DNA from: Hyphochytrium catenoides
Taxonomy: Eukaryota > Protista > Hyphochytriomycota
Direction of reading: 5' to 3'
DNA length: 64,000 nt
Assembly (NCBI GenBank): GCA_900088475.1
Contig: FLMG01003710.1
Location: 62,001-126,000, forward strand
How positions within the stretch are numbered: the stretch's first letter is position 1; every line of letters begins with the position of its first letter. Below the pieces are notes generated by a model that was given only the letters and a program-made list of their open reading frames with translations, searched no databases and had not been told where the DNA came from. Shown here in pieces: positions 1 through 64,000 of the stretch. The position numbers were made by a program, and so were the translations under genes.

Positions 1-3000
1 CTCTACTAAGAGCTTGGGCCTTGTACACGCATACTAGCAAAGTGTTAGGCTGTATTGGAAAGTATCAGGAAGGACAGAAGGGGCCATGAGAAAGCCTCGT
101 AATATAGGAGTCTATGCGCAGTGACGTGGGCATTTTACGTCCTCCAACACAATCACCATTTGAGCAGGAAGAACAACAACGGTGAAAGATCATAAGTCAT
201 AGTCCCAGGATTTGCACCATTGATGGACTAGGGGACTAATATGATCGCTACCTCTACAATTACAGCGTGAAGCCTCTTGTCAGCCAACATCTCCCGATGT
301 TCTGCTGCCTCCAACTCTGTGATATCCACTGGAAAGCCGTACTGCTTCTCCCAGAGCTTGCAGTATCTCATGCTTAGATATGGAACGGTGCCATCTCCAG
401 AAACGGTGCGGGTCTCCCCTGTGTCTGGAATGACTTGCTGCGTGTTGCGCGTTTCGTAGGCAATGCCTCCTTTAACAGTAAGGGTGTTGTTGCCTTGTAT
501 TACAGCCGACTTGGTCCAGGAAAATTCATTAGAAGCATGCAAGAGGTATTAGGTCAGAGTCAATGTCTATCGGCTTAAAGGAGACGAGAATGTGTTCCAT
601 CTAGGACTACACAAGAGGGGTTTACGTCCAGTCATGATTTCCTAGGAGAGCGTAAACCATGGATGAAGACCAAAGAGACCGACTCGCTTGACCGCGGGTA
701 AAAGAAAGGCGGGTGTACCTTGTCGGGTTTATATTTGGAATTGGTAGCTCCCCGCACCAAGCGAAAAGTTTTCCTTCGATAGAAGGTCATGACCTCCGTA
801 TCAAGATTGATTCCATATACAACCTAAGCACATTCATGAACCGGTAACAGTCGCAAATGTAAGGCAGCACGTGGGCGCGTGTGTCCGCGAATATAGAGCT
901 TAAACCGCGAATATAGAGCTTAAGGAGCTAAGGTAGGGCAAAGGCGTAGACAAGTCACGGACCAAACCTGGCATCCGGTTAGCTCAGGTCAACATATGCA
1001 CCCCGGAAGAGAAGCCAATAATGTATGCGATATAATCAGTTCCTATCTTACCTTTAGTTTGCAGGGAGGAGGATGTAGGACCCTTGGCAATGTGCTGCCT
1101 TCAGTGAAGCCAAAGTTAGGGTCGCCCTCATAGTACTGATACCATTGCCTTAGCTTGTAGTCAATATTATCAAGCGCCATCATCTCCTGATTCTTGCGGG
1201 GCTGGTAGCGCTTATTAGGGTTCGTGCGGTGCACGGGATACCACCCTGTAGGAGGTGTGATCAGATGATAGTAACCAGAGTAACATTCCAGTCTCCGTGC
1301 CTGTGGGAGGGTTGAAGCCCTGGAAATTCGGATTGTACGCTGCTATCTTGGAGGCCACTTCTTGTGATAGCGAAGAATAAGGTACAAACTGAGCAAAGTG
1401 GTCAGAGCGTCTTCATAAGCTTCCGCATAATATAATGACATTAAAAAGAAAATTAAGGCCGCTTACCTCTATACGAATATGGATGGCAGCTTTCTGGCTG
1501 AGTGGGAACGGTCCGCTGTTCGGTGGGATCAATTGAGGTATTATTAGTTAAGATGTGATTGAAGCAGATTGTGTCAGTGGGAGCACCATATGTGGGTGAC
1601 GGCTGAGGTAACGATCAGAAGGCACTAACCTGTAAGTTGGCTGTCCCCTCAGTAGTGAGGCGATGGTAACTTCATTAGCCGCCACAGTCTTCTGAGACCA
1701 TCGCATTCCTTGCGTTGTGCCCACAACGCCTGCCACCATGCCGCTGGCTTTCTTGATCTTTATGCTTATCACTTCATTCAAAGAAACCTGATCGGGCCTC
1801 TCAGAAACGAACTCGAACGCAGCGTTGTAGGCAGGTGTCCTAGCATGCAAGAACCAATTAAGGGTATGATGACGGGTAAAAGAAAGCACTATGGCTCTGT
1901 TAGGAGCCAGAATGACAATCATACTGAGAGGTGAAGGTTCGAAAGCGTTAGAACTCGGTTTGGCGCTAGCATTTACCTCCCCACCACTTCCATCGTATTT
2001 AGTCTAGTCTGGCGGAAGGGATCATCAACCAGAACCTTCTTCTTTACTTCAACAATGGCAAAGGTCCTGTCTTCCTACCTCACATTGCATTAAGTGTGCC
2101 AATAGCTGTTGTTATCTCATCTCACACATATTGAGAAGCGTTATCCGGTAGTCTTATTTGGCAATATGCCTTACCTTGCCCACTAATCTTCGAAGATCCG
2201 CCGCGAAGAGTTCGACTCTATAGAAGCCTTCAATGCGCGTAAAGGACGAAGCGTAGGCAAATGTAAGATTTGGCGCTGCCCAGTCTTGGATTGGAAGACA
2301 CCTGTATCGAAACATCGTCGGCTTTAGTTCTTGAGGCCTTTACTATGAATTGCCTGTTCAGCAATAGGACGTTGCGCACATTCCTCTCCTGTGTCTATCC
2401 TAGACTTACCAGCAGCCGCTCCCGAGGGATCGTCCTAAAACCAATGCGTGCTCATCTTGAAGGAAGGTATCTAAGCCCATCTAAATACCGGTTAGCTTCA
2501 GCGCAAAAAAATATGGGATAACATCATGAAGGAGTATTGTAGGTTTATGCCAAAGGGCAGAGACCAGGTCTTCGACGAAATGGAAAAGAGAAAGCGAGTA
2601 AGCACATATAACCGGGGCACAGAGTCGGGATGCATACAGGAAACAAGCGTAAAGGCTATAATGATATGCACCTTATCTCCGTTTACAATAGCTCTACAAG
2701 CCTTAGGGGCACCAAGCCACAACGGCCCAGCGGCAAAGAAGGAGTGAACATACTTGTCGATCCATACCTGTAGTTTCGAAATAAGTAGACTTAGACTGCG
2801 TCCTCTCCTTGCTAGCAAAGGGACGTTTAAGGAAGAGCGGAATGGGCCCAGCATCTTCTGCCCATCCCTATTCGACATACCTGCCCTTGAACTGACTCGA
2901 ATTTGACCCAATTAAGAAAGAATTGTATACATCGGGTACCCATAGAGTGCCCAAGTAGGACTACGGGTCTTGACCCATTGTCTTGGTACATTTTCTCAAC

Positions 3001-5065
3001 GGCAAACATCACTTTAGAGAAGTATTGGTCCCTCTCTTGAAGCTTTCTTGGCATTAGCCGCCAGTCATAGGGAGCTGGAATGAGAGTGATGAAAGAGGAG
3101 GTTTGGGGATGAGTCCAGCGGACGGCAGGGAAAGTGCCTTACAAAGAGTGTACAATAGAAGAAATATTCGGGAAACCTGCACAGAGATTGTCTCCTGGTA
3201 CATAGCCCACAGCCTCCAAAGCAGCGATGACGTGGCCAAAGACATAAGAAAGTGCCTTGGTGATGGCACCAGGCTCCAAAAAGTCCACGCCTGCCAGGCC
3301 TTCCACGGGCCGCACCTGAGAAGCAAGTGTCTAAGCGGCAATACCTTCACCTAACGACCCCTAGACTGGGCACAGTGGTCCCTTTTTCTGTCACTACTGA
3401 TTTACCCTAGAACGGCAACACATCTTGCCGCCGCCCTCTTCTATGTACTTTCACCGTCATCTACAGGTGATACAGGCCGCTCCCATTTGCATCTTTCACC
3501 CTACCTCTTGGCGCCACCAATCTTTGACCTCTCTTCCGAACAGCCTAACTCTATATCCAGCCGTAAACGAGACAACGCAGCAAGTTCACAACTCTGTCTT
3601 TCTTACCTGTATGCCCGGAGGGTCAGAGAAGCCGTCCTCGGTGTCAACACAAATATGCTGAATCCAGCGGTTCCGCTTTGCGTGTTCTTCGCTCTGAAAA
3701 TCTCTATCGTCTAGGTAAAGATCTCGGTTCATTGTCCCTCGGACCTAAACAAGTTTTGCCGAATCAGTGGCACTCTTCAATCCCCGCTGCCCTATCTCAG
3801 ATGCCTTCCGACACCTCCCTTAGTCTGGCCCCCTGCTTCATCCTTCTCTTTCTGGCTTCATCGTTTACATTCACCTTGACCTTGCTAGGTAGCCCTCTCC
3901 ATTTCGCTTCTCCATTACTCATCTCATGCTAGTGAAAGAACTGTCATTGCTGTGTCCTAACCTTACCTCCTTTGAGTGTCCAAACAGAAGCTTGCTAATG
4001 CCTGACGCTTTGTCTCTGACGACCTGCACCGCCCTCCCATCCCTGTCACGCGCTGTTACTGTCCTCTCAAGCTTCCCAAAATTCAGGGCATTTATTCCCA
4101 GCTTTCCCAAAGAAATCCAGATACGCTCATTCTGCCATTGTGGATAATGTGCTGTCGCTTTGATGAACAGCCCTGGCATATCATGCAAGCGGAGCGAGGT
4201 ACGGTCAACGATAAGGAAGCTAGAAGCTCAAAGAGAGTGCCCAGAGCCGATGTAGACGGTGAGCTAGCGAACGGTGGCACGCCAGAGTCTTACCCGAGGA
4301 CATAAACCCTGGGATAATAAGTATGGGGTGGTTCGGTCTGTAGTCAAAGACGACATCGTTGGGCGGGAAGTACGATTTTCGTGGCATCGTGCACCAAGGG
4401 CAGGGGGAAAGGACGCTAGGAAGCAAGCTCCTTGTAGAATGCTTCTATAGCCTTACGTTCTGCGTTGTTGCTGCAGAGGAAGGCTTCTCTAGTACGTAGT
4501 CACCGTCCATGGACTGGCTCGAAAAAGGCATCATAGGGTGAAGGGAACCAGGGAGCAAGTCTCTCTAAGCATCGCAGTGCGGCTTCAAAAGTTCCTTCAT
4601 TCCCTTCGCTAAGGTAAAAGACGAGCAGTCTAACGTAATGCCATATACTCTTCTACTATTCTTATCGCCCCAGGTCGTTTAGCGCTCAGGGGTGTAGGTT
4701 CTCGTAGCGCGCCACCTTCAAGAGCTGAAGTTTCTGCCACAGATTTGATCAAAACAGCATCAGAATCTCTAAGGGGATGTTACATCAAGGAGTGCTTGCA
4801 TAGCCAGTTTCCGCGGCGTTAGCGGCTGCTCATTGTGAAGCGGGTATCTTACAGTTGGAGGAAGTCGCAGTCGAGGGAGGAGAGAGAGAAGCACAACACG
4901 AGGGAGAGAGAAAGTGAAAGAGGGAGAGAGAGAGTGAATAATAATAAGAGAGGGAGGGAGGAAGGTGGATGAGACAGAGGAGACATAGAGCGATGACATT
5001 CCCCCCAAACCCTACAGCAGATCTTTGACGGCAGGATTCATGATGTTGGTATACAAAGATGACAT
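1..5065 (-). CDS. LCAT/PDAT-family acyltransferase (phospholipid:diacylglycerol/sterol acyltransferase-like), multi-exon, 3' end outside window
   Basis: Spliced minus-strand exons give HPILIIPGFMSSG (~4295-4335), DPPGIQ|VRPVEGLAGVDFLEPG, APYDWRL, the nucleophile elbow VVLLGHSMG (~2940-2965), GPLWLGAPKA, SGDGTVP (~385-405) and AEHREML. The last visible exon YACTRPKLLVE reaches position 1. The start ATG at 5065 is tentative. Confidence 0.88.
885..923. repeat. 20-bp tandem duplication (CCGCGAATATAGAGCTTAAA x~2) in an intron
   Basis: Direct copies at 885-904 and 905-923. Confidence 0.9.
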
Positions 5066-6308
5066 CAGAGTTATCTTCAGTGCTCGTCGCGCATCACTTC
5101 AATGCGAGTAAGAGTGCAGGGAAGAGTTCAGGGAAGACACGACAAGAAGCAGAACAGCGCATATGGATTCATAGATGAGTAGAATGAGTTCACTCATACG
5201 CTGACGCCAAGACTCTCGACTTGTACTGCCGTTCAAGCTGCGAGACGGACGAGGAAAGATAGTAGTTGCTCTAAGCTTTTTGGAGAGAAGAGGAAAGAAG
5301 AGGCAATACTATTGAGTAAAAGACCAACGGTGTCTGAAAGCACCAGCACACCCAATCTGAAACGCGTGGAGAGGATACGGAGAGAACTCTGGCGGAAGAA
5401 TGAGCCGCAGAGTAATACTCCCGCACTCAGCTCGTTGTCCTTGCTATCAGAAAGTGGTAAGCGGACGCTCTTATTGCATCGCTACTTTCTCTCATGAGTG
5501 TGGACGGCTTGCTGTACATGAGGGAGCCAAGAAAGGTCCAGCTGAAGATTTAGTCTGATGCCTATTTAATTGGGCAGTTGGTCGTCGATCGTGCCTGACA
5601 AGAAGCAGATTCCGATGAGGTTGGCCGTAGAGTTCTCCGAATAGGTGCCAGGTGTCCACCTTCAGCAATAGTCATAGACTCAGATGTTAGTTATCGTCGA
5701 CCCCTTGTCGCTATCCCTAAGCCCTAATCTCCCCAGCCCACTCCAGGAATGACGGGGGACTGCGGTTATAAAAGAAAGCAACGGAGCAGCGATTACCATT
5801 GACATTGTCATTAGTTCTTCCCTTGCAACTGCTCGCAAGCTGGTCTCGTACTAGCAAGAAGGGATAAGCTTTCCTTTGGAAAGGCTCGGAGGAACATAGG
5901 AACAGAGGTCACAGCTACACAGGCCGCCAAAACCCACATGACGATGTAAGTGAGACCCATCCAAGTATGTTGACAAAGGTGACAGGTATACGGACTGGGA
6001 AGGAGAGGAAATAGAAAGAGTAGAGAAAGGCTCAATATTCCTGTCTAGTAACTCTCAAAGGAGCAGGAGGAAGCCACAATACTATACACCTGTCCAGTAA
6101 CGCTCACAGGCGAGTGTGCCTGGCATTGATCCGGAACACCTATCCACATTCCATTCAATCGTCTAGAGTTCTTGAAAGCAGCCATGCAGGTTAACACTCT
6201 AGCAATGTTTACTTATACATGTGGCAAGCAATGTTCATTTGCCCCTCTCGGACAATGAGAGATCTCTTGCCGAGAAGAAAATCCTGGCGTATCTTATCTC
6301 TAACCCAT

Positions 6309-6743
6309 TTACTTGTTGCTGTTAATTGCAGAGGTGAGCTTGCCGATGTCAGCTCCTACCACCTCAGTAACCTTCTTGCCGTTCTTGTAAAGAATGAAGG
6401 TTGGCATGGCTTGGATGCCCTCGTCCTGAGCAGTCTCCTCGTTCTCATCTACATTGACCTTGAAGAAGGCGACATCCGTCAGCTCCTTTGACAGCTCCTC
6501 AATCTTTGGAGCAATGAACTTGCATGGCCCACACCTAATAATTTGTCAGAAAGAAAATAAAGAGGGTCAGCTACAGCTCTCTATGGAGAATGTGGGAAGC
6601 CCAGGGGGACTATACGAGAGGCAGGAAAGGCCATATGTGATGGCAACGTACCAGTCAGCATAGAAGTCAACCACCACGAGCTTGCTGCCAGCGCTCTGAA
6701 GGGCAGAGGTAAAATCAGACTTGGTCTTGAGTTGGTTCACCAT
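6309..6743 (-). CDS. TRX: Thioredoxin (WCGPC), 2 exons
   Basis: Exons 6743-6652 and 6534-6309 splice (GT-AG) to MVNQLKTKSDF...[24 protein letters not shown]...GIQAMPTFILYKNGKKV...NK*. Confidence 0.97.
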
Positions 6744-6989
6744 TGTGATGGGTAACGAATGTGTTTGGGAGTTGTTCAAAAGTCTATGTTATGCCTAGCG
6801 TGTGCTGGATGTCTGGAAAATAGCGAACTGAATCTTCAGAATACCCGTTCGTCAGCAGAGAGACGAACCCAGCCGAGAGCCAAGGACAATCCACTCGCCG
6901 ACTGCGAATGAAGACGACAGAAGTTCACAGAACGAACAAACTCATCAGGAAAATCTTGGAAGATACCTTCCCACCCCTACACGGAAACA

Positions 6990-8500
6990 TACAACTGAAA
7001 GGTTTCATGCTATATGACTGTTAATGTACCCAACAGGTAGGGAACATACAGGAATATTCCGGACTGTGAAAGCTTTCCACTTCTGATGTGTTCGTGGGAG
7101 TGTGTGAGGTAGGGAGAAGGGCGGATGAAGGTTGGGAAGAGGTTCGTCTGTCTTCAGACTGGTTTGGAGGAGGGGGTGACCGCCTTTACCCCTATGCAGA
7201 GGGGATTTCCCCTTCACACCCGGTCATAAGTTCATGACAATGGAGGTGAGGCACCCCTTTATACTGGGTGTTCTGAGACCTCACATGAAGGAAGTGTTTG
7301 ATGTCGTTTTCTTTCATGAATAAAGAGACCTCCGCTTCACATGGTGATGGTTAGCTCCCAGCTTGTTGTCAGAGAAGATGACACGAGAGATCTACCCAAG
7401 GCGATAGGGCCTGGTGAGTACCCAAAAACTATGTAGCTAGGGGCGAACAGTGAAAGAGCAACTCTTACGGTTTCTCCTCTTCACATCAAGATCCTTTATT
7501 ATCACCACCAGTAGTAGTTCCTCGTTCTTCTAGTAGGGCTGCACACCAACTAGGAATCATCTGTTTTCTGAAGGATTATTAGCTAGTTCCTAGTTCTAGA
7601 AGAACAAGTGAATCAAGAGTAAGGAAACCTTTGTTCCGCGCCTGCGGGTGGAGATATTACTCGGAGCAATGGATGCGTTGGTAAATGTGCCTACCATCAG
7701 GAACGGAAGGGGCTGCAAGATATACGGTGACAAATGATGAGTTGTTACATCATCTTAGAAGCTACTCATCCTGTACTCGTACTTGTTTGTCAAAGGAGGT
7801 GCGTGCTCCGTATTGGAAAAAAAAAGCGGAATGTGGCTGCTCCCCTGGCCTCCTTCTCTCCTTCGTGGCTGGTAAAAGTTGCTGCAAGTGATTCTTCCAT
7901 CTCCTCTTGTCATGATAGAACACTATTGTCCAAAGAGTCATCCATAGGAAACAGATAGTGTAAGACACAGATCTCAACCATACCGCAACCGCTAGCTATA
8001 CATCATCATGCTTTCTAGCATTATTCTACTCTACTATTGCTTGCGTGCTGCAGTTAATATCTGAAGAAGCTCATCGACGTCGATCCTCATACAGATGTTA
8101 ACAGTTCACTTCACTCCCACTTACTGACAACGACAAAAGCGAAGAAGCATGTGCTTCCATGCTACTAAAGAAAGTAAAGACTTTCTTATGGCTTCTACCT
8201 ATAAACATAATATGGAGGTGCATCATTATTTCTTCATAATAGCAACGAGCCTGGGGCACCATAATAGAGAGCCTAGCTTATCGCATGATTGATGGACCCA
8301 ACCCCATCACCACTGCCTCCCTTCAGACAAGGGGCAGGACTTTTCCAAGGGGCCGGCGGTGTCGATGTAACCTTACTGGGGGCCTCACCACCCATAGAGC
8401 CATCAAAAGTATATATAATTTCTTGGCAACATGATAAACAGCCGTCGCGCTTCTTTGGCCTGTACAAGTAAAAGATATTCGTCATTCTATTCTGCCGTAG
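6990..8500. other. Intergenic island with short stop-interrupted ORFs, probably decayed repeat or foreign DNA
   Basis: No consistent splice pattern, several 60-75 aa ORFs without recognisable motifs, AT-richer and apparently CpG-poor relative to the genes. Confidence 0.3.
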
Positions 8501-8888
8501 TGCTCTTTCTCTGAAGCTGTAATAATAATATCACCAATCAGAGATTAACAAGCCAAAGACACAGCATAGGGCAACTTAGTAATGCGTAAACCTCAAGAAA
8601 TTCCGAAAGTCCTTTCCTAATTTTCGGTGTTCGTTTCCCCACTGTCAAGAGAGAGACTTCATCATCTCTTCAGCGCTTATCATAGTCTTCACACAGACAA
8701 GGAGCCGTCTTGACTGAGCTTTTGCAGAGATTTCTCATGGCAAGAGGTCTCTTTGTAGCACCATAACCTAGTTCTTCAAGGCTCTTTAAATACTTTGCCT
8801 GGTTAGGTTGCAAGGGTCCAGACAGATATACATAGCAGCAAGAGGATAGTTGGGCTTAGGGCACGTCTCGGAAGTTCTGACGCCGACC

Positions 8889-11800
8889 ATGGACCAGTCA
8901 GAGGTAAAAAGAGATACCAGAAGGGTCCTCTTAGCTCAGCTAACGAACTTCTCGCGCTCGATGCACGCCACTTTACACTTCCTTCTCCCTGTACAGTCAT
9001 CTGACTACCACGGAAGGCAGCGCAGTGGGTCGATGGATAGCATTGACGCTGGATTAGCGGAGCCCTTCGAGCCACAACCGCATGGATCGCACATCTTGGC
9101 AGCAAGCAGCATTCCTCAAGCACAAAGTACAGTGTTACCATCGAAGGCTAGACCTGGTACGCCTCCATAGTTCTTGCTCGTCAGCCTGCATTGATAAAGG
9201 TTCTGCCAGAGCATGGAAACCCTTACAAGGCATCTTTGCCGAAGCAGCATGTGCATTATGACGTTGAAGACGAAGAATATAATGAAGCAGAGCCTTTCGC
9301 GTAAGCCTCGCAAAACACTAGTACTAGTTCTTAGCTCGGAGAGAATCTACATGGGACGACAGTAGTCAGAGAATACGAAAGAGTCCGACAATGAGAGCGA
9401 GTGACCAGAAGGTGCAGCCCGACCCGACTATTCTCTCTAACTCTCTCTAACCTTGTAGGTCTACTCCATATCACGCCGTAGGAGGAAGCTTCCCAAAGTA
9501 TCATGACCAAGCGTATGCAATACTCTTTGCGGGGCATCTGGTTGTCATTGCAATTCTGGCTGTAAGAGAGCTTTGTTCACTTCCTATTCCCGTAGTAGAC
9601 CCTGATCCCGGGTGACTGCTAGCTCTACGTTGCGATGATCTGATCCACGCCATACTAGGAGTCCTCTCTTCGCTATCTGGAGACGTCCTTCGCAATTGTT
9701 CTAACACATGCTTTGTCTCTCTAGATCTTTTGTGGCATTCCCAACATCCGTCACCTCCATTTTACGGATCACAGCTTCTCACAGGGAGGGGCGATGCTGG
9801 GGATTTTCGTCAGCACGACCGCCGTCAGCGCACTTTCATCCGTTGCTTGGCTTCTTTTGATCGAGAACTATGGAGCTCTGCTGATCAAATTTTTCTTTGT
9901 CCTTACGGGAGTGGTCCTTAATGCCAGCGGCGTCATTTGTCTCCTGCAATTCGGCTCTGCGGGATTTGTACCGTTCTTAGTCTCTCTCTCCCTGGCAGTG
10001 CTTTGGGGCTTCTATTATTTTAGAGTGAAAAGTAGAATTCCCTTCGCGGCCGCCAACCTTTCCTTAGCCTGCAGAGTGGTTAAGAAGTTTCCAAGCACTG
10101 TGAGGCTGGCAAGTGGTGCGCTAGGAGTGCAAGTAGTATGGGCTGTTCTGTGGTCTGCTGCAATGCTGGGGGCTCGAGGAATGGTGGATGGTAGGGACCC
10201 AGATATCTCTATGGGCGCTGGCGTCGTCACTCTGCTAATGCTAATCAGGTAAGCCTTTGTTTGTAGAACGGGAAGAAGATGGGTATATGGGACTCTACCC
10301 TACAAAGGTGCACGATTGCTACGCGAGGTTGGAATGGTCCTTTAGAAGGCAATGTAGGGAATGGGAAGACAGATCAATTGGCAGGACCTGCGTTTAAAGA
10401 TTGCTAACAACCGCCAATTACATGTCCGCTCGCTCTAGCCTCTTTTGGGGAATGGAAGTGATACACAATGTCGTCCATTGCACTACTGCCGGCACCGTGG
10501 GAGAATGGTGGTTCAGTGTCTCTCCAAAAGACGCTGTTAAGCGATCTCTTGTCCGTGCTATGACTACCTCGGTTGGCTCCATCTGCCTTGGGTCGCTAGT
10601 TGTGGCCACTCTGAATGCCTTGGTGGCGCTTCTCAGGTTAGGGGGAGCACGTACTTTTCTCATACGAAGGAAGGATTTATACAGCAGTTGTTTAGACACC
10701 TCACTCTTCCACATATCTGTGGCTGCTTTGAAGGTGCCAATCGTCGTTGTATTCTAACTCTTCTTTCCTCGCTATCTGGCTAGATTGGTGGAAGGTGAAG
10801 GCAGGCGGAGACAAAACAACAGACTCCTCTCAGCCCTAAGAAGGCTCTTGGTTTACCTTGAGAGGATGATGGAATTCTTCAACAAGTACGCCTTCTGTCA
10901 GGTATGGAACCCTTTGCCTATTGATTAGTGGATAGGTGTCCAGGACAAGACACGACCCTCGTGAGCATTGAGCTACGGCACTGCTCCTAAAATTCTCTTT
11001 GTCTTCATTAATAAATGGCAGATCTCTTTGTATGGGACGGATTTTAAAGCCGCTGGACACGAGGTTATGGAGTTGTTCCGTACCAGGTAATGTTAGGGTG
11101 CTGGGTTTGCCGGATTCTCTTCTTTCGCTTGACGAAACGACGTCTGGCTTCGTCTCCACACCTCTGCTTATAGGGGTTGGAGCACTATAATCAATCATGA
11201 GCTCATTAGCTCTCTTCTTACCGCTGGATGTCTGATTGTCGGTAAGTGCATAACCGGCAATCCTTATTGAGGCAGGCGATCGTGTGCTAGCAGCTAATGC
11301 TGAACCTCAGGTGGTGTGAGCGGGACTGCTGGGGCAACAGCTGCCTACAAGGCTTTCAAATGTTCTTCTATTGAGACCGGAGGTGGAGCTGTCTGCGGTA
11401 AGAACGGCAGATACAACTTCCTTGTTGCACGCGTGAGCGCCGTGTTCTCATTGTTGCGTGATAACCTATGCTCGGCAGATATGGAAACACCAGTTGTTCT
11501 TTCCTTTGCCATATGTGCTGTGTTGGGATACGGAGTTTGCTCTATCTCCTCAGGCGTCATTGATAGCGCTGTCAGCACGATCTGGGTGTGCTTTGCCAGG
11601 GTAAGAAGCACATAAATAGGAGGAACTCCTATCGATACAAGATTCTCCGCTTTCGGGGATACATTCATATTTCCCTTTTTTTCACATCGCCCCGATCTCT
11701 AAAGAAGATGTGTCCCAGTTATCCCCAAGCCTCTTTGCTTTTTCTCTCCCCGCTCTTCAGGTCTATATTTGCCATTTGAACGTTGTCCGCTTTCTCCTCG

Positions 11801-12055
11801 ACGTCGGGAGGCTACTTTACCTGAGGCAGACGCCCCTTTACCTGAGGCAGACGCCCAACGAGTCCTTATATAGTCTCTAGAGGGTGTCTAATCGCTTGTC
11901 CGTACTTGCATATTCCTCCTCTCTGCATCCAGGACCCCGCAACCCTACAATTGACGCACCCTGACGAGTTCCACCAGCTGGTTGATGCTTGGCAGAGGTT
12001 CCATCCTGATGTTATTGCAGCGTCTGGGCCTGCCTACTCAGTGCTGAGAGTCTAA
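8889..12055 (+). CDS. Choline transporter-like (CTL/SLC44/PNS1 family) membrane protein, multi-exon
   Basis: Spliced exons give PKYHDQAYAILFAGHL, RIPFAAANL, FWGMEVIHNVVHCTTAGTVGEWWF, RAMTTSVGSICLGSL, FNKYAF, SAVSTIWVCFA and DPATLQLTHP, which are typical CTL/Pns1 motifs. TAA at 12053-12055. Confidence 0.92.
11815..11856. repeat. 21-bp perfect tandem duplication in the last CTL intron
   Basis: CTTTACCTGAGGCAGACGCCC twice. Confidence 0.92.
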
Positions 12056-12652
12056 AAGAAGCCATAGAAGCTAAGAGGACAAGAGAGGGCCATAGGAGCC
12101 GGGGCTCCTTGTCTTTTTTCTCTCCCTATTTTCCATCAAAGCTGGTGGTTCACGTTTCCGAAGCGCCACCTCGGCTTCAAGACAGGCCTAACGTCCAGTT
12201 GATATGCATTTCTCTATGTAAATAAACCGGTCCATTGCCCTTTCGCTCTGTCACAACTGCGTGTACCTGTTCACGAAGCCGATTCGCTAGGCTCTGGGCC
12301 CCAGTCCCTCAGGGTAGACTCGTCTACCATGCTCTCCTTGCCTGACCAGCTGTAACTTCCTGTTCTGCCTTTGCGATCTATTTATAAAAAACTTCTCTTT
12401 GCACTGAGGGTGCCATGCATCTCTATTCAGCAGTCTAGTGTTTACGTAGTCTCCCTTTCGTTGATCATCCATGGCTTGACTGGCTCCCTCCGCTGTCAAG
12501 TTAAGGTAAACTTTAGTGTCGCGTAGCTGTTTTGGCTCCGTGGTTTCACCTGCGGATGCTCTTCCTCTGTCTGTTCGAAGATTCCTGCAGATGTACACTT
12601 CCTTACCCTATTCCCAAGAGCAGCGGTCACAGCTAGCATTGCCTAGGAGGAT

Positions 12653-13156
12653 TCATTCCCGCTTTTCAAGGCGAGAAAGAGCTGTGGTGATTCGACCTTC
12701 TAAAACTGATTCCAGCTCTTCCAGGATGGGTGTCGGAGGCTGCTGCAGCTGCGAACAGGTCATAAGACGCTCCACAGCCGAGTCTTCTCTGCCCTCCTTC
12801 TTCCTCCTCAAGATCTAGTCTGGGTGTCTCTCCGTCCCCAGTGGTGCCGTCACACTTCTGTTCCCTTCAACAATAAGTTCTACGACCGGCGATGAAGACA
12901 CGGCAGAGTAGTCGTAGAAGTCTACACATAGAATCAGTCGGTGAAGCAATAGAGAATGGGCTGTTGGTGGCGGTTAGCCGCTCTGCCCAGTAACGGACTT
13001 GATCGAAGAGTTTTTTAGGTTCCTCTTCAATGACGGTTTCTGGTCGCTCTTCTGTGTGGGCTGACAGGGCAAGGCGGAGGCAATACTGTCGTCCAGAGAC
13101 CAGAATAAGGATTCAGCAATGGAAAGGGAAAGCCGCAGAGATCTCAAGAGTTCTCT

Positions 13157-13210
<54 letters not shown>

Positions 13211-13563
13211 AGTAGGTCTAAGAGAGCTAGGACATCAAGAAGGAAGAGACCCTGAGATAGTCGTAGATAAATGGAACACACTGTTGGGACTTGTCACCTA
13301 GTCTCTTGATGGTGCTAGAGATTGACAAGGAGACCCAGGTTGGGGAGGACGATAAGCAGGTTGGAGGACTATAGAGAGCTACTGCCACAGAGCAGCTTGA
13401 GCTGTTTGAAATCTCTCCCTCTCGCGTCGCGCGGACTCTTGGAGACATAGCTTGGCGTTCGAGACTCCCTCCGGCTAACTGTCGGCAGTCTGAAAGCAGT
13501 CACCCTTGCCGGGACCACTCTCCTCCTGCTGTTGAAGGAACTTTTCCAGGCGCCACAAGTCAT
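12653..13563 (-). CDS. Small hypothetical spliced protein
   Basis: Exon-like segments HTEERPETVIEEEPKKLFDQVRYWAERL and ILRRKKEGREDSAVERL...LEELESVLEGRITTALSRLEKRE* follow plausible acceptors. Start uncertain. Confidence 0.35.
13163..13208. repeat. (GA)n microsatellite
   Basis: Uninterrupted GA run of 46 bp. Confidence 0.95.
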
Positions 13564-13835
13564 GATCTGATCTGCGCCTTATAAGCAGGTGTGATATTGC
13601 TCAGACGACCAAACATCACATCTTTAAGATCCTATGGAACAAATTGCTTACTCTAGAGGCCGAGAGAAGATTGGAGACCAAGCAAGAGGACCAATCTACT
13701 TATAGAGCTGCCGAAAGGACCTTACATGGAGCATCTTGCCGTCTAGCGGAGCTTTATAGCTAGGAAGTTGGGAGGCACGGCAGGTGACCTGTCTTCCAAG
13801 AGAGTGTAGGCGAATGCCTAAGAGAATAGTAGACT

Positions 13836-16800
13836 ATGTTAGAGCAAGAAGGGAAACAAGAGGCTCCTGCTGGAAATGCAGTCCATGCCACCCATGCTCT
13901 CAATCCTGTGACAAGCACACCGCCTACCCTAGCTCCTCCAGATAAGGCAGTAAGACTAGACAAGGATAGCTTGGTCTCTCAGTCTCCCACACCTATTGAT
14001 GCCTCCAGTGGCAGTGGGAAAGAGGATGCAGAGAGGGCTGGAGAAGTCCTTCAAGGCAGAAACAAAGGAATGGTTAGTGAAGCGGTGCAGCTAGCTGCTA
14101 GGGACTCGACACCACCAGCTCCAGGCTCTGTCGCTACAGAGTCGCAGGTAGTCGTGTTCCACATCGTTCAATTCAGGTCTCTTAGTCTCACAGTTTTCTC
14201 TCTCATACCTGACCACGTCTGCTTCCTGCTTCTAAGAGGACGTATGGAGATCCGGGGAAGGCTGAAGATGGAAAGGGGCACGATGGTGGGGACAGTTCAC
14301 TTCCTGAGACCACTATCGCTGTGTGCACAACACCATCTGCTCCTGGTCCATCTGCTCCTGGTCCGGTGCAAAGCGGTTTGACAGCTAGCAAGCTAACCTC
14401 TTTGTCCGTCGAAGAATTAGAGTCCTTCATAAACAATATTGTGGACGGCAGGGTAAAGCCTAGATCTGAGCTTGGTGCCTTTTCACCTTCTGCTCCTATT
14501 CTTCCGTTCGTTAATATGGTTACATCTAGAGCTCAATGCTATGCAGTTAACATCACGTGCTTCGTCTTCACGAATTCTGTTTGATTGTCGCCCTCCTCCC
14601 TTAACTATCATCTTCTTCTTTCTAGTTGTTCATTCGCTCGTTCCGATTCCTTTTGGTGTAGCTTCGTAGCCAACAGCAGGAGGTGGTAAATCTCCGGACG
14701 GAGGTGGCGAACCTGAAAAAAGAGCTCGCCAGTAGAAGCGCAGACAGCACTCCTTGCTCTGAACCACAGGTGAACAGATAGAACTCGATCTCTTTGAGCT
14801 CTCTCGCCGATGCCTTCCTCCTTTCTCTCTGCTTGCCATTGCGGGAGCTTTTTCTTAAGAACTCTTGTCCTTTTGCCGTTCCGCAGCCTTTGCTTTTCCT
14901 TGGCCCGGTATCCTGCTCAACTCCCATCCTCCGCCCACTATAGACTATAAATTCTGTCTCTCTTCTTAACACCACGTCTCTTCTCCAGAGCGTTAAGCCC
15001 TTAGAACCCGAAGAAGCGGATACCTCTTGTGACGGCCAGAATGAAACTTCTCAAGCATTTCCTGCAAGGGCTGGTGCACTCTCTTCGAGTCGGGAGGAGC
15101 CCACGGTGTTGCCTGTGGTTCAAGCTTTGCCAAGCCTCCCCGCTTCAAAAACCAATCTTTCCATTGCAGCGGAGAAATCTGGTCTGAGGTACCAGGAGGC
15201 TGACCCACAGGAGCAAGGCAAGCGGCAAACAACAAACCCTACGGCCTCCAAACAAGAGGGTCCAAGCAGCCTAACCTCCTCCCACGCAGACAAGGACAGG
15301 CAACTATGCGAATCTGCCCCAATTCAGGAGGGCATCCTCCCTCCAGTCATGCCGCCAAGGAGGAATCCCATAGCTCCACATAGAGCTTCTGACGCGGCCG
15401 AAGAGGAGGAGACGCCTTCGGAGCTGGAAAGGCGGAGGACATCTCGATTGGCAGACCCCTACGACAAAATAGTACGCTTCAGCTATAGCAGTCTTGTTCT
15501 CTTGTTCTGCTCGCAAGCCCCATGAGTGTTCTCTTTCTGTGTTAGTCTCCTGACTAATTCTCTTTTACCTTGTGTTTGAAGCTACGTCTCTCAATGTTGG
15601 TTCAGCCGTATCTTCCGACTGCTGAGAGTTATAATAGACTTCATACGCACGGTAACTCGCCCTGCCCTCTAATAATGCTCTTTTTTTCCCAGCAAACGAT
15701 TCAAGCCACCTATGCGGGTCCTGACGCAGGCGAAGAGGCAGCAGGTGGATGATGCAGACTTTGTTATAGTCTCACATATGAGTTTGCCCTCAATGTCCTT
15801 GCTTCTATCAGCATATCCGTTACCACCCTGGAAGACCTTCCTATTCGCCCCCAAGCTCTCGATACTAAGTCCCGACTTTGCTCCTTTGATCATCAGAGGA
15901 GGATCTATCTCAGAGCTCAATACTTCCTCGACTGGTAAGAGGCAAAGGACAAGGTAGTGGAGAGAGAGATAGGAAAGAGAAAGCCCGAAAGAGTCCTATG
16001 AGAAGCCGTCTCGAAGGTCCCCCAAGAAACGACTCCATGAAGGTAAGGGCATCCCCACGATCTCCCTATAATCAGAAATCATGCTTGGAAACTTCCCGCT
16101 CCCTCTCTGTCTATGAAAACTCTGTGTACAGCTAACGGGATAGGTATGGTGCTCAATCATTTGGCTCACCACGAGCGAAATGAGTGATTGGCCCCTTACC
16201 TGACAGCTAGTTGATTCCTTGCCCTTTCCCACTTTCAGCTTACCTTCCTGTCTATTATCCCATTGGCGCTGATGATACATTGCGCTTCTTTTATCCATAC
16301 CAGCGAAAAGACGTGCGTGAGCAGCTGTATCTAAAGCTCGCTTTGAAGTACTCGCCTTGCCGGTCCACTGTCTTCGCCCCCACCGACTGGTCACCATCTC
16401 CGGAGCTTTTGACGGCACCAGAGACAGGGTTGGAGCTAGAGTTTATCCACGGTGAGACGTGGGCAGCTAAAATTGAGTCAGGTGTCCTTAGGAGCAGACC
16501 AAGGAGCAGTGACGATGGATTGTCCTCGTTGGAGAAGAATAGGAAAAGGCAAAAGCTCTTCTGAGGTGCCCGTACGTAGCTAGACTAACAGTGAGTGGGC
16601 AAGTTTTTATCACTGGAAAGGCTTTATAAGGGAAGAACAAAGAGAACAGCAAAGATAGGATGAGTCCGTGGACAATACGTTCCCCCACTCAAGCTCTTCG
16701 TCACTGAATCGCTCTTCCCATCCCATCTTATAATGGGTATCGTGGTCTGTCTGCATGTTCTGTGGCTCTCCATCGCTCAGGCTACAACGGCTGCACTCTT

Positions 16801-19800
16801 CACGCCTCAGAAGTCAGAGGAGGACGAGATTGTAGTGTGAACCCCTCGCGGTCTCTCTCATCAAACGTCTCCTTCCTGAGCTCCGGAGAGGTTTCTTTTC
16901 CTGCTTCTACAGCGGTGGTGCTGCAAGAGCCTGACAAGCAACGGCAGAGATTCTTCCTCGGCCACCAAGGACAGGTGTCTGCTCTCGCGATCCATCCTAA
17001 TGGTGCCGTACTGGCCAGTGCGGAGGTAAGACAAGCAAGTACGGTTAGAATGTTCAAACCGTCAAGGGTGGGAAGAGTTGATGGAAACAAGAGAGAAAGT
17101 GACAAGTCATGAATAGTAGATCATAGGGCTCAAAAGAGTTAGGTGAGAGAAGAATAGGCAAAGCAGAGGACGGTAGAAGCAAACGGAGAGAATGGAAGGA
17201 ACGCCCTATCAGGATGTACTTCTCCACTTCCTTGCCCTAAAACAACGCGTATCTTGTTCGTCTTCTTGACTTCTTGAGGCTGTCTCTCCGTCCTTCTTCG
17301 TCGTACCTCGTGGGCTGAAAATTTTCTCTCCCTGCTCCTAACTCTCAGAACGGACTGAAGAGCTTCATATACATTTGGGATAGCAGCCAAGGAGGCAGAG
17401 AAAGCAAAGAGACGGACAAGACCAATGGCATTACTCTTCTACAGGCCTTACAAGGAAAGGAGGAGACAGTTCTTTGCTTAGATTTCTCCCCAGATGGAGA
17501 GCTGCTACTCTGTCTCTACCTTGAGGACAAGCACACCGTACGTACCACGAAGTTCTGAAGTTAACACAGACTAGGACGTATCTCTTCCCAACCCCTTCAT
17601 AGCTGATGCCTGAGCTGCTATTGTCCTCCTACCCCGCTTGACCTACTACTTCTTTGCTGTTCTCACAGATTGAGATCTGGCATTGGCGAGGCGCAGTCCG
17701 CCTGGCGGTGGGTAGAGGAGGCTCTCTTCCTCTTTATTCGCTCTTTTTCCATCGCTTCTTTTACCTCGGATTGCAAGATGCGGATAGTGAGGAGGAAGCG
17801 ATATATACTATCGCGTCCTGTGGGCCAGGGTACGTATGGGTCTTTAGGCAAAGCAAGATAAGAGTACCTATAGAAAGGAGGAAGGGACAGCAGCAAGGGA
17901 CAGTAAAGGAAACGACAGAAGACTTAGGGCCCAAGAACAGGGTGACCGCTCTGCGCCGCGTCCAAATTGACCGAGGATCTCTCTCCACAGAGCCATTCAT
18001 GTCTGGACCCTGGCTCAATCCATGGCCTCTTCTTCCTCTGAAGACGGACAGACTAAGCCGAAAGGTGACGATAGCAGTGAACAGAAGGCTGTGTGGAGAC
18101 TCTGCAGTAATCAAAAGGATGAGGGAACTCGAGAAAAAGAAAGAAACAATGCCGTGGACTACCTCTGTCTGTGCTCTATCAGGGAGTCTAGCCAGGAGGA
18201 TGGAGAAAGCTTCGGCAAATATGTTGCAGGGACTGCTGAAGGGTCAGATGCTGCTTCTATTTCTCTTGCACTCCCCGCCTCTACCGCCATCTTACTGTTT
18301 CTTCCTCATTCCTTTGTCTTTCCAGTATCTTTCATTCCCCACCCTCATCCTGTCCTCTGTCTCTCTTCCGGGCAGTCATCAGAACTCTTCTTCAACCAAG
18401 CTCGGAGGTCATGGCGTGGTCGACACCATTTGACATGACCTCGACTCTTATCAGCCCAACTCTCTTCTTCTCACTCGTAGCAATCTGACTTTGTGGATTC
18501 AGACGATCCATTACCGCTCCTCAGCGAGGCCGAACGACCCACGGGTAGGCTATAAAGATTGTTAGAAGAGGGAGTTTTTGGGGAGAGAGTTGGGGAGGAT
18601 GATAAAGAAAGATCGAAAGAGGTAGCGGCGAAGAACAAGTCAGCTCTCCCGCCTGTCTTCTCTTCAGACATTGTTCTGATATAAGTCTTTACCTCCCCAA
18701 ATCTCTGTTTTGTCACTTAGGGTCGTCTTCTCTCGTCAGTATCAGCGCATAGGAGCGAGGTGACCTGTGTCGCATATAGTAAGAGCAACCATCAGCTCGT
18801 CAGCGGAGGTAGCGACAACGTCATCCGACTATGGAACCTTCTGGTGAGCAGCCTTGCCATCACTCCTGGAAAGCCTTTAGCCTTCGCCGTCCGGATAAGC
18901 TTTCTGCAGCCGCTGTCGGACTGGCTCTCTTATCCTGCTTGTTTTCCACTGCAGCCCAATCCAATGGTTCCATTGTGGGCTTCACGCTTTATATCTTTCA
19001 TCTGGCTCTCATCCCACACTCTTTACTTCCTAACTTCTATTTTTGTCTTGGTACTTCCCTGGCGTCCCGCCCGGTTGTCTCTAGGCTGTCAAGAAAAATG
19101 AGAACTTCACCAACCTCATCATGGAGTTAGATCTGAGTATTATGGAGCTGGACCTTGGTGTTCCTCGGTCCGTTGACATCAGCCAGGATGACGGAGGAAA
19201 ACTGGCTGTAGGGACGATGGAGAACTCAATTTTTACACTCTCACTTGGGGTAAGGCCCCCTTTACCGCCAGCTCACATTTTACGAAGCCAAGAGTGCGCC
19301 CTGTTGCAGTTCGTGATCCTTCTTTGACCTACTCATTGCATGTCGACCAGTGGCATGCAAAGCACCTCTTCCACTCGCCCTGGATCTTACGACCCTCTCT
19401 TTGACACTAGTTCTTCTCCGTCTCCGTCTCCCTTTCCCTACCTCTGTCATTGCAATGGAGTCCATGGAAGAAGAAAAGCCAGACTGCGATCCTACCCTCA
19501 CCATCCTCGTTCAAGGTCACCAGGGTGCGGTAGAGGCTATAGCGACACATCCACATGAAGAGCTATTCTTTTCTGTTGGGAAAGACCGAGTTGTGAGGTC
19601 CTACGACTATAAGACCAAGAAGGTGGTGGAAGAAGAAACGATCGCAGGTTGGTGTACAATCGTTGCACTGCTCTCTGTCCTCTCCCCTTGTGCAGGCCGG
19701 ACTTCAACACCTTTTAGTCCTATTCTTGCATATCGTGACCCTTCCACCCTTGAGAATGTTAAATAATTTGCCTTGCGTCCCTTCGCTTCTTACCCTTGCT

Positions 19801-21981
19801 TCTTACTCGGTTGTGCTCAGGCCAAGCCACAGCGATTGGCGTGCATCCTAGCGGCCAGTACATTGCTCTGGGGTTTGCCAGCGGATATCTTGCTATATAT
19901 TGGGTCGGGAAGGAGGAAAAAGAAGAAGACAACGAAGATAAAGGTTGGTGGACAGAGGTTGCCAGGAAAAGCACCAGATCGGATGCCGCACCATCTCCAG
20001 TCAAAGCGACAAGTCCCTCGAAATCGGGGAAGTGGAAGACTATAAGCAAGACCAACGGGAAGCGTGAGGTGCGAAACAAAATGGATGCTAGTGTTTTACC
20101 TGCATCTGCTCCTCTTCCTATGGACTTGACTGCCTACCATTGTGAACCGCTACTGATTCTTTGTATATATCTGCCAGTAGTCCTCCAAAGGAAAGTTGTG
20201 CCTCTCTATTTCTTTCTCGACGCGCTGTTGTTGTCTGCCATGGCTTTTCATAAGTGGCAGGGCTCTATTGATTCCGCGGGGGGCGGGGGCGTGGGAGGGG
20301 ACCACGTCCTCTGTCTCCTCTTGCCTGTCAATGCGTGCTTTTTAGAGAATTTTCACCAACTCCTTTATCTTAACCCACCGTATACCTTTGTCTCTTACGC
20401 AGGAGCCGTCTTCTCCTCAGAGCCGAAAGCCCAACTATCCCAATGAGATTCTGTGTCTGCGCTATTCTCCAAACGGCCAATTCTTGGCTCTAGGCTCGCG
20501 TGACACTAATATTTATATCTTCGATAGCGGGAAGAAGTATCGAAGGATCAGCGTTCTGAAGGGCCATCTAAGCGCAGTCATCGCGCTCGACTGGTTCTCT
20601 GACAATAGAAGGGTGAGATGGGATTGAATCTGTCTTTTAGGTGCTTGTGCTTTGTCTGTTGTCATTGAGTGGCTTCCCATTCAGCACACCACGTCACGTC
20701 TGATCCCTTCTACGCTATTCTTCTTGCTCCGTGCGGTCCATCATCGTGTGATCAACGTTTCGCTGACTTGCCACCGGTTCACTACCTGCCAGCTCCAAAG
20801 CAATGATCTGGGCCATGAGATTCTTTACTGGAACACCTTGGAAGGCAAACAGATCACCAAGCCCTTTGACCTCCGAGACGCTGAAAGAGAAAGCTGGACC
20901 TGCCCGCTAGGCTGGCCTGTCCATGGCATATGGGAGAAAGGAGGCAAAGGAGTGAGCTGCCTGACCAGAAGTAACGACAAAGGAGTCCTGGCTGTGGGAA
21001 CGCTAAGCCAAAAGGTGTGAACGAACAGTAGGAAGAGGATGACCGTCAGTTAAAATGTACTTCGGAAAGTCGAGCAGAGGGAGAGAGAGAGAGAGAGAGA
21101 TAGGCTGGAGACATGTCTGAAGTGAGTGATAGGGGTTGAGCGAAGGGCAGATAGATAGGCGAATGGGCAACAGATGCGGAAGAACAGAGAGGTGGTTAAT
21201 GAAAGTCGTTATGCATCCATCCTACAGGTGCTCCTATTCCGCTATCCTGCCATAGCTGGCGCCGAAGGCCGGAGCTACCATGCGCAGTCGTCGCAAGTCC
21301 TGGCGCTTGCTTTCTCTAAGGATGACTCGCGGCTCTTCACCATAGGCACTGGAGACGCGACCGTCTGGCAGGTGGGTTTCTCTCAGCTAGGATGTCTAAC
21401 GGCTAAAGGCAGCCCCTTCTCTATAATGTCACGCTCTGTCCTTGCCTTCCTTCTGCGTCTCTATCCTCTACTGCTCTCTACCTCATTGACAAGGATTGCA
21501 CTAATTTTGATATCCCATGCGAGCGGACACAACTGTCTTTTGTCCTTCTTCAAAGCTCCATCTATCTGTCTGGGATGGCTCTTCTTTTCCTACGACTTTC
21601 TTCCATCTGTTTCGGTTCGCTCTTCTTCGCTTCTTATATGTACCTTCTAAAGTTGTCTTTCTCCTCTAGTTCCATTGTCTTCAGTTTGTGCTCTTTGCGC
21701 TCTCCGTCTCTCTCTCTCTTGCTCTCTTTTGTTTCCCCTTCTTTCTTTCCTCTGCTTTGCTGTTGTCCCCGCTTTCCACAACCTTTCCCTGCGAACAACA
21801 AATCTAATCCATCTCCGCTCTGCAGTGGAGGCATATAGAAGCGGATGGTTCGACATATTTAGAAAAAGGGGAAGCTCGGGGGAGGTCAGATGAAGCTGGT
21901 GATGGCTCCATACGAAAGCTGAAGGCCCACAGGAAGGCGCAAGCACAGGCTAGCCATGACACAATGTCGGCCGAGTCATAG
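13836..21981 (+). CDS. Echinoderm microtubule-associated protein-like (EML) HELP + WD40 protein, multi-exon
   Basis: HELP motif APETGLELEFIHG|YNG...SNVSFLSSGEV, QRFFLGHQGQVSALAIHPNG, many WD40 repeats (GHQGAVEAIATHP; RYSPNGQFLALGSRD), EML signature LQSNDLGHEILYW...SWTCPLGWPVHGIW and LFRYP. Low-complexity and coiled-coil N-terminus. TAG at 21979-21981. Confidence 0.9.
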
Positions 21982-22817
21982 TCCCCATTCCTACGCTCGC
22001 TCCGGTTGTGAAGACGATATTTATTGCTCTTTCTTAGGCTTACTTACACTCTGTATCTCTCTCCCCGTCCTCTCGTCCTGCCCTCCGCAATTTCTCTAAG
22101 TCTAAATCTACGTTCTCTTTTATGATCGTTTGCCTCTTCCGATCTCTTAGCATCTGGTTCCTTGCCAGAACACTTCCTTAGCTGTCCCCAGAGGTCATCG
22201 CCAAAACTTCCTGCGATGTCCGAAGACATCTCTTTGCTTGTTATGGACATACAGACTCTACAGAATGTTCAATGCTACAGAGGCCACCCAAGCGATGAGT
22301 CATTCCTGCGTCTATGAGCCATGCCATATGAGCCATTGCTGCGCATAAGCAAGCATCATCCCTCAGTCCCTGTGCCAAGGGTATAGAGCACACCTTCTAT
22401 AAAACAGGCATCCTTCTCCGTATGCTTCATTGGTTTCCGTCCCTCTCCGCTAGCTTCCTGGACTACAATGGAAGAGGGAGCCTCGTTCAACAACAGACAG
22501 GGCGATACTGACTCTAAACCTTTCTCCGTGAATGGGTATAAATTAAACTTATCAATGCGGATCAGAGGAATTTTCCTACTCTTCCCTTCTTTGACAGAAG
22601 TTGCAAGTGGACAAGACAAACTTCAGCAAAGACGTGGACAGGAACTCGCTTTGAAGAAGAAGAGCATTAGAATGCTACATCTGCTGGCGTTTGTCTTGCT
22701 ATCACGCGCTGAAGAACCCAACTTTGAATTTAGGACAACGGCTGTTCGATGGCTCTTGATTGTCTCCTAATCTTGTCCAGGGCAAAGCAAGCCCATCTTC
22801 GTGCGACGCCGAGAAGA

Positions 22818-23162
22818 CTAGATCACTCCTGCTCCCTTGAGTAGATCTTCAAGCTTCCCTTGTGAGTCCAGGGCCGCAGTATCGTCTCCACCTCCGATGG
22901 AATCTCCTCCAACGAAGACATTTGGAACAGTTCTTCTCCCTGTAAGCTCTGCTAGAGCGTTCTGAATGGCCCCGCCGTCACTCCGTTGGTCCAGCTCGAT
23001 GACCAGATAGCTCTTAACATACCGATTTAGTACATTCTTTGCCTTGGTGCAGTATGGGCAGTAAGTCTTGGAAAAGACAACGAGGTTGTTGGAGGTGATC
23101 GTCTTCTTCACAAACTCCTTGGCTGCAGACATTTCTTCTGGAGACGATGCGGATTGGCCCAT
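22818..23162 (-). CDS. GRX: Class I dithiol glutaredoxin (CPYC), coding region intronless
   Basis: VVFSKTYCPYC, TVPNVFVGG and IGGGDD motifs; N-terminus MGQSAS. Confidence 0.96.
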   Translation of the reverse strand: MGQSASSPEEMSAAKEFVKKTITSNNLVVFSKTYCPYCTKAKNVLNRYVKSYLVIELDQRSDGGAIQNALAELTGRRTVPNVFVGGDSIGGGDDTAALDSQGKLEDLLKGAGVI

Positions 23163-24147
23163 ACAAGCTCTATTACCCCGGGTACACTTGCTGCGTGACG
23201 ATGAAGGCTGGCTGCTTTGAGAACGTTGGAAAGTTGCTGAATGAGAGATCGGAGCGTGGCAGAAATCTGGGTGATCTCTCGGTCTCAGGAAGAGCGGCTC
23301 ACGCCTCGCACCGCCGCTTCTGATCTACAGTAGGAGAGGAGAGGAGAGGAGAGAAGAAGAGCGAAGCGAGAGGAAGAAAACCGAAAGTAGCCGAAAAACT
23401 TTGGGGGGCTACCGAAACATTCATTCAATGGAATCATTTCACTTTACCATCCCGCGCATCTTTAGGTTGAGAGGAAAATATAAAAGAAACATTCTTTGAA
23501 GAAATAATAACCCTAACACAACCTCTTGTCTTCCTGTTTAACGGATACATGATCCGCACAGTGATATCAAGGAGATGAAGCCTTATATTAGGAATGGATG
23601 AAAATAGGTTACATATGTCACTCGCACTGACTGACGGCAAGGGGTCGAGGCCTACCGCTGATCCTTTTGGCTAACTTGATGACAAGTTCATGATGATGAT
23701 CATAAAACCCAATGACGCGACTCAAAGCTCGCTCCTCGATAGCTGGTCTGCGCGCTTCGTCATTCGTCAAGTTGCCAAGCAACACCAGCGCTCAGTGTCC
23801 TGCCCAATACCTGGTCAATTGATGTCTTCTTACATTTGAACTGGCAGAAAATGCAGTCTTCCTTCTTGATGTGCTGACTCCGTTCTAAATGCGTAGCTGT
23901 TTTACCAGTCGTGAGTCAGGCAGCTGTAAATAACCATTAGCATGACGCACGGTCTTTAGGACTAGAAGCAATTTGAGTGTCTATGGTTCACGATGGGGAC
24001 TACGTTGCCCTCCACCAGCAATAGAACCCAGCTATGACGGAGAGCGTAATAAATATTTTCAGAGTTAATCTGACCAAAAAGGTGGCGTGTTTGCCGTAGG
24101 GAAGAAGTTGTGAGCTATGTCCTCTAAGCATCGGGAGAGTCCGCAGA

Positions 24148-26010
24148 TCATAAAGAGTCTACTCTATCATTTCGAACCTCATGCTCTAAAAGAGCCAGTT
24201 GTCTTTCATATTTTGCCAATTGAAGGGCAAATCCTGGATTAGGTTGCACCTGGGGTCTCAGTTTCTGTTCAGAGATAGATAGATTAGAGAAAGACGTTGA
24301 GATGGGAAACATCAAACCAGACACGTAAGCTTAGATAGGCCAACGAAGTACTCTGAAGGAACGGAGGCCTGTATATCTGAAATGGAAATACTCTGTACTA
24401 AGAAACGCTATGAGAGGCATCGTCAGCAATTGGGGGGGCTGCTCTTTCACCTGGACATGTTTCAACGCTTCAATGTAGCGCATCTTCGCCTTTGTCATCA
24501 GATAGCCTAGTCGATATCCAGGCAGAAACCAGAAGAGGACACGACGGTGACTTCTTTAGTGACAAATGTGTCAATGAAGGGGAGGAAAGTGTATCAATCA
24601 CCTCAAACACAATGAATACGAGGTCTAGAACTTAAAGAGGGTGAAGACGGAGGAGTGTAGAAGGGACTTTGTACGGCGAAGTATAACAGAGACTTTGTAC
24701 TGGTCTGTTATTGAACCCTGGCTTACCTATCACTATGGTTGAGGACCGAGACTTTCCAGCAAAGCAGTGAACTAACACCTTCCCACCCTGCGACACAGCG
24801 CTATACAAAGTATAAGACGTGAGCAATCGAAAGGCTAGTCAGCTCTAAATCGTGCACAGCTTGAGTGAAGCCCACTAATGAGTCAGCAAGATAATGCACG
24901 GGTTGGCAACGTACCTCTCTATAAACTTGAAGCAGAGGTCAAAGTGCGCACTCAAGTCCTCGGACAGTTGGTCTCTAACTTCTATGACTTGATAAACGAA
25001 GTCCTCGGGATATCTAGAGAGCAAAGCGGCAGATTAAACCACAGCAAGGGACTCTACTACAGAGAACATGGAGACACCGAGAAGAGCCAGGGAGAGCGAC
25101 GAAGTTAAGGACATGAGGCATACAATAGGCACCTGAGGGATACAGCGTACACGCATAGAATGGGACTTTGACAACGTATTTGGCAAGCAAGTCAAGAAGA
25201 GACAGAGTAGAACGTGGCATGTATCGTGTCTGGACTGCTACCTAGGCAGCAGAAGACGAGAGGAAGAGTCTGATGATGGTTAAGCCTGTTCAAGCTACGT
25301 ACTCTGGATTGATGTCTTTCGCTACAGTCAAAATGTGAGTCACCCCCAGCTGCCGAAGAGTGTCGCGGTGCATCGCTGCGCCGATTGAGCCCAGGAATAA
25401 GCCAGGTGTAACCTCAGCCTAGTCATAAGCAATGCGGTAAGGACCTTGCAAGAGAGCAAGTTACCCAGAGCGACGGAAAGAAGAAACTGAGAAAGCTAGC
25501 ATGATAACGACCATGGCCTTTGCCAGTTAACGTTTCCCCCTCTAGGATTGAGTTCTTTCACAAGTCGATAGTAGACGAGTCAACAAGACAAGAAAGAGTT
25601 ACATCAATCGTCCATACCGGTCTGAAGTCGTCTCTGAGATGCTTTTGCATCAAGACAGTCCTCATAAACTGGAACATCTTTTCGTATCGGCCCAGATCCG
25701 CCTCCTCTTGAGCCGCTTGGGCCTTGGAGCTCATAACTCTCCATTCTTCTCTCGCTCTCTCTTCTTTTTCTCCTGCTCTAACCTCACACTTCTCTAGTAC
25801 AACTCCTTTTCTTGCGCTTACAGCTTCCAGTGTTGATCTCGTTTCCTGAGCTATGGAGAGGGTCGTCCCAGACATCAGGGTAGAAACATGAAAGGGGCCT
25901 GAATCCGCCACTCCTGGGCTAGGTGGAGACTCCATCAACGAAGCCTGTTCTGTTCTCTCTTCGCTGCCGGCTGACAAGTTGTTCTCACGTTGCCGATCCT
26001 CTGAATCCAT
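24148..26010 (-). CDS. Dual-specificity protein phosphatase, multi-exon
   Basis: PGLFLGSIGAA...LGVTHILTVA, VLVHCFAGKSRSSTIVI (HCX5R), YLM, RPQVQPNPGFALQL; TGA at 24150-24148. Confidence 0.93.
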
Positions 26011-26932
26011 TCATTCCTTTCTTTTTTAGCTAGAAAGGAAAGACGCAGCAAGCAGCAAATGTTTAGGCTTCCAAGCAACTAGGCAGGAGAGATGAGAAGT
26101 AGGATTAAGAAAGGTTGCTGCTCCGCCCCTTAAAGATAATACTGGGAAGGAGTGAAAAGGTTTTTTAGCTTTTGCCTCTGCCTCTGGGATGTCCAAAAAG
26201 CTATTAAGTGAGGAGGCCCGGCTGGAGTGCTGCTTTACTCCGTACCAAGCTGTCAGAAAACCTTGGTCTTCACGTCTCTCCTGTCGTGTCTGTCGTGCTC
26301 GCAATCCTGATCTTTAGTTCTGACGTTGCGTTGTGACCTTTCGTTGTGTTTTCAACAATACTCTGCCTCGGCTGCTTCCCTTTTCTGAAGCTATGATGGA
26401 CCGACCAGCACTCTCTCTGCCTCCTCTCTCCCCTGCAATTGGACCAAGTTTACTTACCCCATCTACACCTCTCACATCTCTATGCTGTCATGTTAACACA
26501 TAAACTGGGACCATCGGCGACTCTGGCTCGTATAATCCTATCCCATCTCTTTACGACTCGCGCTATTCTCCACATTAGCTATCAAGCCCATTTTCCAAAA
26601 TATCTCCTCTTCTCTGTCTCGCACATCTTGGCTGTACGAATAGTATACACACGATGTGAACAAACTCCTTGAACAACTACTACAGTCGCAACATATTAAG
26701 TAGGGAGTAGGGAGCAAATATACGGACCATCCTACATCTGGTTAACCCTGTAAGAAACATTACTTCTACGTAACTATTCTTCCCAAATAAGTCTCTAGAT
26801 TTATTACTCCCGATACCTTGTGGGTTGGAATGTTTCAGGAAAGGAGCAGAGTGTGGTCCTTACCCATATTAGCCATTGGCCCACATGGGTTGACAAGTCA
26901 CGGCCGTCGTAAAGCCTCGCTCCGTTTCATTC

Positions 26933-27030
26933 NNNNNNNNNNNNNNNNNNNNNNNNNNNNNNNNNNNNNNNNNNNNNNNNNNNNNNNNNNNNNNNNNNNN
27001 NNNNNNNNNNNNNNNNNNNNNNNNNNNNNN
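26933..27030. other. Assembly gap (98 N)
   Basis: Run of N, followed by a CT-rich low-complexity tract. Confidence 1.
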
Positions 27031-27320
27031 CTCTCTCCTCACTCTCTCTCTCTCTCTTTCCTTCTCTCACCCTCCTCTCTCTGTCTCGCTCGCTCCCTGT
27101 TGTCAATCAAGACAGCCTTCCCAACCAGCTCAACTTTTTCAGGACCTTCTCTCCTCTGATTCTTGGCTTTCTGTGGCCTTTGCCTCTCTCTCCCTCCCCC
27201 AGTCTCTCTCTCTCCCCCTCTGTCTCCATTCTTATTCCCTCTGCCCTCTTCTCTCCCTTTTCTCTCTTGATCTCTTCTCTCTCTTTCCTCTCTGGCTCTC
27301 TGTCCTCTCTCTGTGTGTTT
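27031..27320. repeat. CT-rich low-complexity tract
   Basis: Imperfect (CT)n. Confidence 0.85.
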
Positions 27321-27673
27321 GCTTCCTCCCGTCGTCCTCTATCTCGGAGGTCATAAATGTAACATCCAAGAACCTTCCCCTTCGCTCGCCCAAGGGAGGG
27401 AACTCCCCTTCCTTCTCTGTCTGGGAGGAGATCATGATGAGCTCGGTCGTTTTGATAAGTTGAAGCTCTGTCACTGACTAACCCCGTCACGAAGCGGGAA
27501 GGAAGAGAGAAGCTGGGAGGAAGAACAGCAACTGATCGTCTTGGCAACTCTGAAGATTTTGCTCTTCTTCTCTCTCAAGCTCTATCAGCACGTAAGAGGC
27601 GGGATCATCAAGCAGACGGACGCTGCTGTGAAGGCCAACACGGACTCCTAACTTGCAGATCGCTTCTTTAGCT

Positions 27674-28673
27674 ATGGCGTGGACGGAGGGCCGTCAAGAA
27701 GTTCCGCTCTTTAGGAACCTGGCTGTGGATATATTCGCGGCTGGAGGCTCGGCACTATTAGTCTCTCCATTTATCACCATTGTTGACCGGTAGGGTCGCC
27801 CGCTCCGTCCTTCTTTCGCTCCCGCTTCCGTAAGCCAATGCAGATTGCTAGACGCTACTCCTTGCGCCTGGCTGCCGGATTTCCTTTGCTATGAGTTAGC
27901 CTCTAACCATTATCTTTATCCCCATTCTGCCTAGCTCCATCACGGAGAATGCTGCAAGAACCAAACGATTGTACACTGGCCTGGCGGAGTACTCCGAATC
28001 CTTCGTCCGGCACCCACTAAAGTTCATTCAAAGACGCGAGTTCCAGCTCATTTATGGGCTATACTTCTCTACCTACGTGACTGCTAACGCTATTGACTCC
28101 ACCTATGAAGCACTCGGTCGAGACAGTCAGTGGCCGAAGTTCTTTGGCACAACGGCTGTCAATTTATCCCTGTGCGTGCTGAAGGATAGAGCATTTGCCA
28201 GAATGTTTGGGGTGGGCGCTCCTCGAGGCCTTCCCTCTCTCTCCTACCTTTTGTTTGCTCTCAGAGATAGTCTAACTATTGCGGCGGCTTTCAATCTTCC
28301 TACACTTTTTGAGTCTCGGCTCAGAAAGATGGAGTGGGAGGACAGGAGCGCCGTTATGACCGCGCAGCTTCTATCTCCTTGCGCTGTACAGTTTGCATCA
28401 ACCCCTCTTCATCTGATGGGCTTGGACCTATACAATCATCCTGCTCACACTGTGAGAGAAAGAATAACCTTTATTAGAGGCGAGTATCTGAAGAGCACGC
28501 TTGCTCGCATTGGAAGGATAGGGCCCGCCTTCGGCTTTGGCGGCATTGGGAACCGCTATCTGCGCTTCAAAGGGAGGACGGTCATGGCAAGCGCTCCATC
28601 TGTGCAGCCTACTATGAAGCCAACATACAAGAATGAGACTGATACCAGAGGAAGGATGCTATCTCGGCCCTAG
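27674..28673 (+). CDS. Conserved uncharacterised multi-pass membrane protein (resembles the S. pombe C365.16-like mitochondrial family), 2 exons
   Basis: MAWTE...LVSPFITIVDR|SITENA...YFSTYVTAN...KDRAFARMFG...FALRDSLTIAAAFNLP...PCAVQFASTPLHLMGLDLYN...ARIGRIGPAFGFGGIGN. Family recalled from motifs. Confidence 0.75.
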
Positions 28674-29256
28674 TTTGCTTAAACCGGTCATTTGTCCACC
28701 TTGTGACCGTGGTTTCCTCTTCCCCCGTTTCCTAGTCTGACTTCCAGCCCTCCAAATCAGACGCAGGTCCTTCTTTATCTCCCGTTTTGCCCTTAGTGGG
28801 ACGATGTTGCCACGAAGGTGCCGTCTTCATCGCTGTCTCTTCTTCCCTTTTGTCCCTGTGGGCGACTAGTGCAGTTGGCCCAGATTGTAACTAAATAAAC
28901 CCTCTGCGAGATGACTTTTATAAACACGATGACCCTAGGAAAACGTCCTGCAATTGAGGCTTCCGTCCCCTCTTCTACCATTAGTTCCTCTCTATCGCCT
29001 AGCTAGCCATCGACTACGCAGGCTGACCTGACATAACGTTGACACATACGAAAGCCCTATTGATGATTAAAGGAGAGGCAACTATTAGCCATCATTATCT
29101 CAAAGACGCGGAGGACTAGTTTCCTTACAAGGCCTCGCTTGATAGTGAACTCTTTCGGCAGCGAAGTCCTCAACCAATCTGGCTACCTCTAGTGCGACCC
29201 AGTCGCCGTGCTAGGCACCGCTGCTAACTTCAGTGATGGTTTGAGGAGCTGCGCTC

Positions 29257-30261
29257 TCAATCTTCCTCACTATCTGAGCCAAACAATCCCAAGCCAGTTC
29301 GTCGACGCTTAGACCTCTCCTTCTGGTCCGAATTCCAAGGGCTGTCCCTCATTTCCCGATGTCTGGATGCTCTCCCGGAACAGGAAGAGTCTTTGCAAAG
29401 CGAGGAACATAGACCGTCAGAGCAGGAACATGGCGAGGAAGATTGACCACAAAGGACATCCTTGTCTTCCGCCTGTCTTCCAGTGCGTTTTCCCTGCTGT
29501 GCCAATGCTTGCTCCAGATCTGCCACCTTATTACTGATTGTTGCCAATGTCAGATGGTCCTTGCGGCTCTTGGACTCCAGGACCGATATCCTATGCCGTA
29601 GCTGATCAATCTTTCTTCCGCTTTCCTGCTTGCTCTGCAGACATTGATACAGGGCTGAGTCCAATAAAACATCTTTCTTGCAGTCCTTTATGTGAGAAAC
29701 GTAGTCCTGTCGTTTACCTCTCCACACACAGATGCCTAGCGCTGAGCGCGGACATTTTACGATTGCAGCTGGACAATCTCTCTCGTAGTGCGTCTTTCGA
29801 GAAGCGAGCGGGACTACCAGGCCACATCTCATGCATGGCCGCGGACACGACTTGAGATGTTCCTTGAATAGCCTCCTTTCCACAATGCAGCCGCTTGACG
29901 TACATCGCACCATCAAGCCGTCCATCAACGCTACTCTCTCAGGGCAGAGCTTCGCCACAAGACCTGAAAGTCCCGTCTTCTTGCAGCAGGGACAGGAGCG
30001 CTCTACCCTAAACCAAGCTTTAAGGCAGGCCTCACAGAAAGTGCGGTGCCCGCACTCTGGCACACTTCGAGGCTCGTAAGCAAGTCGATGGCAAATGATG
30101 CAAAGGTAATCACTGTGAGCAGCCTCGTCGCTCCTTTCATATTCAAAGCTGAGCTCACTAGGCGTCTCATTTGATAGTGACCCCTCTTCATCTCCAGAGA
30201 GCTTCTCAACGATGGGAGTAAGGTAGGAGAAGAAGTCTGAAGGCAGATTGTGCAAGGCCAT
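29257..30261 (-). CDS. RING-finger + TRAF-type zinc finger + coiled-coil protein (putative E3 ligase), intronless, no MATH domain
   Basis: CIICH...ECGHRTFCEACL...CPCC (C3HC4 RING); HLKSC, CMRC...HYERDC, KCP...C...HIKDC (TRAF-like fingers); coiled coil; C-terminal KRRR. Confidence 0.88.
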   Translation of the reverse strand: MALHNLPSDFFSYLTPIVEKLSGDEEGSLSNETPSELSFEYERSDEAAHSDYLCIICHRLAYEPRSVPECGHRTFCEACLKAWFRVERSCPCCKKTGLSGLVAKLCPERVALMDGLMVRCTSSGCIVERRLFKEHLKSCPRPCMRCGLVVPLASRKTHYERDCPAAIVKCPRSALGICVWRGKRQDYVSHIKDCKKDVLLDSALYQCLQSKQESGRKIDQLRHRISVLESKSRKDHLTLATISNKVADLEQALAQQGKRTGRQAEDKDVLCGQSSSPCSCSDGLCSSLCKDSSCSGRASRHREMRDSPWNSDQKERSKRRRTGLGLFGSDSEED

Positions 30262-30296
30262 TGTTTGTTGGCTAGCTACTATTAGAGTTCTTACGT

Positions 30297-31828
30297 TTGC
30301 TGGAAGTTAAGCACTCAGCTCAGTCTGCGGAAGAGCGAGGATTCCAGTGTGAATGGGAGAGAGGAAGCAGCGTGCTAACTAGAACTTCTGGTATGGCGCC
30401 AGACAACAAGGACTGCTCTATCCAAAGAGTTCATTTCCGCGGGATGTTCAGGACGACAGATGAAGGCAGCCACTTGATGACGCTCTTATTAGGCATTTAA
30501 GTGGCAGACCTTTGCTCCCTTCCTTGTCTGCGCTCCATCTTACCTCTCGCACTAAACGAGGAAGACTGCGAACCAACGATAGAGCTCAAGACAACAAGCT
30601 CAACCCATCGAACAAACAGCGGCTTTCAGCTTAACTTCGACTCCATACGCGTAATCAAGAAACAAGCAGCTGCACCCGTCCTTAAACCATTCACCTCTTC
30701 TTCTCCGAGCAAACCCCGCCCACCACCAGACGGAAAAGACGACGATGAGAGCCCAGCCAAAAGAAGACGAAGCCTACTGCTTCAGGGTATCTAGGAAAAA
30801 TACTGACAACTACTCCGTGCCTAAACCATTAACATCGTCTTTTCCGTCTGGTGGTGGGCGGGGTTTTGCTCGGGGAAGAGGTGAATGGTTTAAGAACGGG
30901 CGCAGCTGCTTGTTTCTTTATTACGCGTATGGAGTCGAAGTTAAGCTGAAAGCCGCTGTTTGTTCGGTGGGTTGAGCTTGGTGTCTTGAGCTTTATCGTT
31001 GGTTCGCTGCTTGTTTCTTTATTATGCGTATGAAAGTCGCGATCAAGACCGCGACAACAGGAAAAAGAGAAGGTTGTCTACGTGTACCTTGGCCCACGGC
31101 GGACGCACCAACTCCAAGCTTACGCAGCGCCACTGTCTCCATTCTCCATCGCCAGCGCTTCCACAGCCCGCTGCACTGTTATAAAGATGGTACGAGCACA
31201 GGCACAGAGAGTACTAGATCTGGAGGGAGGAGGACTAGCGGCCTAATGCGACGAGGAGAGTCGACATCCTCCGAGGTCAACTTAGATGATGACGAGGCGG
31301 CATGGGCAGGAAAGGGCAGGCTGCTAGTGCAGACAGAGAGACAATGAAGAAGAAACTCCAGTTGGACCCGAATATAGTGTGCCCGCGGCGAATCTAACAC
31401 GAACCTCTGTAAGAATATCGTGGATATCTCAGCAGCCCCCAAACTAGCAGCCGGATCCTTTCATGACTCCTAAAGTAACACCTACGGCAGGCCTGAAGCT
31501 TGTCAGAACTTCATCATGCAGAAGAGATCCTCGTCCTAGGCTTCACTCAGGTCGAAGCAGCTGAGAGAATCTCATCGTAGTCGCCTCAGCTGAGAAGGTA
31601 AATGGTGCATGGATGTTTAGTAAATGCTTTGAAGGCAGCATTACGGACCGAGGAAGCTCCCTATGGGCCCCAACACGCCTTACTGCTGACATTATGCATC
31701 CCGTCCAGGGGCAACCATTTGCAGCACCAGTGGATTGCTGCTGGTGGACTGCTAGAGGCAACTATCAACTGCGAGGAATGCTAGGCGAGGATCTAGGCGA
31801 GAGACCAGCTTGGCAGGTTGTGACATGA
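30297..31828 (+). pseudogene. Disrupted coding-like sequence of unknown origin containing an inverted duplication
   Basis: ORFs 30297-30500 and 30501-30794 are in the same frame, separated by one TAA. Further protein-like fragments with stops and frameshifts extend to ~31828. Confidence 0.4.
30568..31007. repeat. Long inverted repeat (arms 30568-30742 and 30835-31007; 92-nt spacer)
   Basis: Manual reverse-complement alignment shows about 7 substitutions and 2 small indels over ~175 bp. Confidence 0.97.
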
Positions 31829-31936
31829 CGAGTGCTACAATTAAATATCATAAATAAGCAACGACTAACGCCTCGTGGTGTAAAGCATCTCCTCTGAGGT
31901 CTCTTCTCTAGTGTGCCCTTTCCGCCGCTCATTTAG

Positions 31937-34900
31937 CTAGAGCTCTACCAGGTGATCGACCTCTCTGGGCAGAGAAGACTCTACGTAGGAAAAGTTCTCG
32001 AAGTGTCCATCCGAAGGGCGGATGCCTAACATTGACTGCTTGCCTGTAGGAGAGTCAACTGGCTCCATGGATTGGAAGAGCTGTGGCGTGTAGTTCGTGT
32101 CCTCCTCGCTCGTGACCTGAGGGACGAAGGGAGGCTGCACCTCCCTTTTAAGCAGTTTATCCCAGTTGATCGAGTCGTAGAAAGGATGCTGCATAATCTC
32201 TGCTCCTCCCTCGGGACCGCCACCCAGACGCTTGGCAGGATCGCGAATAAGGAGTTTGCTGCAGGAAGAAGTTTGTAAGGGGTCGAAGCAGCGACAGAGA
32301 TCCAACAGGAATAGAGATCACGGTAGGCGCGGGCATACGGTATCCATGCAGTGGTCAAGCCAGAGCTTGTACAGCGCCAGGGGACAGAGAGAAGAGGAAA
32401 GCCACAATGCGTACGTGAAAGATGAGAGGACTGGAGGGTGAGAAGCATACAATGTCAGGGAGAGAGTCGCATTGTGAAGTTTCAAATGGAACCAAAGAGA
32501 GCTTGGAGGAAGGCGCAGGTAGAGGACAGAAGTACACAGACGAGGCATGAGCTACGATACCTGATGAGATCCCTGCAGACAGGAGAGATGTAGGAGGGAT
32601 ACGCGGCTTCTGAGCTGACAATATTCTTGAACATCTGACGTCGGTTTCTGTCCACGAAAGGCGTCCGCCCTGTCAGCATCTCAAAGACAAGGATCCCATA
32701 AGACCACCAGTCCACCACTTTTCCATAGGGTTGATGTCGCAAGAGCTCCGGTGCCTTGCAGGACAAGAAGAGAGCGGGATTTGACGGACGTGAGACGAGC
32801 TGTTGAGAGGGAAGTACCGCTATGAACGATAGATAGCAGACGATCGCCAAGACACAGAGCAAGTGAATGAGAGAGAGGACTTCTATTTCGACTAATGACT
32901 GCCCTCTCTTGTGTCTTACCATGTACTCGGCAGTGCCACATATCGTCCTCATGCCCTCGCTCTCGCCCTGGCCCAAGTTGTTCTCCTTTGACAGACCGAA
33001 GTCGGTGAGTGAGATGTGGCCATCCTTATCCATAAGGATGTTCTCCAGCTTCAGATCTCTGTAGGCAATGTTCTTCCCGTGCAGGTGAATAAGGGCCGTA
33101 AGTAGCTCTGCGCCGTAGAGACGTGTCCTGGCTTCTGAAAAGCGCTTGCTCTTTCTTAAGTGATAGAAGAGAGAACCGCCAGGATAGTAGTCCATGACCA
33201 AGTAGAGCTTGTCAGGGCTCTGAAAGGCATACCGAAGGCGGACAATGAATGGATGATCGATCTCCTTTAGGATGTGCTGCTCTGCCTTGGTGTTCTCCAC
33301 CTAACAAGTGACAGTCAGTTGACATTTAAAGAAATAGGCAAAGGGAAGAGCAACAGATCTGGCGTAAGCGGAAAACAAATGGTGCCACTGTATAGCCGAA
33401 GAGCAGGACCAAAGCACAAAGATAGAGATTGGACACAAGAGCGAAATGAGAGAAAGAAAATGAGAGAGGGTAGGACGGGAGAAAGAGAAAGAAAGAGAGA
33501 GAGAGAGGGAGGGAGAGAGAGAGAGGAAATGTGCGCCCAACCTGATCATTCTTGATGATGTGACTCTTCTTCAAAATCTTCATCGCATACACGCTGCCTG
33601 CATTCTTGCCAGCTTTCTTTCTGACCAACAGCACTTTCCCGAACGCTCCTCTGCCCACCACCTTCATTAGATCAAAGTCGTCAGGAGTCAGAGGCTTTTG
33701 AGGTTGTCTTCTCTTCTCTGGTGGAAGACGCGCTTCGCTCTGCCGAATCATATCTTCAACCTGCGGTAACAGAGGGCATTGCCAGAGGTAACCCGACCAG
33801 GGATATGGGAGATCATTAGCGTGCGGGCAATCAGAGGAGTGCGTCTCCTTGTAGGCTTGTGACGGTCAGAGAAAGAAGGAGACGGACCCACATGCGTTTG
33901 AAGAAGAACGAAAAGAAAGGTCATTGGAGAGAAGGAGGGGTATCCATCATCACAAGGACGGGTGTTCGTTCTCTCAGATTTTAAGCATCGGCCAATGAAT
34001 GGTTGCCCATCGGCCTCCTTTAGCCGAGAGAATGTAATCATATGGATGATATCTTGGTTCAAATAGCATAAGAGAAGACAGAGAGATTGGAGCCGGCTGG
34101 AAGCGAGATTATAGCTTACATGATCGACTACTGCCTTGTCGTTGCCCTGCATAGTGACCTGCATCTCGTAGCACGCCTTACAAATCCTCTGTGGCTCTTC
34201 GAAGCCAGGAAGGAATAGACGGTCGGAGCAGCTCGTGCAAACATTACGTAGACATAACCGACATTGATGCTTCCTCTGTCCTCGGAAGGAATCATTGCAG
34301 AGGTAGCACATGCTGTCTTCAGCGGGATTGGGGGACAAGGTCCCATTGAGCATGCCAACTGATCGACAAACAAGGAGAACGAATGCAGCAATGAGTACGA
34401 CAAAGAAGAAGCCGGCGGCAAAGAGAGGAAGATGAAGAAGACTGAGCTCACAGAAAGAGAGAGACAGACAGACAGAGAGAGAGAGAGAGAGAAAGGAGAG
34501 AGAGGCAGGGAGAGAGAGAAAAGGGTATATCGAAAGAGAATGAGGTTCACCATTCTGAGGCTCAATGGGTCCATAATTCTGCCGCACGGCAGCCTGCTCC
34601 TTTTGACTGACGAATGTGTCATGCAGCCACTCAACAGTAAGCTCGACCTCCGTATTGCTTTTCTGCATCCTGCCGCCGTTGTCTTGCTTGAGAGGATACC
34701 ACTTTTTCTCAGGCTTGCTCTGAGTGATCCTTAGCATTTGGATTACGTTCTGACCTAGCACCTTAGAGCCTAGAGAACGAACAAGCGAACAAGTAAGCAG
34801 CGCATGACAGAGGCAGACAGGGAGACGAAGTGAGCAACGAAGCGAGCGGGGAGCCTCCTTGAGCGAGTACTATCGACATAAGATGGCTAACTAGAGCACC

Positions 34901-37520
34901 CGTAGTAGAGAGAAGCAGTAGGAGACCAGCGAGAGAAGGAAGGCAATGCCAATACGACGGTGCAGCGTGATATGGCTGTCTTACCTGTGAAGCCTCTATC
35001 CTTGACCTGAATGACAACCGCCGCTTCTCCATTGGACACTGGGAATGTGAAGGTCTGGTTCCAGTCGGGATTCATGCTCTTCTGCTGCCAGGGCGCCGTT
35101 TCTCTCTTTTGTCCCCCACAGAAGATGGCTACAAACGGACTGTTGACAGCTGGCACGTTGAGCTTCGTGCGCCCGATAGTCACTATAAGCTTATTGGGAC
35201 ATGTGGCTTGCAATGCCCTTTGTGCCTCCTACAGGAACCACGAAGAGAGATAAAAGAGACAGAGTACCGATGAGAAAAAGAGAGGGCCATAAAATTCCCC
35301 AGGTGATCAGCCGCAGTGCTCTGAGTCGCTGGACCGGACAACTCTCGCCTATCGTCCCGCCAAATGAAGGATTGGAAGATTGATCGCCCCCTAATCTGGG
35401 TCTTAAGATTGCGAGTGTAGGTGGCTCACGAAAAAGGAAGATATCGAGGTGCAAAAGTCAAGATCTGAGCTGTGCCAACAGCGTTTTAATGTGTTACGCC
35501 ACAGCCCTGCCGTGCTCCTGAGCCTAATCCCTTGCTGCTTACCTTCATGCCTTGCCTACAAGCCTCTAAAAAGACAAATGTGGAGTTTTGCATCGCCGCC
35601 ACAGTCCACGCGAAGTTCTCGCTCTTATCATTAGTATACCCGGACGACAGCGTCAGGCACCCCTTCACCTCTTCCTCGCGGGGCACCGGACAGAACATGC
35701 GAAGGTTCGTGCTTTTGAAGTTCACTGCTGAGTCACTGAGGAAGGAACGTAGCCACTCGGAGTCGGAAGGCTTGACCTGACCAGAGCCACGAGAGACAAA
35801 CAGAAAGAAGGCTCAACAATAGGAGAGAGAAAAGTAACGAAGATATGGCAGGTGAGCAAGGAAGGAAGGTAGACGAAGAGCCTATTCAGACAACTCCGAC
35901 TTCTATGAAAAGAATGGGTAGAGAAGAAGGGCTAACTCAAAAGACCAGCGCAGCCCCGCTCCGAAGATCCGTTATTACCTGATGTGTAGACTCCAGAAAC
36001 ACTACCGCGGAGATCCGCTTTCTCAATGAGACGTCAAAATTCTGAAACACCGGTTTGAACGAGCAGAGAGCCCGGGACATGTGCGGACAAAAGAGAAAGC
36101 GAAAGAATAAGGAAAGAGGCAACGCAGAGACCTGTTAGACCTACAGAATATCTTCATCGGTGGAGAGCAAGCAGCTCTTGATAGAGCATGAAGGTCTAAA
36201 GCCACTGCCTCTCACCTCTAAAAGGTCCTTCACCAGGACGCCTCCATTATAGAAGGCAATAAAACTGATCTTATCCGCCTTCGCCGGGCGGATGTATTGA
36301 CTAAAAACGTAGGACGCATGCTCCCACGGCGTCGATGATGAAGGAATGGGGACTGGGACTCCATTGTCATTGACCAGGTTGGTACCTACAGCCGTGAACC
36401 CAATTTAGAAAATTAATATTTAAAGAATGCTAGCAGCATGGATACTCAGACAAAAGCGCATCAAAGGCAGGCGTGAACAATAAGTAGCGCCAGGCGGCAG
36501 AAGAGTGGATTTCAATGCGTATACCCACCTGGGTTCAGGATTATGATGCCATAATTATTCTGCAAAGCAAGCTCTAAATATGGCAGCATTGACCCGGCCT
36601 GACCGTACCGCAAAGCCAAAGGCCGGCCCCATAGTCCGGGCTGAATACCTGAAAAGGAATACGTGAAGTTAGCAATCTTCAGGAGGAGCATGACATGGGC
36701 TTTGAAGTGAGGAGTCTGGACCCGATGGATCGCTCACACTGGGTCCGATACGCCCGACTCTGGCTCAACAGCTCGGGCGACAACTTACCTCTGCTTGTCT
36801 GAACAAAGACAAGCAGTTTAGAGCAGACCGAGTAGTCTGGACTAGCGAAAATACTGCACTTGGCTTTGGCATCAGCATTAGGTATCCAGATCTCTCTCAT
36901 TCCCAGTTCCTGTTTCATTTTCTTTTGTACGCGAAGAGTGAGCTCCGAGAGGGCCTGCAGCTGCTCAGGAGTGAGAGAGCTTGCTCCTCGCTCTTGAGAC
37001 TGCGGCCGCGCTCGTGCCCGGTCCGGGCGGAAGTCTTGTCTCCCTGCGAGTGCGTCCGGACAAAGGAGACAAGTCAAGGGACGGAGAACGATGCAGAAAC
37101 TAGAAGCCTTGCGAACATAGAAGCCCAGACGGGAGAAACACGTTCCACCATCACACAGAACCGCTCAACGCTTATTTGACTTCGGCAAGCGCTATCTCAA
37201 GGAGATGTGCATGAGAATTTGGATAGAGAAGGGAAGTCTATGGACAACCCAGGACAGACATTGAGAGTAGCACGAAGACCAAGACGAGCGACGCTGAGAC
37301 GAGCCAAAGAGAGGTGATTTAGTGACAGGCTAACGGATACGTCACAGGGATAACAAGAAGCCGCAGACAACAAAGGCTTCATAAGGGCACCAGATTAGCG
37401 CCGTCAGCCCGTCACCGTAGAAGGTAAATCTCCTTCCATGAGCTGCTCAGAGGCATGGAACTTACCCATTGTATTCGGCGCGCGACGAGGGTCCCCACGC
37501 ACGCCATTGGGACGGTTCAT
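31937..37520 (-). CDS. Multi-domain AGC kinase: Arb2/FAM172A-like domain - C2 - FYVE-type finger - Akt/SGK-like kinase - AGC C-terminal tail
   Basis: Kinase: GRGAFGKV, YAMKILKK, YRDLKLEN, DFG, TICGTAEYMAPE, DWWSYG, PPFVP and hydrophobic motif FENFSY. FYVE-type: CYLC..F..RKHQCRLC...VC..CS...RICKAC. C2: NPDWNQTFTF...IQVKD. Arb2-like exons at 37043-35543. The kinase is certain; the fusion rests on a phase-0 intron at 35229-35542. Confidence 0.85.
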
Positions 37521-38005
37521 AGTTAGGCCCTTGTCCAACTCTCTCTTTTAGTTCCAGCCCAAAATTATCCTGTCGACATGGGTCCTAATCCTGCAGCTTC
37601 TATCCTGCCAGACGTAGAAGGTGGTATAACTCTCACTTCCTCTTTGTTCCGGCTCACCGGTCACGGAGCGTACGTAGTCTTGGGAAGATCTCCCCTTGGG
37701 CTCAAGCGCAAGAGTAGAGATGCCCGCAGCCAACGGCAACGGGAGCACGGAGCAAAGTTCGTCGCTAAGCAACCTTCAGGTTCACGATACAGCTCCGACC
37801 TCCTCCAAAGAGAGTCTCCTTTAGTTAAAACAGGCGATATAAGGTGCCGAAGTCCAGGCCCAAACGCTTTCTCTTTTTGCAGTAGAAGAAGAGAAAAGAG
37901 CGTCTACCCGACACAGAGAGATTGAGGAGGAAAAGACAGATAGATGGAAAGGTGACCGAAGTCCGACGCTATAAGAAGCGCCGTGCGAGGCTAGCGAGTA
38001 GAGTC

Positions 38006-38006
<1 letters not shown>

Positions 38007-38063
<57 letters not shown>

Positions 38064-38554
38064 GTCTCCCCTTGCCTCTATTATAGCATTGTCGGTCTCT
38101 GTCTTGACGGAGACGCGAGATGCGATGGAGCGGGCGCGGAAGCCTTAAAGTTCCCAGAGGTAGTGGCAAGAAGCCCAGAGAGACAGAGTTAGAACGAGCG
38201 CGAGAGCTCACAGAAAGCAACCAGAAGTGAGAGAGACAAAAGATAGACACAGAGAGAGAGAGAGAGAGAGAGAGAGGACCGGAAGCGAGTTGACAGAAAT
38301 ATACAGTAACGAGAGGACAGGAAGAGGAACTAACTGCAGGCAAGACAGAGCCCGGTTGAGAGGAGGAGGGTCAGGGAAGGTCAAGGAGTGAGGTGCAGAT
38401 AGACAGAGCCTCAAAGAGAGAGAGAAAAGTCGAGAGATGAGATATGGCTGGAACCTGCCCACCTCGCATTTCGCAACGCCCTCACTTCCTCTCTCTCTCC
38501 TCCTCCTGTCCCTCTCTTATTCTGTCCTCTCTCTGTACGTCGTTCCTCTCTGTA

Positions 38555-38586
<32 letters not shown>

Positions 38587-38730
38587 GGTCTCTGTCTCTG
38601 TCTGTCTCATCTCTCTCTCTCTCTCCTCTTCACTCTTCTGTCCTTACTTTGTCTCTGTTTATACTCACTGCCCAATCTCTCCCTATTCTTTCTCTCTTCC
38701 AATCCTCTATCTCATCGTGTCTCTTTCTCA
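38007..38730. repeat. (TC)n/(GA)n microsatellite-rich tract, probably 5'UTR introns of the kinase gene
   Basis: (TC)n at 38007-38055, (AG)n at ~38250-38276, CT-rich at 38485-38730; minus-strand donor-like CAG|GTAATT near 38751. Confidence 0.8.
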
Positions 38731-39910
38731 CCCAGAGCCCCTAATAATTACCTGCGCACTGCCATTACTACCTGATCTGTCTTGAAAATGGCGCTCTGTC
38801 TCGCATCTGCTACAGCATGTAAGCCAGCTAAATCCTATCTCTCTGGGCCCCAACCTCGTCACATCCCACCCACCGTCGAGAGGATCTACACCTCTCTAGA
38901 GAGGGCCATGGAGGAAGTGATCCACAGTACACAACTGAACCCTTTCGTCCACTGAAAGCAGTAATGAGTGATCTTTTCAATTACTTTAAAGGGCTATTGG
39001 CAAACCCACTATTTCTATTTTGGCCACTGTACCCCCATTGAAAGAGTGTGGGCCAAACTTCTGCCCCATCCTCCAATGTGCACAAACCTCTAAAGCTAAA
39101 CCTAGGGGGATCTCAGCAGTGTACGAGGAGAATTCCGTCCCTTACCTCGTCCCTAGAAACCAGCCCAGACATCGATTTCAATGGCCGATTGAGGCTAGAA
39201 ACTCCCCAAACTCCCTTCAAAGAAGGATCGCTGAAAGACACTCAGTTAGAGGAATAGTCCTTCAGGGGCCGGCCGGGTGGGGGTGGTCACACTTGTTGTA
39301 TTTTCTCCGCATATCAACCATTTCGTTTGCTTATAGTTATCTATTCTGAAAGGTTTTGTGCGGAATGATTTGATAACTGAATGACCTGGATGAAACGGAT
39401 GGATCTGTGGATCTGACTTTTGAGTGTCTTCAACTTTATAAAAAAATTTGCATCAAGGGCTTTTGTGCCTGATCTCAAGCGAAGCTTCATCGGCTTTCAT
39501 AGTCATTATTAGGAGCCAAATAGCCGTCTACATGCCACCGCGAAGGTTTTTCGCTTCTGCAGAACTCCTGCTTAACACTATTGTTATCTCGCCTATCTAG
39601 TTCAAGGAACACCTTAAGCAAACCCTGGAGCTCTCACATCTCGTCTTGATCGCTATGACAAAACTGCAGCTTATTCAAGCTCCTTGTATTCTTCAAATAC
39701 TTTTAAAGAGAAGGAACATATGCAGCACAGCTAACTAGCTGTCGCAATCCTCCGGCCGTTAAAGGCCGTAGGGTTTAGAGATCTGCCGCCAACCGGTTCC
39801 CCTGGCTGAGCAGCCCTTCTCTGGCGGCCTGCATAAAAAGCAGAGCAGAATGCTATAGAATTCCATGCTTTCTGCCTACCATTGGGGATAGTATAAAAAA
39901 CTGCAAGGGC

Positions 39911-41480
39911 CTAGACTTTTGACGAGAGTGATGCAGCGGTTGAGTTGGGGGGCACACGGCGCCGTAGCTGTTGAACGAAATCAGCAATCATCAAGGGCCA
40001 CTCCGCCTTGACTTCCTGATAAGTTGAGGCGACGTGGAGTCTGGAACCACCTATTGCATCATGAAGCTTTTTAGCCGTCGACAAGGGATGGACGGGATCC
40101 TCACCCCATGCGAGGATAAGCGTTGGCGCTAAGATAGCTCTAATCTCATCCAGGCTAGGTAAGTCGCATAACGCTGCGCCCTTTAGAATATTGGAGAGGA
40201 CAGTTTTCTGGGTCGTCCCTTCGTTGGCAGTCCCTCCTTCCCTCAGGCACCTGAACTCTGCCAAATGCTTGGCGCTGATCTTATTGTATTGCACTCCGGC
40301 CGCACGGAAGATCTCGAGAGAAGGTTTCTGAATAAAAAGAGATTAGTTCACAGGCCATTCCTTCATATCGGCAGTCTCGACAACCATTACCTCTGCCTTC
40401 ACTTCGCTGTTTCCTTCCTTAACGACAGATTGCCCCAGTGCTCCCATTTACCTTTTCTTTGTTGACCCATATGCACTCACTAATACTTAACGTCTCTCTT
40501 TCTTACTACGCCGGCCACCACCGTCGTTCCAGCGAGCATATTTACTCGCAACTTACATCGGCAAAAGTTGACAAGTATTCGTCCAATCCTTTCTCTTCAA
40601 TCAGTTCCGCTCCTCGAACCATCTTTCCCCTCTGTGTGGCGTCTCTGGTCTCCCAGGCAGTCGGAGGAATAACAAGGATGAGGCCAAGAACTCTCTCAGG
40701 GGCCTGCAGAGCAGCGTAAATTGAAGTCGCACAGCCCATTGACATACCTTAACATAATGGAAACGTGTCAGCTATGCGTTAACAAAATCAAAGCAGGGAT
40801 AGGGACAAGAGAATCCAAAGCTTGAGAATACAGAGAACTAGTATTCCTAGAACTAGCAGACCATGGACTGAGGCGTCCTATTGGATAGATGCAATGACGC
40901 AATCAGTGAGACGACATGAGCAAAAGCGTACAAGGTGGACGATAGAATAGCATCGCAAGCTGAGAGCCAAGCATCACAGAGTCGCCAGGAACATAAGCAA
41001 GGAAATAGATCGAGGCAGAATCGCTCAATTACCTCCGCAGACGAACTGCTCGATTCCGATCTCTGTCGTTAGAGCAAGACAATCTCTTGCTAGATTCTCC
41101 CATTTATAATCCTCGGGCCTAAAGGTGCCCTGTGAGCCACCGTGGCCACGTGCATCATAGCGTATACACTCTACGCCTTCCACTTGTTGCCATAATCTGG
41201 CAGAAAAGACTTCTGCCTCGTCAAGAATATCCATACAATTAAAGAGACCGTGCAGGAAGACAAGCGGTACTCGCTCTTTTGAACTTGAAGTCGCCTCCTT
41301 GGCCTGATCATCTTTATCTTCGTATAACACCCTAGGAATACCAAGGAAGGACAAGGAGAGGTTTTAGCTAGAACATGTGTCCTTGGCCTGCGATGAGACC
41401 AACAGAGTACATGCTGACCTTTCAACCTGCAACTCCACTCCATTAACGGCCACCAATCTCCTAGCTGCTGCTCCTTCCAT
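39911..41480 (-). CDS. Alpha/beta-hydrolase fold enzyme, multi-exon
   Basis: MEGAAARRLVAVNGVELQVE|..LVFLHGL..IRYDARGHGGS..CG|GMSMGCAT (GXSXG)..APERVLGLILVIPPTAWETR..PTLILAWGEDPVHP. Confidence 0.92.
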
Positions 41481-42236
41481 GTTTCCTTTATGGACACTAG
41501 ATGCTGTTTAGCGCTGCCTAACGTCCTCAGTGCGCTGTTTCTTGCGTGCCTTGAAGACTTAACATGGACCTCCGTCCCCAGATCTTTGGGTCTGTTGGCC
41601 TGTCAGCCTCCAAAGCTGAAGATCATCATCATCTCATCAGAATCCATCACCCACGCTGTTGTGACTAGTAGTAGTCATAATAATAGCCGCAGAACTTGCC
41701 TGACTAGTGCCAAAGCATTTTGGGGTTATTGATCCAAAAGGCAAGAGGTAGTAATAAACAGAAGCGTGCAGACCTCCTCCTGGGGTATGGGCATCCTTCC
41801 AGCATTTCATAGCCAAATGCAGATCAATCTTTGTGATGTTTATGGAGCTGCGATGAAGGCTGGCGTCTCGCTTCATTGCGCCTGACGCCTGTGATGCACA
41901 GGCTGCATCTGAGAATCATTGGAAGGGGAACAAAGAGGCGTAGCTGGGATGAAGAGAGAGGCGCTTTTGCGGGGTTTTACCCTTACCACTATATCGATAC
42001 TCTGTTCGCTGTGCATGGTATGAATGCGCTCCCTCCCTCATTCACTGCTTTATGAGTAAGAACACGAAGCGGCTTTGGAAGTGAGGCCCAGCGGCACAGT
42101 GCTTACCAAGGAGGTTACATCGCCCGAGCGACTAGCGGATCTATGGGGAGGTCCCTTTAGCAAAGTATTCCTTAGATGCCAAGAAGTAACTTACGTGGCA
42201 TCATTGATAAACCCTATAAACTCAATAGGTCAAATA

Positions 42237-45200
42237 CTAGATCCTAGATGTGATCTCGACTGAGCCATGGGACCAACGGCCGCCGACCACGCCTCCATGC
42301 TGGCAAGTCCATGGCCTTGGAAGGCCTTTAAGGGAAAGATGAGTATGGACGTTGATGTCCGATGAGCTTGGACAAGTTATCGGTAAACAGGAGCAATTCC
42401 TCATCTCTGTATTTGTTTCCAATGTTTCCATTGTCTCGCGTTCTTGCCTAGTCTGGGTTAGTTGAAGTTTCCGGGTGGCTGCTTCTTTCTCCAGTTTGCG
42501 GGTGGCTGCTTCTTCCTCTTCCTCATTACGAAACGGCGCAGCTGGCGCCGCCAAACTTGGAATTTGAGGTAGCACTCTGCCATAGAAGGCTAAAGAAGAT
42601 GGGGTAGGCCGAAAGAATCAATCATTAACAGTGAAGCAGTGTGACAAGCGTGTCAAGGTCAGCAATGTACGATTAGTGAAAGAGAAGAGAGGAAGACAGG
42701 GAAACGAGTAGGAAAGCCCTGATCGAGAGTGGAAAGCTGGACCAGACAGAGAGAGAGTGCCATCAATCGGGAGAGTCCAACAAGTCTGTAAGGGAAGCAA
42801 GCGGAAAGGAGGAAATGGCCATCAAGTAGCGGAGAGTCTGAAGACTGATGTTAGGGCTCTCAGGGCCCAAGAGATGCGAGGTTAAACACTTCAATGCCTC
42901 TAACCTGTGATCACTGTCGAAGCTCGTGAAGAAGAGGGAGAATACACCCTTGAAGGCTCTATATGAGAGAGTCACGTCTGTGGCTTGGAAAGTCGGTGAC
43001 AAAATGGGAATCTCCGCCACCGCCTGGAGCACCTAAGGAGTAGAAGGATGATGGAATGAGGTTTGATGAGAAAGGAAAGAAACCTAAAGTATCTAAAGCT
43101 GTGGCTGACCAGCCCGCTGTGTACAAGCTCCTTCCTTGGTATATAAAAGACAAGGTGAAAGAAGACTAAGGAGGAAATAGGAGAACAAATGGAGGGAACG
43201 AAACAGGATGGCAATTTGCAGACCTTCACTGTCAAATATCTCTACCGGTTTAGACCATGCGATGAGAACAGAATTTGATGAGATCTCAAACGGTCTCCTC
43301 AAGAGGCTTACCTCGTTTAGCTCGGTCTGCTCGATATCCAGCAGAAGAGCGAATCGTCTCACGGTACTCAGGAGAACTACTACTTCAGGCTCCTCGCTGG
43401 GGAACTCTGCGGTGGCCGTCGGGATTGCCTCGACCTGTTCCCCCCTCCTTTGATCCCCACCTTCAAGTCTTTTGTTAATTTCAGATTTTCCCATTTTGAC
43501 GCTGAGAATGGTGAACACGTCCTGGGAGTATCGTTCCCTAAGAGCAACAGGTAAGTAGGTAACCATAGTGAGTTAGAGAGAGACCGATAAGGTGCAATGG
43601 AGGTGGGGCTGACATCAAGGGAAAGCGCAGAGCAGGAGGTAGCGCAAAGGAGAAAGGGGGATCAGAAGGAGGAGCTACGCATGAATCTTTTTCCCATTTG
43701 TTGTGCTTGCCATACTGGAGGTTGGTCTCTTTTGCTACTACTTCCACCCATCTTTTGTCTACCCATATCAGGCTTATCTCAGTCTGTTAGGTTATCTGCA
43801 TTTTCCCCGTAGCCGCCTTCTTAGAGATTCTCCCTTCCTCTGCCCATTCTCTCCTCCTCCAATCTCTTTGTATCAGCGGCCCTTTGACCCTGCAGGTACA
43901 TCGAGACTGTAGGTCAAACACGACCGTACCAGAACTGCTTGCAACACTTAAAGTTGAGGGCGCAAATCATCAGCGTGGCGATTAGAAAGCTCTCGTAGGT
44001 AACGAAGCCAGAGCGTGTATGGTCTACACAGAAACGAATGTTAGCCTGAATCTGCTTAGAGACGAGAGGCCTCCAAGCCAGTTGACGCGTTCAGAAATAG
44101 CTAGAAATAGAAGAAGAAGCCTGCGGACAGCGACTAGCACAGCAGCTTGCCGACAACAGGAATGATTAAGGCGGAGCTTGCAACACCACTTTGAGGGTGT
44201 CCAATGACTCATAGGGAGCCCTATTAATAGCTAAGTAAAAGAGAAAGCGTATCTGCGGGAGAGAAATGCACTGACAGTCAGGGTAGCCGGCCCCACGACA
44301 AAAGAAGTGAGACGAACCTAAGAAGTCGAACATATTTAGACAGTAATGGTCAGGAAAGTCTCCAATATCCCTCAGATGCCTCACAAATTCACACTCCTCC
44401 AGCACTGAGCCATGCTGACCTAGTGAGCCATCTGCCGCTCCGTTGGAGAAGGAAAGAGTTATGACGGGAAAGATCGTCAGAGTCCGAATAAAGTATAGAG
44501 ATGAGAAACTGAAGATTACATCTGCCGCAGGAGGACTAGAGAGAGAAATTGGCTCATGTTGAGCTTCAGAGATTTTGTTCACCTCGGGCAGGTGTTAATG
44601 GTGTTGCCTAGGCACGGTAGCTGGAGAAGAGTAAAGGTACATAGCAAAGTGGGCTGGACATTTGGGAAAAAGTACCAGAGGTCAGCTTACCTAAGCCATT
44701 GACAGTAACATAGTGGTTCTGCTGCTCCTGCAGATACTTATAGAAAGCCTGCTGAACTGGCTGAGTCTGCAGCAATTCGAGGAGGATCTAGACCCAATGA
44801 GCGAAGAGGAGGGTGAGGCAGAATACCACCAAGAAGAAGAGGATAACACTTAGGAGTCACATCAAAACCCATACAGTCTGGTGGCGAGAGCTTCGAGGAA
44901 AGGAGAATATGTGAGAGGAACGATAGATTCCACCAAGAGCCCAATGGACAGCTCAGATGCAATAAAGAGTTTTGAAGTCTTTGTACTGCATCAGCTAGCC
45001 TTGCCTTGGGAGATTCCTCAGAAACCCCTGTTGATGTGAGCAAAGTGGAACAAGTGAGATTTTACTTCTCGCCAAGCGCCTGAAGAGGAGGCCCAGGCAG
45101 GCAAGACGATCATGTGAAAGGGAACTTACTCTCCCCAAGCGGCGCCAAAATGCTGTTGAAGAACTTGAGGTTGATCTGCGAGGAGAGGTGATGGTGCACG

Positions 45201-46400
45201 AAGGTAAGAACCTCTCTGTCTTGTCGACCATTGCAATGTTGCTGATCACTTCTATCGACCTTGAAGAGGCGAAACTCTTACTCTCTCTACTCTTTGCCCT
45301 TTTCTTCTTTCCTCTTCGACCTCCCTGTCAAGTCCTCTCAAAAGCACTCTTGAAGACGAACGAAGTCCTCGCCCATATCATATGCTTTTCGGTTCCGCTC
45401 GTCACCCAATGCACTCAGTCATCTTGCTTAGTGGTACGCATATCCCCGACTAGCAGTCCTGCTCTTTGCTTACCTGCATCCCTCCCCAGATGTGTTGGCT
45501 TGGAGCTCTTCAGTATGTTGTCTGCATTAGAAAGTAGTAACAATTGGGCGTAAGAGAAGCCCAGGGCAGGAGGACGAGCGATTGCTTCGAGAGTGTATAG
45601 AGTTGACGTGACTGCTTTGGTTAGTGGCAGACGGACCTAAGAGAGGGACGCTAATGCCCTTTAACTCACTAGGACCGTCATTGCTTCACTGATGGTGCTT
45701 CTCCTTGGGCCGCCAAAAGCAACAGCTTCGGTATTCTAATATGAAGAAGCATGACTTCCGCTATGATAGGTCATTGGAGTCAGCACACTCGAAGGGCACG
45801 TGTGTTCCCTCTAGACCTCGCATCCAGCCATAAGATAGAAACAGACGGCAGTAGTGATGTACCAGGATGCCAGGGCTGATAGAGAGAGACAGGTTGATAA
45901 GCTCATCAAACCGCTGAGGTGCGCTGACAGCTCTAAAAGCTCGATAAATGACCTTTCGACGATTGGCAGCATGGAGCTTCCCCGCTATTGCGACTATCTA
46001 AGGGATTTTTTGCTGTTCACGCCCAAGCTTTGTATAGACCGCTCAGTTTCTTGAGTGTAAAACAGACATTATGGGGACGTGGACGACGCTGAGTTGCTAT
46101 GATTGTACCTCTGAAGCCACTTGCGGCAGATCGCAGTTCTGGGATAGCTGGCGAAGACTGGAAGATAGAGCTGCTGATGTTGGGATAAGCGATGGAGATT
46201 GCTTGCTGCTCCCTTTACAAGGACGGAGGACCGAGAAGATCTCCGTAAGAAGCTTACGCCACGCGTCAGTATGTGAAGGTTAGCCAGTGGACAGGTAGTG
46301 AAGACAAAGGGAGAGCGCAAGGCAGTCAGCCGGGGGTCCTGCTGAGAAAGCCTGTGAAGGACATCTAATTCTTTGAGAAGCATATGTTTGATGTGTTCAA
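42237..46400 (-). CDS. Large hypothetical multi-exon protein(s), Leu-rich and probably helical; may be more than one gene
   Basis: Series of phase-plausible minus-strand exons (HMLLKELDVLHRL.., ARLADAVQRLQNSLLHL.., EFVRHLRDIGDFPDHY.., LLSTVRRFALLLDIE.., LEALKCLTSHLL..). No motif recognised; boundaries uncertain. Confidence 0.5.
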
Positions 46401-46704
46401 CTGCAAAGGTGATGTGTGTCTTATATGGCTATTTTTGCAATCAATTTTCTCTCCCACCGCCTAGCTTTATCCCCAAAAAGCCTAAAGAAATAGGACGCCT
46501 TCCTCCCCTGGCTCAAATAGTACAGATGCTGCCTGGATGCATGCAGGTATCTTCTGCTTGGTGTCTCAAAGTCAGATATACATATAGGCCTGTTGGTATG
46601 CTTGGCGGCCGAAGGACAGGGGCGCCCCATAGAAACGCTGACCAATTTGGCTGGTGGCAGACCTCGCATGCGCCAGACGAAAGGGAGACTGGTGTGGGTT
46701 GAGT

Positions 46705-47252
46705 TTAGATATCATCGAAGTCAAAGCCAATGTCGTCGTCATCGCCTCCTTCTAAGCCGCCTGCACCCTCGGCTGAGATTTCATTGATTCTTGCTGACTC
46801 TGGAAGTTCTCCGTATGCCTTTAGTTGACGAGCTTCATCTGCATTGTACTTGTGGATGACGTCCACCTTTCCATCCTGGTACTCACGCAAGCTGACGAGA
46901 ATGATATCTCCAGCGCTAACCCAGACCTTCTTACGCATCTTTCCACGAATATGGCCTAGACGTGTGGTACCGTCGAAGCAATAAGCCTCCAAACGGCCAT
47001 TACCAAGCATTCTGATGACCTGGGCGTATTCTGAGCGAATAGAGTGGAACGCAAGCGAATCGGGAAGAGTCAGATTATGAATATATGAAGCATTAGAAAG
47101 TCTTTCAAAGCAGAGAAGAGATAGTTGCATATTACTGCGCAGAAGAGCGTACCTTGGCCATCCTCTTTGAATTCGAGCTCACGTTTGTTTTCCTCGTTCT
47201 CGTTCTTGCCTCTACGTCTGTTCTTGCCACCCTTTCCCTTATTCTTCGGCAT
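46705..47252 (-). CDS. EIF1A: Eukaryotic translation initiation factor 1A, 2 coding exons
   Basis: [18 protein letters not shown]...FKEDGQ|[16 protein letters not shown]...[11 protein letters not shown]...LKAYGELPE...FDDI*. Confidence 0.99.
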
Positions 47253-47486
47253 GGTTACTACTGAAATAGAGGAGCGTTAACTTCTAGAAAAGATCAATAT
47301 CTCCAAATTTGCCCCTTTGGGAACAAGACCGACAGGACGCAACTACAGAGCCTACTGCCGGGCATGTGAGACTACCCGACCGTGAAAAGGACGTTTCTAG
47401 TTCTATATCTCACCTGTAAGCTTCTTTTACTTCGGTAAACCAGGTATCTCTTCGATTTTCAATATCCGAGCTGATTTCGCTGCTTA

Positions 47487-47510
47487 TGCAGATTGCAATC
47501 TGCAGATTGC
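47487..47510. promoter_or_regulatory. Interlocking perfect palindromes upstream of eIF1A
   Basis: TGCAGATTGCAATCTGCA (47487-47504) and GCAATCTGCAGATTGC (47495-47510), just upstream of the 5'UTR intron donor (~47414). Function unproven. Confidence 0.3.
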
Positions 47511-47829
47511 CAGATGAGCTTTATTGGGCCCTATTCTGAAGACTGCGGAGACCTTAGCATTGTGTTCGCAGTTGGACGCGCCCGTCCTCCGCTACCCAAC
47601 CACCACAACATCTCTAAGAGGCCTCATAACTCCGATATTGCTGTCCATATCTGGGCCTAATTAGGAGCTGTACTCTTCCAAGAACTGGTGAGCACTTACC
47701 CATTACCACAGTCAGCTAAAGGCGGAGTATGGCCTCGGAGTATGTGGATCAGGAATGTGGATGGGCTGATTGGTGCAGCTTGATCTTTTGAGCTCTGTAC
47801 TTTCGGGTATTCCCGAATATAGTATGCGA

Positions 47830-50490
47830 AGAACGATGATGATAATGATGATGACGCCAAGGAGTTGAGTATATCACGGTCAGTGTTGTTTATTAGTAGT
47901 CTGGTCTGCTTGATTGGGGGTCTATTATGTCAGTTGTTTGTCCGTCAGCGCGAGCAGCTGGTTGGTGCGGTGGTGCAGACAATACAAGGAGGAGTCATGG
48001 CAACCTACTACTAGTAGGCAGCAGGCGAGCAACCGCTGCGTAAAGTTCTTCCTTCGCCTATTATTTTCTTTTGGATAGCTCCGCAAGTAAAACTGATCCC
48101 GTTGATGGGGAATGGTGGTGTCTGTCAAACAATCTCTGTGAAACAGAGAATCAAAAAGAGGTGTGGGGCCCTCCGCCTTCAATCCCACCTCGTCCTTTAT
48201 TTTAGTAGCTGCTGCTGCTTGCCGTTTATTCCCGCGTCGTCTAAACAGCGACGAATAATAGTAATAAGTAAGTTGTCTTATTGCTGGAGGAGAGGTAGTA
48301 TGTGGCATTGATGATAATAGTTCTATGCTACTTCATTGCGGATTGCTATCCTCTGAAGACTTATAGTTGCTGTATGTAGAAACAACTACTCACAAAAAGA
48401 AGAACAAGAAGGAAGAGGAGCCGAAGAAAGGACAAGCTACGAAAGCTTGGCTTCTTCTTGGACTCTGTCCTCCGCCACCACCCTTACGAAAGGAAGAATC
48501 ATAGTTGATGTCCTTAACAATAATCAACAATAGAAGAGGGAAAAAGACAATAAAAGGCACCAAGACTATCATCACTCTCTGCCAGTATTCTTATATATTC
48601 TGGACGAGGATCTTGATGAGTAGCTCTCGTTCGTCTCAAAGTCAATACAATGGAAGAAGCCACCTGCTCTTCATGCAAGCAAGCTGGAGATCTTGCTGGC
48701 CGTAGCCTTGCACCTAAAAGGGAGAATTGTCCAGTATTCATCATGTATGTATCCTTTACATCCTTATTGCAATAGACAGATTTACTGAAGAGGGACACTT
48801 GAAGAAGTATGATGATGTCCTCTGCGAGCTGGTGGTACAAAGTTCTGACACCACCTAATTCTTCAATAGGCACTACTTTCCATCCCCTGGTAAGGAGTCT
48901 GACCAGAAGACTCGTTCTAAATGATTTAACGAGATGTTGTCGTCTCTGGCCGTAAAAGCCCCTTCTTGATTACTGGTCAACTCCGTCGACCTGACAGAGA
49001 GATGTCCGGTGTGTGGAGAGGAGATCTTGATTCTAGCAAATTCTATCTCCATACATCTTCTTCCCATTCCTGCATGATAGATGTTTATATCTGCTGCAAT
49101 ACCACAATGTAAAACCATTGTAACGCCGGGATTTAGTTATGAGAATAAAGAACCGTGACAACAACTTGATGCGGAAGAAGATGCTAAAAGGCCCCAGTGG
49201 AGGCAGGCGACAACGAAAAGAAGAACTGCTGTTAACTTTGTTCACCACCGAGTAACGCAACTAGTGGCGACAGTCGCAACCGCAGCAGCTGCTTTCAAAC
49301 ATCGATGGCGGCGACAAGAAGGGGGATTGATCGCTACTTACGTTAACCAAAACTCCTCCTTCACCTCTTCTTCCTCCACTTCTCATTCGATCCCCCAAGA
49401 TCCTTACACCCTTCTTACGCCCTGCCTCTTCCTCTTGTCCCCTCCTCTTCTTTTCTCGCTGGCAAGGTCCTCCCTTTGTTGCGGTAAGGTGTACAACGCG
49501 AAGCCTTCAAAGTTGCATAGGTATGCCTCTTTTTATGAAAGGACAGAAAGAAGGTACCTCCTAATCGTCATTCCTCCCTACCAGTTGTCTTCCTGGCTGC
49601 CTCCTCATGTTGTTCTTGTGCACCTTCTACTACCACTCCAAGAAGTAGCATCCATGGGTAACGAAGCACTATGATCAAGGAGTCATCATTGTTGTTGAAG
49701 AACAAGAACGAGGAGCGTCTCCAAAACACGACGGACGAATGATAAAAGACCAAGACCCTAATGATGGACTTCCTTCTTCTGTCTTCTCTTCTTTCTGATC
49801 TTTCATCGTGTTCCCTAACTACTCAAACCACCTCCTGCACAGTGTAAAGGCTTTTAGACCTTTCGATGTTCCCGGTCCAGACACGGCCAACACACAGCCG
49901 CATGAACTTCCTAACTTCAACCAGAACAAGGCCCGGACGATATGTACAAGCCAAGGTACAAGCTGGTATACATCCTACTGCAGTTCTTTCTGTCCTCAAC
50001 CTTTTGGTCTGTGTTGATTGGTAATAGCTGTATTATTGCCAGACAGGTTTGGCACAAATAGCGGAATGATCCTTAATAGGGCTGATGAGGGATGAGGAAA
50101 GGAGGCAAAGGTGTGACGAAGGGTTGTGAGATTGATCCAATCAGAGAAACACCGCCTAAATCATTCATTTCCTTCCATTTATTCCATTATTGTTCCCTTT
50201 TATTAACTTAGTGAACTCTTGCAATGAATGAATGTTTCATTCCGAAGTGGTCAAATCTCCTCAACAAGAAACAGAAGAAGTTTCCTTGAATTCTTGCGGC
50301 GAGCGGCGCCAATCCCAGACAGCCCCCTGCCATCATCATCATCATCAGGCCTTTGAAGAGATAGAGCGCGGGCAAAGAGCTGCAAGGGCCAAGAAGAAGA
50401 GGAAACTCTTTCTAACAGCTGCAGAACGATCACGACCGAACTTCTCCCCGTCTTGGCACACGACATACTACTCAGTACACTGGTGACCTC
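47830..50490. mobile_element. Decayed mobile-element-like island, possibly with a degenerate rve-type integrase remnant at ~48650-48970 (+)
   Basis: AT-richer, short trinucleotide runs, all frames interrupted. The plus strand reads TCSSCKQ (CxxC), then after a frameshift YILIAIDRFT...*FFNRHYFPSPGKESDQ...*FNEMLSSLAVK, loosely matching the integrase core. Confidence 0.3.
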
Positions 50491-50569
50491 GCACCTGCCC
50501 GGTCATTGCAGAATATTGCCTACTCGGCCGACGACACAACCGCATAAAGGTCCTTTCGCGGACTGAAGA

Positions 50570-51356
50570 AGACTTCAAGGGACGTCTTACATTAAGCACT
50601 GGACTTTCTCATCATTGAAAGCGGACGTACTAGACTCAAGGACCGTCAAGGAGCAATACCAAAGCCAAGTTGAGCAAGTGGGGGAAGTCATTGCGTTTGA
50701 AGTGCCATCACCAAAGCGATAGACACGACATTGTGTTAAAGCAGTACAGTCGCTAGACTTAAGGCTGCTGGTGGAACTTCTGCGCGGACGTTGACTGTAT
50801 TGCCGAGACATAACGAGCAGCAGAGAACTTGGAACGACTGGCACGAAAAATGTTCTCCTCTATTATGAGTTTCGCATTTGGGAAGCCCGAGCAGTACAGG
50901 AAGAACCGCCACAGAAAGCCTGTGAAAGGGAGGACAGTAATCAGTGCAACAGACAGAGAGAGGGCTCTTTCCGAGTGCGAGATTGATGATGGCGCTTGGG
51001 TGCTAGTAGGCACCAAGGCACCGCCTACGTCATATGCTGCGGTAGCGGCATCGGCAGTGCCATCATCCAAGATTTGGCCCTCACCTTCAACGAGCAGCGG
51101 ACCTGCTTCAAAGGATAGAATGTCAAACTGGTCAACCCATACGAAACAAAATGAGGGCAGGAGACGAAATAAGGAGAGAATAGAAGCAACCCCTTCTTTC
51201 CATACAGTGGGGGTCGCAGCGTCTGGAGCGGTCACCTCTCGGATTTCTCTGAGCAAGCCCCCTTCAGCTCCAGAAGTTGAAGAAGGCGGTCTCACTACTA
51301 TTCCCCTCATAGATGAGGAAGTTGTTATCTCGGTGGATGAGCTGGCTCAGTGCTGA
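50570..51356 (+). pseudogene. Interrupted intronless ORF of unknown function
   Basis: The protein-like frame HWTFSSLKADVLDSRTVKEQYQSQVEQVGEVIAFEVPSPKR*TRHCVK...LLRGR*LYCRD shifts frame into the 175-aa ORF 50829-51356. Confidence 0.4.
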
Positions 51357-52027
51357 ATCTCATCATTGTCTCTTCTGTATAGTTCTGTATCATAGGTGTA
51401 ATTATCTCTTATTACTGCTTCCTCCATCGGGGCTATTGCCCCCCAAATCTTTCTTCATAGAGATCGAACGAAGGCTATTGGTAGGATGACGACGGCAAAT
51501 AATTAAAGTTCGACAGAAGGCTTCTTTCCAATGTGTAATAACTGCTTTTGATCACCGCAATGCTCTCGCATCTCTTCTCTCCAACTCAGCCCCACCTCGC
51601 GGGCTGACGAGCAAGGATCTGGCAATGCAGAGGCGTCCACGCAGGTGAATGGAGAGGTTCTTTCACTACACTCAGTGCGACCACCTGCTCCTCCTGATTA
51701 TTTATTAGCTCAGACTCAAGGGCCTCTTCTCCTTTTAGCATGTGAGAACATACCTCAAAGTCAAAGAATCATCACTGCTGACCGCTAACCGTAAGGATAT
51801 GCGACAATTGATGACTGCAGAAAATGAGACTCCAAGAGCTATAAAGGCCCAAGAAGGATCGTTGTTATGATCTCTGTTGATGCTGGTCGGCAGTGTGCGG
51901 CGGTGCAAGTGAAGAGTGAACAGTTTACTAGCTCTTCATCTGCCCAGTGCAAGCACGGCCCGTAAGGAGCCTTGACAGCTTTGATTGTAGTGGCAAGAAG
52001 ACGACATTAGAAGCAAGCGAGCTGAGT

Positions 52028-55000
52028 ATGCGAAGCCTAAAGATGGCTCTACAGAGGAACGTCCTGAAAAGATGCACCCCGTCGCTCAACACATCCTGTG
52101 TAACCCTGGAAGCTCTTCCAAGGAAAGCGCCCGGGTTGAAAGCCCTCTTGAAGAGGTCTCTGGCCACAGTTCCGGCAGCCAGAATGGAAGGTGCACATCT
52201 TTCACTGAATGTTAATGTGATGAAACTTCGGGTTGCTCTCACGCTGCTTCAAAAGAACTTCCTTCGACATGTCCTATCGGCTATGCCTCCGGGTCCCTTT
52301 GCGGCATTCCATGATCTTGTCATGCCTCACTTCTTTTTGGCAACCATCTAAGGCCCATGCTTTATCTGGCTAGGTGCGGGTGGCAACGTGTTCGCCTATT
52401 TTTCTCAACGAGCTATGGAGGTCAAAGCTGTTAACCTTGGACAGGGCTTTCCTACCTTCGGCTCCCCCAGGTATAATAAACCATGGTGAACCGGTCTTAA
52501 ACCTTAACCTGGCCTCAACTAAGTATGTAACCCCTTGTCAACTGGTGCTGTTTCTATTCTCATGTCCGCTGTCTCCTCATGCCTTGCCAGCTTCCTGGAG
52601 GAAGCAGCTATCGAAGCGATCAAGGCCGGACACAATCAGTACACGCGGCCGGGAGGCCATCCACAGTTTGTACAGCAACTAGCAGACTTTTACTCTCCTA
52701 TCTTCGGGAGGGAAATTGACGCGATGAAGGAAATTGTCACGTTTGGAGGCGCTCAAGAAGGAATATTTGCCATCCTGTCAGCCCTGGTGAACCCGGTATG
52801 TAGCCAGCCTGTGATAATACGCTCTATCCATGAGACCATTTCCTTTGAACACGCTATGTTGAGGCGGCAGCCTGTTGTCCTCGATCACTAACAAGGTTCA
52901 CTAAACCTCTACGCTAGCTGTCTATTAGTATATCACTTGTGATGGAGGCGGTTATCCTTGCACCTACGCTTGGGGCACCCTTCCTATTTTTGCCCACAAC
53001 GCTGCTCTCATCTCTTAACTCTTCAGAGGGTTGACCGCAAAGGTCCTCTCTTTCTCGTCGTTGGTCCCTACCTCTTTTGTGAGAGTTTCTTTCCCTTTAC
53101 TCATTCCTCATCCCTACCAGGGGGAAGAGGTCCTCATCCTTGAGCCATACTTTGATGCATATAAAAAGGCATCTCTGATGTTAGGGATAAAAACAGTCGG
53201 AGTGCCATTAAGATGGCAGCCTGGGCCAGAAGATAACGTTAAAATAGAAGGAAAAGCATTTCCGAAGGCGTCAGCCTGGAAGGTTGACCTTGACGAGTTG
53301 GAGGTAAGGAAGTAAGGCATAGGAATTGGCGCGAAGCTCCTCATGCTTAATCGAAGCTCTGAGCTTTCTTGATTTACCCCAAATGATTCCTACATTCTAG
53401 CGCATAATCGTCTCTTGGAACTCTTTGTTAGAGTGCTCTGTCGAGGTGCTTGTCTCTCCTCACTATTGCTTGGATTGTCTTCTGAACGGATCTCGCTTTC
53501 CGATTCAACATGGAAGGTGACTGCTACAAGGCCAAAAGACTGACTCATGCTTGCCCCATAGTCGAAGATAACCAAGAAGACCAGGGTTTTGGTACTGAAC
53601 ACACCGCACAATCCTACCGGAAAAGTTTTCGCCAAAGAAGAGCTAGAGGCTATAGCTGAAGTTCTTCATAGGCACCCCCAGGTAAGCCTACCTATCCCTC
53701 ATCGTCATATTCTCAGTCCTTTTTGTGATCCTCTTTCTCAATCTAATGATACGCACACTGTCTGACACGGTTCCCGCTCTTCCGCACCCTCTATTCCGAT
53801 CGCCATGTCGAAAGAACGGGTACTGAGCCTTAAGACATGGAGATGTGCTGTTGCTACGTCCATCCTTTGACGTACTATATTGCATACGGCTCGGACGTGC
53901 TCTAACTTCTCCTTTTGGTTTAAAAATGTGTGGCCCCAGGTTCTCGTGATCGCCGATGAGGTTTATGAGTTCATGTGTTACGGATCTGCGTCCCATCAAC
54001 GACTTGCAACGTTTCCAGGGCTCCAGGACAGGGTCATATCCCTCTTCAGTGCGGGAAAAACCTTCTCTTGCACGGGATGGCGGATAGGGTAGGAAGTTAT
54101 CCATGTGTCTTTGCTGAGACGGCTAGCTACCGCATCAATCATTGGTTCCTTGTTTAATTGTTCTTCACCTGATTCCGCCTTCTTGGTCAGGTATGCTATA
54201 TGCCCTCCTCAGTACGCGCAGCATATTTTGTCTGCCACCTCTATCATTATGTTCTGTTCGGCCACACCGCTTGAGCTTGCTTGTGGCACTGCCTTTTCTA
54301 AGGCTAAAGGAGAAGGATACTTTGAGTGGCTCCCGAAAATTATGACGGTACATTACATAACTTTATCTTAGCAGTGCAACTCCCTGTTCTTGTACCTACC
54401 ATCAACCTTCAAGAGTGGTTTTGGTGCTACAGTTGCTGTTGCACTGGTGCTCTTACAGCCTTCGTAGTTGGTTGGTTGTCTCTTACAACCTTTCTACACC
54501 TTTCTAGTCGCTCACCTAATCGTCTTCACCGTCCATCCTTTCCTACTATCGATTGCCTTTCAGCTCTCCCCTAGTGAGCTGGATACACCCCATTACCATA
54601 AATTCATTGCACACTTCAACTAACGCCTTACTTCTGTGGTCAGGCCAAAAGAGATAAGTTAGTTCTAAGCCTCGAGGCGGCGGGAATGCAGCCCGTAGTT
54701 CCTGAAGGCGGATATTTTATTATGGCAGATACCTCCGCCCTTCCTGTGCCAGGGAAGACGCCAAAGGACAAGCTCAGCCCAACCATGGCCTTGGAGGTAA
54801 ACACAAGCGGCTACCTTTAGAAATTTTTAGGCTCGCTTGCTTTACGACTTCTTGGCATCTTCTGCTGTATGCTGTGCTTACATCGTGGCATTGTTTCAGT
54901 ATCAGAGCTAAGCTACTTCATGCCTTACATGCGTTTAGTGTGTGCATCACTTGCGCGACAGAAGCGACTCTTTTGGTGGTTCTCTCGTCCAGTCTTTTTT

Positions 55001-55255
55001 GAGCTCAGATTCTGCTTCCTCTTCTCTGACTGGCATGGCCATCTAACTGGTATCTTCCTACCCAAGGAACGGCCTGATTTTCAAGTGGCGTCATGGCTAG
55101 TTAATTCTATGGGTGTGGCTGGCATTCCTATCACATGTTTCTACAGTCCAGAGTATAGGCATTTAGGTGATGACTTCACGCGCTTCGCATTCTGCAAGGA
55201 TGAAGAGACTCTGGACGGTGCAGGCAAGAAGTTTAGGGAGCATTCGACCTTATGA
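52028..55255 (+). CDS. Kynurenine aminotransferase / glutamine transaminase K-like class I/II PLP aminotransferase, probable mitochondrial presequence
   Basis: AVNLGQGFP, NQYTRPGGHP, ILEPYFDAY, VLNTPHNPTGKVF, IADEVYE, SAGKTFSCTGWRIG (PLP Lys), PEGGYFIMAD, RFAFCK; basic N-terminus ending KRSLAT. Confidence 0.95.
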
Positions 55256-55524
55256 GGGCATGACTTCCACTTTTGGAGATAATACACTTATCCGATAAGA
55301 CCTATATCCTCCGCACGCCTTCCGCTGGCTCGTACTTGCGATACTATCTGAGAAGTAGCTCTCTCGAAGTATTGAACCACAAATAGTGACAACAAGAGAG
55401 AGGTAACTTATATATTGGGCCCGAGCCCAGGAGCAGTGCTGAAGGTGAGATGTTTGGGTCATCACGACGTTGATAAATAAATAAGGAAGCTGATTTTTTT
55501 TTATAATGATTACGATAGGAGCCG

Positions 55525-57350
55525 CTAGGGAATAGTGGCGTATCCTGGCCGTTGGCCATATTCTTGAATGCGCTCGCGGAGGTAGTCCGGCGATAAACAG
55601 CACGTCAGCAACAAAATAAAGAGGAGAGAAAGCTGTCCATACAAAGAGTAGTTAGGAGCAATGTGAAGAAAAGCGAGACTACATGCAAACATGTGGATGT
55701 AGGAAGCTTTACGTTGGGAAGCAGAGGAAAATGGCAAACGAGCAAAGGATGCATACAAGCTTCCTGGATAGAGCTTATGGAGTAAGGCAAAGAGGCGTAT
55801 TGGTAGCATTGAGACGGATTGGCAACATCGACAAGAGAGAGCAGCACTAGCGGCAGGGAGATATAGAGAAGGCCACATCACGAGGGCAGAGAAGATGACC
55901 ATATTCTTACATGGAAGACCATCGACCCCACGGAGAGAGTCACAAGGGCTGCAGAGTATGTTAATAGGCGCTTGAATGCGCCTTCCCCGCAAAGCTTGGT
56001 AAACTGTGAACCAGGGCTTTCCTACGAGGATAATTCAGGAATTGAAAGGTTAGATCAAGAGCCAAAACCAAAGAAGGAGAGGGAGCCGCCTCTAGGAATT
56101 CTATTGTAAGGTTAGCCAACAACCCACCAAAGGATTCCACTCTATCTTCAGGGAAGTATGATGGGAAGAGTTGATAGAGGATACGATGGTACAAAACGAG
56201 AGAAGAAGAAACTTGATAGAGGGATAGGGATCAGAGGTGACGTAGAGTGTCTAAGGAAGGTATAGTAGCTCCATACTCCATCGAAGCATTTCTTTTCCCA
56301 GTTCTGGACAGTAGAGTCCTCCGCCTTTCTGTAGCAGTTGGTCCTGAACCAGGCAATAACATCATGGTACTCCACAGGCCGCTTAACTGCAGTGCAGTAG
56401 AGCCCTTCCAACCTCTCTCGGGTCGTCATATTACGCTCGACCAACGGAGGGCCATCCTGGCGGTATCACGGTTGTAAGATGACACATTCCCTTACCGAGA
56501 CACAAGGAAAGGAGGGAATGTTGCTGCAAGGGGTGATCTCTATGAAACTCAAGCCCTCCAAGGGCCAGTGAAGATTGAAGATGCAACCTAGATCTCGAAG
56601 CTAGTGGCCGACGCCAATATAGGTTACAATCTTCAAAGGACGCAGAGCCTCAGGCACAAGAAATAGCACTTTAGGAGAAGACGGGAAGTAAACATTGGGC
56701 ATCTTCTGTGAAGAAGAACCTAACCAGCAGGCAAAGTACGGATACAAGTTAACGGAATCCTGGAACCTGCAGTAGAGCTTTTTGCTCCGCCTCTATATGT
56801 GGAGCGGCAAGACTGGCTTTAGAAGCAACGTAGACACTGAATATTGTCACCAAGACAAAGATGGAGAAGAAAAGAATAAGAACGGCGCGATTGTTGGTGT
56901 GAGCGCTAGCACAGCCCATCTGTAGGGAAAAGAATAATGGTTAGTGTGACAAGAAATCAAAAGCAGACAGTATCTGACTAACACCAAGCGGACAGAGCGA
57001 TATCAGAGACTGCCAACAATTGTGACGACAAGAAAATATGGAATTTGAGAACTGGTGAACGCGAGAGTAAGCAGCCAGGCATCCAAAACCAAGGCTCAAA
57101 AATGTACAGACAAAAGCTAGCTAGGAGCATACCCTACCAGAGCAACAATAAGGAGGGCAACCCCAAGGAAGAAGACGAGACGAGGTAGCTCGAAGCTGAC
57201 AACTGCGTCTAAAGTGTGCCAATGTGATTGTTGAATGAACAGGCACGATGTCATCAGTAGCACTCCTAATGCCCCCCAAAATAGGTTCATTGCCGCTAAG
57301 AGGAAGCGGAAGTTGTCTTGAACAAATCCAGTGCCACAGAAGGGTAACAT
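55525..57350 (-). CDS. Tetraspanin-like four-TM protein, multi-exon
   Basis: RFLLAAMNLFWGALGVLL (TM1), LVFFLGVALLIVALVG (TM2), FLFFFSIFVLVTIF (TM3), a Cys-containing large loop, then TM4 spliced to LSLLFILLLTCC...GYATIP*. Confidence 0.65.
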
Positions 57351-58152
57351 TTTTCTCTGCTATTGGCGGCGTATCTGGCCGGGCTTGTTACTCGTGCCCA
57401 CCACTCCTAGTCTGAAGCCGATCTCTTGGAACAACGCCGCGTATTTTAACTTAGTGGACATTAACATCTACACGCTTCTATTAATGCTCTCACCGCTCGC
57501 ACTTCCTGAACTCTTCCTAGACTCAAAGATAAAAAGTCCAAGCTTTGTCCGACAAGACTTCCTGAAGATCTGAGGAGATCTGAGGAGATCTACAGAAAGA
57601 TCCGTTCAGGTTTTGTGTTGTTGATTGTGATGGACATCTATCGATCCCCTGGAGAATCAGATATCGATTACTGAATAGATAGTGAAGGATGTTGGAAGGA
57701 TGGCATGCCACTGGTTTGATCCTTGACCCTTGACCCTCTGTCCCCTTTGATTATCATATACTTGATTATCACAAGTAGCTTTGATTCTTCTTGCGCGTTG
57801 AAGTTTCTGTTGACAGAGAAGAGGAGAAGCATCGGTTCCGTGAAGCGTTGCCGGCAATCTCTGAACTCTGAACCCAGATTAGGCTCTTGGTCGATAGCTT
57901 GAATGGCGGTGTGCCGACAGGTGGTGCAGCAGTCCGAGCCCTAAGCCCCACAGACAACGCCATACGCCTCCCTTGCTCCCGTCATCCCTTCCGTAGTCTC
58001 TCCCTATTGCTGGAGATATTGCTTTCCCTTCCTTACCCAGAACTTTCTCTTGCCAGTCAGAGTTTGCGGGCATGAAGCCAAGCACAAAAATTTGAGTGAG
58101 AGGATCGCAGGTCAAGCAGTACATTGAGACGTAAGGCTGATCAGTGTAAAAG

Positions 58153-61100
58153 ATGAGCTCTTTCCTCCAAAAGGTGGAAGGCTATCTGCAGCGCAATGAG
58201 CTCTTTGGTTCATCTACCGTAGAGGGAGGGAGAATCTTGCTGGTGAGTAGTTAAGATTGTTGATGTCGAGCTCGCTCCATCCACTAAACTTTTCCTTGCC
58301 ACGCAGGACGATCTCAAGAAGAATGTGCAAGCGACGCTGGAAGAGGCCTCAAAGAGCGGTCCTAGCCCCCAGGGCACGCTTAGTGTGAATTCTTCCTCAG
58401 CACAGTCACAGGATCTAGGTTGGTCTTAAAATTCATTCTCCTACACACTACCTTTTTAAACTGGATCATACTGTTTGTCTCTCGGGAGCGGAGCTTTTGA
58501 CTTCTCTGGCCGTCTTCCTTTTGTTTGGAAGACTCCTGACTCTAAGACTCTGCTTTCGCGTAGCAACAAGCATAGAGAAGTGCCTCATCCATGGTTTGAA
58601 GCTGAAGAAGGACGGGAAGCGAAACACACTCTGGAATGTGCTTTTACACCTGAAGAAGTTCTGTGAAGACGTTGAGACCAATAAAACAGAGAGCATCGGA
58701 CGCATCATCAGCGCTATTGAAGGTGCCAGCAATCTGCAATGTGTCCAGGTATCAACCGTTCTTCATGAACTTACGCTATCTATCAACTCGTTCTTTCATG
58801 ACGGCGTGTGATTGATGGCACTTTGCTCTCGTCTTGTTGCGGACTTTTAAGTCCTCTAGGGGTAAGGCCAGGGCTTGGATTCGGCAGTCTTTAAACCACA
58901 AGAACCTGGCGTCGGCTGTGCAGGTAACTCATTCGCGTCTTGGCTTCAGATCATAATCTTTTTGTCGCACGCACTTCTCTCTCTCTTTTCTCCTTTTTGT
59001 CGCCTCCCTTACTGGGGTATTAGCGTCATGAGGCAGCTTCTCTATCATCCGATAGTTAGGGAACGCCCTGGTTGCTCCGATTCTTCCACCCAACACATCC
59101 ACATTGCCTTCCTGCCAGAAGTGGCTCTCCACTTGTTCTGCTCAATATGCCCTTGCGGCTCTGTATGACGCTGTCGTACTAATGCCTACGTTCGTTATCT
59201 GAATAACCCTCGGGCTGTCGCTGAAGTATCTGACAGAGGAAAAGTATGGATCTGTCTTGAGAGCAGACTTTGAGGATGGAGCTTTACTCGTTCATCCGGA
59301 GCTATCATTGACGTTGGTAGGTTGAGTGTAATACCCGCACATCCTTTGGCCTGGAACTACTCAGGTTGTTCGACTACTCTTCACTACGCTTCCTGTCTTT
59401 GCTGCATTATCTAGTATATTTCTGGTTGGCTGACTGCTCTTGATGCCTGTTAGGTTTCTATTTTGACTGCACTTGATACCGTCGAGTTTGAGTTCTTAGT
59501 AGACGACAAGCAATTAGATGCAGCAGCAGCCGCCGAGGCGGCTGCGGAAGGAAGGTTAGGTCACTTGCTTATCATCTTCTGACCGAGAGCCACGTTTGAA
59601 GAGATTGTCATGGGTCTGTCTAATTTCGACGTTTAGTGCGTTCTGCGTAGGTTACGGCTCTCCGTTGACTCTTCTGCTAATTTGTTCCCTTGCTATAACC
59701 ATACCAGCCAGTTGTCAGTATTCCAAGCTTCTCTTCTGACCTCTGATCTCTCTCTTCCCCTCGACCCATTTGCGACCTCCCTTCAGCCCACGGCAGAGGT
59801 TAGATATCGATACTGCCAACAGTCTGATAGAGAAAATGGCTGTCAAAGGTAACGAACCTCCACCTCTACATGGACCTAAGCTAGCCAGAAGCTAATTCAA
59901 GAACTAATTTCTTTAGCCGACGGGTATTTTAGCTCTGCTCTTCGCTCGATGGAGGACCAAAGAAAGGTTAAGAAACCCTTGCATGCAATAGATTCCTTCA
60001 AAGAGCTATGAAAAACCTAGCCGAGAGAATCCTCTTTGTTCTATGAAGGATAGAAGAAACTAAGAAGGATGGCTATAGTTGCTTTCTACAGTAGAAACAT
60101 CCTCAGCGCCGCTCTCATTATATCTGTTTGTTGGTTGTACAATGCAGGGCATTGCATCCTGGCAGAGGGTGTTCGGTGCATCCCTTGCTACACTGCTGCA
60201 GAGCTCTCACCATTGCGATTATGCCGTTCTGGCTCCGACCATAGGAGTGCCAAAGTTTATTGAGAGGGCCTGTGACATTATTATCTCTAATGCCTTTGTA
60301 CAGGGGCTCTTTGGGGACAAGTCAGCTGCGGTAAGCCATGGTGTTGTTAACACTTTGTACCTCATGCATGAAGAGATTCAAGGCTCATAATACTGTTAGG
60401 ACCCGGGCTCTCAGTTATCAGATCATCTCCTTACAGAAAACATCTTTCTGGGTCTTTCCTTCTCGTCCCTCACTCTCTCTCTACCTGGCTCCTGTAATGT
60501 TTTCCGGCGTCTAAATGCTGTATCCTCTTCTACAGTCGCAGCTGCAGGCGGTAGCAGATTACTTTGAGATCCACCAGGACTTCCCTCCGTCTGTAAATCC
60601 GCTATTAGTGGCAGATTGTTTGCTCAAGTTCTTGAAGGAGACAGAAGAACCTCTCCTAAGCTTGGAGTTCTATGAGCCTCTCCTGGCCTGTGCAAAGTTA
60701 AAAGAGGTATCGCCGGAGAGAAAGGAGGATGAGCGGCATGATTAGCACGCTTGCTTACGGATGCTCTTTCTGATTATTTCTGTACTAAGGATAAATCCTC
60801 GATCATCCTGATCGTGCTTCTGTTGCTTCTCGCTGGCATTCATGTTATTTTACTCTCCTAGCTTATCAATGCCGCTTGTAGATCTCGTCTCGTGTTCGCA
60901 ATCTCTCCTGTCTACTTTTGGAGTTGCCATGGTACAACAAGCCTGTTCTAAGGAAGCTGCTGAAGACGTGTGAGTACCTTATGAAGGTAGGGACAAAGAG
61001 CGCACGAACACTGGATCGTAGAGGGAGAGAGAGCAGTGTATATAAGCGGAATAGGCCTTCAATGGAAAGAGTGAGCCAAATGACCAAGGCAACTTAGAGG

Positions 61101-64000
61101 CACAACCGTGAAAACCTTGTATAACCCTAGGAGAGAGTGGGGGACTTGCACTAGAATGAATTACCTGACAACGTGCTTGCTAGCCGGAGTTCCAGTCCCG
61201 AAGTGGGCTGACTCCTGCCAGTCTAGCTTCGGCTCTTGCCCCGGTGATTTTCCGCACTGTACAGGGAATCCCCCTTCCTCTCCCTGTGCCCCTTGGTGCC
61301 GGAGGAGACCCTGATGGAGGTAAGGAGACACCAAGCCCTCTCTTCATCTATTAGTCACAGTGCAGAGCCATGTTAAAGCGTTGCATCCTATCTGAACTTT
61401 TGATCACCAGGCGCCCTATCTCCTGGTTAAACTATGTATCTTAATCTTTATACATGACAAGACCATTAGCTTGCTATACTCTATTATTCTCTCCTTCTTG
61501 CTCTTAAGGTTGCTGCCCCTTTATCTCCCCCTCCGCTTTGATTAGATGGCAACCAGAATCTGCTAGGTGTAGAGCTAGTTCGCACTCTAGTCTCCCATGC
61601 CTCGGAGGTCCTGGCTCCGATGGATCAGGAATTCCTTCCGGTTCAAAAGGTATAATTATCTTGACTTCATCCTATTCATTATTTTCCTCTGTTTATAAGC
61701 TTTGGGCGTGACGTCTTCATTTGACTTACATATCCCACTCTACCTCACATCGTTAGCACTGATAGTCAACTCTCCTAATGCTTTCCGTTGACATACACTA
61801 GATGCTTCAGAGCAAGGTGGACTACTACAGGAGTATAGGGGAAAGTCTGGACAAGGTGAGTGCAGCTTTCAACTTGTGTCTCGATAACCCGTATTTCCTA
61901 TCCTAGAAGTCCTAGCGAGCCAGTTATCTCCGATGAAAGTGCGCTTTTTTCCTGAGCACCCTTTCCCTTCTTTGTTAGCCTGTAAGCGCAGGGGACCCCA
62001 AACATGTAGAACAGTTGAGGTCTATCTGGGACTTTCTGGCTGAGGTGGATGTGGATCGCCTGATGCGGAGTTTCCAGCCTGATGGATTGCCGGTACGCTC
62101 GAGGCTTGCCTTCTTTTGCTAAAGTTTTGTGCCATTGTTGTCACGCATATACCTTAAGCACTGAGCAACGCTCACCCCTGAAACGTTGGGCAACTCTCAC
62201 GCTGTCAATCAAACTGAGATCTTGTGCTGTTCATAACCTCGAGGATTCTTTTTATGGTTCCATGGTTAGAAATTGTAACATCCCTTATCCTACCTTTATC
62301 GATTCCTAGGCCGAGCTGGACTCAGAGAAATCACTCTCCGCTTCTGAACTTTTCTCCTTGTCATCACATCGCTGGAGGAAGTGTGGATTTAGCGAGGATC
62401 CGGCAAAAGATTTCTCGCAAGGGGGGTTCCTTTCCTTGGAACTCTTCTGCTACTTCATCCGGAACTACCCAGAAAAAGCTCGAGAGGTAGGAATTCCTAA
62501 ATCTATACATATGGAAATGAAGCTATTGTATAGCTCCCAGCCGACTTTATCCCTGAACAGCTCTTTCTAGACGTCTATGACCGTCTGCCGCCCGTGGAAT
62601 ATTCTTAGGCATTGTTCATTTGTTCTGTCAATGTGAGGCTATTTTACGGTGCTTCTCTGGTTAGGTCGTTGCAGATAATGGAGGACCTGGTCCTCATTGC
62701 TTTCCGGTCTACTACGTCACTGGCCGCATCGCTCGAATGACGGTTGGCGCTTTAGCACTTCTCCCGACTCCGGTGGATGAAAATAGCCTAGTGAAGCTCT
62801 CGCTCTCCCCTTCTTTCTCTGTCCTAGAAGAAAGCAAAGGAGTGCTCAAGGTAAATCAAACTTGAAGAACCCTTTAGGCATATATTGTCTCGGTAATCCA
62901 GATTCCGTGATCCTCTGATTTCTCAAGCGTTATTCTGTTACTCGTGCTGGCCTAAGCGGCAGTTTTACGTGTGTTCGATTGACTGGTAATACGCGTATGC
63001 CCATAAGGGCACAGCATGCTGATCAACCTGATCACATTTCCTCCATGCCCGAAGGTTGCATGCATGAGTTTGTTGCTGTTTGAGAGAAACTGGAGGGAGA
63101 CCAATGCGAAAAGGCAGCATGTGGAAAGGTTAGAACGGCGTTGTTCACATTTGCATGAAGGGTCAAAAGTCAGCGGGGTAATTGGGTTGGTGGGATTCTC
63201 TATCGTTTTCCCAGCAGGAACTTACAATTGAATCTCAAGTCGCCTCTGGCTTTCTGACTGGAAGTTATAGGGTTATTGCCTGGGAGTCTTGCATTTGTTT
63301 TGTTATCTGGGGTTCCTCGAGGTCTGGTAGAAATTCTCCTCGAGCCGATGAGATCCAAATCTTTCAAGCGCGGCACTTTTAAGGATGTTTCTGTTGCCTG
63401 TGTAGGGTAATAGATGACACGGATCGTCAAATCCGTTGGCTTCTGTCACGGAGCCCTTCTAATGTCGACGAGATGTGGAAGCTCTGGATTGATGTAAGGA
63501 GAAGGATTGCAGAAGCCCACGCAGAGGGCCAAAGAGAGAACATCGCGGCGAAAGGGCTTTCCGCAGCCAAGGTCAGATCATTGATGTCAGCCCCAACGCC
63601 TATTGACAATGCCAAACTCTGTGTCCTCTTCTCTTTTGTCTGACGACTTCTAGTCAATCATCAGCCCCAGAAGTAGCAAGAAGCGTCCTCTACCTCTCCA
63701 GCCATCTAACGGCCAGATTGAGACAGAAGCTGCTTCTGCGCTGTTTGCCGGGAAAAGAGAGATTCTTTCTCCAAGAGGAAAACGGATTGATAACGAGGAC
63801 CAGTTTGAAGAGTTTGGGCTGGGTGACGATATCCCCATTGACGTCTCCGGAGTTTCAGGTAAGTGGTAAATGGTCCAAAAGGGACATGAGTGTTACACAG
63901 CACTCGAGGCAATTTGCTGTTGATCGCTCATTGTCATTGCAATCTCGTCATCGTGGCAGGGCACTATGATAGCCGCTCATTACCGCCACCTCCTCGCTCC
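58153..64000 (+). CDS. RUN domain - RhoGAP-like domain - ELMO/CED-12 domain protein, multi-exon, 3' end outside window
   Basis: RUN: SIEKCLIHGLK..LWNVL..GKARAWIRQSLN. RhoGAP: VFGASL..GVPKFIERAC..GLFG..VADCLLKFLKETEEPLL..LPWYNKPVL..SLASALAPVIFR. ELMO: HVEQLRSIW..RWRKCGFSEDPAKDFSQGGFLSLELFCYFIRNYP..FERNW. Confidence 0.85.

What the first reader, a model, noticed from the sequence alone, without database searches (positions are those of the whole stretch)
31937..37520. Arb2/FAM172A-like domain fused to C2, FYVE and an Akt/SGK-type AGC kinase in one reading frame
Seen: minus-strand exons 37520-37466, 37043-36789, 36648-36529, 36385-36216, 36041-35979 and 35776-35543 splice with canonical GT-AG and matching phases. 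They give ...CSIFASPDYSVCSKLLVFVQTSRGIQPGLWGRPL...GSMLPYLELALQNNYGIIILNP...STPWEHASYVFSQYI...ISFIAFYNGG...RKRISAVVFLESTHQ...NFKST...CLTLSSG. A strong donor AAG|GTAAGC (35542) and acceptor CCTGTAG (35229) are both phase 0 and join this to the C2-FYVE-kinase exons, and I found no good independent start exon for the kinase. Knowledge: these blocks are collinear with human FAM172A/ARB2A (KLMVLIHGSG..GQWAR..GYGVIVLNP..SPEEHAIYVW..FVAHSYGG..AVALTDSVH), a family linked to Argonaute (S. pombe Arb2 in the ARC complex; FAM172A-AGO2). Inference: a lipid-recruited, PDK1/TOR-type kinase is hard-wired to an Argonaute/chromatin-associated module, which could couple membrane signalling to RNA silencing. I do not know a characterised protein with this architecture.
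Basis: partly seen in the sequence, partly recalled or inferred. Interest (0 to 1): 0.75.

Follow-up and report, generated by a model that had tools for sequence, protein, structure and literature searches.

The report
Arb2–C2–FYVE–AGC kinase gene, known type
The thirteen minus-strand exons form one gene for a protein kinase with Arb2, C2 and FYVE domains in front.

Summary
They have GT-AG borders and matching phases and give a 2715-nt, 904-codon reading frame. Exon-by-exon Pfam scans find Arb2, C2, FYVE, Pkinase and, marginally, Pkinase_C.

No RNA run was listed, so the Arb2|C2 splice (35543|35228) has no transcript evidence. Comparative evidence for it is strong:
- In 11 of 12 full-length orthologues, the last residue of the Arb2 exon and the first residue of the C2 exon fall on adjacent residues.
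- One relative carries all the domains in a single uninterrupted 905-aa ORF.
- In this genome, 7 of 8 Arb2 loci are followed by AGC kinase exons on the same strand, one as a single 678-aa ORF.

The architecture is not new. Judelson and Ah-Fong (2010) list P. infestans PITG_06776 as an AGC/AKT kinase with ARB2, C2 and FYVE. Annotated orthologues exist in Pythium, Bremia, Albugo and Saprolegnia.

Nothing here supports the proposed link to Argonaute or RNA silencing. The Arb2 domain folds like the Hda1/Clr3 module and lacks a hydrolase nucleophile. The FYVE lipid-binding motif is non-canonical.

Verdict: a real fusion, a new member of a known kind, of low to moderate interest.

The parts
37466..37520 (-). 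Putative exon 1 (ATG start, 55 nt). It is the least certain part of the model.
   Evidence: ATG at 37520, donor GTAAGT, phase fits exon 2. No orthologue alignment covers it.
36789..37043 (-). Exon 2: N-terminal helix and the start of the Arb2 domain.
   Evidence: Pfam Arb2 profile 47-95, 13.3 bits. 37-54% identity to orthologues.
36529..36648 (-). Exon 3: Arb2 domain.
   Evidence: Pfam Arb2 profile 115-138. The junctions to exons 2 and 4 each project to a gap of exactly one split-codon residue in every orthologue compared (10 for exon 2|3, 12 for exon 3|4).
36216..36385 (-). Exon 4: Arb2 domain core with the 'elbow' FIAFYNGG (Tyr where hydrolases carry the nucleophile).
   Evidence: Pfam Arb2 29.4 bits, above the 26.8 cut-off. 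Elbow census.
35979..36041 (-). Exon 5: Arb2 domain, with the conserved FLESTHQ motif.
   Evidence: Translation. It matches the orthologue motif IAFIESAH by eye. It is too short for a BLAST hit.
35543..35776 (-). Exon 6: C-terminal part of the Arb2 domain, ending ...FVFLEACRQGMK.
   Evidence: 31-41% identity to orthologues. Its last residue projects onto the residue just before the C2 exon's first residue in 11 of 12 orthologues.
35229..35542 (-). Intron 6 (314 nt), the junction in question. It holds a TAA about 18 codons in, and an ATTAAA at 35490.
   Evidence: Donor GTAAGC, acceptor CCTGTAG, both phase 0. No alternative start exon.
34985..35228 (-). Exon 7: linker and the first part of the C2 domain.
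   Evidence: Pfam C2 36.9 bits. 44-52% identity to orthologues.
34551..34769 (-). Exon 8: the rest of the C2 domain and the start of a variable linker.
   Evidence: 34-41% identity to orthologues. No Pfham hit on its own.
34120..34358 (-). Exon 9: FYVE zinc finger with eight Cys and the basic motif RKHQCR.
   Evidence: Pfam FYVE 42.8 bits. Alignments.
33542..33760 (-). Exon 10: linker and kinase N lobe (GRGAFGKV, YAMK).
   Evidence: Pfam Pkinase profile 2-41. 54-79% identity to orthologues.
32920..33300 (-). Exon 11: kinase core (YRDLKLEN, DFG, activation loop TICGTAEYM).
   Evidence: Pfam Pkinase 124.8 bits. 73-78% identity to orthologues.
32561..32754 (-). Exon 12: kinase C lobe (APELL...).
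   Evidence: Pfam Pkinase 49.9 bits. 75-89% identity to orthologues. Its junction with exon 11 shows gap 0 in 12 of 12 orthologues.
31937..32258 (-). Exon 13: end of the kinase domain and the AGC C-terminal tail with hydrophobic motif FENFSY. TAG stop at 31937-31939.
   Evidence: Pfam Pkinase_C 20.8 bits against a cut-off of 20.9. 46-57% identity to orthologues.

Best explanation
Window 31937-37520 (minus strand) is one 13-exon gene. Its roughly 904-residue protein has the domain order Arb2, C2, FYVE, AGC kinase, AGC tail. It is the orthologue of the oomycete 'AGC/AKT' kinases typified by Phytophthora infestans PITG_06776.

What is shown: the gene structure, the domain content, an intact catalytic and regulatory motif set (Gly loop, VAIK Lys, YRD, DFG, T-loop TxCGT, hydrophobic motif FxxFSY), orthology, and an Arb2 fold of the Hda1/Clr3 type in an orthologue.

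What is inferred about how it works: it acts like an Akt/SGK3/Ypk1-type kinase that is switched on by T-loop and hydrophobic-motif phosphorylation. C2 plus a variant FYVE finger take the place of the PH or PX membrane-targeting module. The Arb2 domain lacks a nucleophile (Tyr here, Asp in most orthologues), so it most likely serves as a non-catalytic scaffold for self-association or partner docking rather than as an enzyme. Self-association would give two C2-FYVE units per complex, and so more avid membrane binding or trans-activation. This last step is inference from published Hda1, Clr3 and FAM172A dimerisation and was not shown here.
For: Exon phases and GT-AG borders.

Exon-wise Pfam hits for all five domains.

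Every exon's best matches are the 14 database proteins that carry Arb2+C2+FYVE+Pkinase.

The exon 6|exon 7 junction projects onto adjacent orthologue residues in 11 of 12 cases. The phase-1/2 junctions show the expected one-residue gap.

L019 is a single 905-aa ORF with all domains. Pythium oligandrum genomic DNA carries residues 8-884 in one frame.

The kinase tree places the window inside the Arb2-C2-FYVE clade with SH-aLRT 100.

In the window's own genome, 7 of 8 Arb2 loci are followed by AGC kinase exons on the same strand. One of them is a single 678-aa ORF with Arb2 at 85.7 bits, Pkinase at 232.9 and Pkinase_C at 31.8.

The literature lists PITG_06776 with ARB2, C2 and FYVE.

The Arb2 profile hits Clr3 (E 3.4e-6) and Hda1 (E 0.006) by sequence. 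The model of orthologue P0109:1-262 (pLDDT 92) has Clr3 and Hda1 as its top Foldseek hits.

The conserved Arb2 subregion mediates homodimerisation in Hda1, Clr3 and FAM172A.
Against: No RNA run was listed, so there is no transcript evidence from this organism.

Exon 1 and intron 8 are not confirmed by orthologues. Intron 8 is 192 nt, has no in-frame stop and lies in a variable linker.

An ATTAAA sits on the first in-frame stop of intron 6, so a short Arb2-only isoform cannot be excluded.

The FYVE basic motif is RKHQCR rather than R(R/K)HHCR, and there is no WxxD, so PI3P targeting is uncertain.

In P. sojae the related PsZFPK1 was cytoplasmic whether or not its FYVE domain was present.

The Arb2 scaffold or dimer role is inferred, not shown.
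Confidence: 0.9

Rival explanations
1. There are two adjacent genes. A stand-alone Arb2 protein ends at the TAA at about 35486 in 'intron 6', and a separate C2-FYVE-kinase gene starts downstream.
For: Read-through of the donor reaches a stop after 18 codons, and an ATTAAA overlaps it. No RNA data exist to exclude this.
Against: The C2 exon has no Met before the domain. The 314-nt gap has no usable start exon. Orthologues run straight across the junction without an indel, some as single ORFs. Seven of eight Arb2 loci in this genome sit directly upstream of AGC kinase exons, and one is a single ORF.
Confidence: 0.03
2. The Arb2 module ties the kinase physically to Argonaute or chromatin, so that lipid signalling feeds into RNA silencing.
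For: The family name comes from S. pombe Arb2. FAM172A binds AGO2 directly. The genome has one Piwi-domain gene at 371 bits. Judelson and Ah-Fong raised the same idea in 2010.
Against: No evidence from this locus. The closest solved relatives of the domain are the HDACs Clr3 and Hda1, not Argonaute partners. FAM172A's AGO2 binding depends on E229 in its NLS loop, not on the conserved core. The same Arb2 module is attached to three different kinase architectures, with a family-specific change at the elbow residue. That pattern fits a general regulatory scaffold better.
Confidence: 0.06
3. The Arb2 domain is an active or ligand-sensing alpha/beta-hydrolase whose state controls the kinase.
For: The fold is alpha/beta-hydrolase-like, with many esterases among the Foldseek hits. 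The Arb2-FYVE-kinase subfamily keeps G-Y-S-Y-G-G in 19 of 20 members. The Arb2-C2-FYVE subfamily mostly has Asp at that site, and some hydrolases use Asp as a nucleophile (the last point is general knowledge).
Against: The window protein has Tyr at this position. The Arb2-kinase subfamily has Gly in 46 of 48 members. No acid or His of a catalytic triad was established here. Hda1 and Clr3 Arb2 domains are not known enzymes.
Confidence: 0.05

Closest known systems
Phytophthora infestans PITG_06776 and its oomycete orthologues (annotated AGC/AKT or 'RAC family' kinases of Pythium, Bremia, Albugo, Saprolegnia, Thraustotheca)
   Same: Same domain order: Arb2, C2, FYVE, Pkinase, AGC tail. Similar length (859-942 aa against about 904). 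Collinear across every exon junction. 73-89% identity in the kinase core. The kinase falls in the same clade.
   Different: Only 31-59% identity in the Arb2, C2 and FYVE exons. The window gene has 12 introns, whereas relatives are intron-poor. The elbow residue is Tyr instead of Asp. The FYVE motif is RKHQCR instead of RRR[YH]CR.
PITG_01365 / P. sojae PsZFPK4 (PHYSODRAFT_360424) type: Arb2-FYVE-AGC kinases
   Same: Arb2 at the N terminus, then a FYVE finger and an AGC kinase. A paralogue of this type is present in the same genome on contig C521.
   Different: No C2 domain. Canonical RRHHCR FYVE motif. Ser kept at the elbow. A separate clade in the kinase tree.
PsZFPK1 of Phytophthora sojae, the only knocked-out FYVE-AGC kinase of oomycetes
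   Same: A FYVE plus AGC kinase with a long N-terminal region (residues 2-321) that is required for function. Loss affects growth, sporangia, oospores and virulence.
   Different: It is a different family member (FYVE motif RRIPCS, T-loop at residue 602). The paper does not mention Arb2 or C2, and I did not retrieve its sequence, so whether its N-terminal region is an Arb2 domain is unknown.
Animal SGK3 and Akt, yeast Ypk1
   Same: The same AGC kinase subfamily by best hits (AKT3 and YPK1). T-loop and hydrophobic-motif sites are present. A phosphoinositide-type targeting module lies N-terminal to the kinase.
   Different: They use a PX or PH domain instead of C2 plus FYVE, and they have no Arb2 domain.
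Arb2-domain proteins: S. pombe Clr3, S. cerevisiae Hda1, animal FAM172A
   Same: The same Pfam family and fold.
   Different: In those proteins the domain is attached to a histone deacetylase or stands alone. FAM172A has an NLS/CK2 loop that is implicated in AGO2 binding. No such basic loop is evident in the short stretch between the ILNP and SSTP motifs of the window protein; this was read by eye and not aligned to FAM172A.

Membership tests
Arb2 domain (Pfam PF22749) | Match to the family HMM above the gathering score | tested here: met
   Exon 4 alone scores 29.4 bits against 26.8. Exons 2 and 3 give collinear sub-threshold hits at profile 47-95 and 115-138. Orthologues score 82-91 bits.
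Arb2 domain (Pfam PF22749) | Alpha/beta-hydrolase-like fold of the Hda1/Clr3 C-terminal domain | tested here: met
   Tested on orthologue P0109:1-262, not on the spliced window protein. pLDDT 92.1. Top Foldseek hits are 5ikk (Clr3) and 5j8j (Hda1). The profile hits 5ikk at E 3.4e-6.
Arb2 domain (Pfam PF22749) | Binding to Argonaute (the property that named the family) | not tested
   No test was run. The genome does have a Piwi-domain gene.
AGC kinase, Akt/SGK/Ypk-like | Complete catalytic domain with Gly loop, VAIK Lys, (H/Y)RD, DFG and APE | tested here: met
   Pkinase hits of 19.4, 124.8 and 49.9 bits over profile positions 2-228. The motifs GRGAFGKV, YAMK, YRDLKLEN, DFG and APE can be read.
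AGC kinase, Akt/SGK/Ypk-like | AGC C-terminal tail with hydrophobic motif FxxF(S/T)Y and T-loop TxCGTxxY | tested here: met
   FENFSY and TICGTAEY are present. Pkinase_C scores 20.8 bits, just under the 20.9 cut-off.
FYVE zinc finger (PF01363) | HMM match and eight zinc-binding Cys | tested here: met
   42.8 bits against 27.8. There are four CxxC pairs in exon 9.
FYVE zinc finger (PF01363) | PI3P-binding signature: WxxD, R(R/K)HHCR and RVC | tested here: not met
   The window has no WxxD. It has RKHQCR in place of R(R/K)HHCR, and RIC in place of RVC. Orthologues have RRR[YH]CR. It is a FYVE fold, but PI3P specificity cannot be assumed.
C2 domain (PF00168) | HMM match above the gathering score | tested here: met
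   Exon 7 scores 36.9 bits against 22. Orthologues cover the full profile, positions 2-104. Calcium-binding aspartates were not assessed.
Oomycete-type Arb2-C2-FYVE-AGC kinases (PITG_06776 group) | Same domain order in one polypeptide, and orthology of the kinase | tested here: met
   All 12 searchable exons except the 21-residue exon 5 match this group best. Junction collinearity holds. The window sits inside the clade with SH-aLRT 100. One polypeptide in this organism is inferred, not seen in RNA.

The most novel reading that the evidence does not exclude
The Arb2 module defines a stramenopile-wide branch of Akt-like kinases. The branch has three architectures and at least seven genes in this genome. 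In it, Arb2 would act as a partner-docking domain that brings an Argonaute or chromatin-associated protein, or a small-molecule signal, to a membrane-regulated kinase. That would make it a direct wire between phosphoinositide signalling and RNA silencing or chromatin.
Probability: 0.07. Interest if true: 0.7.

Novelty: new member of a known kind. Interest (0 to 1): 0.25.

Why it matters
The practical result is a validated 13-exon gene model and a correct label: an orthologue of the oomycete Arb2-C2-FYVE AGC/AKT kinases.

The architecture has been on record since 2010, but nobody has tested this subfamily functionally. This genome shows that Arb2-kinase fusions form a family here, with at least seven loci and three or four architectures, rather than being a one-off. 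The hydrolase 'elbow' residue and the FYVE lipid motif change with the architecture.

That gives concrete handles for asking what an Arb2 domain does next to a kinase: swap or delete Arb2, or mutate the elbow residue. Related FYVE-AGC kinases matter for growth, sporulation and virulence in Phytophthora sojae.

Tried and rejected
RNA evidence: the look-up of sequencing runs (kind rna) on 31900-37600 listed no run.

ESM Atlas with exon 4: only unnamed 51-53-aa clusters scoring under 0.9. Uninformative.

The search of protein representatives with exon 4 (56 aa): 10 hits. Four were low-complexity artefacts. The rest were Arb2 proteins or fragments, including P0008, which turned out to belong to the C2-less paralogous subfamily.

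The search for homologous proteins with the Arb2 part of the own-genome paralogue L002: one hit only, an Achlya hypogyna Arb2-kinase.

An alignment of L002 with the separate window exons (A1) was too badly aligned to use as a query and was dropped.

Contigs of the fragments P0009 and P0005 were too short or had no DNA.

Complex prediction with two copies of an orthologue's Arb2 domain returned 'no answer' (score 0.01). It is neither support for nor evidence against dimerisation.

The search of earlier findings gave three notes on other genes, none relevant.

Alternative start exons for a separate kinase gene were enumerated and rejected. They were the MK codons at 35548-35543, which are the end of exon 6 itself, and a 10-codon ORF at 35290 with a weak GTCTCT donor only 32 nt from the acceptor.

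The joined spliced protein was never sent to any search, fold or complex tool. Exons were searched one by one by reference. In scripts, only phase arithmetic was done on the model. For the tree, one row was taken from the single stop-free frame 33300-32485, with the intron-coded stretch masked by X.

The organism was not identified. PsZFPK1's sequence was not retrieved.

Full report
**What is in the sequence**

They sum to 897 nt and end in phase 0. I traced seven further exons downstream: 35228-34985, 34769-34551, 34358-34120, 33760-33542, 33300-32920, 32754-32561 and 32258-31937. The full 13-exon model is 2715 nt and 904 codons, with a TAG stop at 31937-31939. All 12 introns are GT...AG and 140-422 nt long. 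Intron 6, the one in question, is 314 nt with donor GTAAGC and acceptor CCTGTAG, and it is unremarkable among them.

**Domains, searched exon by exon**

- Arb2 (PF22749) gives collinear hits in exons 2, 3 and 4, at profile positions 47-95, 115-138 and 169-211. Exon 4 alone passes the gathering score, 29.4 against 26.8 bits.
- Exon 7 hits C2 at 36.9 bits and exon 9 hits FYVE at 42.8 bits.
- Exons 10-12 hit Pkinase at 19.4, 124.8 and 49.9 bits.
- Exon 13 hits Pkinase_C at 20.8 bits, a hair under the 20.9 cut-off.
- The kinase motifs are all present: GRGAFGKV, YAMK, YRDLKLEN, DFG, TICGTAEYM/APE and the hydrophobic motif FENFSY.

**Is it one gene or two?**

No RNA run was listed for this stretch, so the question had to be answered by comparison.

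The first C2 exon opens directly after the acceptor's TAG and has no Met before the domain. The 314-nt gap offers no usable ATG-initiated phase-0 exon.

The window's own genome (61 Mb, 4759 contigs) has Arb2 matches at eight loci. At seven of them, AGC kinase exons follow on the same strand in the same order:
- Contig C4479 carries Arb2 (85.7 bits), Pkinase (232.9) and Pkinase_C (31.8) in one uninterrupted 678-aa frame.
- C3189 carries Arb2 and the kinase N lobe in one 550-aa frame.
- C521 carries Arb2, then FYVE (60.9 bits), then the kinase.

So Arb2-kinase fusion is a family trait in this organism and does not depend on one splice prediction.

**Orthologues**

I searched with the kinase region of an Arb2-FYVE-kinase found earlier (P0008). 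The result showed three architectures among oomycete and other stramenopile proteins: Arb2-FYVE-kinase, Arb2-kinase, and Arb2-C2-FYVE-kinase.

The third group includes annotated proteins of Pythium insidiosum, Pythium oligandrum, Bremia lactucae, Albugo laibachii, Saprolegnia diclina and Thraustotheca clavata (domains re-checked).

Every window exon long enough to search matches this third group best. Identity is 31-59% in the Arb2, C2 and FYVE exons and 73-89% in the kinase core.

The decisive test is the junction. In 11 of 12 full-length orthologues, the last residue of exon 6 and the first residue of exon 7 project onto adjacent residues; the twelfth has a gap of one. The split-codon junctions show exactly the one-residue gap expected, and the phase-0 kinase junctions show none.

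One relative (Logan contig L019) encodes all domains in a single 905-aa ORF. In Pythium oligandrum genomic DNA, residues 8-884 lie in one frame.

I built a quick maximum-likelihood tree of the kinase core. The window row came from the stop-free frame 33300-32485, with its intron-coded part masked by X. The tree puts the window inside the Arb2-C2-FYVE clade with SH-aLRT 100.

I put the probability that this is one gene at about 0.95. Exon 1 and the borders of intron 8, which lies in a variable linker, remain unconfirmed.

**What is already known**

Judelson and Ah-Fong's 2010 kinome of Phytophthora infestans (PMC3019232) lists Arb2 among accessory domains never seen before with protein kinases. 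It names PITG_06776 as an AGC kinase with an N-terminal Arb2 domain that is conserved in other oomycetes and absent from apicomplexans, ciliates and diatoms.

Its supplementary table gives PITG_06776 as AGC/AKT, 883 aa, with domains 'ARB2, C2, FYVE', and PITG_01365 as 'FYVE, ARB2'. The printed PITG_06776 sequence reads ...FVFLQSIASGIEESLHAIRATFPNKLIV..., against the window's ...FVFLEACRQGMK|EAQRALQATCPNKLIV.... The two are the same length across the junction.

Ru et al. 2023 (PMC10381902) named five FYVE-AGC kinases of P. sojae and knocked out PsZFPK1. Growth, oospore formation and virulence suffered, and more sporangia formed. The N-terminal region (residues 2-321), the FYVE domain, the kinase domain and T602 were all required. 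The protein was cytoplasmic regardless of its FYVE domain. That paper does not mention Arb2. PsZFPK4 (360424) is an Arb2-FYVE-kinase in my search (P0088).

The architecture is therefore described, but this subfamily has not been functionally characterised.

**How it probably works**

The kinase part has every feature of an active Akt/SGK/Ypk-type enzyme, including the two regulatory phosphorylation sites. Activation by a PDK1-like and a TOR-complex-like kinase is the natural inference.

C2 plus FYVE occupy the place of the PH or PX domain of Akt or SGK3. However, the FYVE basic motif is RKHQCR here and RRR[YH]CR in orthologues, against the canonical RRHHCR found in the Arb2-FYVE-kinase group. 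There is also no WxxD. PI3P binding should therefore not be assumed.

The Arb2 domain of an orthologue models with pLDDT 92 as an alpha/beta-hydrolase-like fold. Its best solved matches are Clr3 and Hda1, and the family profile also finds them by sequence.

The residue at the hydrolase 'nucleophile elbow' tracks the architecture:
- Ser in 19 of 20 Arb2-FYVE-kinases.
- Gly in 46 of 48 Arb2-kinases.
- Asp in 11 of 14 Arb2-C2-FYVE-kinases.
- Tyr in the window protein.

A conserved enzymatic role is therefore unlikely. A scaffold role is more likely. Published work shows that the conserved Arb2 subregion mediates homodimerisation in Hda1, Clr3 and FAM172A, whereas FAM172A's AGO2 binding depends on a residue in its NLS loop.

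My working model is an Arb2-mediated dimer or docking platform on a membrane-regulated AGC kinase. This is inference.

**The Argonaute idea**

The genome has one Piwi-domain gene, so the partner exists. Nothing at this locus or in the comparisons points to it, and I give the idea about 6%.

**Verdict**

The claim of an unknown architecture is not correct, and the proposed biology is speculative. This is a new member of a known, bioinformatically described but functionally open family. Interest is low to moderate.

Noticed in passing
own genome: L010 (C521), L011 (C4479), L012 (C4384), L013 (C578), L014 (C3189), L015 (C666), L016 (C429): Arb2-to-AGC-kinase genes form a family of at least seven loci in this genome. 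Only the window gene has a C2 domain. C429 has an Arb2 match but no kinase within about 4 kb, where its contig ends.
   Followed up: partly
L012 / L004 (G000:C4384:206320-209763): Two Arb2 domains in tandem (71.7 and 52.9 bits) are followed by a Cys-rich finger with no Pfam hit and then by kinase exons. I did not see this tandem-Arb2 variant among the database hits.
   Followed up: partly
window 36216-36385 (exon 4) and the proteins: The residue at the alpha/beta-hydrolase nucleophile elbow tracks the architecture: Ser in Arb2-FYVE-kinases, Gly in Arb2-kinases, Asp in Arb2-C2-FYVE-kinases, and Tyr in the window. The FYVE basic motif likewise splits into RRHHCR against RRR[YH]CR.
   Followed up: yes
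window 35486-35495: An ATTAAA overlaps the first in-frame stop of intron 6. If it serves as a poly(A) signal, a short Arb2-only isoform could coexist with the fusion.
   Followed up: no
window about 38005-38057: A (GA)n microsatellite lies about 500 nt upstream of the putative start codon. CT-rich low-complexity runs fill several introns; intron 8 is 80% C+T.
   Followed up: no
window 39911-41354, minus strand: ORFs with alpha/beta-hydrolase-like motifs (VFLHGL..., ...LILAWGEDPVHP) suggest a separate upstream gene. That would bound the 5' intergenic region of the kinase gene.
   Followed up: no
L009 (G000:C2026:5401-9300): This is the genome's only Piwi-domain match (371 bits), in a long open frame (836 aa within the locus, 910 aa in the genome-search table). 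It is the organism's candidate Argonaute.
   Followed up: no
one search hits P0051, P0074, P0085, P0090, P0106: Arb2-kinase proteins without FYVE also occur in ochrophyte transcriptomes (Ochromonas, Pinguiococcus, MMETSP entries). The Arb2-AGC fusion is therefore wider than the oomycetes to which the 2010 paper assigned it.
   Followed up: partly
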